The notes below the pieces were generated by a model. That model did not search any database, was not told the DNA's origin, and saw nothing but the letters and a program-made list of their open reading frames with translations. This document shows, one piece after another, positions 1 through 64,000 of a stretch of DNA of 64,000 bases. The stretch spans positions 1-64,000 of IMG/VR virus record IMGVR_UViG_2816332320_000003. The stretch is one strand, 5' to 3'. This DNA comes from a virus. Taxonomy: Duplodnaviria > Caudoviricetes. The translations under genes and the position numbers were made by a program. Every line of letters starts with the position of its first letter. Position 1 is the first letter of the stretch.

Positions 1-132
1 CTAGTTAATGGAAATGTCTTTTTCTTTGTTATAATATTTAGATAGAGATAACTTAACAATAACTTCAGCTACTTGTTTATAGTTAGGATTTGTGGCTTTA
101 ATAATGGTTACTTTAGGTGTACGTTTATTCAT
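1..132 (-). CDS. small hypothetical protein (43 aa)
   Basis: ATG at 132 after purine-rich RBS, TAG at 1-3; below ORF-track cutoff. Confidence 0.4.
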   Translation of the reverse strand: MNKRTPKVTIIKATNPNYKQVAEVIVKLSLSKYYNKEKDISIN

Positions 133-297
133 AGTACCACCCCTTGTAACCACCATTTATATTCAATGGAGTATCAGTAGTTACATTGTCCAAAATTATA
201 ATTTTCTTTGTTGTGCTTATCACACTTATCCCCCTAGATGATTTCACATCAATAACGGGGCGTCTTCGTTTTTTCAGATTTCTCCCCCTGTGCTAAT

Positions 298-957
298 CTA
301 CTTATCTCCAGCACATTTTAATAATGATTCAAGCCAATCAACTGTTTTTTTGATTGCCTCCTTTTTTAAATATCCTTTTGCACAGTACTTTTTTGTTGCT
401 AATAATGTAAATTCATTAATTTTATATCTATAGTTTGTTTTTAACTTTACCTGTTCGATCTTTACTCCAATTTCTCTACTGTCCTTACGACCAATACTTG
501 ATTTGCCAGTACGCACAGCAAAATCCCAGAAATCATTAATATGTATGAAGTAAGTCTCATTCTCATATACTTTCGTCTTCATTTTATGTTCTCGATAGTT
601 AACAACGAATCCAGCAATAACACCTTGGTATTTAACTGCTTGTCTCAACTCTTTAACCTGATTTGCCTTTATCATGACGTTGGTCGTTTTATTCTTAGGT
701 TTTTCTTCTGGTGAGCTTACACCTTCTATGTATGGATTGAAACTAATTGAAGCAGCTTTTGTACTTTTAAGTTCAAGCAGCCATAGAAATGGCATGGTAT
801 GTTGGATCGAATCGCAAATATTGGATGGTGTAAATGAAGATCCTTCTCCCTTAAGCCATTTGGCAGTATCCTTTAATCTCATGTAGTAATATTCAGATGA
901 CTTGTAACTGTCACGCCAATTCTCCTCAAATTTCTTCCCATCTTTTGTATTAGCCAT
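298..957 (-). CDS. recU: RecU-like Holliday junction resolvase
   Basis: GKKFE, CD, LELKST, QxxxL and AGFVV motifs typical of RecU PD-(D/E)XK fold. Confidence 0.75.
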   Translation of the reverse strand: MANTKDGKKFEENWRDSYKSSEYYYMRLKDTAKWLKGEGSSFTPSNICDSIQHTMPFLWLLELKSTKAASISFNPYIEGVSSPEEKPKNKTTNVMIKANQVKELRQAVKYQGVIAGFVVNYREHKMKTKVYENETYFIHINDFWDFAVRTGKSSIGRKDSREIGVKIEQVKLKTNYRYKINEFTLLATKKYCAKGYLKKEAIKKTVDWLESLLKCAGDK

Positions 958-996
958 TTATTCTCCTTATCCCGTGTGTCCCATAAAACATACATT

Positions 997-1563
997 TCAT
1001 TGTGTTTTCTGTTTAAAGAAATCCTCGAATCCCTCATGTTTACGTATGTATTCAATCACTTTATTTACATATGGCTTAAACTTCTTATTGTAAGGATTAA
1101 TACCAATGCTGCGATACGAATACATGTCTCTCTTGTCCTTGTAGTAACTTGCGGAAAGATAATATCTGTCTCCATAATTGTCGTTTCCTAGTGTCCTTAC
1201 CAGGATCTCAGTTTGCCTTGTTCCCTCATCCAACCAAATATAATGATGTAAGTGGAATGATCCGTCTTTTTCTAGATGAGGCTTTTTAAACTGATAAATG
1301 ACCCCATTTGAGTATTGATATTCAACATCTCGACTATGCATAAGACCACGGGGAATTTCAATTGGTTTACCATTGCTTTCAAAAGTATCTAATTCTGTTC
1401 GCTCTCTCTGTTCAATGGTTCGTAATTTAGAGTTTAACTGTCTAATTTCATTTGATACTCCTGATTTAGCCTGTCTTTTGCTCTTTTCATCAATGTCCAT
1501 TTGGTCTACCTGCTCACGAATTTTCTTTAGGTCTTCAATCTGTTTTAGTAATTGCTCTTTCAA
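997..1563 (-). CDS. hypothetical protein
   Basis: 188 aa ORF with RBS, N-terminal coiled coil. Confidence 0.7.
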   Translation of the reverse strand: MKEQLLKQIEDLKKIREQVDQMDIDEKSKRQAKSGVSNEIRQLNSKLRTIEQRERTELDTFESNGKPIEIPRGLMHSRDVEYQYSNGVIYQFKKPHLEKDGSFHLHHYIWLDEGTRQTEILVRTLGNDNYGDRYYLSASYYKDKRDMYSYRSIGINPYNKKFKPYVNKVIEYIRKHEGFEDFFKQKTQ

Positions 1564-1591
1564 ACATTCCTCTCCTTTTCAATGATAAATT

Positions 1592-1993
1592 TTATTTGTT
1601 TTCGCTTAAGTAATTAGCGACATCATCGAGTGACTTAAAATACTTTGCTCCATTTCTTTCAACTAATCTACCAACAGCGTCCAAATGTTTTAAATCTTGT
1701 TTCGTCATTGCAAGTTTGCCATTTGGCAATTCTTCATTGATTATACATACAATAGTTTCCTCAGGTCTTTTATTACTGTCGTCAACAACTTCTGCAATTG
1801 AATATGTGCTATATACTCTCGTAAGTGTATATAAAACGAAATCACATGTTTCTCTTTGTTTAATTTCTTCAACTTGACATTCAGGAGTCCAGTTTTTAAC
1901 AACTGGATTATAATATTTAATTTTCAATTTCGGAATTAACTTGTCTCTCCATTTACTGTTGGCGCAAGTGCCGCCCAAAAATACTTTTTTCAT
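1592..1993 (-). CDS. nucleoside 2-deoxyribosyltransferase-like protein
   Basis: KVFLGGT..WR, YNPVV..W, E...CD, SIAE motifs; GGAGG RBS before ATG 1993. Confidence 0.75.
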   Translation of the reverse strand: MKKVFLGGTCANSKWRDKLIPKLKIKYYNPVVKNWTPECQVEEIKQRETCDFVLYTLTRVYSTYSIAEVVDDSNKRPEETIVCIINEELPNGKLAMTKQDLKHLDAVGRLVERNGAKYFKSLDDVANYLSENK

Positions 1994-2020
1994 ATTCAAG
2001 CAATCCTCCACTAATATTTT

Positions 2021-2401
2021 CTAATCCAACTTCACTCTTACCTTAATACTTTTGAAATCATTTACTCGCTTCTGAATGCTCTTACTTCTATTATCATCCA
2101 ACTCATTTTTACTTTTCTTTTTAAAGTATTCCCTTATCACTTGTTCCACCCTTCGTTCTAATAATGAGGGATCATTTAGGTACTTTTCTACTTCATCACA
2201 ATAGTGATCGTAATCCTTGAACAAAATACTCATCTCATTAGTGTTATGTAAATTTAGGGTAGACACTAATGTTTCAGTTATTTTTGTACGAAAAAGCTTT
2301 CCTTCTTCCTTAAATTTCACAACCAGTTCTAGGCGTTCCCATCCACTTGAAATTGTTTCACCATCAATATAATGTAGATAAGCTTCTGTATCTACGAACA
2401 T
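2021..2401 (-). CDS. hypothetical protein
   Basis: ORF with RBS. Confidence 0.7.
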   Translation of the reverse strand: MFVDTEAYLHYIDGETISSGWERLELVVKFKEEGKLFRTKITETLVSTLNLHNTNEMSILFKDYDHYCDEVEKYLNDPSLLERRVEQVIREYFKKKSKNELDDNRSKSIQKRVNDFKSIKVRVKLD

Positions 2402-2418
2402 ATAACTTCCCCTTTTTT

Positions 2419-2871
2419 TTATTCTTTTGTTGTTGGAGCCAGATTGTATCTTTGAACCAAACTATCTATGTATTCATCACCTAAGTAGCCCCTTAATTCC
2501 TCTAGTTCTTCATATGTATAATCTGCAAACTCATCCCATTCGCCTGTTTCTTTCCAATTTTCAAAAGCTTTTTGTGGATCTTTAGTAAAGCACATCTCTG
2601 TATAATCTTGCATGAAACCGTCTGGGACGAATTTAAATGTCTTTACGATTTCAAGTAAGCATGCATCACACAAATCAAACCCCCATCTCTCTAGATCGAA
2701 TGCACTGCCATAACCGAAGCTAAGGTTTATATTTTGATAATTCTGCCCGAAACAATAATCTTCCTCAGTCTTGATGGATTCTTTTCCGCACTTATTACAA
2801 ATCAGAGATTCACTGACAACAATTTCTTTTTCTTCTGTGACGATTCTCTTTTCCGTTAATACTTTTTGCAT
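2419..2871 (-). CDS. hypothetical protein with two CxxC (Zn ribbon)
   Basis: CNKC and DLCDAC. Confidence 0.7.
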   Translation of the reverse strand: MQKVLTEKRIVTEEKEIVVSESLICNKCGKESIKTEEDYCFGQNYQNINLSFGYGSAFDLERWGFDLCDACLLEIVKTFKFVPDGFMQDYTEMCFTKDPQKAFENWKETGEWDEFADYTYEELEELRGYLGDEYIDSLVQRYNLAPTTKE

Positions 2872-2909
2872 GTTATCATCTCCTAATCAAACTAAGGTTT
2901 TATTTAGAA

Positions 2910-3251
2910 TTATGCAAAAGCCAAATTTACAACGTTGTTCGAATTTCCAATAAGCCTAACCACGAAACGATCAAATTTTGACTTATTTAACGAATAAGCT
3001 TTGTTCTTGCGCCAGTTCGTGTATACATGTTTCGATTCTGTGTATACAACAATTTTATTAATTTTATTTTCTAATAGCCAATCCATCATCTTATTAAATG
3101 CCATCATTTCTATTTCAGTACTGCTCCTTTTGCTATCTAATAGTTCATAATTTTGATATTCCAGATTGCCTTTTAAGTCAGTAATTGTAATCGATAACGT
3201 TGACTTTTTGTTAATTGACTGTGATAGACCATCAATATATGCTCGTAGCAT
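2910..3251 (-). CDS. RNase H-like domain protein, probably degenerate
   Basis: AYIDG, EMMA, VYTES, but NLA where active enzymes have ADxLA. Confidence 0.6.
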   Translation of the reverse strand: MLRAYIDGLSQSINKKSTLSITITDLKGNLEYQNYELLDSKRSSTEIEMMAFNKMMDWLLENKINKIVVYTESKHVYTNWRKNKAYSLNKSKFDRFVVRLIGNSNNVVNLAFA

Positions 3252-3252
3252 C

Positions 3253-3975
3253 CTATACCTCCTTTGCTTTAACGTTATACTCTTTTAATCCTTCATTCGT
3301 AATTTCCAAGCAATTCAATTGATGCCCATATGCAGCAGCTCCATCGATTCCAATCTTGTTTTCCCAGTACCAAATGTCAGCCTTGCCATGTAGATGAACG
3401 CATGGTGTGTGTCCGAATACTATTGTTTTATCTGTGTTCACCTTACCATTGTGAAACTCTTCTCTAATCCAAATCATCTCACTGTATGGAGTAAGCCTCC
3501 AGTTTTCATATGTGGGGTTTAATCCTGCGTGAACAAAGATATAGTCATCTTCTTCATGGTAGTATGGAAGCTCACTTAGGAAACTAATGTGGTGATTGAA
3601 ATTTTTAAGAATGAATCTCTTGGCTTTCACCGTATCGATTCCTGCATCAAAGAAGTCTAAGCCACAATAGGATTCGACTGTTTGTAACCCCCCATTCCTG
3701 AAGAAATTGAACTCGTTCATTCCATCGTTTGTAAGTAACCAGTCCAAGAACATTTTGTCATGATTGCCGACTAACGCGACCGCACCATATGTATTTACTA
3801 GTTCTATAACTTTATTCAATACCTGCTTGCTATATCGACCCCTGTCTACATAATCACCAAGGAGAATTAGTCTGTCTTGCGTTGGATCATACGCCACTTT
3901 CTCTAACATCTTGGTGAATAGATCATGGCACCCATGTAAATCACTCATGACAAGCATTCTTCGGTAAATACTCAA
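3253..3975 (-). CDS. metallophosphoesterase (Ser/Thr protein phosphatase family)
   Basis: SDLHG, GDYVDRG, GNHD, FVHAG, FGHTP, IDG motifs. Confidence 0.9.
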   Translation of the reverse strand: MSIYRRMLVMSDLHGCHDLFTKMLEKVAYDPTQDRLILLGDYVDRGRYSKQVLNKVIELVNTYGAVALVGNHDKMFLDWLLTNDGMNEFNFFRNGGLQTVESYCGLDFFDAGIDTVKAKRFILKNFNHHISFLSELPYYHEEDDYIFVHAGLNPTYENWRLTPYSEMIWIREEFHNGKVNTDKTIVFGHTPCVHLHGKADIWYWENKIGIDGAAAYGHQLNCLEITNEGLKEYNVKAKEV

Positions 3976-3987
3976 TCAATCATCTCC

Positions 3988-4266
3988 TTATTTGAGTACA
4001 TAGGTTGGAGTATTGTCATACTCATAATGATTTTCTTTGTCATGCCAACCTTTCTCATAACCCGCTATGTATCCATCATTAAAGCCATCTTCAGCTCCCT
4101 TTTCATACTGGTCTTGTGCATTTTTGAAATGGAGCATCTCTAGTAACAGACTTAAATCATTAGATGACAGTCCATCTTGACCACTATTTCTATCAAAAAG
4201 AAACCATCCAATCTTCCTCAAATCTTGTGATTCTGAGTTGATTAGTTCATTAATTTTACCTTGCAT
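3988..4266 (-). CDS. hypothetical protein with GxxxG repeats
   Basis: YEKGAEDGFNDGYIAGYEKG. Confidence 0.65.
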   Translation of the reverse strand: MQGKINELINSESQDLRKIGWFLFDRNSGQDGLSSNDLSLLLEMLHFKNAQDQYEKGAEDGFNDGYIAGYEKGWHDKENHYEYDNTPTYVLK

Positions 4267-4297
4267 AATAGCCTCCTTCCCCCATCAAATCAGCATT

Positions 4298-4651
4298 TTA
4301 TTCAAATAACTTCGGTTTAAAATACTGTGGTCTTTTATATCCATTAAAAAACATCTCTCTTTGGTAGCCATAAGGCAAGTCACTGAACACCTTGTCTTCT
4401 GTGACAGAATATCGATTCATAAGCTCGTGTAGAATTTCAATGCTTTCTTGCTTAGTCATTCTTTTATCAGTGTTCTTTAAACTTACCAATTGATATTCAC
4501 CATCATACTCTTTAGCAATTACAATGAATTTAGTTGGCTCTTTAATGCCTACATCCATACCAATGTAATAATTTGGTTTGAGGAATTTTTTGTATATGTG
4601 TAATTTAAAAGATTGCCATTTTCCTTTAAGCCATCTCAGAATCTTCTTCAT
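4298..4651 (-). CDS. hypothetical protein
   Basis: ORF with GGAGG RBS; stop inside palindrome arm. Confidence 0.7.
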   Translation of the reverse strand: MKKILRWLKGKWQSFKLHIYKKFLKPNYYIGMDVGIKEPTKFIVIAKEYDGEYQLVSLKNTDKRMTKQESIEILHELMNRYSVTEDKVFSDLPYGYQREMFFNGYKRPQYFKPKLFE

Positions 4652-4673
4652 TTACCCTCCAGAATGTATTCAT

Positions 4674-4964
4674 TTATTTTACCTTATTAAAAACCAACCT
4701 CTCTCCACTTACATGCATCTGCACTCGATCATTGGAACGAACTCTATATGTATGACTAAACTGTTGAGGAAACCTAATCTTATTATCCTTCACCAGAATG
4801 CCACTTCGTTTCTCATTAGTTTTAACTAAAGCAAAGTATCCAGTTCCAATTCTGAGTTTCAACCAATCACCATTATCAATGCACAACTCATCCATCATAA
4901 ATGTAGGAATCTTCATAAGCACGTTATAATCATCCCCTTTTAGATTTTGTTCAAATACTGTCAT
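4674..4964 (-). CDS. AbrB/MazE-like swapped-hairpin DNA-binding protein (tandem domains)
   Basis: MKIP..MDEL.I.NGD.L and IRFP......V..NDRV repeats. Confidence 0.55.
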   Translation of the reverse strand: MTVFEQNLKGDDYNVLMKIPTFMMDELCIDNGDWLKLRIGTGYFALVKTNEKRSGILVKDNKIRFPQQFSHTYRVRSNDRVQMHVSGERLVFNKVK

Positions 4965-5032
4965 TCAGTTTATAATCTACCCTCCTATTTTGATTAGTCA
5001 CATCAATTATTTTAGATTCATTCCGTTGAGCA

Positions 5033-5236
5033 TTATGTTACATTGCCTTCTTTGTTTAGGACTCCATACATTGCTCCAAACTTCTCAATACATAACTTCT
5101 TGAAGCAATCACTATCATCACAAACTATGTATTCGTCAAGCTGATATGTCTGATCACCTTCAAATAACACTTGTTTACATATGCATTTTGTAACAGGTAA
5201 TTCATTTAATTCTTCATATTCAAAATTATCCATCAT
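5033..5236 (-). CDS. small Cys-rich hypothetical protein
   Basis: ORF overlapping tdk stop. Confidence 0.6.
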   Translation of the reverse strand: MMDNFEYEELNELPVTKCICKQVLFEGDQTYQLDEYIVCDDSDCFKKLCIEKFGAMYGVLNKEGNVT

Positions 5237-5817
5237 TCATCACCTTCCATAGGAACCTTATGGTAGTGTCTCCTGCAAACAGATTTGTATTTGTCATTCA
5301 ATCCAATATCGATTACTTTGCCTGTGTAGACTGGTTTTCCATCTGTGAATTTAAGTATATGTGTGGCTTTTCTAGTGCAATATGAGCAAATTGTTTTTAT
5401 TTCCTCAACCTTATCTGCAACACACAATAGAGCATGACTGCCGAGGAATAACTGGTTGCGGAAATCCTTAAGCAGACCGTAACAGATAACAGGAATATTA
5501 AGCCAGTCAACAATCTCCGCTAATTGATTAACATGCTTACTTTCAAGGAATTGAACTTCATCGATTAGTACACAACTAGGAAGACTTTTTGCAACCAAAG
5601 TGTAAATATCAGTACTACTATGTATTGGAATAGCTTCACGACTAATACCAGCTCTTGAAGTAACCCTACCTACTCCAAATCTGTCATCTAATGCTGGCGT
5701 GAAGATCATGACTTTCTTACCTGACTCCTCATAGTTATGGGCTGAGGTCAATAATTGGAGAGACTTAGATGCTGACATTTGACCATACTTAAAAATCAGC
5801 TTACTTATAATATTCAC
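5233..5817 (-). CDS. tdk: thymidine kinase
   Basis: YGQMSASKS P-loop, SRAG, IDEVQF, YGL.KDF, CSYC..CRRH zinc lasso; start may be ATA near 5808. Confidence 0.95.
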   Translation of the reverse strand: MNIISKLIFKYGQMSASKSLQLLTSAHNYEESGKKVMIFTPALDDRFGVGRVTSRAGISREAIPIHSSTDIYTLVAKSLPSCVLIDEVQFLESKHVNQLAEIVDWLNIPVICYGLLKDFRNQLFLGSHALLCVADKVEEIKTICSYCTRKATHILKFTDGKPVYTGKVIDIGLNDKYKSVCRRHYHKVPMEGDE

Positions 5818-5833
5818 CTCTTATATTTTTAGA

Positions 5834-5860
5834 TTATATATTGACTTTCTACACTGCCAA
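5834..5860 (-). promoter_or_regulatory. putative sigma-A promoter upstream of tdk
   Basis: TTGGCA-N16-TATAAT on minus strand. Confidence 0.45.
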
Positions 5861-5913
5861 TAGTTCATAAGATATTTGACAGTGTTTATAAACAACGACT
5901 ATAATTTGTACCA

Positions 5914-5942
5914 GATAGGCAAGATTCGCGGTCTTGCCTATC
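5914..5942. terminator. stem-loop, possible terminator
   Basis: GATAGGCAAGA-7nt-TCTTGCCTATC; weak U tail. Confidence 0.5.
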
Positions 5943-5984
5943 ATTAGTGCTAAATAAAGTACTAATTTCCATGAATGGTTTGTC

Positions 5985-6263
5985 TTAATGGCAAGCCTTT
6001 TTTTCTTTTATAAGGACATAACTTGATTGCTCTGGTTCATCCTCATTGAATGTCCACTTTACCAAACCTTCATATGTATTTACTAGACCTTCGAAAACCT
6101 TACCTGTTGCTGCTCCATGTTGCTTAAGATCGTCAATTGTTGGTACTACTGGATTGGGATCTAGAGTAAGAGCGTACAGTTCATCGTCAGTAATTTCAGA
6201 CTCGCACAAATCGCCAGAATCATTAAAGTTGCAAAGATACAGATGAGTGACTTCGGTTTCCAT
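5985..6263 (-). CDS. hypothetical protein
   Basis: ORF with RBS. Confidence 0.65.
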   Translation of the reverse strand: METEVTHLYLCNFNDSGDLCESEITDDELYALTLDPNPVVPTIDDLKQHGAATGKVFEGLVNTYEGLVKWTFNEDEPEQSSYVLIKEKKACH

Positions 6264-6331
6264 TATTAGACCCCCTATTTTGTGGTGTGACTTGGTGTGG
6301 TTCGATTTGTTTTACATGACAAAGCACCTCC

Positions 6332-6958
6332 TTAAAATTTATTGCGAAATATTGTGGTTTTGTGTTCATTAAGCATATCCAAACAAAATTTCAGCCTATA
6401 AACTGCTTCAATTTCTTCATGAGACAGTCCTGATGGATCAAGAATTATCCTGTTTATAAATCTCCTTAGTTGCTTATCATCGATGTAGTCGTTAACCTTT
6501 TCTAAGATTGAGCGTATGTGGGAAATTTTCTGCCATGGTTGCATATTTCTATAACTGTGCTCTCTAACCCTATCTTCGTATCCTGTACTTGTCTCCCTAA
6601 TAACTCTTGAAGTTTTAATAGCCTCTTTCTCTCTTTGAATCCTAACGAACTCTTCCATATCAGGCAATTGTAAATCATTAACTTCTGCTAATAGTGTCAT
6701 TGTAGGATGAAACCTCTTATCGCCTTCTGAATCTGTTCGCAGAACAAATCCTTGCTTAACCTTGTCTAGGTTCCATAGTGCTGATCTATACTTGCCCTTA
6801 TTGTAATCATCAGGCTCTATATACTTTTCAAGTTCTTGCTCTGTGAACGATTTTAATGTGCTGAATGATAATCCTTGAGGATATTGAGCAAGAATTTTCA
6901 GTGCTACAATTCTTATTACTTCTGATGCTGTGTATTTTCTTGTCATCATATCCTCCAA
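6332..6958 (-). CDS. hypothetical protein, possible N-terminal winged helix; has own promoters
   Basis: 208 aa ORF; GGAGG RBS suggests start near 6946-6949. Confidence 0.7.
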   Translation of the reverse strand: MEDMMTRKYTASEVIRIVALKILAQYPQGLSFSTLKSFTEQELEKYIEPDDYNKGKYRSALWNLDKVKQGFVLRTDSEGDKRFHPTMTLLAEVNDLQLPDMEEFVRIQREKEAIKTSRVIRETSTGYEDRVREHSYRNMQPWQKISHIRSILEKVNDYIDDKQLRRFINRIILDPSGLSHEEIEAVYRLKFCLDMLNEHKTTIFRNKF

Positions 6959-6986
6959 CTTTTAACGATCTTAGATTTCTAAGAAC

Positions 6987-7015
6987 ATTATATGATGGAG
7001 AAGTTTGGTAGTCAA
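6987..7015 (-). promoter_or_regulatory. sigma-A promoter
   Basis: TTGACT-N17-TATAAT. Confidence 0.65.
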
Positions 7016-7069
7016 CTGTACTGGTAAAACTATGATCATTTCTGAACACTCTTAAAATAGTGATGTCAC

Positions 7070-7099
7070 ATAATAATTTATTTACCCTATGTATGTCAA
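7070..7099 (-). promoter_or_regulatory. second sigma-A promoter
   Basis: TTGACA-N18-TATTAT. Confidence 0.5.
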
Positions 7100-7119
7100 T
7101 ATATAATCAAATAGGACTT

Positions 7120-7383
7120 TTATTGTAGCTTGTTAAGCTGTGCAATCACTGATGGATGTCCAATTATCTGATTTCCCATTTGAATCAAATCCTTTTTTGG
7201 CACCTCATAACATCCATATCTCTTGCCCCACTTTTTGTTGATGCGAGTTTTTCTATGGCTCTTCTTCTGTATACAATCTACTAACAAAGGGTCTTCAATT
7301 ATTCCATAGCCCATCAATTTAAGTAACGAGTACTTGTTAAACTTCGCACTTTTAAGTGTTCCAACTCCAGAAGTACCTAACAT
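7120..7383 (-). CDS. hypothetical protein
   Basis: ORF between palindromes 7106 and 7399. Confidence 0.65.
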   Translation of the reverse strand: MLGTSGVGTLKSAKFNKYSLLKLMGYGIIEDPLLVDCIQKKSHRKTRINKKWGKRYGCYEVPKKDLIQMGNQIIGHPSVIAQLNKLQ

Positions 7384-7432
7384 ATATTTCCCTTTCTCAT
7401 GAAATGATAATTATATTTACAATTCTAATAAC

Positions 7433-7663
7433 TTAATAGTCTCGATAATAAAATGGTTTCGGCGGTAATGGAATTCTAGCAGATGGATGATCGCATCTCT
7501 CGTATAACTCACAAGGGGACATATCAACTAGCTTGAAATTTCCTTTTCTGCAATGTCTCTGGACAGTTTTCCCCTTAGTAACTGATTTATTAGGATGGAG
7601 TATGTCACTTGTTTTATGTTCCATATAGTAATGGCAAGTTTCGCAATTTCCTGAGCTTTTCAA
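7433..7663 (-). CDS. Cys-rich hypothetical protein
   Basis: CETC..C..C. Confidence 0.55.
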   Translation of the reverse strand: MKSSGNCETCHYYMEHKTSDILHPNKSVTKGKTVQRHCRKGNFKLVDMSPCELYERCDHPSARIPLPPKPFYYRDY

Positions 7664-7694
7664 TTACATCCCACCAGTCTCGCTTATAGAATTT

Positions 7695-7973
7695 TTACTC
7701 ATACATTTCTCCTTCAATCCATCTAGTATTTTCATCTAATACTTTGAATGGTATCCATTCCAACACCCAAGGACTTTCATCCTCAAACCCCTCTTCAGGT
7801 GAATAATACGAAACCTGAACAACATCATCTACAATATCTACTTCATCAATCTTAAATAGATATTCCCCTTGCAACCCAATTACTGAGCCATCCATCTTAA
7901 ATTGCTTACCTATGTATTGCTTTGCTGCTTTTCTGAGCTTAAGGTATTCTGATCTTACTTCAGTTAATTTCAA
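7695..7973 (-). CDS. hypothetical protein
   Basis: ORF with RBS. Confidence 0.65.
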   Translation of the reverse strand: MKLTEVRSEYLKLRKAAKQYIGKQFKMDGSVIGLQGEYLFKIDEVDIVDDVVQVSYYSPEEGFEDESPWVLEWIPFKVLDENTRWIEGEMYE

Positions 7974-8023
7974 TTTTTATTTCCCTTTCCATTTAAGTTG
8001 TAAAAGTACCATTTGATCAGGTT

Positions 8024-8563
8024 TTACCTGACTACTACTCTTCTCTTTTTCTCCTTATATTTAAAATTGAAGTCAAATTTATGAGGCTGCACAACATATG
8101 TATCCACTTTATTTGATTCTATTTTTTTATGTTTATTCTTTCTCCTTCTTCTCTTCTTTGCCCCCACCATACAGATTACATTTGGTTTTCCCTTCGATAA
8201 CTTGTCCGCAACTTTATTCTCATTTCTTGTTATCCAATTGAATGTAATCTGATTGAATCTTTCGACACATGTTAATACTGATTTAAACACTACTTCATAA
8301 GAACTTCTTTTTGACTGTCCACTTAGAGTGTCTATTACATTTCTACTGTCACCATATACCTCAACCTCCTCGATACTTAAAGCTTGCAGAGAATTCAGTA
8401 GTAAATCTAATGCAATCCATTCTGCATGATTACTATCAACCGCCAATTTATCATTGAACACTGCCTTTTGGACAACCTTTCCTTTATTGTCATATACAAT
8501 GAATGCAGCAGTTGCAGTTTTAGAATTCCACTCGTAAGATGCGTCAAAGTAAGCCTTGTGCAT
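8024..8563 (-). CDS. ribonuclease HI family protein
   Basis: YFDAS, SNHAEW, YGDS, WITRNENKVADKLS: complete DEDD set. Confidence 0.85.
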   Translation of the reverse strand: MHKAYFDASYEWNSKTATAAFIVYDNKGKVVQKAVFNDKLAVDSNHAEWIALDLLLNSLQALSIEEVEVYGDSRNVIDTLSGQSKRSSYEVVFKSVLTCVERFNQITFNWITRNENKVADKLSKGKPNVICMVGAKKRRRRKNKHKKIESNKVDTYVVQPHKFDFNFKYKEKKRRVVVR

Positions 8564-8604
8564 TTAATCCTCTCTCTCCTTTCATTGCAGAAGAGCGTTG
8601 CTTG

Positions 8605-8763
8605 CTAAGTTATGTATTTGATGTGCCACGCCCCACTTGTCCATTGGTAACAAACAGGCTTAGTAAAATACTCTTTGCTCTCATCAACGTAGTATACATC
8701 ACCCTCCTTAGCTTGATTTGGTAAGTCTCTTAAATAGCTTACTGTGTATGAATGTGTAGTCAT
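8605..8763 (-). CDS. small hypothetical protein
   Basis: AAGGAG RBS before ATG 8763. Confidence 0.5.
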   Translation of the reverse strand: MTTHSYTVSYLRDLPNQAKEGDVYYVDESKEYFTKPVCYQWTSGAWHIKYIT

Positions 8764-8814
8764 GTTAGCTCCTTGAAATGAAAAAGATCCTATCAAGTTT
8801 TACCTTGTAGAATC

Positions 8815-8843
8815 ATATTATCATTTATTTTAAGTTATTACAA
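8815..8843 (-). promoter_or_regulatory. promoter overlapped by 22-bp operator-like motif (8819-8840)
   Basis: TTGTAA-N17-TAATAT with TG; TAATAACTTAAAATAAATGATA identical to 60889-60910. Confidence 0.65.
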
Positions 8844-8862
8844 TGGTTTTTATCAGATTTTT

Positions 8863-9351
8863 TTAGTTAATATTTCGCTCATACATTTTGAAATAGTAAT
8901 CATAAGAATTCTTGTCATCTTTTATACCCTTTGTATTGCTAAAAAGAGTCCACTTGCTCATATCCACTTCGGGGAAAAAGACATTCCCCTCAAACTCATA
9001 ATCAATCTCAGTGATGTACAGTCTATCTGCATAAGGCAAGAACTCCTTGTAGATTTGTGAACCACCGATCACAAACACTTCCTCTAGATTGCTATGTTTA
9101 TTCAATATGTCTTTGACTGAATTGTATACATAGCACCCTTCAGCTTTATAGTTTGACTTCGAAGTCAGGATGACATTTGTGCGATTTGCAAGTGGTTTCT
9201 TGAATGACTCAAACGTCTTCCGACCCTGAATTACAACTTTACCAAGTGTCTTCTCTTTAAAATACGCCAAGTCTTTTGGGAGATTCCACGGGAGATTATC
9301 ATCAATCCCTATAAGTCGATTTCGGTCATAAGCTGCAATGATTGAAATCAC
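8863..9351 (-). CDS. dfrA: dihydrofolate reductase
   Basis: IG..N.LPW.LP.DL.YFK, GRKTFES, PL.NR.N, VIGG. Confidence 0.95.
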   Translation of the reverse strand: MISIIAAYDRNRLIGIDDNLPWNLPKDLAYFKEKTLGKVVIQGRKTFESFKKPLANRTNVILTSKSNYKAEGCYVYNSVKDILNKHSNLEEVFVIGGSQIYKEFLPYADRLYITEIDYEFEGNVFFPEVDMSKWTLFSNTKGIKDDKNSYDYYFKMYERNIN

Positions 9352-10184
9352 TATATTGCTACCTCCATCTTAGTTGAAGGATGATATTTGTAATCAATTA
9401 ATGCAAAATCATCAGAAGTGAAATCATAGAAACTCTTCACTTCTGGATTAATCCATAGTGTTGGTGAATCATATGACCTACGTTCAATCTGCTCCCTTAA
9501 AGCGTTTAAATGTCGATCATAAATGTGGCAATCATCAATGTCAAATGTTAAGTTTCCTAGTGAATATCCTGTTACTTGTGTAATCATTCGTTGTAGCACA
9601 TAGTACTGAAAAACATTGAAGGGATTGCCTAATGCCATGTCGTTTGATCGAATTCCCACAATTAGATGCAATTTACCTTGTTTTACAATCCAATTCGTTT
9701 TCCAGACACAGGGAGTTAATGACATGCTATCTAAGTCGTTCTTATCCCATAGAGTAGTCATCATTCTACGTGAAGGATTGTTTTTTAATGACCATAAGAG
9801 ATAGTCAACTTGATCTAGCATTTCTCCATTTACTTTTCTGCACTTCTGACCTAACTGATATCCATATGCCTTTCCAATGGTTCCATCTGGAAGTTCCCAC
9901 TCATCCCAGATTCGGCAATTCATATCCCGTAAAACTTGAACCTTATTAGATTTCTTTTGCCAAATCCATAAGAGTTCTTTAATTGCTGTCTTCCAATAAA
10001 CTTGCTTAGTAGTGAGAATCGGAACTTCAGTGTTGTCAAATTGCAACTTCTTAGAAATTACACTTCTCGTATATGCTGGTTCACCATCTAACCATTTAGC
10101 TCGTACTGGCTGGTCATTGTCCCATTCTCCGTTCTGAATAATATCATTGATCAATTGGTTGTATTGAATATCAAAATTAGACAT
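9351..10184 (-). CDS. thyA: thymidylate synthase ThyA
   Basis: IWDEW, AYG.Q, SRR, LTPC catalytic Cys, RSND...GNPFN, HIYDRH; GGAGG before ATG 10184. Confidence 0.95.
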   Translation of the reverse strand: MSNFDIQYNQLINDIIQNGEWDNDQPVRAKWLDGEPAYTRSVISKKLQFDNTEVPILTTKQVYWKTAIKELLWIWQKKSNKVQVLRDMNCRIWDEWELPDGTIGKAYGYQLGQKCRKVNGEMLDQVDYLLWSLKNNPSRRMMTTLWDKNDLDSMSLTPCVWKTNWIVKQGKLHLIVGIRSNDMALGNPFNVFQYYVLQRMITQVTGYSLGNLTFDIDDCHIYDRHLNALREQIERRSYDSPTLWINPEVKSFYDFTSDDFALIDYKYHPSTKMEVAI

Positions 10185-10259
10185 AACTCCTCCTATAAGT
10201 AAAGACTGTAGAACTCCCATCTACAGTCATGCCAATGTAAAATCAATCAAATTCTGCTT

Positions 10260-10601
10260 TTATCGTAAATCCACTATTCCCCAAGTAAAGTCAAATAGAC
10301 TGTACATCTTCTTATCTACATAAAAGTCAAAATGATTATCCACGTTTTCGAAGCCTTGAATAGTACCCACATGTTTTGAAACAAATTCAATGATTTTTTT
10401 AGCAGTATTTTCTCTTTCATTATGTAGTTTAAAAACGGTAAAATAGTGTTCAGTCTTTTCATATGGTGCAAACAACATCATATAGTTTATATCTATTGGT
10501 AGATTAGTGAAGAAGCTTGTCAAACTTGTCAGCATTACTTCTTGTTGTTCTTCAGACAATGAATCAGGCAACTCAGAAATGATTCTTTCATATCTAGTCA
10601 A
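10260..10601 (-). CDS. hypothetical protein
   Basis: ORF with RBS; stop in palindrome arm. Confidence 0.7.
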   Translation of the reverse strand: MTRYERIISELPDSLSEEQQEVMLTSLTSFFTNLPIDINYMMLFAPYEKTEHYFTVFKLHNERENTAKKIIEFVSKHVGTIQGFENVDNHFDFYVDKKMYSLFDFTWGIVDLR

Positions 10602-10669
10602 TTACGTTTCCTCCCATGTAAACAACCATCAATTTCCTTCAACTTTATTATCGAGTGTGTCTTTCACAA

Positions 10670-10855
10670 TCAAAAATTTTTCGCACATCGACTCCAGAAA
10701 GCCTTAAGTTCGTCTTCAATTTCTTTTGGAGGATGCTGTTTCTCCCAACTAACTTTAATTTCATATTTTTTGTTTTCTGCATTTATTAAATTCATGTATT
10801 GAATTATCTCTTCTGGAGTTCCTTCTAGCAACGTTCCATTAATAGTAGCTTTCAT
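10670..10855 (-). CDS. hypothetical protein
   Basis: GAGG RBS before MKATING. Confidence 0.6.
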   Translation of the reverse strand: MKATINGTLLEGTPEEIIQYMNLINAENKKYEIKVSWEKQHPPKEIEDELKAFWSRCAKNF

Positions 10856-10882
10856 TGTATCCTCTCCCAATATATACAATTT

Positions 10883-11107
10883 TTATTTAATTTCTAAGAC
10901 CTGTAATTTGATGCACTCCTTGATAGTCAAAATGTCGGATTCATTTTCTAACGCTCTTGCAATATAGTCATGTATGCATTTAGCTTGTTCGTATGAATGG
11001 TCGTCAGGAACTTTTGCAATGAGCATGCTGCCTTCTTTTAAAGTTAACGTGGACTCTTCAATGATTTCATCTTTGTGATTTACTGTCTTTAGAACATATT
11101 GCTTCAT
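10883..11107 (-). CDS. hypothetical protein
   Basis: ORF with RBS. Confidence 0.65.
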   Translation of the reverse strand: MKQYVLKTVNHKDEIIEESTLTLKEGSMLIAKVPDDHSYEQAKCIHDYIARALENESDILTIKECIKLQVLEIK

Positions 11108-11116
11108 ATGTACCCC

Positions 11117-11428
11117 CTACCTTAGTAGATTTCTTTTTTCTTTCATTTCAGCATTGATATTTGAAAGCTCTTCTTCAAGCCTATTCAAAAACTCCTTGGG
11201 ACTATGAGACTGCATGTGTTCAACATGAACATTAAGGACTACTGGATCTTTTTGTGGCTTGTGAAGCAACCGTGTTAACTTGTCAGCAATCGCCGCTAGT
11301 AATAGGAATAAAAACATATCACCAATTGACCATTGTTCTATAAATATCATTACTAGTGCCATTATGCTAAAGAAGAACATATGTACTACGTTCAATAACC
11401 TCAATGTATATTTTCGAAGCTTATCCAT
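11117..11428 (-). CDS. small membrane protein
   Basis: Two N-terminal hydrophobic segments. Confidence 0.65.
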   Translation of the reverse strand: MDKLRKYTLRLLNVVHMFFFSIMALVMIFIEQWSIGDMFLFLLLAAIADKLTRLLHKPQKDPVVLNVHVEHMQSHSPKEFLNRLEEELSNINAEMKEKRNLLR

Positions 11429-11473
11429 GTTAATCGTTCACCATCCTTATAAAATATAGTTTTTACTTAGTTA

Positions 11474-11857
11474 TTAATACTCTATATAATGTTGTCGCAT
11501 GAAATTCTCCAAAGCACTCTTCTGTTGCTCAGTTAATTCCAATTGATATGTTACAGACACCTTTTCTTTAGGTTCTGGCTTCTCAATTTCTTCATATGTA
11601 ACACTTTTGATCTCATCAACGAAGTACAATTTGTCTCCAACGTCACGCTTTTCACCAACAATGGACGCTTCAATTTTAACTTTGTAGAACTTGTCGGACA
11701 CTTTACAAATTAACTCTGCTTCATCCTGATAATAGCCTTGACCACAATCAAAGAACTCTCTTCCACTATCAGTGAAGTACTGTACAATATCACTTTCTTG
11801 AGTTAGATAATTTTCGTCTTCGAACACGTCATATTGTTCTTCCAAATATGCTTCCAA
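11474..11857 (-). CDS. hypothetical protein
   Basis: ORF with GGAGG RBS. Confidence 0.7.
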   Translation of the reverse strand: MEAYLEEQYDVFEDENYLTQESDIVQYFTDSGREFFDCGQGYYQDEAELICKVSDKFYKVKIEASIVGEKRDVGDKLYFVDEIKSVTYEEIEKPEPKEKVSVTYQLELTEQQKSALENFMRQHYIEY

Positions 11858-11875
11858 GTTAAAGCCTCCTTGTTT

Positions 11876-12289
11876 TTAATTATTTAACATTGACTCAATT
11901 TCTCCAAGCTCTAGCTCCACTTTCTTTTCATTTGAAAGAAGCTGATCAAGTTTTGCTTCCATCGCTTTAAGTTTTTGCTCCTCCTCTTTGCGACTCAAAT
12001 TGTCCAGCTTAGCCTTAAGGTCATCTATCCAATCAGCGACACCATATCCACTAATCTTATAATCATTGAGTAGTTCTAGCTCTTCAGCAGCAATAGCATT
12101 TGCTTTCAATTTCACCAACAGGTTAATCAACTGTTCTTTTTGAAGGACATTAATGTTGAAACGAACTCCATCCAATTCAATAGAACAATTAGTTACTGGT
12201 GTGAACTTCTGGGACTTAGTGAGTTTCTTTTTCTTATCTTCGATTTGTTTCTTAAGTTCTAAAATTTTATGATCATTATTGTTTGGCAT
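11876..12289 (-). CDS. coiled-coil hypothetical protein
   Basis: ORF coupled to upstream gene. Confidence 0.75.
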   Translation of the reverse strand: MPNNNDHKILELKKQIEDKKKKLTKSQKFTPVTNCSIELDGVRFNINVLQKEQLINLLVKLKANAIAAEELELLNDYKISGYGVADWIDDLKAKLDNLSRKEEEQKLKAMEAKLDQLLSNEKKVELELGEIESMLNN

Positions 12290-13328
12290 TTACTTTCCTC
12301 CATTTTTTAATTAATTCACCATTTGATTTATATGTTACTAGGTATTTAGGTTTGTATTTTGTAAAAATTGTTTCTAAAGTTATCTTGGTTAAAATTTGTT
12401 CATTTTTCCTATTTCTATAACTGTCATAAACGTCATACCTATCATTATAGTTATTGTGCCAACCATAACTACGATTCTTGGAAACGAATAATTTTTCACC
12501 CTCATCAGTATAAAATGGATCACCATAATATGAAGAACTAAACCCATTTTTAAACTCGTCCAAAGTATAATAAACATACTCATCCTTATTCGGATCTCTT
12601 TCAGAGTAATATCTCGATTTTCTTAATTCGTCCATTAAATTAGAATAATTATCCACACATTTATCATCCACAATATTTAAGATATTGTGAGTTAGAGATT
12701 TGTAGTGTTGTATTTTTGAGTATTTACCATTTGTATCATAAAAGAAGTACGCTTTAGACTCTTTATTCTCTCCATTTGCTTCATAAAATCTGCCTAAATA
12801 AATCAAATCTATATTGTCGTTAGATTTATATGTTGCGCCTATAATCAATTCTTTCCCATTAAATTTAGGCTTTTCATGTCTTAACTTGTTAAGTTTTGAA
12901 ATGTCAGCATAATCAGGTGAACTTGTTGGAATAAGTACTAGTTCAGTACCATCCCAACCATAAACGAATTCACCTTCTAACCCTTTACCTTTGATTGAGT
13001 TTGTATTTTCTAATATGTATAAAAGATTGGGGACACTGATTTCAAATTCAAAACCTCGTGGATCGTAAATCCTAACGTATGTTTGCCGATGATTCCATCC
13101 ACTCGAATGTCCACCAACTTTTTTGTTCAATACAAATCCTGAAGTTGGTTCGTTGGCAAAATCAATATCCTGTATTTTACTGTCTCTCCACCCCTGCCAA
13201 GACTTTTCCTTTCGAAGTTTCCCTTTTTGGTCATAGCAAATTACATAAGCGAGTTTGCCTGTATATGTATCACTTCTTTCTCGAAACCCTACCTTTAACT
13301 TCTCAGGTATGAAGATAGTTGATTTAAT
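12276..13328 (-). CDS. hypothetical phage protein (350 aa; probable ATT start)
   Basis: Frame stays open 66 codons upstream of the track start to an ATT preceded by GGGGAGG. Confidence 0.7.
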   Translation of the reverse strand: MKSTIFIPEKLKVGFRERSDTYTGKLAYVICYDQKGKLRKEKSWQGWRDSKIQDIDFANEPTSGFVLNKKVGGHSSGWNHRQTYVRIYDPRGFEFEISVPNLLYILENTNSIKGKGLEGEFVYGWDGTELVLIPTSSPDYADISKLNKLRHEKPKFNGKELIIGATYKSNDNIDLIYLGRFYEANGENKESKAYFFYDTNGKYSKIQHYKSLTHNILNIVDDKCVDNYSNLMDELRKSRYYSERDPNKDEYVYYTLDEFKNGFSSSYYGDPFYTDEGEKLFVSKNRSYGWHNNYNDRYDVYDSYRNRKNEQILTKITLETIFTKYKPKYLVTYKSNGELIKKWRKVNAKQ

Positions 13329-13370
13329 GTTTGTTTCCTCCCCTATTAACTGAATGAAATCAGTGTTTTA

Positions 13371-13721
13371 TTAGGTATAGTAGGTCATCACAATATATGT
13401 AGGATCAACATCTAATGAGTAAATCTCTTTAATAAAATCGATCACTTCCTTTTTTCCTTGCTGAAACTCTTCACTTTCTGTGTCTGGAATGAATGTACCA
13501 AAGCCGCTCTCAGCATCATAATCAACTCTTACTAACTTACCTGCAATAAAATACTTTCCAGAATAATTATCACTTAACAAAACCATGTCGCCAGACTTGC
13601 TTTTCCTATTCAATTCGTATTTTTCATATAAACAATCTTCTTTATCCCATTCACTGGTATCATAATATTTTGAGCCAATATCACTACCAATTAGAATTAG
13701 ATTATGCTGTCTTACACCCAT
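13371..13721 (-). CDS. hypothetical protein
   Basis: GGAGG RBS before ATG 13721; flanked by palindromes 13354 and 13744. Confidence 0.7.
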   Translation of the reverse strand: MGVRQHNLILIGSDIGSKYYDTSEWDKEDCLYEKYELNRKSKSGDMVLLSDNYSGKYFIAGKLVRVDYDAESGFGTFIPDTESEEFQQGKKEVIDFIKEIYSLDVDPTYIVMTYYT

Positions 13722-13757
13722 CCACTTTCCTCCTATATTCTCAATCAAATCTCTGTT

Positions 13758-14021
13758 TTATACATACTCTATTTCTAAATAGTCTACTGCCTTGTCAATG
13801 ATAATCGGTATGTCGCTCATGGTATATTGACTGCAACTTCCACCTTCTGAAATATGCGTTACACTACTTTTCTTAATAACTAAAATCTTACGGTCTTCGA
13901 TGTTGAAGTTCTCCCTAAGTTGACGGTTAAATTCTGGGCTAACTCTTATGAGCTTAGGTTGTTTATTCGATAGTTTGAGTTGTTTTATCAATCTATCTAG
14001 ATCGTTTTTAAGATCCACCAA
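13758..14021 (-). CDS. hypothetical protein
   Basis: Flanked by palindromes 13744 and 14039. Confidence 0.65.
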   Translation of the reverse strand: MVDLKNDLDRLIKQLKLSNKQPKLIRVSPEFNRQLRENFNIEDRKILVIKKSSVTHISEGGSCSQYTMSDIPIIIDKAVDYLEIEYV

Positions 14022-14066
14022 TTACTAATCTCCTTTCAATAAAAGACATCTTTCATTGGATTTTTA

Positions 14067-14114
14067 TAACTATATGTAGTGTGATTATGCTTTACAATAC
14101 ACTACATATAGTGC
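14067..14114 (-). promoter_or_regulatory. tandem NrdR boxes overlapping a sigma-A promoter
   Basis: taactatatgtagtgt (14067-14082) and acactacatatagtgc (14099-14114), 32 bp apart, fit acaCwAtATaTwGtgt; TTGTAA-N17-TATAGT at 14097-14069. Confidence 0.75.
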
Positions 14115-14123
14115 ATTCCTATT

Positions 14124-14738
14124 CTACTTCAGCGTATCTACAACAAACTTAGACCATGGCTCCAAACGTTCATATGTATCTGGCTGCATCAGTTCATTAA
14201 GAGACTTCCAATTGCCCTTTAACTGCTCAGTCTCACGAACCTCAACAGTCGCCTCATCATCTACATCTAGTACAACGAGCAATCCAATATGAACTTTTCC
14301 GACATCATTTTCATCATCATTGATAAGCCCAATCGTGCTGAATTCTTGATCTTCTGCCTGAATATCTAGTTCCTCTTCTAGTTCACGTAATAGATTGTCT
14401 TGTAAGGTTTGTTCGAATGTGGGATGAGCTGTCTCATTCATATGTCCACCTACCCCTAGAGATAGTTTATTGTGTAGTCGGCACTCCCCTCCTCCTTTCA
14501 AGCGTTCATACACATAAAGGGAATTGCCTTTTCTGATTACGCAGTATGGAATTGGTTGTTTGTAGTCTGGATTATTTTCAGCATCTCCACGCCGCATTGT
14601 TTTATATGAAGTAGAGATTGAATGCATAATTTTATTTACTTTTTCTTGATTCATTTCTACACCTTGGAAGACAAGTTGCTCATTATTAAATACTTCGTTA
14701 CGTGATGCGACTAGAATTTGTTCATCCATTTTATTCAA
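14124..14738 (-). CDS. NUDIX hydrolase family protein
   Basis: KQPIPY, SLGVGGH, LLRELEEEL, GLINDD..VGKVH. Confidence 0.8.
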   Translation of the reverse strand: MNKMDEQILVASRNEVFNNEQLVFQGVEMNQEKVNKIMHSISTSYKTMRRGDAENNPDYKQPIPYCVIRKGNSLYVYERLKGGGECRLHNKLSLGVGGHMNETAHPTFEQTLQDNLLRELEEELDIQAEDQEFSTIGLINDDENDVGKVHIGLLVVLDVDDEATVEVRETEQLKGNWKSLNELMQPDTYERLEPWSKFVVDTLK

Positions 14739-14758
14739 TTGTGCTATTCTCCTTCAAC

Positions 14759-14998
14759 TTAAAGTTGTTCAATCATTTCATCAAGTTCTGTAGGTTGAAA
14801 TCCCACTGATCGCTTTACTCTGTTCCCATCTTCATCTACTAAGAATGTAACTGGAACCGAGAAAACTTCATCTTTAATTGCTAGCTCTGGTTTTTCAAAG
14901 GGATTGATTCGCTCAAACTCGATACCTTTTGAATCTAAGTATTGACTCACCTGACTGCAAGGTGTGCAGTTTTCTTTTTCATATTTAATAATTTTCAT
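14759..14998 (-). CDS. thioredoxin/NrdH-like redoxin
   Basis: CTPC and SVP motifs, downstream of nrdF. Confidence 0.85.
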   Translation of the reverse strand: MKIIKYEKENCTPCSQVSQYLDSKGIEFERINPFEKPELAIKDEVFSVPVTFLVDEDGNRVKRSVGFQPTELDEMIEQL

Positions 14999-15002
14999 TT
15001 AA

Positions 15003-15980
15003 TTACTCCTTATCCCATTCAAAGTTAAATTCGAAATCTTGATCTGTTATTTTTGTTACATTTGTTGGTTTGACATATCCACTGCCTTTTTTACTGAAGA
15101 AGTCATGATTCCCAGTCTCTGTTCTAATTCCATTTAGGACAACTGGATTAAAATCTTCAACAGGAAAGAATGCGTCAAAACCTAAATTCTGTAGTGCTTT
15201 ATTAGCGTTATAACGTACATATTTTTTCACATCTTCCTGAATGCCTAGTGGAGAATAGAGATCATCTGTGTAGTAAGTTTCAATTTCATATAAATCTTCA
15301 AGTAGATCATATGCTTCTTGTTTAACTCGCTTCTTGTCTCTTGGCGTGAGTTCATTAAACACTTCTTGTGCAAGTATGCCTACATATAAACCATGAATAC
15401 TTTCATCATGAATGATTTTTTCAATAATCTCGCCACTATTGGTAAGCATACGTTGACCAGCAAGCAAGATTGGATAATAAAAACCACTGTAAAACAGATA
15501 ACTCTCTAGATAAACACTTGCCACCATTGCCATGTATAGGTCTTTTTTACTTTTGATGCCTCTATAATATTCATTTATAATCTTAGCTTTCTGTTGTAGA
15601 TATTTGTTGTTTTCTACCCACTCAAATGCTGCATCAACTTCCTCTGTTGTTGCAAGGGTTGTAAAAATAGTTGAATAGCTCTTTGCGTGAATATTTTCCA
15701 TCATACCCATGAATGCGAGTACTGCTTTACGTTGTAATCCATCCACATGATCGATCAATTTTGGCATGCCTACTGTACCTTGTACAGTATCAAGGAGTGT
15801 TAGACCAGCCAACACTCTTTTGTATACCTCTTTTTGCACAACATCCATGTCGCCCCATGTCATTTTGTCGTCTGTGGGAACAAATTCATCATCCGTCCAG
15901 AACTGCATAATGTTTTGGTTCCAAAATGCCAATGTAATATCATCATCTGATCTATTCCAATTGACTGCCTTAATCGTCAT
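15003..15980 (-). CDS. nrdF: class Ib ribonucleotide reductase beta subunit
   Basis: AVNWN, LTLLDT, ENIHAKSY, LESYLFYSGF, DESIHG, HDFFS. Confidence 0.95.
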   Translation of the reverse strand: MTIKAVNWNRSDDDITLAFWNQNIMQFWTDDEFVPTDDKMTWGDMDVVQKEVYKRVLAGLTLLDTVQGTVGMPKLIDHVDGLQRKAVLAFMGMMENIHAKSYSTIFTTLATTEEVDAAFEWVENNKYLQQKAKIINEYYRGIKSKKDLYMAMVASVYLESYLFYSGFYYPILLAGQRMLTNSGEIIEKIIHDESIHGLYVGILAQEVFNELTPRDKKRVKQEAYDLLEDLYEIETYYTDDLYSPLGIQEDVKKYVRYNANKALQNLGFDAFFPVEDFNPVVLNGIRTETGNHDFFSKKGSGYVKPTNVTKITDQDFEFNFEWDKE

Positions 15981-15993
15981 TTACTATATCCTC

Positions 15994-18087
15994 CTACACC
16001 GCGCATGACGTACATTCTTCTATGCTAAGTTTCTTGGTTCTTGTGTAGTATAAACTCTTCAGATTTTTACGCTCTGCGTACACGTAGTATCTTGCAAGTT
16101 CATTGGTAGCTACATTGCTATTCACGTATAGAATGCAACTAACACCTTGATCAACATGTCGTTGAATCTCGCCAACCAAGGCAATTATTTTATATTGATC
16201 GATATCGTATGCGCTTCGATAGTAGAACATTGTCTCTTTAGAAAGATACGGCATTGGATAAAACGTTTTTGAATCTCCATACGTCCGTGTCTCAATGATA
16301 TCCACGATGGGCATCACACTTGGTGTTGCATTCTGAAGGTAACTGATACTCTGTGTGGGTGCGATGGCAAGTCTGTAAGCGTGATATAACCCATACTTCT
16401 GCACATTTTCCTTAAGTGTTTGCCAATCAGCGATTGTCGGCACATGAATGCCGTCAAATAGCAGCTTTACTTTCTCTGTTCTGGGACTAAAATCTTCATT
16501 CAAATACATCTCAAAGTACTCTCCAGACGCATAGTTACTTAACTCAAAGCCTTTGAAGGTTACATTTCGTTCTCTGGCAATTTGCATGCTCTTTTCAATT
16601 GAATAATAGTTCATCGCCATAAAGAACGTTCTCACGAAATCTCTTGCTTCTTTGCTCTCATACTGGATATGATTCTTTGCAAGATAGCCATGCAAATTCA
16701 TTGCTCCTAGTCCAATACTGTGCAGATCTTCGTTGGCTTTTTTAACACTGGGTGCGTTTGGAATACCAGTTAAATCTGAAACTGAGGTGAGCATTTCCAC
16801 ACCCACATGAACGGCAAATGGTAATTGCTTAGTTTCCATTACATTTGTAATATTAATCGATGCAAGGTTGCAGCTAATATCTCGGTTGATCTCGTCAATT
16901 TCGTCATAGTTATTGATCACAGAAGCTTCTTGTAGTTGGAAAATTTCTGTGCATAAATTACTCATTTTAACATCGCCAATTTCCCTTAGTGCATGAAACT
17001 TGTTGGCATTTGTTTTAAACATCTGATAAGGATATCCACTTTCCATTTGGATCTGTGCAATCTTGTTTAAGAAATCTCTAGCTTTACCAACTTTTCGTTT
17101 TTTCACATTCGGATTTTCAAGCAAATCATAGTACTTATCATCTAAGTCCATATCATCTAAATGAACGCCATACTCTTTTCGTACTGAATATGGGGCAAAA
17201 CAATAGAAATCCTCATCTTTTTCTGCCAATCTATAAAAAATGCTCGGGACAATAAGTCCAATTGATAATGTTTTGATGCGGGCTTTTTCATCTGCATTGA
17301 TCTTTTTGCAATCAAGAAACTCATTGATATCCCATCCAAAGATGTTGTAATACGCTGCGCCAGACCCCTTTCTTTGCCCCATCTGATCAGCATATGAGAA
17401 AGCATCTTCTAACAGTTTTAGAACAGGCGCAATTCCCTTAGCTGCACCATCTACATCCTTAATTGGCTCCCCACGACCACGAAGCTTTGACAGGTTCACT
17501 GCCACACCGCCACCTATTTTGGATAGCTGCATGCATGTTCCGAGAATGAAATTGATGGAGTTCAAAGAATCATCCATTTCAAGCAAGAAGCATGAGACCA
17601 TCTCTCCCCGCCTAGACTTGCCTGCATTTAAAAATGTAGGTGTTGCTGGTTGTAACAATTGATCATATCCGAGCATTGCATTAACATTTCTCAATGCTTG
17701 AATAAAATTGCCTTGAGCAAGGTAAAGTGAAACAATCGCAACTCGATCTGGATATGTCTCAAGAAAGTTTTTTTTGTCGTTTGTTTTCATGGCGTAATCG
17801 TTATAGAACTTCGAGATCGCCATATATGACTGAAACTCAAAATTTGCTTTATGTGCGATTGAGAAAATTTCTTCAATTTGATTCATTGAGTACTGATCTA
17901 GAATGTTGTAATAGTAGTCGTTATCAATTAAATAGTGAATTTTTTCGCTGAAATTTGGAAAGGTAATCAGTCTTCTATCTATCTCTTCAGATAGAGCTTT
18001 AATCGCCTCCTTATCTTTTTCTAAATTATAAAACCCATCTTTCTTAATCATGAGTTCATTGTTCAATTCAACGTGCTTCAATTTCAC
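15994..18087 (-). CDS. nrdE: class Ib ribonucleotide reductase alpha subunit
   Basis: QPATPTFLN, VSCFL, SNLCTE, SCNL, APTQSIS, KSLYY, C-terminal CTSCAV. Confidence 0.97.
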   Translation of the reverse strand: MKLKHVELNNELMIKKDGFYNLEKDKEAIKALSEEIDRRLITFPNFSEKIHYLIDNDYYYNILDQYSMNQIEEIFSIAHKANFEFQSYMAISKFYNDYAMKTNDKKNFLETYPDRVAIVSLYLAQGNFIQALRNVNAMLGYDQLLQPATPTFLNAGKSRRGEMVSCFLLEMDDSLNSINFILGTCMQLSKIGGGVAVNLSKLRGRGEPIKDVDGAAKGIAPVLKLLEDAFSYADQMGQRKGSGAAYYNIFGWDINEFLDCKKINADEKARIKTLSIGLIVPSIFYRLAEKDEDFYCFAPYSVRKEYGVHLDDMDLDDKYYDLLENPNVKKRKVGKARDFLNKIAQIQMESGYPYQMFKTNANKFHALREIGDVKMSNLCTEIFQLQEASVINNYDEIDEINRDISCNLASINITNVMETKQLPFAVHVGVEMLTSVSDLTGIPNAPSVKKANEDLHSIGLGAMNLHGYLAKNHIQYESKEARDFVRTFFMAMNYYSIEKSMQIARERNVTFKGFELSNYASGEYFEMYLNEDFSPRTEKVKLLFDGIHVPTIADWQTLKENVQKYGLYHAYRLAIAPTQSISYLQNATPSVMPIVDIIETRTYGDSKTFYPMPYLSKETMFYYRSAYDIDQYKIIALVGEIQRHVDQGVSCILYVNSNVATNELARYYVYAERKNLKSLYYTRTKKLSIEECTSCAV

Positions 18088-18427
18088 ACAGCCTTTCTTT
18101 TAGCATCTGTACATCTTCTGGTGTGCCTGATAGCTCAAACTTAAGGATTATTGGAACATTAAATTTTTCTGCTATGATATCGGCACTCTTTGCAAAGTTT
18201 GAACCCCAATTTCTATTTCCACTTGAAGCAATAGCCCTCATGAAAAAATGGTTCACTTCTAGAAACTGTATAGTACTTTTAGGTACATTTCCAAAGCCAT
18301 CTGTATATGTAATCAATACATAAGGCTCGGTTACTGTTAGATTCTCACCAATTTGAACGTTGTTTACATCAAGTTTTTGTACAAATCTTTGTACGTTCTT
18401 AGTTCTAGTGTCATATACAATTAGCAC
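18068..18427 (-). CDS. nrdI: flavodoxin NrdI
   Basis: TKNVQRFV, TYTDGFGNVP, SSGNRNWG, KFELSG. Confidence 0.95.
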   Translation of the reverse strand: MLIVYDTRTKNVQRFVQKLDVNNVQIGENLTVTEPYVLITYTDGFGNVPKSTIQFLEVNHFFMRAIASSGNRNWGSNFAKSADIIAEKFNVPIILKFELSGTPEDVQMLKERLCEIEAR

Positions 18428-18450
18428 ATTATCACTCTTATGTATTTATT

Positions 18451-18789
18451 TTATTTAATATGTAACTTGACTAATGTTTTATCTGCTTCATGTTCTAAGG
18501 TAAAATCCTCAATCGCAATCCCTAAATTGATTTCAGCCATCTCTTGATAGCCTTGTCCCATTAATTGCCTGAACCTCTCTTTTTGCGATTCTAAACACTC
18601 TGTTTTTTTATAGGTTTGTTCGAACTCTAATTTGCTAAGTCCTCTTTGTTTCCCTTTAGTATGAATAATGTAATCACCCTTGCAGCCATAAAACGTCCCA
18701 TGTTCATTCTCTAGTGTGAATTCCTGATTCATTTGCTCTGCCTCAATAGCCAAATTGTTGACTATATAAGTTTGCATATAGAGCATCAA
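18451..18789 (-). CDS. YosL-like protein with C-terminal MazE(NdoAI)-like antitoxin helix
   Basis: LMGQGYQEMAEINLGIA...E.EA resembles B. subtilis MazE LMRRGYMEMAKINLNIS; same position before nrdI as SPbeta yosL. Confidence 0.75.
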   Translation of the reverse strand: MMLYMQTYIVNNLAIEAEQMNQEFTLENEHGTFYGCKGDYIIHTKGKQRGLSKLEFEQTYKKTECLESQKERFRQLMGQGYQEMAEINLGIAIEDFTLEHEADKTLVKLHIK

Positions 18790-18794
18790 CTCCT

Positions 18795-19007
18795 CTATGT
18801 TGATTTATTCATGTCAGCCTTCATTTCCTCGTATGCATTTTTTAGGTTCTTCAATGCTCGCCTTAATTCAGCATCTTCATAGCCCCTCTCAAAGTCTCTG
18901 ACACTTAAATTGTAACTTGTGAATAGATCAATGTCTTTCACACACTTCAATATGTTTTGAATCCATTCTCTACAATCTTGAACGTTAGGAACGTCTTTAG
19001 TAGCCAT
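18795..19007 (-). CDS. hypothetical protein
   Basis: Coupled ORF. Confidence 0.65.
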   Translation of the reverse strand: MATKDVPNVQDCREWIQNILKCVKDIDLFTSYNLSVRDFERGYEDAELRRALKNLKNAYEEMKADMNKST

Positions 19008-19213
19008 TAACGAGCATATGCACCCATAAAGTCTAACTCAGTACCCTGTGCATTAAATTCCATTTCAAAGTAGCTTCGTGCTTGGATTGGTGTACTTGCT
19101 TCAAAATCAATTACAGTGTTATTGACTCCAATACCATAGTATTGGATCTTATTTCGTTTTGGTTCTACAGTTTTTGCATGTACGGTTTGGTTGTTTTTGT
19201 TAAAAAAGTTCAT
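19007..19213 (-). CDS. hypothetical protein
   Basis: GAGGAG RBS. Confidence 0.65.
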   Translation of the reverse strand: MNFFNKNNQTVHAKTVEPKRNKIQYYGIGVNNTVIDFEASTPIQARSYFEMEFNAQGTELDFMGAYAR

Positions 19214-19317
19214 TATGTATTCTCCTCGTTTTTATAGTTTTTATTTATTTTACCTTGTTTATTGATACTCTTCTTTAGTGTTACATTATTCTCAGTCCTT
19301 TCAAAAGGCGTATTCAT

Positions 19318-19374
19318 AGATTACAACAGATAATTTTGTTTGTAAATAGTTTTATCATATTTTTTTATATATTA
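19318..19374 (-). promoter_or_regulatory. nrd-operon promoter with upstream 22-bp motif (19353-19374)
   Basis: TTTACA-N17-TAATCT; motif TAATATATAAAAAAATATGATA. Confidence 0.6.
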
Positions 19375-19385
19375 ATTTAAGGAGA

Positions 19386-19405
19386 AAGGGGATGGTCATC
19401 CCCTT
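19386..19405 (-). terminator. stem-loop after 19408-19731
   Basis: AAGGGGATG-GT-CATCCCCTT. Confidence 0.6.
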
Positions 19406-19407
19406 GT

Positions 19408-19731
19408 CTAAAAACCTAGTTTCTTTAATGCGTATTCTTCAGCAGCAGATCTAAGCATATCTCCCCAGCTTTCAAACTCACTAACTGAGCTTATGTACTC
19501 ATCCCATTCTGCATCTGGAATCGCTTCAAAATCTTCAGTTGTTTCAATTTTGAATCCACTATTGTCGAGTAATTCTTGTAGGCTAGACAAGGATGTGTTC
19601 TCACTAATGAATGAATCTGTCAACAAATCTGGTAATGGAATGTTGTGTTTCCCATCAAGCTCTTGTGCTGCTTTTTGCATGTCTTTTAATTGTTTTCGAA
19701 ACTCATCAAATCCTTCAAGCCCTATGCTCAT
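19408..19731 (-). CDS. acidic hypothetical protein (moron-like)
   Basis: ORF with RBS, own terminator, TAGACA-N16-TATAAT upstream. Confidence 0.75.
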   Translation of the reverse strand: MSIGLEGFDEFRKQLKDMQKAAQELDGKHNIPLPDLLTDSFISENTSLSSLQELLDNSGFKIETTEDFEAIPDAEWDEYISSVSEFESWGDMLRSAAEEYALKKLGF

Positions 19732-19949
19732 GGTAATATTCCCCTCTCAATTTGATAATTTCATTATACTATATATTGAGAGATTGTCTATGTTAAACAC
19801 TAAATATAGTAGTCAACTGGGATGTCAAATTGAATAAATTCCTGATTTTATCTGAAAACCACTCATAGATTTCCTAACTTTAGTTAGTAGCGTAACAATC
19901 TATAACCCACTACAATACTATTTAATTCCATGAAAGGGGAAAACTCCAA

Positions 19950-20393
19950 TTGACTAATCAAGTCGCTTTTCTACCTGTAGCTACAAATGAAGAAACACAA
20001 AAGATCGTCAAGGATATGCTTCAATTTATTTCAGAACACAAACTTGCATTCGATAAATCATTATCACAATCAGATGTGCCTTTCATTGCTAATGGCTCAG
20101 GAAATGAAAACATGTTTCAACTTCAATGGTGGGGCTATCAAATTTATTTAGATTATAATAATACAAACATATTAATCGATGCGATAAAGAAAGGAACCCC
20201 TATCGGTGAAATCGCTAGTATATTAATCTCGGTTATTCCGGGTGTAGGGCCGATTTTAAGTGTACTACTCGGTGTTTGTACAATCCTTGTGGGCAGCATA
20301 TACCTCGAAGCGATAGAAGGCTGCAACAAAGCTGGTAGAGGAATAATCATCAATGTGGTATTGGCTGGTTTCACCTTTATCTCCGAACAATAA
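19950..20393 (+). CDS. putative membrane-active, bacteriocin-like protein
   Basis: AAGGGGG RBS and TTG start; WWG motif, Gly-rich hydrophobic hairpin, GRGIII; own terminator. Confidence 0.6.
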   Translation: MTNQVAFLPVATNEETQKIVKDMLQFISEHKLAFDKSLSQSDVPFIANGSGNENMFQLQWWGYQIYLDYNNTNILIDAIKKGTPIGEIASILISVIPGVGPILSVLLGVCTILVGSIYLEAIEGCNKAGRGIIINVVLAGFTFISEQ

Positions 20394-20412
20394 GTATTCT
20401 TGTGTAGCAGAG

Positions 20413-20438
20413 GAGGAGCAATTGCTCCTCTATTTTTT
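20413..20438 (+). terminator. intrinsic terminator
   Basis: GAGGAGC-AATT-GCTCCTC followed by TATTTTTT. Confidence 0.75.
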
Positions 20439-20470
20439 ATGACACGTCTGTTCCCTATAAAAGCGTTGTT

Positions 20471-20650
20471 TTATTCTAAGTAATCTTCAAGTTTACTATA
20501 GATCCTTGCCATTAGCTCCCCACACTCTTTCCACATAGCAGCCAATTCCTCATCTTCAACATTCTCATGATTTAAATAAGACTGAATAGCATAGCCCAAC
20601 CCTTCTGAATCAACAATCTCTGCGACTTGTTTGATACTATACTTTTTCAT
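20471..20650 (-). CDS. small hypothetical protein (59 aa)
   Basis: MKKYSIKQVAEI..., fills the space between palindromes 20457 and 20669. Confidence 0.6.
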   Translation of the reverse strand: MKKYSIKQVAEIVDSEGLGYAIQSYLNHENVEDEELAAMWKECGELMARIYSKLEDYLE

Positions 20651-20682
20651 ACTTCATCCACCATCCCCATTAAAGAGTAATT

Positions 20683-20874
20683 TTATTTTGTTTTTAATTC
20701 ATTGTGAATCTGCTCTTTAACAATACATAGTTGACTGATCAAAGTACTGATATCACTCACATTCTCCAACCTGATGATAGTGTTTTTATTAATGTGAAGT
20801 AATACACACTTATCAAAAATGTCTCCATCCTCATCGTACACATTAAGCGAATAAGTGATTTCTATAGTTAACAT
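20683..20874 (-). CDS. hypothetical protein
   Basis: Stop in palindrome arm; weak start. Confidence 0.5.
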   Translation of the reverse strand: MLTIEITYSLNVYDEDGDIFDKCVLLHINKNTIIRLENVSDISTLISQLCIVKEQIHNELKTK

Positions 20875-20940
20875 TCCTTTCAGTAAAACATAAACAAAAT
20901 TCCATTAATTTTGTTTATAATCATATAGAACTGCCAGCTA

Positions 20941-22761
20941 TCAGGCTGGCGATCCTACTAAAACTAAATCTTTTTCAAGAATTTTACCTAAGATTAAAAG
21001 GCAATTTTTTTCTGTTTCCTTATCAAGCTTGACTTTGCCTTCATGCACCATTTCGTTAAATCTCTTGGCAATCATTACTTTATCCATTCCTGATGCTGTT
21101 CTACGTACTTTTGTTTCATTTGGGTCAAGTGGTGTCTGTAAAACATACTCATGATAGTTAGCCTGAGAGAATAGATCTTCAATTGTTCCATTCTGTGTTT
21201 CAGTTATAAAATGAATTTTACTCTCTTCTATGCCAGCGTTGATTAGTCGAGTCCGCTCTTTAATACCATCCTTATCATTATCTACAACGATGGCGTATTC
21301 GGCTTCTCGTCCAACCAGCAACGATAAAACCACAGATATCTGTGTTACACCAACAGATGGAAAGACTCTAATGTCTCTAGCACTCGTCACATTCTCAAAA
21401 TACCTTATTATAGCCCTTAAGTAGTAATAGTCTGAAATACCTTCAACTAATACGTTAATATCACCAAAGTCTGTTATACTCTTTGACAGGTCAAGACCAA
21501 TTGCTGACATGATAGGTAAGAGAGTGTCCTTGTCTGCACCTTTGTGAATCTTATTTTCAACTGTTGTGCAGTCATCTACCTTTTTAACCAATCGGATTCT
21601 CTCAAGCCTATTAGGATCTATTAACCATTGGCTATGAGTTGTCATCAATACTTGATTTTCTTCTGAAAGTTTTTCGAGCAATTTTAACAGGTCGCCTTGT
21701 GCCTTCGCATGTAGATACAACCCTGGCTCGTCAATCATCAAGACTGTGTTTTTGGATGATTCTGCTTGTAAAGTTAAGTAAAATGCCAAAAACCATTGTA
21801 AGCCTTGACTTCTTTGTTTGGGCTGAAATGCTTTTTCACCATCTTTGCCATAAACAAAGAAATTCATCATGTCACCATCTAAATTTATCTTTAGTGATAC
21901 ATCATCCTGTGAATAATAACCCATAAAGTCGCCAGTTACCTGAGTGGATATCTTATTGGCTAAATTTTGTCTTCTCTGTGGATTTTGTAATGCAAAAATA
22001 TCTTCTACTTTTACATTAACAACCTTAAAGAACCTTTTAACGATCTCTGAGTCGATATCCTTGCCCTTTGTAATGCTATCTGGAATTAAGTCATTAAAAG
22101 AGTCAAAATAAATAAACTTTGGTAAAAACGCGTAGATTTTATCCATATACTCTTTTTTTCTATTGACTAATGTACTCCATGCAGGAAATAGTTCATTATT
22201 AATAAAATTAAACTTCTCTGATTGCTCTTCTTCGCTTGGATGGTATGAATTTTTGTTATGCGAATACTGTTCAAGCAATGCTTTTATATTTTGCTCGCTT
22301 TTGTCTGCCAAAAGCTGCTTAACAAAACTTGTGTTTGCTACCGCATCTATTTTCGTGAAGAATTCCTTAATCTCTTTAAAGTACTTTTCAATTTTTAAAT
22401 CTTCATCTTTTAAAGTGCTATCATACACTTCTCCCTGAATAACATCTACATATAGAGGGGATCTAACAATGATCAATTCTCTTGTAAGGCTGTTTGTTAA
22501 GTATGGAGCCAACTCAAGTGCTTCTTTAGTATCTAAGTTTATCGAAACGGTTATCTCTGGATAGATCCCCTCTTCTGCTTCCAGTGGGTAGTCATAATCC
22601 TGATCGAAAGCATCTTCATTGAATGCATGTAAAGCCTTAAGTATGTTAGTTTTACCTGACTCATTTTTACCAGCAAATATCGTAATAAGATTGTTGAAGT
22701 ATATTTTACCCGAATCTTTTATTGATCTAAAATTCTTGATATGAACATAATTTACTTTCAT
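20941..22761 (-). CDS. OLD-family ATP-dependent nuclease (ABC ATPase + TOPRIM), candidate anti-phage
   Basis: IKNFRSI, GKNESGKT, RSQG, IDEPGLYLH, TTHS, LVEGISD, VDND, IEDLF. Confidence 0.9.
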   Translation of the reverse strand: MKVNYVHIKNFRSIKDSGKIYFNNLITIFAGKNESGKTNILKALHAFNEDAFDQDYDYPLEAEEGIYPEITVSINLDTKEALELAPYLTNSLTRELIIVRSPLYVDVIQGEVYDSTLKDEDLKIEKYFKEIKEFFTKIDAVANTSFVKQLLADKSEQNIKALLEQYSHNKNSYHPSEEEQSEKFNFINNELFPAWSTLVNRKKEYMDKIYAFLPKFIYFDSFNDLIPDSITKGKDIDSEIVKRFFKVVNVKVEDIFALQNPQRRQNLANKISTQVTGDFMGYYSQDDVSLKINLDGDMMNFFVYGKDGEKAFQPKQRSQGLQWFLAFYLTLQAESSKNTVLMIDEPGLYLHAKAQGDLLKLLEKLSEENQVLMTTHSQWLIDPNRLERIRLVKKVDDCTTVENKIHKGADKDTLLPIMSAIGLDLSKSITDFGDINVLVEGISDYYYLRAIIRYFENVTSARDIRVFPSVGVTQISVVLSLLVGREAEYAIVVDNDKDGIKERTRLINAGIEESKIHFITETQNGTIEDLFSQANYHEYVLQTPLDPNETKVRRTASGMDKVMIAKRFNEMVHEGKVKLDKETEKNCLLILGKILEKDLVLVGSPA

Positions 22762-22778
22762 ATGATCATTCCCTTTTA

Positions 22779-22847
22779 GTTCGTTTGGTCTAGGTCTAAT
22801 ATAAATCAATTGTATGAAACTTCCATCGCAAAATCAACCAAACGAAC
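22779..22847 (-). promoter_or_regulatory. OLD promoter bracketed by 11-bp inverted repeat
   Basis: TTGATT-N17-TACAAT (22837-22809) between GTTCGTTTGGT (22779) and ACCAAACGAAC (22837). Confidence 0.6.
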
Positions 22848-22886
22848 CAAAAGAGTCCTCCAATTTAGATAAAACAAAGTTTTAAT

Positions 22887-23126
22887 CTAAATTCCCTCAT
22901 AGTGTAAGAGGTACAGCTTGTCTGCTTTTTTATCTTTGCCGTATACCAGAGTGACAACATCCTCCGAGCCTTCCTTCTTACCCTCTGTAACAAGTATAGT
23001 TAGTTGCTTGCCATGTACGTCTTTCCAGTCAAAAAGCGAATACTGAAGTTGTTCTTGGTCGAATAATTGAGTCATAAGTTCCTCCTCTCTTTCCAATAAA
23101 CTCTTGATTTTATTACAATTTACCAA
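22887..23126 (-). CDS. hypothetical protein
   Basis: ORF. Confidence 0.6.
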   Translation of the reverse strand: MVNCNKIKSLLEREEELMTQLFDQEQLQYSLFDWKDVHGKQLTILVTEGKKEGSEDVVTLVYGKDKKADKLYLLHYEGI

Positions 23127-23343
23127 TCGGTTTAGCTGTCGTAGTAATGCTGATTATCTTTAATTCCTCTTTCTTGAATATGTCAGTTTGTTCCTGTAGG
23201 TATTTTCTTTTTACAAGTGCGCCCTCTTTCCGTGAAAAAATACGGGCTTTATCTGGAGAATTGCTGTAAAAATCATCCTCCGTAACAAAATTGATTTCAT
23301 CTTTATACTGATAGCCAATTGCATATTCTTCTTTAATTTTCAT
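23113..23343 (-). CDS. hypothetical protein
   Basis: ORF with RBS. Confidence 0.65.
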   Translation of the reverse strand: MKIKEEYAIGYQYKDEINFVTEDDFYSNSPDKARIFSRKEGALVKRKYLQEQTDIFKKEELKIISITTTAKPIGKL

Positions 23344-23378
23344 TTATAACCACCTTTCAATTCTATTTAATTGATTGT

Positions 23379-24143
23379 TTACTCTGTCTTATACCTAAAG
23401 TGTAATTTTCGCCCAATTTTCTGAGACTCGCACCAATCATGCTCAAACTCTCTTAGAGCTTTAGATAGCGATGGCTTTGGCGAAGCATAATGCGTCTCAC
23501 AGTATGCTAGGATAGTGTTGATGTCAATCCAACCATCAACAGCATTATCCCTAATGTCGATCAATTTCCCATCTTCGTACCACCATAAAGAGAAGCTTTT
23601 TCCTAAACGAACTTTCTTAAGCAGCTCCTTAACTCGTTCTATTGTCACGCGATATTGGGTGATGTATCCACCACCGCTATGACCACCTTTTAGCTCAGAG
23701 TTAATGTATTCTTGTTTGAATTGTTCTATGGTTTCACGAAAGTTGAGTTCTTTATTGTTTACTTTTATATATTTAGCTTTCATGTATGGCTTATCATTAA
23801 TATATAGTTCATTTTTGTCTTTCTGAACAAATAAGACTCCGATTTTGAATTGATCACATATGTATCTAACCAAATCATTATCAATTCGTGGACTGCCTTT
23901 TCTATTCCAAGGTACTGCAATGAAAATGTAATTAGCATATTTCCTATTTGACCAGTTAACTGCTTGATCAAGTAAATCAAGTGACAAGCTTAGTTTCAAC
24001 TCAACTACAGCTACTGATTCAGGATTTACTCCTACAACGTCAACTCTTCTCGAACTATATCGTGGGCTAACCTCACTAAATACTGAATAGCCATTCTGTT
24101 CAAGCCATTTCTTCACTGGTTCATAAAGATCAGATTCCTTCAA
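23379..24143 (-). CDS. PD-(D/E)XK nuclease (DUF2161/MmcB-like)
   Basis: KESDLYEPVK..L...GY.V..EV, RVDVVG, VVELKL..SL.LL.QA. Confidence 0.7.
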   Translation of the reverse strand: MKESDLYEPVKKWLEQNGYSVFSEVSPRYSSRRVDVVGVNPESVAVVELKLSLSLDLLDQAVNWSNRKYANYIFIAVPWNRKGSPRIDNDLVRYICDQFKIGVLFVQKDKNELYINDKPYMKAKYIKVNNKELNFRETIEQFKQEYINSELKGGHSGGGYITQYRVTIERVKELLKKVRLGKSFSLWWYEDGKLIDIRDNAVDGWIDINTILAYCETHYASPKPSLSKALREFEHDWCESQKIGRKLHFRYKTE

Positions 24144-24153
24144 CTTACCACCT

Positions 24154-24339
24154 CTAGTCTAAGTTACTTTCACTTAAGATTTCATACTCTCCCTCGATAA
24201 TTAAGGTATTAAATCCTTCGTATAGTACCCATACTCCTTCGTCACTCTTAGTTACAACTTCGAATGTTTCCCCCATCATACTTGCATCTAAATAATGTCC
24301 ATTTGAATCTTCAAATGAATCTATAATTTTTATTTTCAT
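24154..24339 (-). CDS. hypothetical protein
   Basis: ORF with RBS. Confidence 0.6.
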   Translation of the reverse strand: MKIKIIDSFEDSNGHYLDASMMGETFEVVTKSDEGVWVLYEGFNTLIIEGEYEILSESNLD

Positions 24340-24365
24340 TTCGTCACTCTCTTTCCCAATGAAAG

Positions 24366-25028
24366 TTATTTTTTATCGTATTTCCTTTTACTCTTCTTTT
24401 TCTCGATGAACCTGCGGCAGTCATATCTAATCCATTGATAAATCATGTTGTATCGTTCATATGTGTATTTAATGTTTGTGTTGTTGTACCAATTATTTAA
24501 TGAATACTGCCACTTGGAACTATTGCAACTCCAACAAGAAGGTACACAATTCTTCAAATCATTTCTTCCATTGACAATCACATGTTCTTTATGAAGATCT
24601 TTTCTAGTTAGCCTTTTATGCTCTTCTTGTGTAAGTCCGCAGTAAGCACATCTGTTATTGAAGTAATTTTTGCAGGCAACCCATTCTGTATCTGAAATAA
24701 CATGATTTATCAATTGTCTTCTTTTATTGGAGTCAATGAATTTTTGTTTACCTTTATATGTATCTTTATATTTTCGTTCATTTTCTTTCTTGCGTTCAGG
24801 ATTATTTCTTTGCCATGCGCGGCTCTTGGCATTATCATGATCTTTGTTTGCCAAGTACCACTTTCTTCTATTCTTCCTTCTTTGCTCCTTATTTTCATTT
24901 CCTCTGTCTCTATTTTGTTTCCTCCTACAGATTATACATGCTGCCTGTAATTTGAAATATGTTCCTTTCTTTTTGGTTGTTACTTTCTGCTTATAAAAAT
25001 AATCTTCAGTTGCTGGATAGTCAGTCAA
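24366..25028 (-). CDS. HNH endonuclease (5' end apparently frameshifted)
   Basis: CAYCG..LHKEH..NCVPSCWSCNSSK; frame extends upstream as KKCTQC but the RBS-linked ATG is out of frame. Confidence 0.8.
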   Translation of the reverse strand: MTDYPATEDYFYKQKVTTKKKGTYFKLQAACIICRRKQNRDRGNENKEQRRKNRRKWYLANKDHDNAKSRAWQRNNPERKKENERKYKDTYKGKQKFIDSNKRRQLINHVISDTEWVACKNYFNNRCAYCGLTQEEHKRLTRKDLHKEHVIVNGRNDLKNCVPSCWSCNSSKWQYSLNNWYNNTNIKYTYERYNMIYQWIRYDCRRFIEKKKSKRKYDKK

Positions 25029-25093
25029 ACACTGTGTACATTTCTTTACTCCAAATACATCCTCTCCTATTAAGACTATTTGAATTTATTCAG

Positions 25094-25297
25094 TTATACC
25101 AGCTCTTCCATGCCACGCCACAATACATAATCATCTGGCACCAGTCTAAAGGAATACTGACTGTGTTCGCTCTCCTTATCGTTTAATAAATCCACAATAC
25201 GCTTTCCCATGTACTCGTTGACGTTTTCTGCAATCAACGTATCAGCAATATATTCTCTTGCGAAGTTATCAACTGCTATGATTTTCATTAAAGCCAC
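25094..25297 (-). CDS. hypothetical protein
   Basis: ORF with RBS. Confidence 0.65.
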   Translation of the reverse strand: MALMKIIAVDNFAREYIADTLIAENVNEYMGKRIVDLLNDKESEHSQYSFRLVPDDYVLWRGMEELV

Positions 25298-25350
25298 CTC
25301 ATTCAGACTTATCTAGCCCTCCCATTCTACCTAATCAAATTGCACTTTTA

Positions 25351-25548
25351 TTAAAACCCTTTAACATAGAAGCCTGTAGTTTCGCTTTCGGTTTTATTTA
25401 GTGCCTCTCGAAGAGTTCGATTGTCTGAAATTAACTTTAAAACATCATGACGAACCTTCATGCTGTTATAGATAACATCATCTCCATTAGGGAGTTTTGT
25501 GTAATACTTTTTTAGTTCGTCCAGACCTTCTTTGTTGAAATACATCAT
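25351..25548 (-). CDS. hypothetical protein
   Basis: ORF with RBS. Confidence 0.6.
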   Translation of the reverse strand: MMYFNKEGLDELKKYYTKLPNGDDVIYNSMKVRHDVLKLISDNRTLREALNKTESETTGFYVKGF

Positions 25549-25573
25549 CTACCATCCTTTCTCTACCAATCCA

Positions 25574-25873
25574 TTATTCTATTTGTGTTTTTAATATTTG
25601 TAACATCTGTTCACTTTCTTGTATTTTTTGTTCAACCAGTGTCTTTCTGTCCAAATCAAACAAATTAGGATAAAGAATAGTTTCCATTAAGGCTAACTGT
25701 TGATGTCTTAAAGCATGTTTCAATAAATGGATATTGTAACAAGTATTAGAACACGTAAATTCTTTTTTATTTGGAATAATATTCTCAACAAGGTTCAATA
25801 ACTCATTCAAGGGGTAATATGAGTTACTTTGATCGTGTTTTATAGTTTTCTCACAAGTGATACATATTTTCAT
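25574..25873 (-). CDS. hypothetical Zn-finger protein
   Basis: CITC..CSNTC. Confidence 0.6.
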   Translation of the reverse strand: MKICITCEKTIKHDQSNSYYPLNELLNLVENIIPNKKEFTCSNTCYNIHLLKHALRHQQLALMETILYPNLFDLDRKTLVEQKIQESEQMLQILKTQIE

Positions 25874-25906
25874 TTGTTAGTCCTCTTTTCTGAAAGTGTA
25901 TAGTTT

Positions 25907-26653
25907 TTAGCTAAACGTAGGCTCTGGTTCTTTTTCTGGTTGAACTTCATCACTATCGCCATCTTTATCAATAACGAGCTTGGCTCCATTTTGCGTAAGC
26001 TTCATAAGCAGCAACTCAAACTCATTTAAATATCTCAGTGATTTAATGTCGTGTGATGTCTTGTATTCAATATCCCACCCTTTATCGGAACTCTTCTTCC
26101 GGCGAGACAGTCTAATTGAAAAATTCATCTCTTCATCGTGCTCGCACTCAAAATTCAACAAAGCTCCTTCGAAACTGCTCCAGTCTCTATCATTGTCGTA
26201 CTCTACTTCATAACTTACTTCTACAGACTCATAGCTAACACCATCATCATAATTAATCTCAAGATCATCGGTTTTCACTTCCTTAGCAACGTAGTCCGTC
26301 CACTTCTCATAAAGTTCAGTCACGGTAATCGATTTTCCATGTTCATCATTATCAATGAGCGTTTTGAAGTTAGTTAGAATTTTCTTGTGGTCAAGTGCAG
26401 TGTTCTTCAGCACCTTGACCAAGACGCTATCAAGCTTCAGGATGTAATCAGTGTAGTCATACGACTCAAGATAAGGAATCATTACGGACTTTACTTTTGA
26501 CTCGATTACTTTTGTGACATCTCCATATGAACTAAAGAGGCTATTCAGTGCATTATTGATTCCCTTTTCAAGTTGCTCACCAATGAGTTTTTCTACAAGA
26601 CCGTCTTCAAGTTTGTTTGTGATCACATCTTTAATTGTATTTTCAACACTCAT
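25907..26653 (-). CDS. hypothetical phage protein
   Basis: 248 aa ORF with RBS. Confidence 0.75.
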   Translation of the reverse strand: MSVENTIKDVITNKLEDGLVEKLIGEQLEKGINNALNSLFSSYGDVTKVIESKVKSVMIPYLESYDYTDYILKLDSVLVKVLKNTALDHKKILTNFKTLIDNDEHGKSITVTELYEKWTDYVAKEVKTDDLEINYDDGVSYESVEVSYEVEYDNDRDWSSFEGALLNFECEHDEEMNFSIRLSRRKKSSDKGWDIEYKTSHDIKSLRYLNEFELLLMKLTQNGAKLVIDKDGDSDEVQPEKEPEPTFS

Positions 26654-26697
26654 GATTCTTAATCCCCTTATATTTTAATTTTGATAAATATTAGCTT

Positions 26698-27003
26698 TTA
26701 TCGTAAAACCATAATGTATGCCTGAATTTTATTTCTTATCCGATATGTATCCGTATAGCCATAATATGCATAGGGATATGTCGAATCACCATTGTTATAA
26801 TCTAGTTCTCTACCCTTTTTTAACTCAACAAATTGATAGAAGGCATTCTTGTCTGCTCTATACCATTCCCATTTGATCTTGTCGTCTATTACAGTACCTC
26901 CAGTGATTACAATGCTCTGTTCAGGATGCTCTTCACTTATCCATGTTTGACCAGCTTTAATTTCAATTTCCAAACTCTCACTTCCTATAAAATTGGTTTT
27001 CAT
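26698..27003 (-). CDS. hypothetical protein
   Basis: Coupled ORF; stop in palindrome arm. Confidence 0.65.
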   Translation of the reverse strand: MKTNFIGSESLEIEIKAGQTWISEEHPEQSIVITGGTVIDDKIKWEWYRADKNAFYQFVELKKGRELDYNNGDSTYPYAYYGYTDTYRIRNKIQAYIMVLR

Positions 27004-27527
27004 TTGATAATTTGTTTGAGTATGCTCTCAATCTGATTGTGCAGCTGTTCCAGATTGCCATCATTATGTATTTCAAAGTCTACATCCATTAAGTCTACAT
27101 GTCTCTCAGTCTCATGATTCAGATCATCCGTTGTAAAGTTGTCTCCTGCTGTATTCATTCTTTGCATTCGTATCTCATCAGGACTTGATACTCTAATAAC
27201 ATAATATCCTCTAAGTTTTACAGCGTGTAATTCGTTTGGCTGTCTTAAATCTGTAATGACTATATTAGTCCCACTGTGCTCGTCAATATCTCGTAAGCAC
27301 TTTCCAATCCATACAACTGGGTTGAACACTCGCATAGCCTGACCAACGCCTTGGAGCAATGAACGAGGTTTTTGTCCATTTTCAAACTGCTCAGGAAACA
27401 AATCCTTACAAACACTTCTAATTCCATCCCCAAATGCAAATCGTGTGAATCCATAATTCCTGATGAGATGATCAGCAACAGTGTCTTTGCCGCTTCGCAT
27501 TTTACCTGTTAGTGCGATTTTACTCAA
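27000..27527 (-). CDS. deoxynucleoside monophosphate kinase
   Basis: GKMRSGKDT, FAFGD, R.LLQ.VG..MR, ITDLRQPNE, HETE. Confidence 0.85.
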   Translation of the reverse strand: MSKIALTGKMRSGKDTVADHLIRNYGFTRFAFGDGIRSVCKDLFPEQFENGQKPRSLLQGVGQAMRVFNPVVWIGKCLRDIDEHSGTNIVITDLRQPNELHAVKLRGYYVIRVSSPDEIRMQRMNTAGDNFTTDDLNHETERHVDLMDVDFEIHNDGNLEQLHNQIESILKQIIK

Positions 27528-28102
27528 CCGATCTCCCCACTTTCTAATTGTTTCTTATACGCTAAAACTGCCTTTGTATAGCCATTATTCACATTCTTAC
27601 TCTTTGACTTTCCAATCCCATATCGGTAAGCAGTTAAGACTCGCTTAGTCAGATTCTCTCCCTCATATCCTTGTTCACTGTATTTATTCATCAATCTTTT
27701 CACATGATTAATTGCAGTCAAACTTGAGTGATAAGGATTAAAAGGATCTGGATTTTGGATGCCAGCTAATCGTGCTTCTTCTGGAAAGGTATTGCTTGTA
27801 TTCATCTGAAACAAGCCTCTACTACTATTGTCGTATGATACTGCTTTAGAGTCGTATCGTGATTCCGTATAAGCAATACTTAACATTAACTCATGGTCAA
27901 TGCCGCTCTGTTTAGATGTTTCCCATATGTATTTCTGAATGCTTGGTTCAAGGTCGATGTGATATGTAGGAATGGTATCTTCTTCAAGGCTTGCTGCCTC
28001 GACTGAGGTTTTCTTATCTTGCATCACCTGTACAGAACTGGTGATAAGATATTCGGGAGCATTCACATTCATCATGAATGCAAGCAAGAAAACTAAAGTC
28101 AT
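27524..28102 (-). CDS. secreted lytic transglycosylase (SLT domain)
   Basis: Hydrophobic N-terminus, TES catalytic Glu, GLFQ, AY..G. Confidence 0.8.
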   Translation of the reverse strand: MTLVFLLAFMMNVNAPEYLITSSVQVMQDKKTSVEAASLEEDTIPTYHIDLEPSIQKYIWETSKQSGIDHELMLSIAYTESRYDSKAVSYDNSSRGLFQMNTSNTFPEEARLAGIQNPDPFNPYHSSLTAINHVKRLMNKYSEQGYEGENLTKRVLTAYRYGIGKSKSKNVNNGYTKAVLAYKKQLESGEIG

Positions 28103-28227
28103 ATGCGCCTCCTTATTTTATATATTATTTATTATTTTTGGTTTCCTTTAGATGCTTAGAAATCTCTCCTGCTTTACCTGTCATTCCGAACAGAAAATTC
28201 TTATTATTGGATTGAATAATCTTCATC

Positions 28228-28526
28228 TCACGCAACTCCTTCCACAATATCAACAATCAAACTTTGAACCTTTGTGTAGGCATTAACCACTTCCCAATCA
28301 TATTCGCCAGTAATCTGAATGAAATGTGTATCTCCTTGCTCTTCAAATGTGATATGAATTGGGCTGGCTGCATTTGAATCTTCATCGTACAAGAAAGAAA
28401 ACCTTTTGGAATGTCAGTAAAGTCTTCTTCATTCAGGAGGCAGATTTTGGAGAAGTGATTCTTAATTTTTGTCTCAATGTTAGGTGCAAAAGAACTGTTA
28501 ATCCAAGTAGTCAATTTATTATCCAT
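28228..28526 (-). pseudogene. hypothetical protein with probable single-base frameshift near 28390
   Basis: Alternate frame LYDEDSNAASPIHITFEEQG...VEGVA* continues the N-terminus. Confidence 0.5.
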
Positions 28527-28568
28527 ATGTAAATCTCCTCTTTTATTTTTAGAAAAACTACAATTTGA

Positions 28569-28919
28569 TTAGGTATTGATTCCTTTAATTTTTAGCCCAA
28601 GTGTATCAACAGCAATGTTGATTCCCTGACAAATTAGATGATGTCTCTCTTGAGCAATTGGATGCCACTGTTGAAGACCATCATTTAAATACTTGTTGTA
28701 GACTTCAATTAGCTTATCTTCTGGTTGCAGTTCAACTTCATAGCCAATAATAAGTGCCTTTGCTAAGTCATTAAAAGACATGTCATTTAAACCAGAAGCC
28801 TTATCCAGCCAGCCTTTAGGATTGTTGCCATGTGTCATCAAAATGTCCTGTTGAGCATGTCTAGAAACTACATACTCAAGTGAATTTGCCTGCTGCGCTG
28901 TCAATCTTACTTTATCCAT
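28569..28919 (-). CDS. hypothetical phage protein
   Basis: ORF with GAGGAG RBS. Confidence 0.7.
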   Translation of the reverse strand: MDKVRLTAQQANSLEYVVSRHAQQDILMTHGNNPKGWLDKASGLNDMSFNDLAKALIIGYEVELQPEDKLIEVYNKYLNDGLQQWHPIAQERHHLICQGINIAVDTLGLKIKGINT

Positions 28920-28964
28920 ATGTATCTCCTCTTTCCATTAAAAAACTGGATTTTATCAGGTAAA

Positions 28965-29135
28965 CTAATCATTTAAAACGTTTTTTCCGTTAATCCATGT
29001 GCTCAACATGCCTCTATCACTTTCGATGCTATTCAATCCATCTTTAACCTCTTTTGCTTTTTCGTAGTTACTTGTTGCAATAAAAACAATTCCGCTTCTA
29101 CCCTGTACAACGTAAATCGTATCGTTTTCTTCCAT
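28965..29135 (-). CDS. small hypothetical protein
   Basis: AAGGTG RBS before ATG 29135. Confidence 0.55.
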   Translation of the reverse strand: MEENDTIYVVQGRSGIVFIATSNYEKAKEVKDGLNSIESDRGMLSTWINGKNVLND

Positions 29136-29174
29136 ATGTATCACCTTCCAATAAAGTCGACATTTCATTTCACT

Positions 29175-29348
29175 TCATTCTAATATTGATTTAAATTTTG
29201 CTAACAAAGCCCACTCTCTCTTGCTCAACTCGATTTCATCACTCAAGCCAAAATTGTAACTGCCTAGTAATTTGTCTGTCAGATTTCTAAAAATATCTAA
29301 TTCGTCATTTGAAAACTCAATCCTCACCTTTGCCCTTTCTAAGTTCAA
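29175..29348 (-). CDS. small hypothetical protein (57 aa)
   Basis: GGGGAG and TTG start; between palindromes 29151 and 29367. Confidence 0.55.
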   Translation of the reverse strand: MNLERAKVRIEFSNDELDIFRNLTDKLLGSYNFGLSDEIELSKREWALLAKFKSILE

Positions 29349-29380
29349 ACAAACTCCCCTAATCCAATGAAAATGTTATT

Positions 29381-29683
29381 TTATCGTACAAGTTCAGCTC
29401 TGATGTATTTTGATTTATTAATTACTTCAATTAGCCTTCCTAATGGAATGCGACACATCATTTGAAAAACAATCTTATCGTATTCCTCTACAGTCATGTT
29501 CTCTTCTAAGAACGTTAGATTCCAATTACCTTGAAAGGTTTCTTCGTTGGGATCTTCATTCATACTTAGATACTTAACCAAATCTCTAGCGAGTTTCTGC
29601 ATTTCTGGATGGTATTTTTCATTTTCTCTATTTAAGGTTGTCCTTGGAAGCTTCGGTTTGAAAATCCGCTTAAATAAGTTCAT
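29381..29683 (-). CDS. hypothetical protein
   Basis: GGAGG RBS; stop in palindrome arm. Confidence 0.7.
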   Translation of the reverse strand: MNLFKRIFKPKLPRTTLNRENEKYHPEMQKLARDLVKYLSMNEDPNEETFQGNWNLTFLEENMTVEEYDKIVFQMMCRIPLGRLIEVINKSKYIRAELVR

Positions 29684-29748
29684 AACATCCTCCCATTATT
29701 TTTATAATCAAACTCCTTCTTTTCGATGTTATTCTTAATATTGAAGGA

Positions 29749-30600
29749 GTGTATCTAATGTTAAATACCCCTATCAAACCCATGCTGCTTCATAAATCAG
29801 ACAGTCCACCTTCGGGCAATCTAGTCCATCAGTTGAAATTTGATGGTTTTCGTTGTCTTCTTCATTATGATCAAGGTCAAGTCAGATTGTTTACTCGTCA
29901 CCAGAATGAATGCACAATTCAATTTCCTGAGATACAACCAAATCTAAACTGTTCAAATGCCATTATTGATGGCGAGATGATCGTAATGGATGGGGTCAAA
30001 CCTTGCTGGGAATCTGTCATGAAACGCTTTAATACCACGAAACCTATTTCAATTAAGTATCTTATGTCTGTTTTGCCAGCACATTTCGTTGCGTTTGATA
30101 TCATCTATGTAAACAATCAGAGCGTTGTTTCAATGCCACTGATTGATCGCTTGAATCTGCTCGAAACAATAGTAGAGCCATCGAATTCAATCTCTATCTG
30201 TCCCTCATCTTCAGATGGGCAGCAACTCTTCAATCGAGTTAAAGAATTAGGGCTTGAGGGTGTGTGCTCTAAATCATTAAACAGTCGCTATTTACTTGAT
30301 ACAAGAAGCGATCATTGGTTGAAGACAAAGGCATATATGTATGAAACAGTAACCATTACAGGCATTAAGAAGGATGAATTTGCTTGTTCACTAGTCAAAG
30401 ATGGTAAGTATATCGGAACAATGGAGTTCGCCAGCAAGGAAGCTAGATCAAAACTGTATCAAAGGTCTAAAGGTCTAATCTCAAGTGAAACCAATGATTG
30501 GAGATACTTGCAACCTAAGATTCAGTGTAAAGTGAAGTTCCAGTGCTATACCAAGTCTGGCTTCATGAGGTCTCCAAGTTTTGTTGAGTTTGTAAGTTGA
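29749..30600 (+). CDS. ligB: ATP-dependent DNA ligase (SPbeta LigB-like)
   Basis: KPMLL, KFDGFR, IIDGEM, AFDI, EGVCSK, WLKTK, MRSPSF; start likely ATG 29758. Confidence 0.9.
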   Translation: MYLMLNTPIKPMLLHKSDSPPSGNLVHQLKFDGFRCLLHYDQGQVRLFTRHQNECTIQFPEIQPNLNCSNAIIDGEMIVMDGVKPCWESVMKRFNTTKPISIKYLMSVLPAHFVAFDIIYVNNQSVVSMPLIDRLNLLETIVEPSNSISICPSSSDGQQLFNRVKELGLEGVCSKSLNSRYLLDTRSDHWLKTKAYMYETVTITGIKKDEFACSLVKDGKYIGTMEFASKEARSKLYQRSKGLISSETNDWRYLQPKIQCKVKFQCYTKSGFMRSPSFVEFVS

Positions 30601-30634
30601 CTCCTCTTTCGTGGGGGAGTCCGTTTTTGTTTTA
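30599..30634 (+). terminator. intrinsic (probably bidirectional) terminator
   Basis: GACTCCTC-loop-GGGGAGTC then T-rich tail between convergent genes. Confidence 0.7.
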
Positions 30635-30644
30635 TTATGAGTTA

Positions 30645-30842
30645 TCATCGCGACTCAAACACACACTCACAATTATGACATGTATTTTTAGTTACTTTCA
30701 CTTCCTTCAGTCCTAAAAATCCTGTACTTTCATAATGATACGTTCCAAAAGTTAGAGTTGATTCACACTCTGGGCATCTATGTTTATTCATTGCTTTTTC
30801 TGCTTTTGCTTGGAGACTTGTCTTAAGGATTCTAACTGACAT
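30645..30842 (-). CDS. small Zn-ribbon protein
   Basis: CPEC..CHNC. Confidence 0.65.
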   Translation of the reverse strand: MSVRILKTSLQAKAEKAMNKHRCPECESTLTFGTYHYESTGFLGLKEVKVTKNTCHNCECVFESR

Positions 30843-30904
30843 TCTTCCACCTTCGATTCAAATAAATGTCTTGATTTATTGGATTTTACTTATGTAATGA
30901 TTTG

Positions 30905-31102
30905 TTAAATTACAAACTTACTGACTATGACGTACAAAACTGCCAATTGGAATCCTACTAAAATAAAGGAGGCTACAACACCCCATCCTGCCACCCATTT
31001 CAACTCATACCATCGAAATGTAAACAGGCTCCAGATGACATGTAAGACAACCGCCCATGGCGCTACTAAAAGCTCGAACCATAACGGGAAGTTCCATCCC
31101 AT
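30905..31102 (-). CDS. small membrane protein
   Basis: GGAGG RBS before MGWNFPLW; two TM segments. Confidence 0.6.
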   Translation of the reverse strand: MGWNFPLWFELLVAPWAVVLHVIWSLFTFRWYELKWVAGWGVVASFILVGFQLAVLYVIVSKFVI

Positions 31103-31140
31103 ACAATTACCTCCATTTATCAAATCGATTGTTGTGTATC

Positions 31141-31452
31141 CTAGGAATCTATTGCGAGTGTACATGGAAACTCTGAGCTTCTATCGATAATGTCTTGCAT
31201 CGAGTCATACTCATGGTCGTTCTTCTCGGTGCATCGCTCGCATCCATCTTCGCAGCAAGGAATGTCCTTTTTTGTCATTTCCTTTGCCTTCAACCGTCTG
31301 ACGGTAATAGTCACTTGCTCTTCTTCGTCTTCGTCCATTTCGTCAAAATAAACACCAGCAATAAAGCACGAGTCGTCTAAATAGTGATCGAATGCCTCAT
31401 TTGCGCTATTTGCAGCTATCCAGTAACCGTTGATCTCGTACACATTAAGCAA
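31141..31452 (-). CDS. hypothetical protein
   Basis: ORF with RBS. Confidence 0.65.
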   Translation of the reverse strand: MLNVYEINGYWIAANSANEAFDHYLDDSCFIAGVYFDEMDEDEEEQVTITVRRLKAKEMTKKDIPCCEDGCERCTEKNDHEYDSMQDIIDRSSEFPCTLAIDS

Positions 31453-31479
31453 TGCTTACCCTCCCCTGTTTAGTGAACA

Positions 31480-31848
31480 TCATTTGCTATTCAATAAAGA
31501 CAAATCATAGTTCGATTCAATGAAATTGATGCTTAGTTTTCTGTTACAATCATTTCCTAATCGAGTGTAAACTTCGTGCATATCATCTAATGTGAAGTCA
31601 GTTCCTAGAAACTCATTTATAATCGCTCTAATCCTTTTTTGCCAATGATCACTAATGCCTTTGCAGCTAGGGCGAGATAACCATGCAAGCACTTTGCATT
31701 TAAGCTCTAATTCGGTTTCTACATCCTCTAGTCTGAAATAAATGTTGTTCTTCGGCTCAACGATCAGCTCGAAATTATGGTTGATAAAGCAGTTTGGCGA
31801 ATGCTTTTGAACAATTTTCATGAATTTCTTTGCCAATTCAATATTCAT
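31480..31848 (-). CDS. hypothetical phage protein
   Basis: ORF with RBS. Confidence 0.7.
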   Translation of the reverse strand: MNIELAKKFMKIVQKHSPNCFINHNFELIVEPKNNIYFRLEDVETELELKCKVLAWLSRPSCKGISDHWQKRIRAIINEFLGTDFTLDDMHEVYTRLGNDCNRKLSINFIESNYDLSLLNSK

Positions 31849-31888
31849 GAGAAGCCCCTTTCCTTGTTATATTATTGGTTGTACCAAC

Positions 31889-32101
31889 TCATTGACCTTC
31901 CAACGCATCCATAATTTCATTTTCATCCCCGTAATTCAGTGCCTCGATTAGTTCATCTGGTAAGTCTTCAAACTCCCAAGCTTGATCAATGCCAGTCCAT
32001 CCAAATTCATCTTTTTCGTACCTTTTTGCGTAGACACTACCTTTATAGACTAATGATTCAGTAAACCCTTTCGGTGTTATGGTCTTTGTGAAAGAATTCA
32101 T
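31889..32101 (-). CDS. hypothetical protein
   Basis: GGAGG RBS before MNSFTK. Confidence 0.6.
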   Translation of the reverse strand: MNSFTKTITPKGFTESLVYKGSVYAKRYEKDEFGWTGIDQAWEFEDLPDELIEALNYGDENEIMDALEGQ

Positions 32102-32287
32102 ATCTCTATCCTCCATTTTTCAAAATGTGCGTTATCGATTTACGTTAAACTTTTTTATAATTTTATTTTTAATCACTTCAAGTAAACCTTTGTTCGATAC
32201 ATTCTTCAAGGTAGCAGCCTGTTTTCGTCTTCTTGCCTCTCCCATTAGATAACCTCCCTCAATTTATAACCCTATGAAATTTGAGTT

Positions 32288-32512
32288 TTATTTAGTCTTA
32301 TATTCAGGAAGTACAGTTTTCAAAGTCTCAATTATGTATCTCACTGGATCATTTGTACTTCGGATATGTGTGTCGATTTCTCTCAATGCTTCAAGATATC
32401 TATTCTTATCATTGTGTAATTCATCTAAATAATCATCACCTTTAAGCTTTGAAGGTAAAGTAAATGACCAGCATTCACCACTGAAGATTTGACCACCCGC
32501 CCTCCATCCAAT
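32288..32512 (-). CDS. hypothetical protein (74 aa, ATT start)
   Basis: AAGGGAG RBS 8 nt before ATT; fills space between palindromes 32274 and 32532; absent from ORF track. Confidence 0.55.
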   Translation of the reverse strand: MGWRAGGQIFSGECWSFTLPSKLKGDDYLDELHNDKNRYLEALREIDTHIRSTNDPVRYIIETLKTVLPEYKTK

Positions 32513-32580
32513 AAAATCAACTCCCTTCCTTAAAAAATTTGGGTTTGATCGAGAAAGCCTTGAATAGTAAGTTTAAGTTA

Positions 32581-32817
32581 TTAACCTTCTATTTCGGTAA
32601 ATGGATTTACTTGGTCAATACAATCTTGAATATTCTCATACCATTTACCATCATTCAAACCCTTACTGTATTCAAAATAATCCCTGATCGATTCATAGCC
32701 ATCATTCAAATCTCCATTTTCCCACGTAACATCTTGCAGCCAGTCCAGTTCTATCATTACGACTTCATCATAGTCATCTCTTTTAAAAACTACTGTATTT
32801 TGTTTTGTGAGTTTCAT
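32581..32817 (-). CDS. hypothetical protein
   Basis: GAGGTG RBS. Confidence 0.65.
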   Translation of the reverse strand: MKLTKQNTVVFKRDDYDEVVMIELDWLQDVTWENGDLNDGYESIRDYFEYSKGLNDGKWYENIQDCIDQVNPFTEIEG

Positions 32818-32854
32818 TCAATTCACCTCAATTATTTTGTTTAAAACATCTCTT

Positions 32855-33436
32855 TTATTCGATTTGCTCCCAATGCATGATATTGGACAATCTATTCCAT
32901 TTTTTATTGTGTTTTTCTTTCATATAGAAGCACAGCCAGACCATTTCAAGTGAATCTGTAAATAAGTTATACTCAGCCACAGTTTCAATGTAATCTATAA
33001 ATGCTTTAATTTTACTTTTGTATGTTAAACCAATTAAGAACATATCTAGATACTGATCCTGTCGGGGCAACCACACTTTCTCTGCTGTAGAACCACATTC
33101 ATGTTTGTGTTTATAGATACCTGAGAAACCATCCTTCGTCATGACATGGCAGGACGTACTATTTATCACATTCCCTAACCCTAGAACACTACTATGTCCT
33201 CCATAGAACCAATGGGTACCACCGATTGATTCACTGTAATCATATTTACCTGAAATCACAAATGTGTTTGCCATCTTAGCACAATCTAAACACATTTGTG
33301 ATTCGCTACAACTACCTTCTTCACAGTAACTCGATCTAGTTGAGATGTAATCGCCAACCTGCACTCTCCATATATTTTGTAATTCTACTGCCTTTTGACA
33401 CATCACTCTGTAGTATGGTGAAACATCCATTTGCAC
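32855..33436 (-). CDS. hypothetical protein
   Basis: 193 aa ORF; stop in palindrome arm. Confidence 0.7.
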   Translation of the reverse strand: MQMDVSPYYRVMCQKAVELQNIWRVQVGDYISTRSSYCEEGSCSESQMCLDCAKMANTFVISGKYDYSESIGGTHWFYGGHSSVLGLGNVINSTSCHVMTKDGFSGIYKHKHECGSTAEKVWLPRQDQYLDMFLIGLTYKSKIKAFIDYIETVAEYNLFTDSLEMVWLCFYMKEKHNKKWNRLSNIMHWEQIE

Positions 33437-33444
33437 ACCTCCTT

Positions 33445-33684
33445 TTAGTCAAGTTTTCTTTTATTAAGTTTATCTTTTAACCATAGAACACCTATAGACC
33501 CAATCGCCAACGATATAATCAAAATCATCAGAAACGCAACTACGTTTATGTGACCATATCCAGTAAAGTAAGATATTACTCCACTGACTGTCATAATGAC
33601 CAAGGAAAAGATAACACTGTCTAGCTTAAACAGTTCCTTTAGATCTTTTCTGGAAAGTTTCCAGCTTGATTTCCGAACTGACAA
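33445..33684 (-). CDS. small membrane protein
   Basis: Two TM segments. Confidence 0.6.
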   Translation of the reverse strand: MSVRKSSWKLSRKDLKELFKLDSVIFSLVIMTVSGVISYFTGYGHINVVAFLMILIISLAIGSIGVLWLKDKLNKRKLD

Positions 33685-33936
33685 GTTATCACCTTCTTAT
33701 GTAATCTCACTCAAGTGAGTAAGCTTAGCTCACTTTCTCCAATTCAAACCAGACACCGATGCCTGATTCTTGATTTACTTTTTCAGCAACCATATAAGCC
33801 TCTGCATGGTCTTTGAATAGTGCTGGTTCATTTGACCTTGGCTGTGTTAAATACCCCACAAAGTTTTGTCCTGCATATGCTTTAATTTTATACAACGAAC
33901 TCATCTCCTTTAATATTTTTATTTTAAAGATTCAAT

Positions 33937-34536
33937 TTATCCTAATTTCTCAAGACTCTCTTTCAGTTGCTTGATCCATTTGTTGCGTTCAGTAGTTCGT
34001 TTGACTTCCTCATTCCATGCATTTGTATGATAATCAATATCTTTCTTGGTGTTTTCAATTTTACTGTTTAACCACTCTTCAGGACTTTGCTTAATAGGAT
34101 CAGGTAATATATAACCACAATCCCATTTAATGCTATCCTTTAATTGTGTTATACAAAATTCTTTTAGACCATCATGTTTGGTTGAAGGAGGTTGCCATGC
34201 TTTCACTTTTGTAAGCATATCTGTGTATTTCTTATTTAAAATATCTTTTTCATGTCTCTGCTTTCTTTTTTGTTCTAGAGTCATTTGGTGCTCTTCTTCA
34301 GCTTTCAGTTTCGCTTCATCTAGTGACATGCTCAGTAATTCATTTAGTCTTTCTCTGGCTTCTTCAAGTCTTTCTTTGTTGTATGTACTAGGTTGAAATT
34401 CATCAGGAACTTTTTTGTCGAGTGGTTCGTCTCTAACCATAATGTATGCACCAAAAGCTCTGGCGCATGTTGAAATAAATTCTTCTACTGAAACGTTTTC
34501 GCCTTCATAAAGTCTACTTGTATATCCTGTTGGCAT
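33937..34536 (-). CDS. hypothetical phage protein
   Basis: 199 aa, GGAGG RBS. Confidence 0.75.
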   Translation of the reverse strand: MPTGYTSRLYEGENVSVEEFISTCARAFGAYIMVRDEPLDKKVPDEFQPSTYNKERLEEARERLNELLSMSLDEAKLKAEEEHQMTLEQKRKQRHEKDILNKKYTDMLTKVKAWQPPSTKHDGLKEFCITQLKDSIKWDCGYILPDPIKQSPEEWLNSKIENTKKDIDYHTNAWNEEVKRTTERNKWIKQLKESLEKLG

Positions 34537-34586
34537 TCAATTTCCTCCTTATATTTTTTATATGAAATATCCATTTGATTGAAATA

Positions 34587-34724
34587 CTATAGCTTCTTAA
34601 TTCGATGATACAGATCTTCAAATATTTCTTTCTCTATGTTATTGAAACTTGTAGAATTAACAATCAGATCCATCAAACCTGTACCAAGTAACTCTTTCTC
34701 TAAATCAGAAAGCACCATTTCCAC
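34587..34724 (-). CDS. small hypothetical protein (45 aa)
   Basis: GGGAG and GTG start; between palindromes 34562 and 34749. Confidence 0.5.
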   Translation of the reverse strand: MEMVLSDLEKELLGTGLMDLIVNSTSFNNIEKEIFEDLYHRIKKL

Positions 34725-34950
34725 TTGATCGACTCCCTTCAAAACTTAATGAAATACCTTTTTTATCGAGTCATCATTCGATGATTTCTTGAGATGTTCT
34801 GCATTGCTGCTAGTAGTGTATCTTTAAAATCTGGCTGCTGATCACGCTTCTTTGTGTTTGTGTAATATGTATTGGCTTTCCGTTCATGTGAATATTCTGA
34901 GGCTACCACTCTCATCTTTGTTACTCCTTTCAGTTATTTTTGTTAGTCTT

Positions 34951-34979
34951 AATTTATCATATATTTTTAGTTATTACAA
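34951..34979 (-). promoter_or_regulatory. promoter overlapped by 22-bp motif (34955-34976)
   Basis: TTGTAA-N17-TAAATT; TAATAACTAAAAATATATGATA. Confidence 0.55.
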
Positions 34980-34985
34980 CCGTTT

Positions 34986-36716
34986 TTACTCTTTATTTTC
35001 CGATTTTTTCTTTGATTTTCTATTTGATATCCCCAAGAAATCATTCAAACGCTTCCTAGCTACATCAATATAGTATTGTCTGTCAAGATAATCAGGTACA
35101 CTTTCACCAAGTATGACCTCATTATTAATAAAGCACTTCTCTGGAGTGTTAGCAATCTTCTCGATCCGTTCTTCTGTCTTAACCTTGAAAACACCATTTG
35201 CGTCTTCTTGATTAGAAGCAAAGACGCGCAATACCTTTTCAGGTAATTTTTCTTCACCATGTAGTGCATGTTTATACTTACTTGATACCTTTACTACCTT
35301 TTGGAACTCTCTCAATTCATTACATGAATTGATTGTATCTTCAATTTCAATACCCTTGGTAAAGTAATCAATCAGGGCTTTGTTTACAATGGGCAGATCA
35401 TAATCAAGGTTATTTAACTTTTTAACATATGCGCCTTTTGATTTGAACTTCCCATTTTTATCAATGATAATGTAGTTGTTTACATCTTTCTGATAAATTT
35501 TGTCAAACACTTCCCATTCTAACTCTAAACGAGTACGCTGCTCCCATTCTTTTGCTACTTCTTTAATGACTTCAATATCTTCTTCTTTATTTACTTTCAT
35601 AAAGATACCATCAGTATTCGATTGAATTAATTTTCCGTATGGTTCAATTTTCTCGATTAAGTCAAGCAACAACAATTGACCAGCTACACAAACATTATTA
35701 GCCATTAATGGGTCATATAATGCATTGAATTGATCCTTCATCGCTCCATATGTAGAGTTCAAAACGATTTTATAAGGTGCTTGTTTGGGATCTTTCTTAC
35801 GTTTAAGATCCAATCGAGTGTCCCTAATTTCGGTGTACTTGAGTGGTTCTTTTACGTTTCTACTAATGAAACCATATTCTATCATAATGGAAGGATATAG
35901 ACTGGCTACATCGCAACACAGAATAATACCTTCATCCTTGTATTTTGGAATAGCCCCGTGAATTCCTCCCCAAGCGAAAATATGTGGAACTTCAGCCACT
36001 TCAATCTTTAGACTCTTCTTATAATCCATATTTTCTTCATTTTTATACCAATCAACAATGTGCTTGTACTTATCTATTTTCAACGTATCTGGTAATATCA
36101 ATTTAAATTCATCTTCTCGATCAGGTTGTTTTTCCGCATCAAGAATGTGAGCTGATAATTGTGCTTTTGTTTTGTTAAATAGTGACATGTTCAAATTAAA
36201 CGCATCAATCAATGCCAGTTGACTATCGAATTCCTCTTGTCTGTTATCAAAAACCTCAATTGTCTGAAGAACATCATACTTACAATATTTCACAACCTCT
36301 TCAATTTCTTCCTTTGTCAAGGGGCGATCTAAATCGAAACTCACAGATGATTCTTTAATTTTACTCCCCATAAACCCCTCAAGCTGCTTCAAACTATGGA
36401 AACCAGTTGTAATGTCAAAATTGTTAAAGGGAATCGTGTACGCTTTTTTTACTATGTTATGACCTTTAATTCCTTCTTGAATGAGTTTATTACTGACAAA
36501 GTAAGGATCATATCCAAGCAACAATCCCTTAAATATGTATTGGTCATACTGTCTACTGTTGTATCCAATGAAAACATCATACTTAAAATACTCATAGAAT
36601 CTTCTTAACATATCAACATCATTGATAATTAGCTTTCCCTTTTTACTTTCATAATCAACTAATACCACTAACCATAGATGCTTATAGACCTCGAAATCAT
36701 AGAATATTTTTCTCAT
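34986..36716 (-). CDS. family B DNA polymerase with 3'-5' exonuclease
   Basis: Exo YDFE, GYN..YD, YC.YD; Pol DVASLYPS, KIVLNSTYG, NTDG. Confidence 0.9.
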   Translation of the reverse strand: MRKIFYDFEVYKHLWLVVLVDYESKKGKLIINDVDMLRRFYEYFKYDVFIGYNSRQYDQYIFKGLLLGYDPYFVSNKLIQEGIKGHNIVKKAYTIPFNNFDITTGFHSLKQLEGFMGSKIKESSVSFDLDRPLTKEEIEEVVKYCKYDVLQTIEVFDNRQEEFDSQLALIDAFNLNMSLFNKTKAQLSAHILDAEKQPDREDEFKLILPDTLKIDKYKHIVDWYKNEENMDYKKSLKIEVAEVPHIFAWGGIHGAIPKYKDEGIILCCDVASLYPSIMIEYGFISRNVKEPLKYTEIRDTRLDLKRKKDPKQAPYKIVLNSTYGAMKDQFNALYDPLMANNVCVAGQLLLLDLIEKIEPYGKLIQSNTDGIFMKVNKEEDIEVIKEVAKEWEQRTRLELEWEVFDKIYQKDVNNYIIIDKNGKFKSKGAYVKKLNNLDYDLPIVNKALIDYFTKGIEIEDTINSCNELREFQKVVKVSSKYKHALHGEEKLPEKVLRVFASNQEDANGVFKVKTEERIEKIANTPEKCFINNEVILGESVPDYLDRQYYIDVARKRLNDFLGISNRKSKKKSENKE

Positions 36717-37371
36717 CTTCGATATACCTCTTATTGATAAATTTTTTATTCAAAGGCTCAGTTAGAGCAGCTTGTTCACTCCATCCTCTTTGTAATCTAC
36801 TTTGAACTGTTTGATAATTTACTTTGAATACTTCGCACCATTCGACTAATGTTTTTGTAATACCATCAATCTCAACAGTACGATTACTTCTTCTATTGAT
36901 ACTTTGTTCTTTAATTGTACTCCATTTGCAATTTAACGGTTCATAATTACCATTTACATTTAACCTGTCGATTGTCAGTCCATCAGAATAACCATTTTCA
37001 ATCGCCTAATTATAAAATATGAGAAAGCCATCTTCCTGTAACCACACTTTGCAAATTTTTATTCCCCTACCACCGTAAGAATGATAATGCGTTGCGTTTG
37101 GGTTGTAACATCTTGTAATCATATTATGATAAATACTGTATAACCTGCTACTTTTCATACCATGTGTTGTGTTTTCTTTAATCCTCAATTCACTCTTATA
37201 ACATCCACATGAATTTACTTTACCACTTCTCAAATCTCCACCTGTTATTTCTTTTAAGTTACCGCATTCACACTGACAAAGGAACAAAACCGCTCCTCTT
37301 TTTCTTCCAACTTCTTTTGTTACGGTTAACCGTCCGTAGACATTTCCAACTTCATTTTTAGGTCTTACCAA
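36697..37371 (-). pseudogene. HNH-type homing-endonuclease-like gene interrupted by in-frame TAG
   Basis: GRLTV, CQCECG, YGGRGI, then FYN*AIENGYSDGLTIDRLNVNGNYEPLNCKW in the same frame; TAG at 37006-37008 where Trp is expected. Confidence 0.8.
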
Positions 37372-37382
37372 GTAAACACATC

Positions 37383-38474
37383 CTAGCTAAATAAGTCGAA
37401 ACCATCTTTCTTCGTTTTCTTATCGAATTTATTAGCATTCTCATCCAAATATTGTTTGTAATACTTACACGTTTTCCTATGTCCACAAAGAACACTACAG
37501 TAAAAAGAGTTTTTACTATCTATCTCAACAGCAATCCATTCACTTTCTTCCTCAATATTTTTACTTTCAATTTCTTTTATCGTATCAATTATGTATTCTT
37601 TGAATTCGTTGATCCTTTCTTCAGTAATTTCATACTCAACAATACAATCTTCCAACCAATACTTACCACGAACCTCATTTGGTAAACAATTTATATTGTT
37701 ATCCTGCACTGCCTTATCGAGTAAAAGTTCAATCTCAAACGTTTCCATTTGTAACTTCAACAAGTCTTTTTCTAACGAATCTCTCATTTCTTTCACCCAC
37801 TTACCTCTGTTGCACATCTTTTTCTTAACCTTGCTTTTGCCATTTGAGCATACATATATGTATTTGATCATAAACCATGCTACTTTATTTACTTTAAAGT
37901 TTGACGTACTTTCCAATCCAACCTTATACATCAGTAATTGTCTACCAGCCTCAGTTAATTTTTTTCCTGTAAATTTGCTCGATGTCTTCCAGTCAAGAAT
38001 ATCAATGTACGGTTTACCTAGTTCACTTGGAGAAATTGAATCAATATATCCCTGCATCCAAATCCCATCAGATATTTCAAATATAATATGTTTCTCAAGC
38101 AGCATCTTTTTATCCATCTTTTTAAAATTCTCATAGAAATGATTCACATCAGCAACCCAACTAGCCTTAATCTTATCATTTGGGAAGTTGATTCCAAGAA
38201 GTTCAAGTTCAGTGAGTTTGTTATAGTATTTATTTTTAAATGTATCTTCATTTTGTTCTCCAGAATATATTAATTCAATTCCATTGTGAATAGTCGAACC
38301 TAATAATGTATAGCAATTCTCTATCCCTTTATTTTTTAATATATATGTATTGTAATACTCATACTGGCAATTATTGAATGTACCTAGTTTAGAGAATGAG
38401 TAAACTTTAAAACCTTTAGCAATTAGATCTTCTACTGTAACAACTGTCAACATATCCTCTCCCTTTAAATCCAT
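37383..38474 (-). CDS. PD-(D/E)XK exonuclease (RecB/AddB/Cas4-like, probable Fe-S cluster)
   Basis: SFSKL..F..C, GS.IH, GYID, DWKTS, QL..Y, C...C.....C. Confidence 0.85.
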   Translation of the reverse strand: MDLKGEDMLTVVTVEDLIAKGFKVYSFSKLGTFNNCQYEYYNTYILKNKGIENCYTLLGSTIHNGIELIYSGEQNEDTFKNKYYNKLTELELLGINFPNDKIKASWVADVNHFYENFKKMDKKMLLEKHIIFEISDGIWMQGYIDSISPSELGKPYIDILDWKTSSKFTGKKLTEAGRQLLMYKVGLESTSNFKVNKVAWFMIKYIYVCSNGKSKVKKKMCNRGKWVKEMRDSLEKDLLKLQMETFEIELLLDKAVQDNNINCLPNEVRGKYWLEDCIVEYEITEERINEFKEYIIDTIKEIESKNIEEESEWIAVEIDSKNSFYCSVLCGHRKTCKYYKQYLDENANKFDKKTKKDGFDLFS

Positions 38475-39484
38475 CTTGTACAGTTCTTGATTAATAACTT
38501 TAATGTATTAACATCTACATCAGCAGGAGCTAGTTTGCTTTCCTTTGGTAAATACATGTTGTTTGAGTCGTAAATATAACCAACTTGATTTCTGTAGAAC
38601 CTATCTGATTTCAGTTTTACGGCTAATTCATAGCTCTGCTCTTCGTCTAATCCTTCATCTAACATGATTATTGCCTTTTGTGGAAACATTGCTTTTATGT
38701 GATTGGATTGTAATTCACTCAAGTTGCACCCACCTAATCCAATACCAACATTCAACCCTTTACTAGCAAGTAATAGAGTATGTTTTTCAGATTCACCAAT
38801 CAAGACAATTCCTTTTTCTTGTATTGATTGGTAATTAGCAGCATATCCATATAACGTTTTTGACTTTGGAAATGGGATAACTGGATACCATTTCGATTCA
38901 TCTGGATGTGTATTTCTCCTATTTAACCTTCCCATGACCCCACATAATCTTCCATCAAAACTATACCATGGAACTGTTATTCTGCATGATAGACTATCAT
39001 AACCAATCTTAAATTTCTCTTGTATTTGCGGTAAAATACCATCCTCATAAAATAACATGTTTGGTAGTATCTCAAACTGATCAAGTATTTCGTCAGTGTA
39101 TGTTTCAATATCTAAAGCATTGTCATTTTTCATTCTAGATATTTTTTTATAATATCCACCAAACGGCAATGTAATTTTACTTTCTGGTATATCAGTATTC
39201 TTGTATTGAACAATATCGGCAATATAATTTAAGGTTTTAGTAAAAGATAAACCTGATTTTCCCTGAATAAGTGTAATTAGATCGCCCTTCAGATTGGATG
39301 AAAATATACTGGAGGACAAATTCTTTATGTTCACCTTAACTGCTGTTGGATTACTGTCTGTATCTTTCGCACATCTGTATTCATCGTTATGACGTTTTAT
39401 CTTATGAAATCCTGATTTTTCAAGAATCAACTCAATTAGTTCTGGATTACCAATGATGTAATTTTTAAGTCCAAACACATCCAT
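38465..39484 (-). CDS. phage DNA primase (YorJ-like)
   Basis: RITVP, G.MGR, LYG, TOPRIM GESEK and LDEG; follows helicase. Confidence 0.8.
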   Translation of the reverse strand: MDVFGLKNYIIGNPELIELILEKSGFHKIKRHNDEYRCAKDTDSNPTAVKVNIKNLSSSIFSSNLKGDLITLIQGKSGLSFTKTLNYIADIVQYKNTDIPESKITLPFGGYYKKISRMKNDNALDIETYTDEILDQFEILPNMLFYEDGILPQIQEKFKIGYDSLSCRITVPWYSFDGRLCGVMGRLNRRNTHPDESKWYPVIPFPKSKTLYGYAANYQSIQEKGIVLIGESEKHTLLLASKGLNVGIGLGGCNLSELQSNHIKAMFPQKAIIMLDEGLDEEQSYELAVKLKSDRFYRNQVGYIYDSNNMYLPKESKLAPADVDVNTLKLLIKNCTRWI

Positions 39485-39492
39485 ACAATCGC

Positions 39493-40962
39493 CTACCTTT
39501 GATGCTTCGGTGTACAGTAACCCAACTCAATCCATTTATTCCATGATCCATCGAATTGATACAACAGCACATTCTCACCTTCATCATTTCTCGTTTTGTC
39601 CAAGAAAATGAGCCTATACTTTTTCTCAGGATTTAATAAAATCTCTTCTTTGATTTTTGTAAACTTACCATTTGAATCTTTCTTAAATCTGTATGGTTTA
39701 ATATCATACTTTTCATTTGGCATTTCATCATCCCAAACCGATCTTGTCAATACGAGTTCTGAGACCACTTCTTTAACACCTTTTGCATTTGACAAGCACG
39801 ATGCAGTTAAGTATCTAGTATTTTCCATGTAAATAGCAAGTTGCATGGTGATAATAATTCCAACATTCTCTTTTTCTGCAACTTGTAGTAGTTGCTTCGA
39901 TGCTTCGATGAGTTCACCTGTCACTGTTGTAGAAGCAGCATCTTCAGCTTTGAAGGTATCGTACAGCGCATATCCAAATCCCTGTTTAGCCATTTTTCTA
40001 ATGATCTTCTTCACATCTTCGATACTGTAATCATAGATCTTTGCAAATTTCAATCTGCCTTTGTAATGCTTATTATAGTATTCCTTAGCTTCTTTCATTT
40101 TTTGAAGTTGTTCGTCATTCATGTTTCCCATTTTTTGCTTTTTACGTGGAAGTCCAAAATACTCTAACTTATGACTAAGAATCGTTGCCATTAGAATATG
40201 CTGCCATGCTTTTTTATTCATCTCATTCGCAATGATTACCACGCTCTCCCCCTGATCTAAGATGGGGAGTATGTATGAATTAATACAAAAACTTGTCTTC
40301 CCTATTCCAGAGAAACCAGCAAAGATTTTTACATTTGATTTATGAAGTCCCAATGTATGAAAGTTCAATAATGGACACGCACTAGCATAACTCAATCCCA
40401 TTTCTTCACCAGCATTGCACGAATTGATGAAATCATCATCAATATCTAAATCTTCGATCTTAACGCCAGCACCTCTACTCAGAAAGATGTTATCTAACTG
40501 ATATTCAAAATAATTGTACAACTGTACACTCGTCATCTTTTTAAACTTATCCAACTCAGTAATAACATTAAAACCTTTATCAGTGAGTTTAAGTAACATA
40601 TTATTCTTAACTAGTTCATCGTAATAACGGTCAACGTTCTCTTCGTTTAGGATGCGTTTAATCTCATCAACAGTCCTGTAACCGCCCCGTCTCTCAAAAC
40701 CATTTTTCAATGTCTCTTTATCTTCCACATAACTGTAAATACTTGCATCATCAAAGCTTTTATAACCTAGTTTGTACATTTCATATCCAAGTGAAAAGTA
40801 AAAACGACCATCTTCAGTTAACAAGTCTCTGTCTGCCCTGACTTCTTTTTCATAATCAGCGTATAAATCTGGATTTTTCCATAAACAAAATATAAAGTTT
40901 GCTTCAATCATTTCTCTATTTTGAACTAACTTGTTGTCATAGTTATCCAATGAATGCATCAC
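39493..40962 (-). CDS. DnaB-like replicative helicase (YorI-like)
   Basis: GFSGIGKT, ANEM, LYDT, TMQL, LDKTR. Confidence 0.9.
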   Translation of the reverse strand: MMHSLDNYDNKLVQNREMIEANFIFCLWKNPDLYADYEKEVRADRDLLTEDGRFYFSLGYEMYKLGYKSFDDASIYSYVEDKETLKNGFERRGGYRTVDEIKRILNEENVDRYYDELVKNNMLLKLTDKGFNVITELDKFKKMTSVQLYNYFEYQLDNIFLSRGAGVKIEDLDIDDDFINSCNAGEEMGLSYASACPLLNFHTLGLHKSNVKIFAGFSGIGKTSFCINSYILPILDQGESVVIIANEMNKKAWQHILMATILSHKLEYFGLPRKKQKMGNMNDEQLQKMKEAKEYYNKHYKGRLKFAKIYDYSIEDVKKIIRKMAKQGFGYALYDTFKAEDAASTTVTGELIEASKQLLQVAEKENVGIIITMQLAIYMENTRYLTASCLSNAKGVKEVVSELVLTRSVWDDEMPNEKYDIKPYRFKKDSNGKFTKIKEEILLNPEKKYRLIFLDKTRNDEGENVLLYQFDGSWNKWIELGYCTPKHQR

Positions 40963-41492
40963 ATGTCCTCCTCATCTAGGAAGTCTAGAATTCCAGTATT
41001 GTCTTTTTTATTTGTTACTACGTCATCAATACCGTTAATCAATAAATCAATGGAAGAGGAATCTTGTTTTGTTTCTAGTTTCACACGATGCTTCCATTTG
41101 TTAAATACATCATTGATCCTACTCTCAATGATCCTCATTACATAACTAACCATTCCATACTCATTTTTGAATTGTTTATTTTTAGTCCAATACTGGATAT
41201 CATCCTTACAAGTAATGAAGCATTCATGTATGACTTCGTAGTTATAGAATTGGTTTAGTGTATTGATTTTCTTAATCAGAACTGGAGGAATGATTTGTCC
41301 TTCTTCATATTGAAACACTTCCAATGCTATGTATTTAAACAAAGTCTCTTTGCTAAATTTATTGATCATGAAAGCATCATACTCATCTTGACTACAATAG
41401 TACTTTTTCTTTCCTTTCTCATCAGCAACACAATAGTATAAGTCAGTGGTTCCCTTCTTATTACAAATCTTACAAACACATTTTCTCCCCAT
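40959..41492 (-). CDS. YorH-like replication-module protein
   Basis: CKIC..YYCS; coupled to helicase. Confidence 0.65.
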   Translation of the reverse strand: MGRKCVCKICNKKGTTDLYYCVADEKGKKKYYCSQDEYDAFMINKFSKETLFKYIALEVFQYEEGQIIPPVLIKKINTLNQFYNYEVIHECFITCKDDIQYWTKNKQFKNEYGMVSYVMRIIESRINDVFNKWKHRVKLETKQDSSSIDLLINGIDDVVTNKKDNTGILDFLDEEDM

Positions 41493-41517
41493 TCATTCAC
41501 CTTCAATATATTTAATA

Positions 41518-41546
41518 AAGGGGAATGAATACTTCCACTCCCCCTT
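41518..41546 (-). terminator. stem-loop, putative terminator
   Basis: GGGGAGTG/CATTCCCC stem with TTTATT tail on minus strand. Confidence 0.55.
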
Positions 41547-41555
41547 GTGTAATAT

Positions 41556-42674
41556 TTATTTCAAAAGGTTAACTATTTTTCTCAGTGCTACTGTTGGAGT
41601 TTCTTCTGTATCCTTCAATGATGTAAATTGATATTCACTCATAATTTCTTTAATTTTTAATTTAATTTCATCTGATGCACTGTTAAATTTGTTTTTAATC
41701 TCGTCTGTCAGTTTTTCATTCTCAACAACATCAACAAAGTTGATCAGGGCTTTTTTACTTGCAATTTCAATTTCTTGCTCTTTGGTCTTCTTTTGTTCGA
41801 TACGCACTTCTTCAATACTCGAAGTGTTACCTTTTTGCTGATCAAATGCTTTTTTGATCGCATCTTCAATCGCATTGATGAATGAGTCTGTTTCCAACGG
41901 AGCTGAAGGAATGATATCTGAGAATCTGGATTTAGAATCAATGTTAAAATTATCATCACGGAAAGTAATTATACGAGATTCATCGACCACAGAACCAACC
42001 TTCTTAGCTGTTCCAACTTTCTGTTTAACTGTTACTTGCTCAATTTGTCTGTTAATGGATGCAACACCAAGGACATGAAGTTTAGTTTTGATTGCGTTGA
42101 AGTAACGGTGTGACATATTCGTTGTGAGCATGTCGTATTCTAGACCAGTCACAACATCTGTCATGGTACGTTTCTTCGTATGTCCGAGAACAAACATTGA
42201 AACACCTACTTTTTTCAATGCCCAAATCTTATCGAGAATCAGTTCAATTACTTTATCTTCACCAGCCATAAATCCACCGAAGGCAGCTTTGATTGATTTC
42301 GTTTTCTTATCTGGATATTCTTTATTATGTAGACGAATTACTTCAGGTTCAGTAATCTTAACCAATTCATCAAAAGTATCGTAAACAAGAACTTTCAAAT
42401 CTTTATAATCTGTATTCCGATGTGCAATGATATCATTTGTAATTTCATCAAATGTTGACCAATCTGGAACGTTTTCATATGTTGCATTCGGGATGGCATC
42501 GATACCATCCTCTTTTCCGATATTCAGAATCATGTAACCATCTTCACCAACAAGTTTTTCACAAACTTCTTTGGAGAGGGTTGTTTTACCAATGCCAGAT
42601 TCTCCAATTAAACCCAAGTTATATTCAAGTGGATTAACTTTGATTATATTCTTCTTACCAAATTTCTTAGCCAA
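41556..42674 (-). CDS. AAA ATPase (YorG/Sak4-like recombination protein)
   Basis: GESGIGKTT, E.G, VYDT, FGG..AG, LGHTK. Confidence 0.8.
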   Translation of the reverse strand: MAKKFGKKNIIKVNPLEYNLGLIGESGIGKTTLSKEVCEKLVGEDGYMILNIGKEDGIDAIPNATYENVPDWSTFDEITNDIIAHRNTDYKDLKVLVYDTFDELVKITEPEVIRLHNKEYPDKKTKSIKAAFGGFMAGEDKVIELILDKIWALKKVGVSMFVLGHTKKRTMTDVVTGLEYDMLTTNMSHRYFNAIKTKLHVLGVASINRQIEQVTVKQKVGTAKKVGSVVDESRIITFRDDNFNIDSKSRFSDIIPSAPLETDSFINAIEDAIKKAFDQQKGNTSSIEEVRIEQKKTKEQEIEIASKKALINFVDVVENEKLTDEIKNKFNSASDEIKLKIKEIMSEYQFTSLKDTEETPTVALRKIVNLLK

Positions 42675-42716
42675 TCAGAAACAACTCCTATGTATTTTTT
42701 AAATTTAATTCTTTAA

Positions 42717-43961
42717 TTAAGCAAATAGATCATCCAACTCGATATCTACTTTTTTAGTTTCTTTCGGTGTATCGTTATTTGGCGCTTCGGTTGGCTTTTC
42801 CTCTTGCGAGTTAAAAACATAGACTAGTTCGTCTTCTTCATACAAGGAGAGCACTGCTCCATTGATGAAATTATTATCACCATTGATCTCTTGTAAGATT
42901 GGTTTTACAAGACGGTTCTCTTCTTTTGTCTCACCTAGAGTACCGTTCTTAGGTGCAAAGTCCTCCAACTTGTTGTAACCAAATTCCACGGCTTCCTTCT
43001 GTTGTGGGGTCAACTGTTCGAACGTGAATTCAACCTGATCCGCACCTCTAAAGATGTTTACAATCCATGGCAGATGATATACGCCTTTATCTGTTACTTT
43101 AAACTTGTTCTTCAAAAACTCAAGTCGTTTGACATGCATCTCATTGTCCATGTCTACTTTACTTGCATTAATAATAAATTGTTGAGGGTAAAACATATCT
43201 TTCTTGACCTTCTTGTCGTAACTAATTACATAACCACCAATGTAAATCTTCTTTTCCTTTTCAAAATCAACTTCATCCAGTGCATCTTTAGTAAAGAAGA
43301 TGTCAAATGTTGCTCGAAGTTGGGATGGAGTATCTGATGGTACAATTTCAATAACTTCAGGTTTGAATTTGCGATTAAACTTCCCTTTGTATTCACTATA
43401 TTCTGCTTGTCCAGTAATTTTGAACTTATATGCTTTAAAGTTCTCAAGATTTGATGAAAGAAACTCAACAGCATCATATTCATGAATAAATTCATACCGA
43501 TCTGGTACTTTTTGTTTCAATTCCTCTTTCAATTCTTTCAATTTCTCTATTTCTTCTGGTGTTTTCTCATCTTTATATTCAATTGCTCTGATTTCATAGC
43601 GCAATTTTCCTGATGCTTCTTTAACAGCTTCATCGGTTGTGAAGTCAACGACAATCTTCTTAAAATCAGCAACCATGTCAATCGTCTCTGGATTCAAACG
43701 ATCTTCCCATGGGATCTCAAGTTTAGATCCTTTTTCGTTTTCAGTACCTTTACCAAATGTTATGACATTATTCTTTTTACTTTGGAAAAAGCCACCATAC
43801 ATTTCAACATAAACACTGTTAGTCTTTGATTCTTGCACTGCAAAATTCAGTCTATGCCCTTCCCAACCACTGGCACTGACATTAACCTCATGGAACTTGT
43901 CTTTACTCTTTGGTGTTTGAATATTACCAATAAACTCGAATGTATTGTAAAGTCTGCTCAT
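42717..43961 (-). CDS. YorF-like protein, putative ssDNA-binding protein
   Basis: First gene of replication operon; acidic tail DDLFA. Confidence 0.6.
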   Translation of the reverse strand: MSRLYNTFEFIGNIQTPKSKDKFHEVNVSASGWEGHRLNFAVQESKTNSVYVEMYGGFFQSKKNNVITFGKGTENEKGSKLEIPWEDRLNPETIDMVADFKKIVVDFTTDEAVKEASGKLRYEIRAIEYKDEKTPEEIEKLKELKEELKQKVPDRYEFIHEYDAVEFLSSNLENFKAYKFKITGQAEYSEYKGKFNRKFKPEVIEIVPSDTPSQLRATFDIFFTKDALDEVDFEKEKKIYIGGYVISYDKKVKKDMFYPQQFIINASKVDMDNEMHVKRLEFLKNKFKVTDKGVYHLPWIVNIFRGADQVEFTFEQLTPQQKEAVEFGYNKLEDFAPKNGTLGETKEENRLVKPILQEINGDNNFINGAVLSLYEEDELVYVFNSQEEKPTEAPNNDTPKETKKVDIELDDLFA

Positions 43962-44074
43962 TATGTATGAATCCTCCCTTTATTTAAACAATATATTTTT
44001 AACTTTAGATTATAATGTTTATGGAGGGCTTCGACCTGATTTGTTAACCAACTGATCACCTCGCTTACATTCTT

Positions 44075-44131
44075 ACTATAACATCACCAAAACAAACATT
44101 CAATAGATTTATCATATTTTTTTAGATATTA
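44075..44131 (-). promoter_or_regulatory. replication-operon promoter with upstream 22-bp motif (44110-44131)
   Basis: TTGAAT-N17-TATAGT; TAATATCTAAAAAAATATGATA. Confidence 0.65.
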
Positions 44132-44162
44132 CTTTCTAATCAAGCGGATCTTTTATTCAGTG

Positions 44163-44813
44163 TTACGAGTCAAAATGTTCATACTCAGATTTGTCCTTAT
44201 TTGTTTCTAATAAAGTAGTTTCATGTTGACTAAAGCCAGCGTTCTTTAATTGCAGCAATATCTTTGCCATTTCCTTTTGTGAAATGTCCATATTACGCTT
44301 TAAATATTTGCCAACTCTCATGATTACATGTACTATGTCTCTTGCTCTGCCTTCATTGAATACTAAAGTGTCACTTTCAAGAAAATCAAAATCACTTAAT
44401 GTATCAATCTTTCCATTGTTAAAGTAAAACATGTTGTGCTTGAAGTCGAATTGTCCTACTACCTCTTCTGGAGAACCAATCCAACGTGTAATAATTTGGT
44501 ATTTTCCAATTGATATTGCATTGTCAGTCACAAGCAGCGGATAGCTCTTGTAGATTCCACCACTCTTTGTTTTGGATTTATAACTAGAGAGTTGAAGGAA
44601 ATGTTCTCGCAACTTGTTCACTAGGCTTTCTGAGGTGACGAAAAAATCATAGTCCTTTGGTTCCTGATTGTGATACAGACTGTAGATACAACCTCCAGAA
44701 ATATAGGCATCCCGTTCAAACTCTTCTTTATGATCTTCAGGCATCAATTCCAAAAGCATTTTCTTTTCGAATTCAAGTCTAAGCTCTATGTATTTTAATT
44801 TATTTTGATTCAT
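44163..44813 (-). CDS. nucleotidyltransferase (CCA-adding/poly(A) polymerase head-like)
   Basis: ISGGCI.S......PKDYDFF, FDF, R..KY. Confidence 0.7.
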   Translation of the reverse strand: MNQNKLKYIELRLEFEKKMLLELMPEDHKEEFERDAYISGGCIYSLYHNQEPKDYDFFVTSESLVNKLREHFLQLSSYKSKTKSGGIYKSYPLLVTDNAISIGKYQIITRWIGSPEEVVGQFDFKHNMFYFNNGKIDTLSDFDFLESDTLVFNEGRARDIVHVIMRVGKYLKRNMDISQKEMAKILLQLKNAGFSQHETTLLETNKDKSEYEHFDS

Positions 44814-44852
44814 CTACCTCATCCTCCCTATATTTTTATCTGTATATTTAGT

Positions 44853-45029
44853 TTAAACTTGCTCTAGTACCTCAAGATATTCAGAGATAATTTGCAATTT
44901 ATCGTCCCAGATCCCATTCGTATTACCGTCTTTAAAGATGTTATACATACCTGTTAAAACGTGATGGGGGTGTAATTCAACTTTCCGTAAACACTCAATC
45001 AGTAGTTCTTCCTCTGTATATTTTTCCAT
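44853..45029 (-). CDS. small hypothetical protein (58 aa)
   Basis: GGGGAGG RBS directly after palindrome 45050. Confidence 0.55.
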   Translation of the reverse strand: MEKYTEEELLIECLRKVELHPHHVLTGMYNIFKDGNTNGIWDDKLQIISEYLEVLEQV

Positions 45030-45066
45030 GGTTCAATCCTCCCCTTCTAATCAAATCAACTTTTTA

Positions 45067-45579
45067 TTAGATTTTCAATTTGTTGATCACGAGTGCACCA
45101 ATTCCTTGTAGTACACTCTTCACAATGACTTGCCCTGCTACTGCCATCGGCACAAACTCCCAAGGTACAAAGCCAGTTCCAATAGGTGACAGCCCGACAA
45201 TAACAAAGATTGTGCTATCCAATAATCCACTAACCAATCCACTAGTCAAAACTCGTGCAGAGAAAGAAGACGTCATTCGAGTGAAAATTTCAGTATCTGT
45301 AGTTTCAGATGCAATAAAGGAAATCGCTGATGCAAATACAATCCATAAAGTATCACCGAGTAACCACGACGAGAGCGCTGAGAGAACTAATGCTAATCCG
45401 ATTACTTGGTATGTCATTTTGCGTCCATATTCCCTTTGTACAAAATCACGCAACATGAAAGTTAAACCAATCAACAAAGTGCCCCAAGGAACTATAAATA
45501 CTCCAAAACTCAAAGGTGTAAAAGATGCAGTTACTACATTTGCCAAGATTATCGCAACGATATACAAAATGATATTCAT
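45067..45579 (-). CDS. VUT family (YhhQ/QPTR-like) queuosine-precursor transporter
   Basis: ILAN, G.TF.LRD.VQ..YG, AS.ISF..SE..D, S..LDS..F; multi-TM. Confidence 0.85.
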   Translation of the reverse strand: MNIILYIVAIILANVVTASFTPLSFGVFIVPWGTLLIGLTFMLRDFVQREYGRKMTYQVIGLALVLSALSSWLLGDTLWIVFASAISFIASETTDTEIFTRMTSSFSARVLTSGLVSGLLDSTIFVIVGLSPIGTGFVPWEFVPMAVAGQVIVKSVLQGIGALVINKLKI

Positions 45580-45589
45580 AAATCCACTC

Positions 45590-46399
45590 CTAAATTTTAT
45601 TTATTATTTGAAGTGCCTTCTTACTATTTTCAATTGTCAAATCGGCTGGATGATATTCTATGTATTTCTGCTCCTTCGTGTAGATCTTTTCCCAACGCTC
45701 TGCTTCAAGGTTAATAACTCTTCCCATTGTTGAGTTCAGTTCGAAGGAAGAAGTGTCGCATGAGAGATTTAATTCATCAACAACAATTCCAATTGTTCTT
45801 AATGTTTCAGTGATCTCTCTGACACCCTTTAGCACATCAAATGTACCAACACCAAATATGTGAATATCCTTAATTCCTGAGTTATGTATAAGGGGTAATC
45901 CAATTTTAAATGCATCCCACAATTTAAATTTAAGATCATTAATCTTCCCTGCTAGCGCTACTCCACCAAGTCCAATACAATCTTCTGGTGTTGCTATTTT
46001 TAATGTCTCATAAAGGCAATATATGTACTCTCTTGTTGTATCTCCCTGCACCATAAGTACAATTTGTCGTGGTCTCAACTCTTCTCGCTTACTAGCGAGA
46101 AACTTGTTACCATCTATCGTTTCACCTACATTAGACATGTAATCATATGCAACAATTCTCTCAGAGATAAAGCCCACTTTTTTCTCAAAGTCTAACTGTC
46201 TATGAAGTGCCTCTTTAAAGGTTAACCTAGAATCTTTTTCCCGATCTTGATAAGCCCCACTGTCCAATAATATCTTTGGGTCGGGGTTTTTCAGGGATAC
46301 TCTATATTTTGGATTAAGGCATATATAGTCACTCAAGAGGTCTGTATTTAGTTCTTTTGAGTTTAATTTATCATTGCATTTTGATAGGTATAATCTCAA
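45590..46399 (-). CDS. tRNA-guanine transglycosylase-like (DpdA-like) TIM-barrel protein
   Basis: LLDSGAYQ, AYD, VQG, IGLGG, IHIFGVG, SCDTSS match TGT-superfamily motifs. Confidence 0.75.
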   Translation of the reverse strand: MRLYLSKCNDKLNSKELNTDLLSDYICLNPKYRVSLKNPDPKILLDSGAYQDREKDSRLTFKEALHRQLDFEKKVGFISERIVAYDYMSNVGETIDGNKFLASKREELRPRQIVLMVQGDTTREYIYCLYETLKIATPEDCIGLGGVALAGKINDLKFKLWDAFKIGLPLIHNSGIKDIHIFGVGTFDVLKGVREITETLRTIGIVVDELNLSCDTSSFELNSTMGRVINLEAERWEKIYTKEQKYIEYHPADLTIENSKKALQIINKI

Positions 46400-46411
46400 C
46401 CTCTCACTCCC

Positions 46412-46825
46412 TTAAGCATTCTGTGTGTAAAACTGTAACTGTTGCCCAATTCCCATTCCTTTTAGTGGAACATTGCTCGCTATCCCCTCTTGCTCTAGGA
46501 GTGGGACGAGATATTTCCTGTATTTATCTCCAGCGTAGAAATCAACAATATCGATATTGTATTGCTGGAGTTGTTGCATCACTTTTGAAGCCCATTGCTT
46601 AATCTCTGAACTAGACATGTTGTTCAATGTAACATCATATGGCTCAATTTGGAGTGCTGGATCAAGTAGCCCATGTAATGCAGACAGGATGAACCACCTC
46701 TCATAATTTTGATTCTTGATGTAACTTGTAGCTTTAGTAAATAACGTACTCTCAGAATACATTTCTGCTGCTGCACATGTAAAATCTCTTTTGTTTTTAG
46801 AGCAACTAACTAATGCAATCTTCAT
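46412..46825 (-). CDS. DUF6884 (YaaA-related) protein
   Basis: LVSCSK.K, A.EMY.S.LF, ILSALHGL, I.PYD.TL, AG..Y, PL.G..IG.QL. Confidence 0.75.
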   Translation of the reverse strand: MKIALVSCSKNKRDFTCAAAEMYSESTLFTKATSYIKNQNYERWFILSALHGLLDPALQIEPYDVTLNNMSSSEIKQWASKVMQQLQQYNIDIVDFYAGDKYRKYLVPLLEQEGIASNVPLKGMGIGQQLQFYTQNA

Positions 46826-46868
46826 CTAGACTCCTCACCTTTCCTATAAAATAAATTTTTGATCGTAT

Positions 46869-46991
46869 TTATTTTTCTGCAACTTCTTCAAGAACAATCA
46901 TATATCTCAAGAACCTTTTCAAATCATCAATGCTTTCAGCACTTTCTAGCCATCCAAGCAGGGTGTCTTTATCTTTTTGTGTTAACGACAC
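46869..46991 (-). CDS. small hypothetical protein (40 aa)
   Basis: AAGGTG and GTG start; between palindromes 46846 and 47009. Confidence 0.5.
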   Translation of the reverse strand: MSLTQKDKDTLLGWLESAESIDDLKRFLRYMIVLEEVAEK

Positions 46992-47022
46992 ATTTTCACC
47001 TTCTCCCGATGAAAGCAAGTTT

Positions 47023-47430
47023 TCATTTATAATTTTTACATGTATTAATACGATTCAATGCTTCCTGAAGAGTCCCTTCGATCTCATTTACACAACGTAA
47101 CATCTTCGAGTCAGCATCATTCACACTAACACTTGCATTAACCCAACCATCCATGACATCACCAATACGAATGGTTGTACTATTGTCGTTTTCTCCAGAT
47201 CCTTTGATGTAGATGTTTGTAATTCGCACAGAATTAGCTCCAAAATCCTCACGCCACTCTTCAATTTTCTCAGGTGATAGGAGTTTCATTAACTGACGAA
47301 GGTTTGTGAATTTTGAAGTAACCCAATCTCCCTCTTCTTCTTGACTTCCATGAAACTCTTTGAAGTAAGATGTATATTCAACATGACCCTCAATTTCTGT
47401 TAATGCCTTACCTGCTTTGATTTGTTCCAA
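47023..47430 (-). CDS. hypothetical protein
   Basis: GGAGG RBS; TGA stop in palindrome arm. Confidence 0.7.
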   Translation of the reverse strand: MEQIKAGKALTEIEGHVEYTSYFKEFHGSQEEEGDWVTSKFTNLRQLMKLLSPEKIEEWREDFGANSVRITNIYIKGSGENDNSTTIRIGDVMDGWVNASVSVNDADSKMLRCVNEIEGTLQEALNRINTCKNYK

Positions 47431-47633
47431 GCGATATGCCTCCTATTTTCTATAAAGATCAAACATAAATAGTTCCTGCCCAAACACTTTGTCCAACACT
47501 TGGGCATACCATTTTGGATGCTTAAATAGCAATAAGTATGGTATTGCACAAACATGAGCTATTACGATTAGCAGAAAAATATACAACGCTTCATGCCACT
47601 CAAACTTTAGGAAGGTAATCATCCTCCATATTT

Positions 47634-48134
47634 TTAGTCTTCGATTCGAAAGCCAACATTTGATAGTCGCTTAATATAATCTACTTCTGGTTTCTCATCT
47701 TGCAGCCAGAAATAAGATGCTCCAACTGGCTTGTTGTAAGTTAATTCTTCATAGCTATACACTTTCAATCCATACATATCCACCCAACCAGCACTGATTA
47801 GATCCTCGGTATGATCCTTGAACATCTTAACCTCCACAAACACTGGATGCTTTCCCAACAAGCTTATTAATTTATCAAGCTCAAAAGAGTCCCAGAAATG
47901 CTCAATATCGTGCTCCTTCATGTCTTTGATTCTTCTGATTTCACTTGGTTCAGCGTAATCTGAAACCCCAATCTTTAAGTGGTCAAATTGATTGTAACCT
48001 ACAAGTGAATGATCCCCATGTTTTTTATGATAATAATTTTTAAACTCCTTAGACTGTACAAATCCAATATCTTGTAACTTTGTTAAATCATTACCTTCAG
48101 TTTCAAAGTAGATAATTATGTCGATTGCTTTCAT
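47634..48134 (-). CDS. hypothetical protein
   Basis: GAGGTG RBS. Confidence 0.7.
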   Translation of the reverse strand: MKAIDIIIYFETEGNDLTKLQDIGFVQSKEFKNYYHKKHGDHSLVGYNQFDHLKIGVSDYAEPSEIRRIKDMKEHDIEHFWDSFELDKLISLLGKHPVFVEVKMFKDHTEDLISAGWVDMYGLKVYSYEELTYNKPVGASYFWLQDEKPEVDYIKRLSNVGFRIED

Positions 48135-48174
48135 CTAGTTGCACCTCTCTCAATAAAAGTAGTTTTTTATCAAG

Positions 48175-48432
48175 TTACCAGCAAATCTTCATCAATACGT
48201 TTTCATCATAATCAATATTCAATAATCTCCGCACTTCAGCATGATACTCATTGATTTCGCTGTCTGTGCCTTCACCGAAGTACATTTCTATGTACATATC
48301 ATTCCCAATTGTTTGGTAACTTTCTAAGACATAATCTCTCCAGTATTTTCGTTTACTCAAAAAGCCTTGGCTCTCCATGTGTTCCATTAGTTCAAACAGA
48401 TCATAAGCTTCTCTCGTTTCTTTGCTAAACAT
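48175..48432 (-). CDS. hypothetical protein
   Basis: Between palindromes 48153 and 48451. Confidence 0.65.
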   Translation of the reverse strand: MFSKETREAYDLFELMEHMESQGFLSKRKYWRDYVLESYQTIGNDMYIEMYFGEGTDSEINEYHAEVRRLLNIDYDENVLMKICW

Positions 48433-48459
48433 TCATTTTCTCCTCCCCTGATAAAAACA

Positions 48460-48791
48460 TCATTTGATTAAGTCGTATAATTTTTCAATTTCCGCTGGAC
48501 TGTATCTGCTCACTTCATCCTTAGTTGCCTTCCATGTGTAATCATCAATTTCAAGACTCAATGCTCTTCTGCTATTTCATGATAAAGCCTCGCTGCATTC
48601 TGGTTTATCATACTGTGTTCCAATGGACTTGCTGGCACCGCAGCTCCATCATATACGCTTCGATTAGAGCAAACTTGTTGATCATACTTTTCAGTGAGAT
48701 AATAGTATTTGACCCAAAGATTGAATGCTTGCTTATGCTGCTTGTGCGTCTTGTCGTTTACCCAATCTATGTACTCATTGGTAAATGCCAT
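48460..48791 (-). pseudogene. hypothetical protein with probable frameshift near 48570
   Basis: ORF 48558-48791 continues in alternate frame RRALSLEIDDYTWKATKDEVSRY... Confidence 0.45.
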
Positions 48792-48803
48792 AAAATCATC
48801 CTT

Positions 48804-49055
48804 TTAATTGATCTTAGGTACATACTCAACTATCACAAACTTGCTAAACTCTTCATCAAATGCCCTCTTAAACTCGACAGTTCGTTCTGGAGCATAGCAC
48901 TCTAAATGCCGCACTTGGTCGTATGCGTAATCATTACACTCAGCCGTGATGACTCCTTTAGCTGCCCCAATCTTAAGATATGCAATCTTTCGACCAGTCA
49001 TTTCCCATCGCTTACCGTCTTTATGTATAACGTAAATACAATCTTCTTTACTCAT
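48804..49055 (-). CDS. hypothetical protein
   Basis: GGAG RBS before MSKEDC. Confidence 0.6.
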   Translation of the reverse strand: MSKEDCIYVIHKDGKRWEMTGRKIAYLKIGAAKGVITAECNDYAYDQVRHLECYAPERTVEFKRAFDEEFSKFVIVEYVPKIN

Positions 49056-49296
49056 CCCAATTCTCCAAATCTTCGTCCTCATCTCTATATAAAATCTGCA
49101 ACTCAACACGTTTACTGCCATCATCTAAAGTATGCCAGCGCCATTCATAATCAAATTGAGTCAAACCTAGATTGTCTATGAGTAAGAATCCTTCCTCATT
49201 TAGATGTAGGTCAACCTCAACTTCTGCTCCTCCACCTAGATTCAGTTTTACACCTTCTGCAATTGTCTTCCCAATACGTCCATGGTTGTTTAACAT
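49048..49296 (-). CDS. hypothetical protein
   Basis: GGAGG RBS. Confidence 0.65.
   Translation of the reverse strand: MLNNHGRIGKTIAEGVKLNLGGGAEVEVDLHLNEEGFLLIDNLGLTQFDYEWRWHTLDDGSKRVELQILYRDEDEDLENWDE

Positions 49297-64000: not shown

Follow-up and report, generated by a model that had tools for sequence, protein, structure and literature searches.

A three-gene cassette of a Paenibacillus-type prophage is a candidate salvage module for 7-deazaguanine modification of DNA

In a 163,172-bp virus record classed as a provirus, three neighbouring genes encode a DpdA-like protein with the tRNA-guanine transglycosylase (TGT) fold, a DUF6884 protein and a short membrane transporter of the VUT/YhhQ family. 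The cassette probably serves to hypermodify phage DNA with a salvaged base: preQ0 would be imported, inserted into DNA and then converted, probably to dADG. The window, that is, the whole stretch of DNA that was analysed, comprises the first 64,000 nucleotides of the record (IMGVR_UViG_2816332320_000003).

All three ORFs lie on the minus strand. Those for the 137-aa DUF6884 protein (46412-46825) and the 269-aa DpdA-like protein (45590-46399) are 12 nt apart, and 10 nt separate the latter from that for the 170-aa transporter (45067-45579); the tightly packed trio reported in a first-pass annotation of this DNA was thus found at 45067-46825. The middle ORF starts with TTG and is preceded by a GGGAG/GAGAGG Shine-Dalgarno sequence. 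The cassette belongs to an extended block of replication genes that is transcribed leftwards, and the neighbouring genes encode DnaB, primase, DNA polymerase, thymidylate synthase, dCMP deaminase and RNR. The virus itself is a large Paenibacillus-type prophage, and a megablast search of the region gave no match. The cassette had also been described as bounded by perfect palindromes, which did not hold up: the 10-nt inverted repeat at 45046-45071, which overlaps the transporter's stop codon, contains one mismatch, and the 9-nt repeat at 46848-46875 (10-nt loop), upstream of the cassette, is perfect but consists of A/T only. As RNA they fold with -2.9 and -2.5 kcal/mol, respectively, no better than shuffled sequence (z = 0.11 each), and several equally good repeats occur within the cassette genes. 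We rejected both as significant hairpins, and they are probably not functional. As a scan for promoters and terminators showed no excess either, the cassette is not a specially delimited unit.

The structure comparison on which the first-pass annotation had staked its reading returned a TGT-type (beta/alpha)8 barrel for the middle protein. Its AF2 model (pLDDT 94.8, pTM 0.92) matched residues 40-361 of the Z. mobilis TGT over 235 of 269 residues (VIA, Z 20.6, rmsd 2.7 A), and the top 50 Foldseek hits were all TGT, ArcTGT or QTRT1 proteins (best E 2e-8). Structure matches in BFVD were phage TGT/DpdA proteins, including DpdA3 of phiST and DpdA2 of nt-1, and the Atlas neighbours were viral clusters, some of them with PF23859 DpdA or PF01702 TGT. 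The five TGT-superfamily motifs noticed earlier are all present (DSGAYQ at position 46, VQG at 117, IGLGG at 142, HIFG at 180 and SCDTSS at 213), as is the reported lack of a C-terminal Zn site: after D215 there are 0 Cys and 1 His, which leaves no Zn cluster, and the family alignment holds no invariant Cys/His cluster.

Among 102 representatives of the TGT-like family (pairwise identity at most 50%), D46, S47, F/Y50, Y85-D86, Q118-G119, G145-G146, H180, G183, S213 and D215 are near-invariant. The aspartates are kept in 98/98 (D46), 101/101 (D86) and 99/101 (D215) of the representatives ungapped at these positions. In the model, the conserved residues sit on the C-terminal side, where successive strands end, and the three aspartates follow one another along the strand ends in the same order as in TGT and DpdA (PMC10164549). 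Both of these enzymes are described as having three invariant aspartates and a base-stacking aromatic at D+4, a description that the conserved trio and aromatic of the 269-aa protein parallel (PMC10164549). Our mapping of residues rests on fold and motif order and not on an inspected superposition, as hhalign homology is not significant: the family profile gave probabilities of 0.7-18% against single sequences (E. coli TGT, DpdA2, DpdA3, phiFN37 and HRTV-29), with 18% for DpdA2 (nt-1) and 6% for DpdA3 (phiST), and these low-confidence alignments were used only as motif-consistent hints.

In sequence, none of our searches significantly relates the 269-aa protein to TGT or DpdA. The protein had no match in Pfam, PHROGs, NCBIfam or PADLOC, and none among PDB sequences, whether searched as a single sequence or as a profile. 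Pfam TGT (PF01702) was absent at E <= 0.1 for the protein and at E <= 1 in a six-frame search of the genome. There was no match to PF23859 DpdA, DUF6610 (the DpdA4 family), PADLOC DpdA or the DpdA2 and DpdA3 PHROGs, and a search of the genome with Pfam DpdA did not detect the protein either; as a control, DpdA2 and DpdA3 themselves matched phrog_10773 and phrog_20335. A tblastn search of 50,697 deposited phage genomes also gave no match. Since a TGT fold occurs here without any Pfam TGT/DpdA, PADLOC, PHROG or phage-genome match, we read the 269-aa protein as a new DpdA-like sequence subfamily with a predicted exchange activity.

The 170-aa protein, with about 5-6 hydrophobic segments, belongs to the Vut_1 family (PF02592; 48.2 bits, cut-off 27.2) and matches phrog_4899 (2.8e-31). 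It scores below the NCBIfam cut-offs for TIGR00697 queuosine precursor transporter (42.6 vs 50.95 bits) and NF008406 (10.8 vs 252), and BLASTP against E. coli YhhQ reached only E 0.008. Among isolated phages, its nearest relatives are found in MS1/Dp-1, which infect Streptococcus, and in CAjan-type phages, where the gene bears the annotation 'preQ0 transporter'; DNA with 7-deazaguanine has been reported for Dp-1 and CAjan (PMC8306585). We propose that the cassette protein is a putative importer of preQ0-type bases.

The first-pass annotation had found no queC/D/E or folE in the window, and this extends to the whole 163,172-bp record, which has no FolE/GTP cyclohydrolase I, QueC, PTPS/QueD, QueE/radical SAM, QueF or Pfam TGT; the salvage-only reading therefore stands for the entire 163 kb. 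In one relative's locus (L011) the order is MTase, QueD, QueE, QueC, DUF6884, a 73-aa ORF, TGT-like and Mom, with no transporter. The TGT-like protein of this locus is 70% identical to ours, and it forms with DUF6884 a pair directly downstream of queD-queE-queC. That these genes stand in the place of the transporter suggests preQ0 as the substrate; the transporter and the queDEC operon would then be alternative suppliers of the base. QueC was not found in the records of four other relatives, which are fragments. Elsewhere, 12 distinct loci have a VUT gene immediately after the TGT-like gene; seven distinct loci combine TGT-like and VUT genes without DUF6884, and from these seven it follows that the transglycosylase does not need DUF6884. 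Together, the L011 locus and the VUT relatives in Dp-1/MS1 and CAjan-type phages strengthen the link to deazapurines drawn in the first-pass annotation.

The 137-aa protein matches DUF6884 (PF21818) over its full length (E 4.4e-45) and the PADLOC candidate PDC-M57A (3.8e-38). PADLOC DpdC models match weakly and cover the core only (PDLC02818, E 2.1e-3; PDLC02815, E 2.4e-2). In 45 homologues, C8 and K12 of a CxxxK motif following strand 1 are invariant, as are S48 and A49 of an LSAxxG motif that here reads LSALHG. The best folds for the AF2 model (pLDDT 96.2) were AF0587/2q07 (Z 9.9, 116 residues) and YaaA/5caj (Z 9.8), the next one having Z 6.8. AF0587 was identified by sequence as an ArcS-core (DUF5591) protein, and its alignment shows a PCxxxKPY motif that recalls the invariant CxxxK. 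With hhalign, nothing was detected between DUF6884 and the nt-1 ArcS core, and the DUF6884 profile gave chance matches only against PDB sequences. DUF6884 has been reported as the Pfam domain of DpdC (PMC11888242), which was earlier grouped with DUF328/YaaA (PMC5699537). We would thus no longer call the protein an uncharacterised partner, as the first-pass annotation did: its domain is reported in DpdC, and its fold resembles the ArcS catalytic core, making it a mini DpdC-like or ArcS-core-like protein.

DUF6884 is paired with three different DpdA-like subfamilies, namely the cassette type, that of phiFN37 and that of HRTV-29, where the DUF6884 gene overlaps an annotated DpdA gene. Its occurrence is nevertheless broader than deazaguanine biology. 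In bacterial islands homologues lie beside HNH or GIY-YIG nucleases, and mycobacteriophages have fused homologues and no recognisable DpdA. B. subtilis YfjM is one member of this widespread domain of unknown function. When neighbours of DUF6884 that lack annotation in Nostoc, Maledivibacter and Bacillus loci were compared with the family HMM, they proved not to be TGT-like.

From these observations we suggest the following course of events. The VUT protein, judging from its family, would import a 7-deazaguanine base, most likely preQ0, and so add to the queuosine-precursor pool of the host. The 269-aa enzyme, with its TGT fold and conserved active site, would then swap G in phage dsDNA for preQ0 in the manner of DpdA: D215 would attack C1' of deoxyguanosine with D46 as the general acid/base, recognition of the base edge would fall to D86 and Q118, and guanine would leave. 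DUF6884 may finally act on the nitrile of the inserted preQ0, most likely hydrating it, like DpdC, to give the amide (dADG). The DpdA-like enzyme would be the core of the module and DUF6884 an optional finishing enzyme, and modification would be expected to protect the DNA against the restriction enzymes of a Paenibacillus-type host and against its other defences aimed at DNA. Since the record is classed as a provirus, the DNA that is modified may be that of the host.

DNA is a much more likely target than tRNA. The first-pass annotation had allowed for either; its DNA half is favoured and its tRNA half has become much less likely, given the ParB fusions in the TGT-like family and a 269-aa protein with neither a Zn subdomain nor a C-terminal (PUA) tRNA-binding domain. 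That host tRNA is modified instead, with a queuosine boost or an altered G34/G15 exchange tuning translation during infection, strikes us as quite improbable, even if the fold and catalytic residues are common to tRNA-guanine transglycosylases and VUT/YhhQ proteins usually serve in tRNA queuosine salvage. Some phages do carry preQ0 genes without DpdA (PMC6884629), but according to the literature a DpdA is encoded by all phages whose DNA contains 7-deazaguanine and is regarded as the signature of this modification (PMC10516641), and the partner domain is reported in the DNA-acting DpdC (PMC11888242). Also against tRNA are the stacking of the L011 gene with a DNA methylase and Mom, the position of our gene inside a replication module and the lack of any tRNA gene in the whole phage record. 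The fusions, which join distant members of the family to ParB_N and HTH_ParB, parallel the partnership of DpdA with DpdB, a ParB-like ATPase (PMC10164549).

As to DUF6884, we prefer a finishing enzyme. It is unlikely, albeit worth keeping in mind, that the same exchange enzyme and importer work with DUF6884 as a DNA-binding, base-flipping or targeting accessory standing in for DpdB, or that the product is not dADG but an amidine/lysine adduct of the ArcS-like kind. An accessory would suit the DUF6884/YaaA fold, for which DNA binding and a cleft of positive charge have been described, and the pull-down of YfjM on DNA lesions (PMC11701544); it would also suit the tight coupling or overlap of DUF6884 genes with the TGT-like gene, a genome devoid of DpdB and of any ParB_N or ParB-like gene, the nuclease partners elsewhere and the weak DpdC matches. 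The invariant Cys and Lys, however, suggest catalysis and not mere binding, DpdC works independently of DpdA and DpdB (PMC10164549), and the seven loci that lack DUF6884 do not fit an accessory. Least probable among the readings we weighed is a role in defence, either as self-marking by the prophage (the modification half of a Dpd-like R-M system) or as nucleobase-protein conjugation as in type IV CBASS. The provirus class of the record, an identical DUF6884 protein on a 6.6-Mb contig and the match to PDC-M57A agree with it, and so does a sister clade of ~305-aa TGT-like proteins (Thermoplasmata, Dialister, Lachnospiraceae), which is without DUF6884 and VUT partners and in four loci (L006, L027, L028 and L030) neighbours two ORFs, one the size of a helicase and one of ~391-395 aa, typed in L006 only, as UvrD and PD-(D/E)XK. 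No restriction-type helicase or nuclease genes, by contrast, adjoin our cassette, nor do the PLD genes that, with ParB_N, would point to Dpd R-M. For Cap9/Cap10 of type IV CBASS, a QueC-family gene was sought and not found in the 163 kb, the typeable neighbours belong to replication and nucleotide metabolism, and the TGT-like protein has no PADLOC match, so that the CBASS-type role raised in the first-pass annotation found no support. Moreover, the replication genes that flank the cassette are transcribed as part of the lytic programme, and the same module occurs on phage contigs that are not integrated as well as in phiFN37.

If the DNA-modification module is as we propose, it would add a new branch to an anti-restriction strategy that is already known, 7-deazaguanine DNA modification being a major phage counter-defence. 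Surveys of modified phage genomes would undercount, notably for Paenibacillus/Bacillus-type phages, since every current HMM misses this DpdA-like clade. How phages make dADG has been called poorly explained (PMC8306585), and the pairing of DUF6884 across three DpdA-like subfamilies offers a concrete candidate for its synthesis, with the action of Cys-x3-Lys on the nitrile as a testable catalytic hypothesis and the alternation of transporter and queDEC as a natural experiment on precursor supply. More tentatively, the 269-aa protein could found a sixth, hitherto unrecognised DpdA subfamily, whose members come only from uncultivated phages and prophages of Bacillota and from the cellular sister clade, and the small DUF6884 proteins could be the long-missing phage finishing enzymes, relatives of the ArcS core, in which the strand-1 Cys-x3-Lys activates the preQ0 nitrile to give dADG or a still undescribed derivative. 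Should that tentative reading be true, the many bacterial DUF6884 genes next to HNH or GIY-YIG nucleases could serve to sense phage DNA that carries 7-deazaguanine.

Among known systems, the 269-aa protein shares with phage DpdA1-4 and bDpdA the TGT (beta/alpha)8 fold, the three aspartates, the aromatic four positions past the first, a place among the DNA-metabolism genes of a phage, the company of a YhhQ-type transporter or of genes for preQ0 synthesis and, in its distant relatives, an association with ParB (DpdB-like). Unlike bDpdA it has no large Ins8 insertion, and its base-reading position holds Gln, not His. bDpdA requires the ATPase DpdB, and no DpdB is encoded in this genome. From bacterial Tgt it differs in having neither the C-terminal Zn subdomain (CxCxxC...H) nor a PF01702 match. 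The transporter is a Vut_1 protein like YhhQ and the preQ0 transporters of phages CAjan, Seurat and Dp-1, whose short phage forms (phrog_4899) occur where phage DNA carries dPreQ0 or dPreQ1, although at 170 aa it is shorter than E. coli YhhQ (221 aa) and scores under the NCBIfam equivalog cut-offs.

DpdC, which converts preQ0-DNA to ADG-DNA, resembles the DUF6884 protein in its domain (PMC11888242), in having its gene beside that of a DpdA-type enzyme and in being optional, as dpdC is in dpd islands. It differs in size, as the PADLOC models for DpdC span about 312-319 positions and the protein here has 137 aa, and the match is E 2e-3 at best; in the literature we found no description of a phage DpdC. 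The ArcS core (DUF5591; AF0587, PDB 2Q07; the ArcS-like proteins of phages nt-1 and STSV2) has in common with DUF6884 the structure (Z 9.9), a strand followed by Cys-x3-Lys and a target, proposed for DUF6884, in the preQ0 nitrile already within nucleic acid. ArcS, however, transfers lysine to tRNA-preQ0, and no sequence similarity to DUF6884 was detected. Of the phages compared, Fusobacterium phage phiFN37 (OR492271) has TGT-like, DUF6884 and VUT genes, albeit in another order and with an additional ParB-like gene, and Halorubrum tailed virus 29 (HRTV-29) has a DUF6884 and DpdA pair, gp32-gp33, whose order again differs. The transglycosylases of both represent subfamilies different from ours (hhalign probability no higher than 4.5%). 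In the literature gp32 of HRTV-29 has been interpreted as a peroxide-stress protein (PMC8651126).

The middle gene of the cassette (45590-46399, minus strand) encodes a 269-aa protein with no match in Pfam, PHROGs, NCBIfam, PADLOC or PDB sequences and no tblastn relative among 50,697 deposited phage genomes; the newer Pfam DpdA model, PF23859, gave no genome hit at a cut-off as permissive as E 10. Its AlphaFold model (pLDDT 94.8, pTM 0.92; alignment of 34 homologues) returned solely TGT, ArcTGT and QTRT1 as top Foldseek matches in the PDB (E ~2e-8), and VIA-align superposed 235 of the 269 residues on residues 40-361 of Z. mobilis TGT (Z 20.6, rmsd 2.7 Å). The best BFVD matches were viral 'queuine tRNA-ribosyltransferases', including proteins of phages phiST and nt-1, which are DpdA3 and DpdA2, respectively (PMC10516641, PMC6884629). 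In the ESM Atlas, the neighbours by language model, taken as a lead only, were viral clusters, some with PF23859 DpdA or PF01702 TGT. Alignments by hhalign with individual TGT/DpdA proteins were not significant (0.7-18% probability). Short as they are, these alignments bring QG, H-x-F/L-G and S-x-D-S/T-S into register, DpdA2 aligning best. Two controls, DpdA2 and DpdA3, also lack a Pfam TGT match but match PHROGs of their own, neither of which the middle protein matches. Given the profile misses, the unmatched control PHROGs and the lack of a tblastn relative, we treat it as a new DpdA-like subfamily, one that would work like DpdA yet lies outside every described subfamily by sequence criteria.

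All five TGT-superfamily motifs quoted in the first-pass annotation (DSGAYQ, VQG, IGLGG, HIFG, SCDTSS) are found in the protein, and its claim that a C-terminal Zn site is lacking also holds, since no Cys and a single His follow D215. Across 102 family representatives (pairwise identity at most 50%), D46, S47, F/Y50, R58, Q68, Y85-D86, T94, Q118-G119, C128, G145-G146, H180, G183, S213 and D215 are essentially invariant, and in the AlphaFold model the invariant residues lie at the ends of successive strands. The arrangement agrees with that reported for DpdA and TGT: one Asp as general acid/base with a stacking aromatic at +4, a second that reads the base and a third that acts as nucleophile (PMC10164549).

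We compared 28 loci of relatives (contigs encoding relatives, IMG/VR and GTDB genomes; apparent duplicates merged). DUF6884 and VUT genes both accompany the TGT-like gene in the window and in L002/L003/L016, L012, L014, L019 and L024, VUT alone in L004, L005, L013, L017, L020, L021/L022 and L025, DUF6884 alone in L007, L015 and L018, and neither in L006, L026-L030, the ParB fusion L008 and the split gene L023. In this last case, an IMG/VR contig (5001-5877), the TGT-like gene is in two ORFs (5001-5492 and 5566-5877), which a frameshift or pseudogene might explain. L011 is a phage contig of 151.8 kb, and its TGT-like protein shares 70% identity with the middle protein. No transporter gene adjoins the TGT-like gene there; it lies with DUF6884 behind queD-queE-queC, in a stacked DNA-modification island (1138-6676) of N6/N4 DNA methylase, QueD, QueE, QueC, DUF6884, a 73-aa ORF, TGT-like protein and Mom. 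A preQ0-synthesis operon and the VUT transporter are alternative occupants beside the same enzyme, and of the evidence at hand this alternation speaks most strongly for preQ0, or a close derivative, as the substrate. The earlier observation that queC/D/E and folE are absent from the window extends to the entire 163-kb record, which encodes no FolE, QueC, QueD, QueE or QueF, so host pool, import or both must provide the base. The transporter (45067-45579, minus strand) is a genuine member of Vut_1 but scores under the NCBIfam equivalog cut-offs; its nearest isolated-phage relatives are in Streptococcus phages MS1 and Dp-1 and in CAjan/Seurat-type coliphages (annotated 'preQ0 transporter'); the DNA of Dp-1 carries dPreQ1 and that of CAjan dPreQ0 (PMC8306585).

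The DUF6884 protein (46412-46825, minus strand) is a full-length family member (E 4.4e-45) with the CxxxK and LSAxxG motifs, and C8, K12, S48 and A49 are invariant across 45 homologues. PADLOC candidate PDC-M57A is a further match, and there are weak ones to two DpdC models and YaaA. DpdC, earlier assigned to DUF328/YaaA (PMC5699537), has been reported to carry DUF6884 (PMC11888242), and Pfam curators link DUF6884 to YaaA and DNA-lesion binding (PMC11701544). The predicted model (pLDDT 96.2) is matched by AF0587 (2q07; Z 9.9, 116 residues) and YaaA (5caj; Z 9.8, 127 residues), the third-best match reaching only Z 6.8, in agreement with Foldseek. AF0587 was identified by sequence as an ArcS-core protein: the protein with that core in Vibrio phage nt-1 (PF17884 DUF5591; PMC10516641) matches 2q07 at E 3.3e-8, an alignment in which the PCTARKPY motif of AF0587 is seen. 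ArcS and DUF6884 have in common a strand followed by Cys-x3-Lys, whose Cys would superpose between them; hhalign found no sequence similarity between DUF6884 and the nt-1 ArcS core. The nitrile of preQ0 already in nucleic acid is the common target of ArcS and DpdC.

DUF6884 is also paired with DpdA-like enzymes of other transglycosylase subfamilies. Fusobacterium phage phiFN37 (OR492271, 71539-73848; L040) has ParB-like, TGT-like, DUF6884 and Vut_1 genes in one row, a locus of which we found no description in the literature; its TGT-like protein (267 aa, no Pfam match) is of another subfamily than that of the window. In Halorubrum tailed virus 29 (genus Dpdavirus), the DUF6884 gene, listed as a peroxide-stress protein (PMC8651126), overlaps the annotated DpdA. 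Elsewhere, DUF6884 neighbours HNH or GIY-YIG nucleases on bacterial islands, or is fused in mycobacteriophages with no DpdA nearby, which counts against a deazaguanine-only reading. At two bacterial loci (L033, 4001-5824; L034, 4001-7392) it immediately precedes GIY-YIG or ScoMcrA-N/HNH and Nmad3/HNH nucleases, with an OLD-like ATPase adjoining in L034; these are probably the PADLOC candidate PDC-M57 and might sense modified DNA.

The three genes, spaced by 12 and 10 nt, are embedded in a long leftward replication block (Sak4-like annealing protein, DnaB-like helicase, primase, exonuclease, DNA polymerase, RNR). GC is even (~35-38%); by DNA polymerase, the nearest isolated relative is Paenibacillus phage Wanderer (58.8%). 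The "perfect palindromes" thought to bound the cassette proved weak: one is 10 nt with 1 mismatch, the other 9 nt of A/T only, repeats as good occur within the cassette genes, and shuffled sequence folds just as well as either (z 0.11). A promoter/terminator scan gave no excess. Directly downstream, a 216-aa protein (44163-44813, minus strand) matches the phage nucleotidyltransferase PHROGs phrog_4400 and phrog_1614 and, weakly, a poly(A) polymerase head domain; its gene is not kept beside the cassette in relatives. Upstream, also on the minus strand, are adjacent genes for a CoiA nuclease-like and a YpsA SLOG-family protein (50674-52098 and 52150-52797). The same strand of the phage genome encodes a TnpB-type protein (57906-59117; OrfB_IS605 and Cas12f1-like TNB domain) and, in the early region, a 379-aa protein (54270-55409) with an AID/APOBEC-like cytidine deaminase domain (SNAD4 2e-13, NAD1, APOBEC families), which might be a further nucleic-acid-editing or nucleotide-modifying function.

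Two distant family members (P0117 and P0146, locus L008; 912-944 aa) have the TGT-like domain fused to ParB_N and HTH_ParB, a DpdA-DpdB-like fusion; a PAPS-reductase/DUF3440 gene lies nearby in L008. As bacterial DpdA needs the ParB-like ATPase DpdB (PMC10164549), the fusions favour DNA as the target. So do the DNA replication and nucleotide-metabolism genes surrounding the TGT-like gene in all phage loci, and its stacking with two other DNA-modifying enzymes at L011. The Zn/C-terminal part is what TGTs use on tRNA, and its absence from the middle protein points the same way, as does the lack of any tRNA or tmRNA gene in the record (ARAGORN), unusual at such a phage genome size. The genome has no ParB gene, so a DpdB-like helper, if required, is missing. 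On balance, tRNA is a very improbable target. The IMG/VR record, of which the window forms the first 64 kb, has 163,172 bp, is classified as a provirus and is complete by estimate, and a 6.6-Mb contig carries an identical copy of one cassette protein; a prophage-defence or self-marking role has the slimmest chance of all.

A ~305-aa sister clade, with an insertion and a C-terminal tail, lacks DUF6884 and VUT. It comprises L006, L027, L028 and L030 (Thermoplasmata and other archaea), L026 (Dialister) and L029 (Lachnospiraceae). The four archaeal loci are adjoined by a helicase-sized ORF (about 770-894 aa) and a ~391-395-aa ORF, typed as UvrD and PD-(D/E)XK in L006 only, and might be a cellular modification-plus-nuclease system.

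The analysis shows the TGT fold, conservation of the catalytic residues, the associations between genes and the lack of synthesis genes; these support the first-pass proposal of a base-exchange salvage module, and we consider a 7-deazaguanine DNA-modification system the probable reading. In such a system, the VUT protein would import preQ0, the DpdA-like enzyme would exchange G for preQ0 in phage DNA, and DUF6884 would convert dPreQ0, probably to dADG, leaving the phage DNA protected from restriction. Granted DNA modification, a specific DpdC-like role for DUF6884 is a tentative proposal, held at slightly less than even chances; that it is an accessory and not an enzyme seems unlikely.

Earlier work has described DpdA enzymes and YhhQ homologues of phages, along with 'DpdA-only' phages drawing on host preQ0 (PMC6884629), and five DpdA subfamilies (PMC10516641). 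New here is a DpdA-like clade of about 158 clusters at 50% identity (1.8 billion representative proteins searched), missed by current profiles, absent from isolated phages and combined modularly with either the transporter or queDEC. Also new are its recurrent viral pairing with a putative mini-DpdC, the DUF6884 protein, and the structural tie of this partner's predicted model to the ArcS core.
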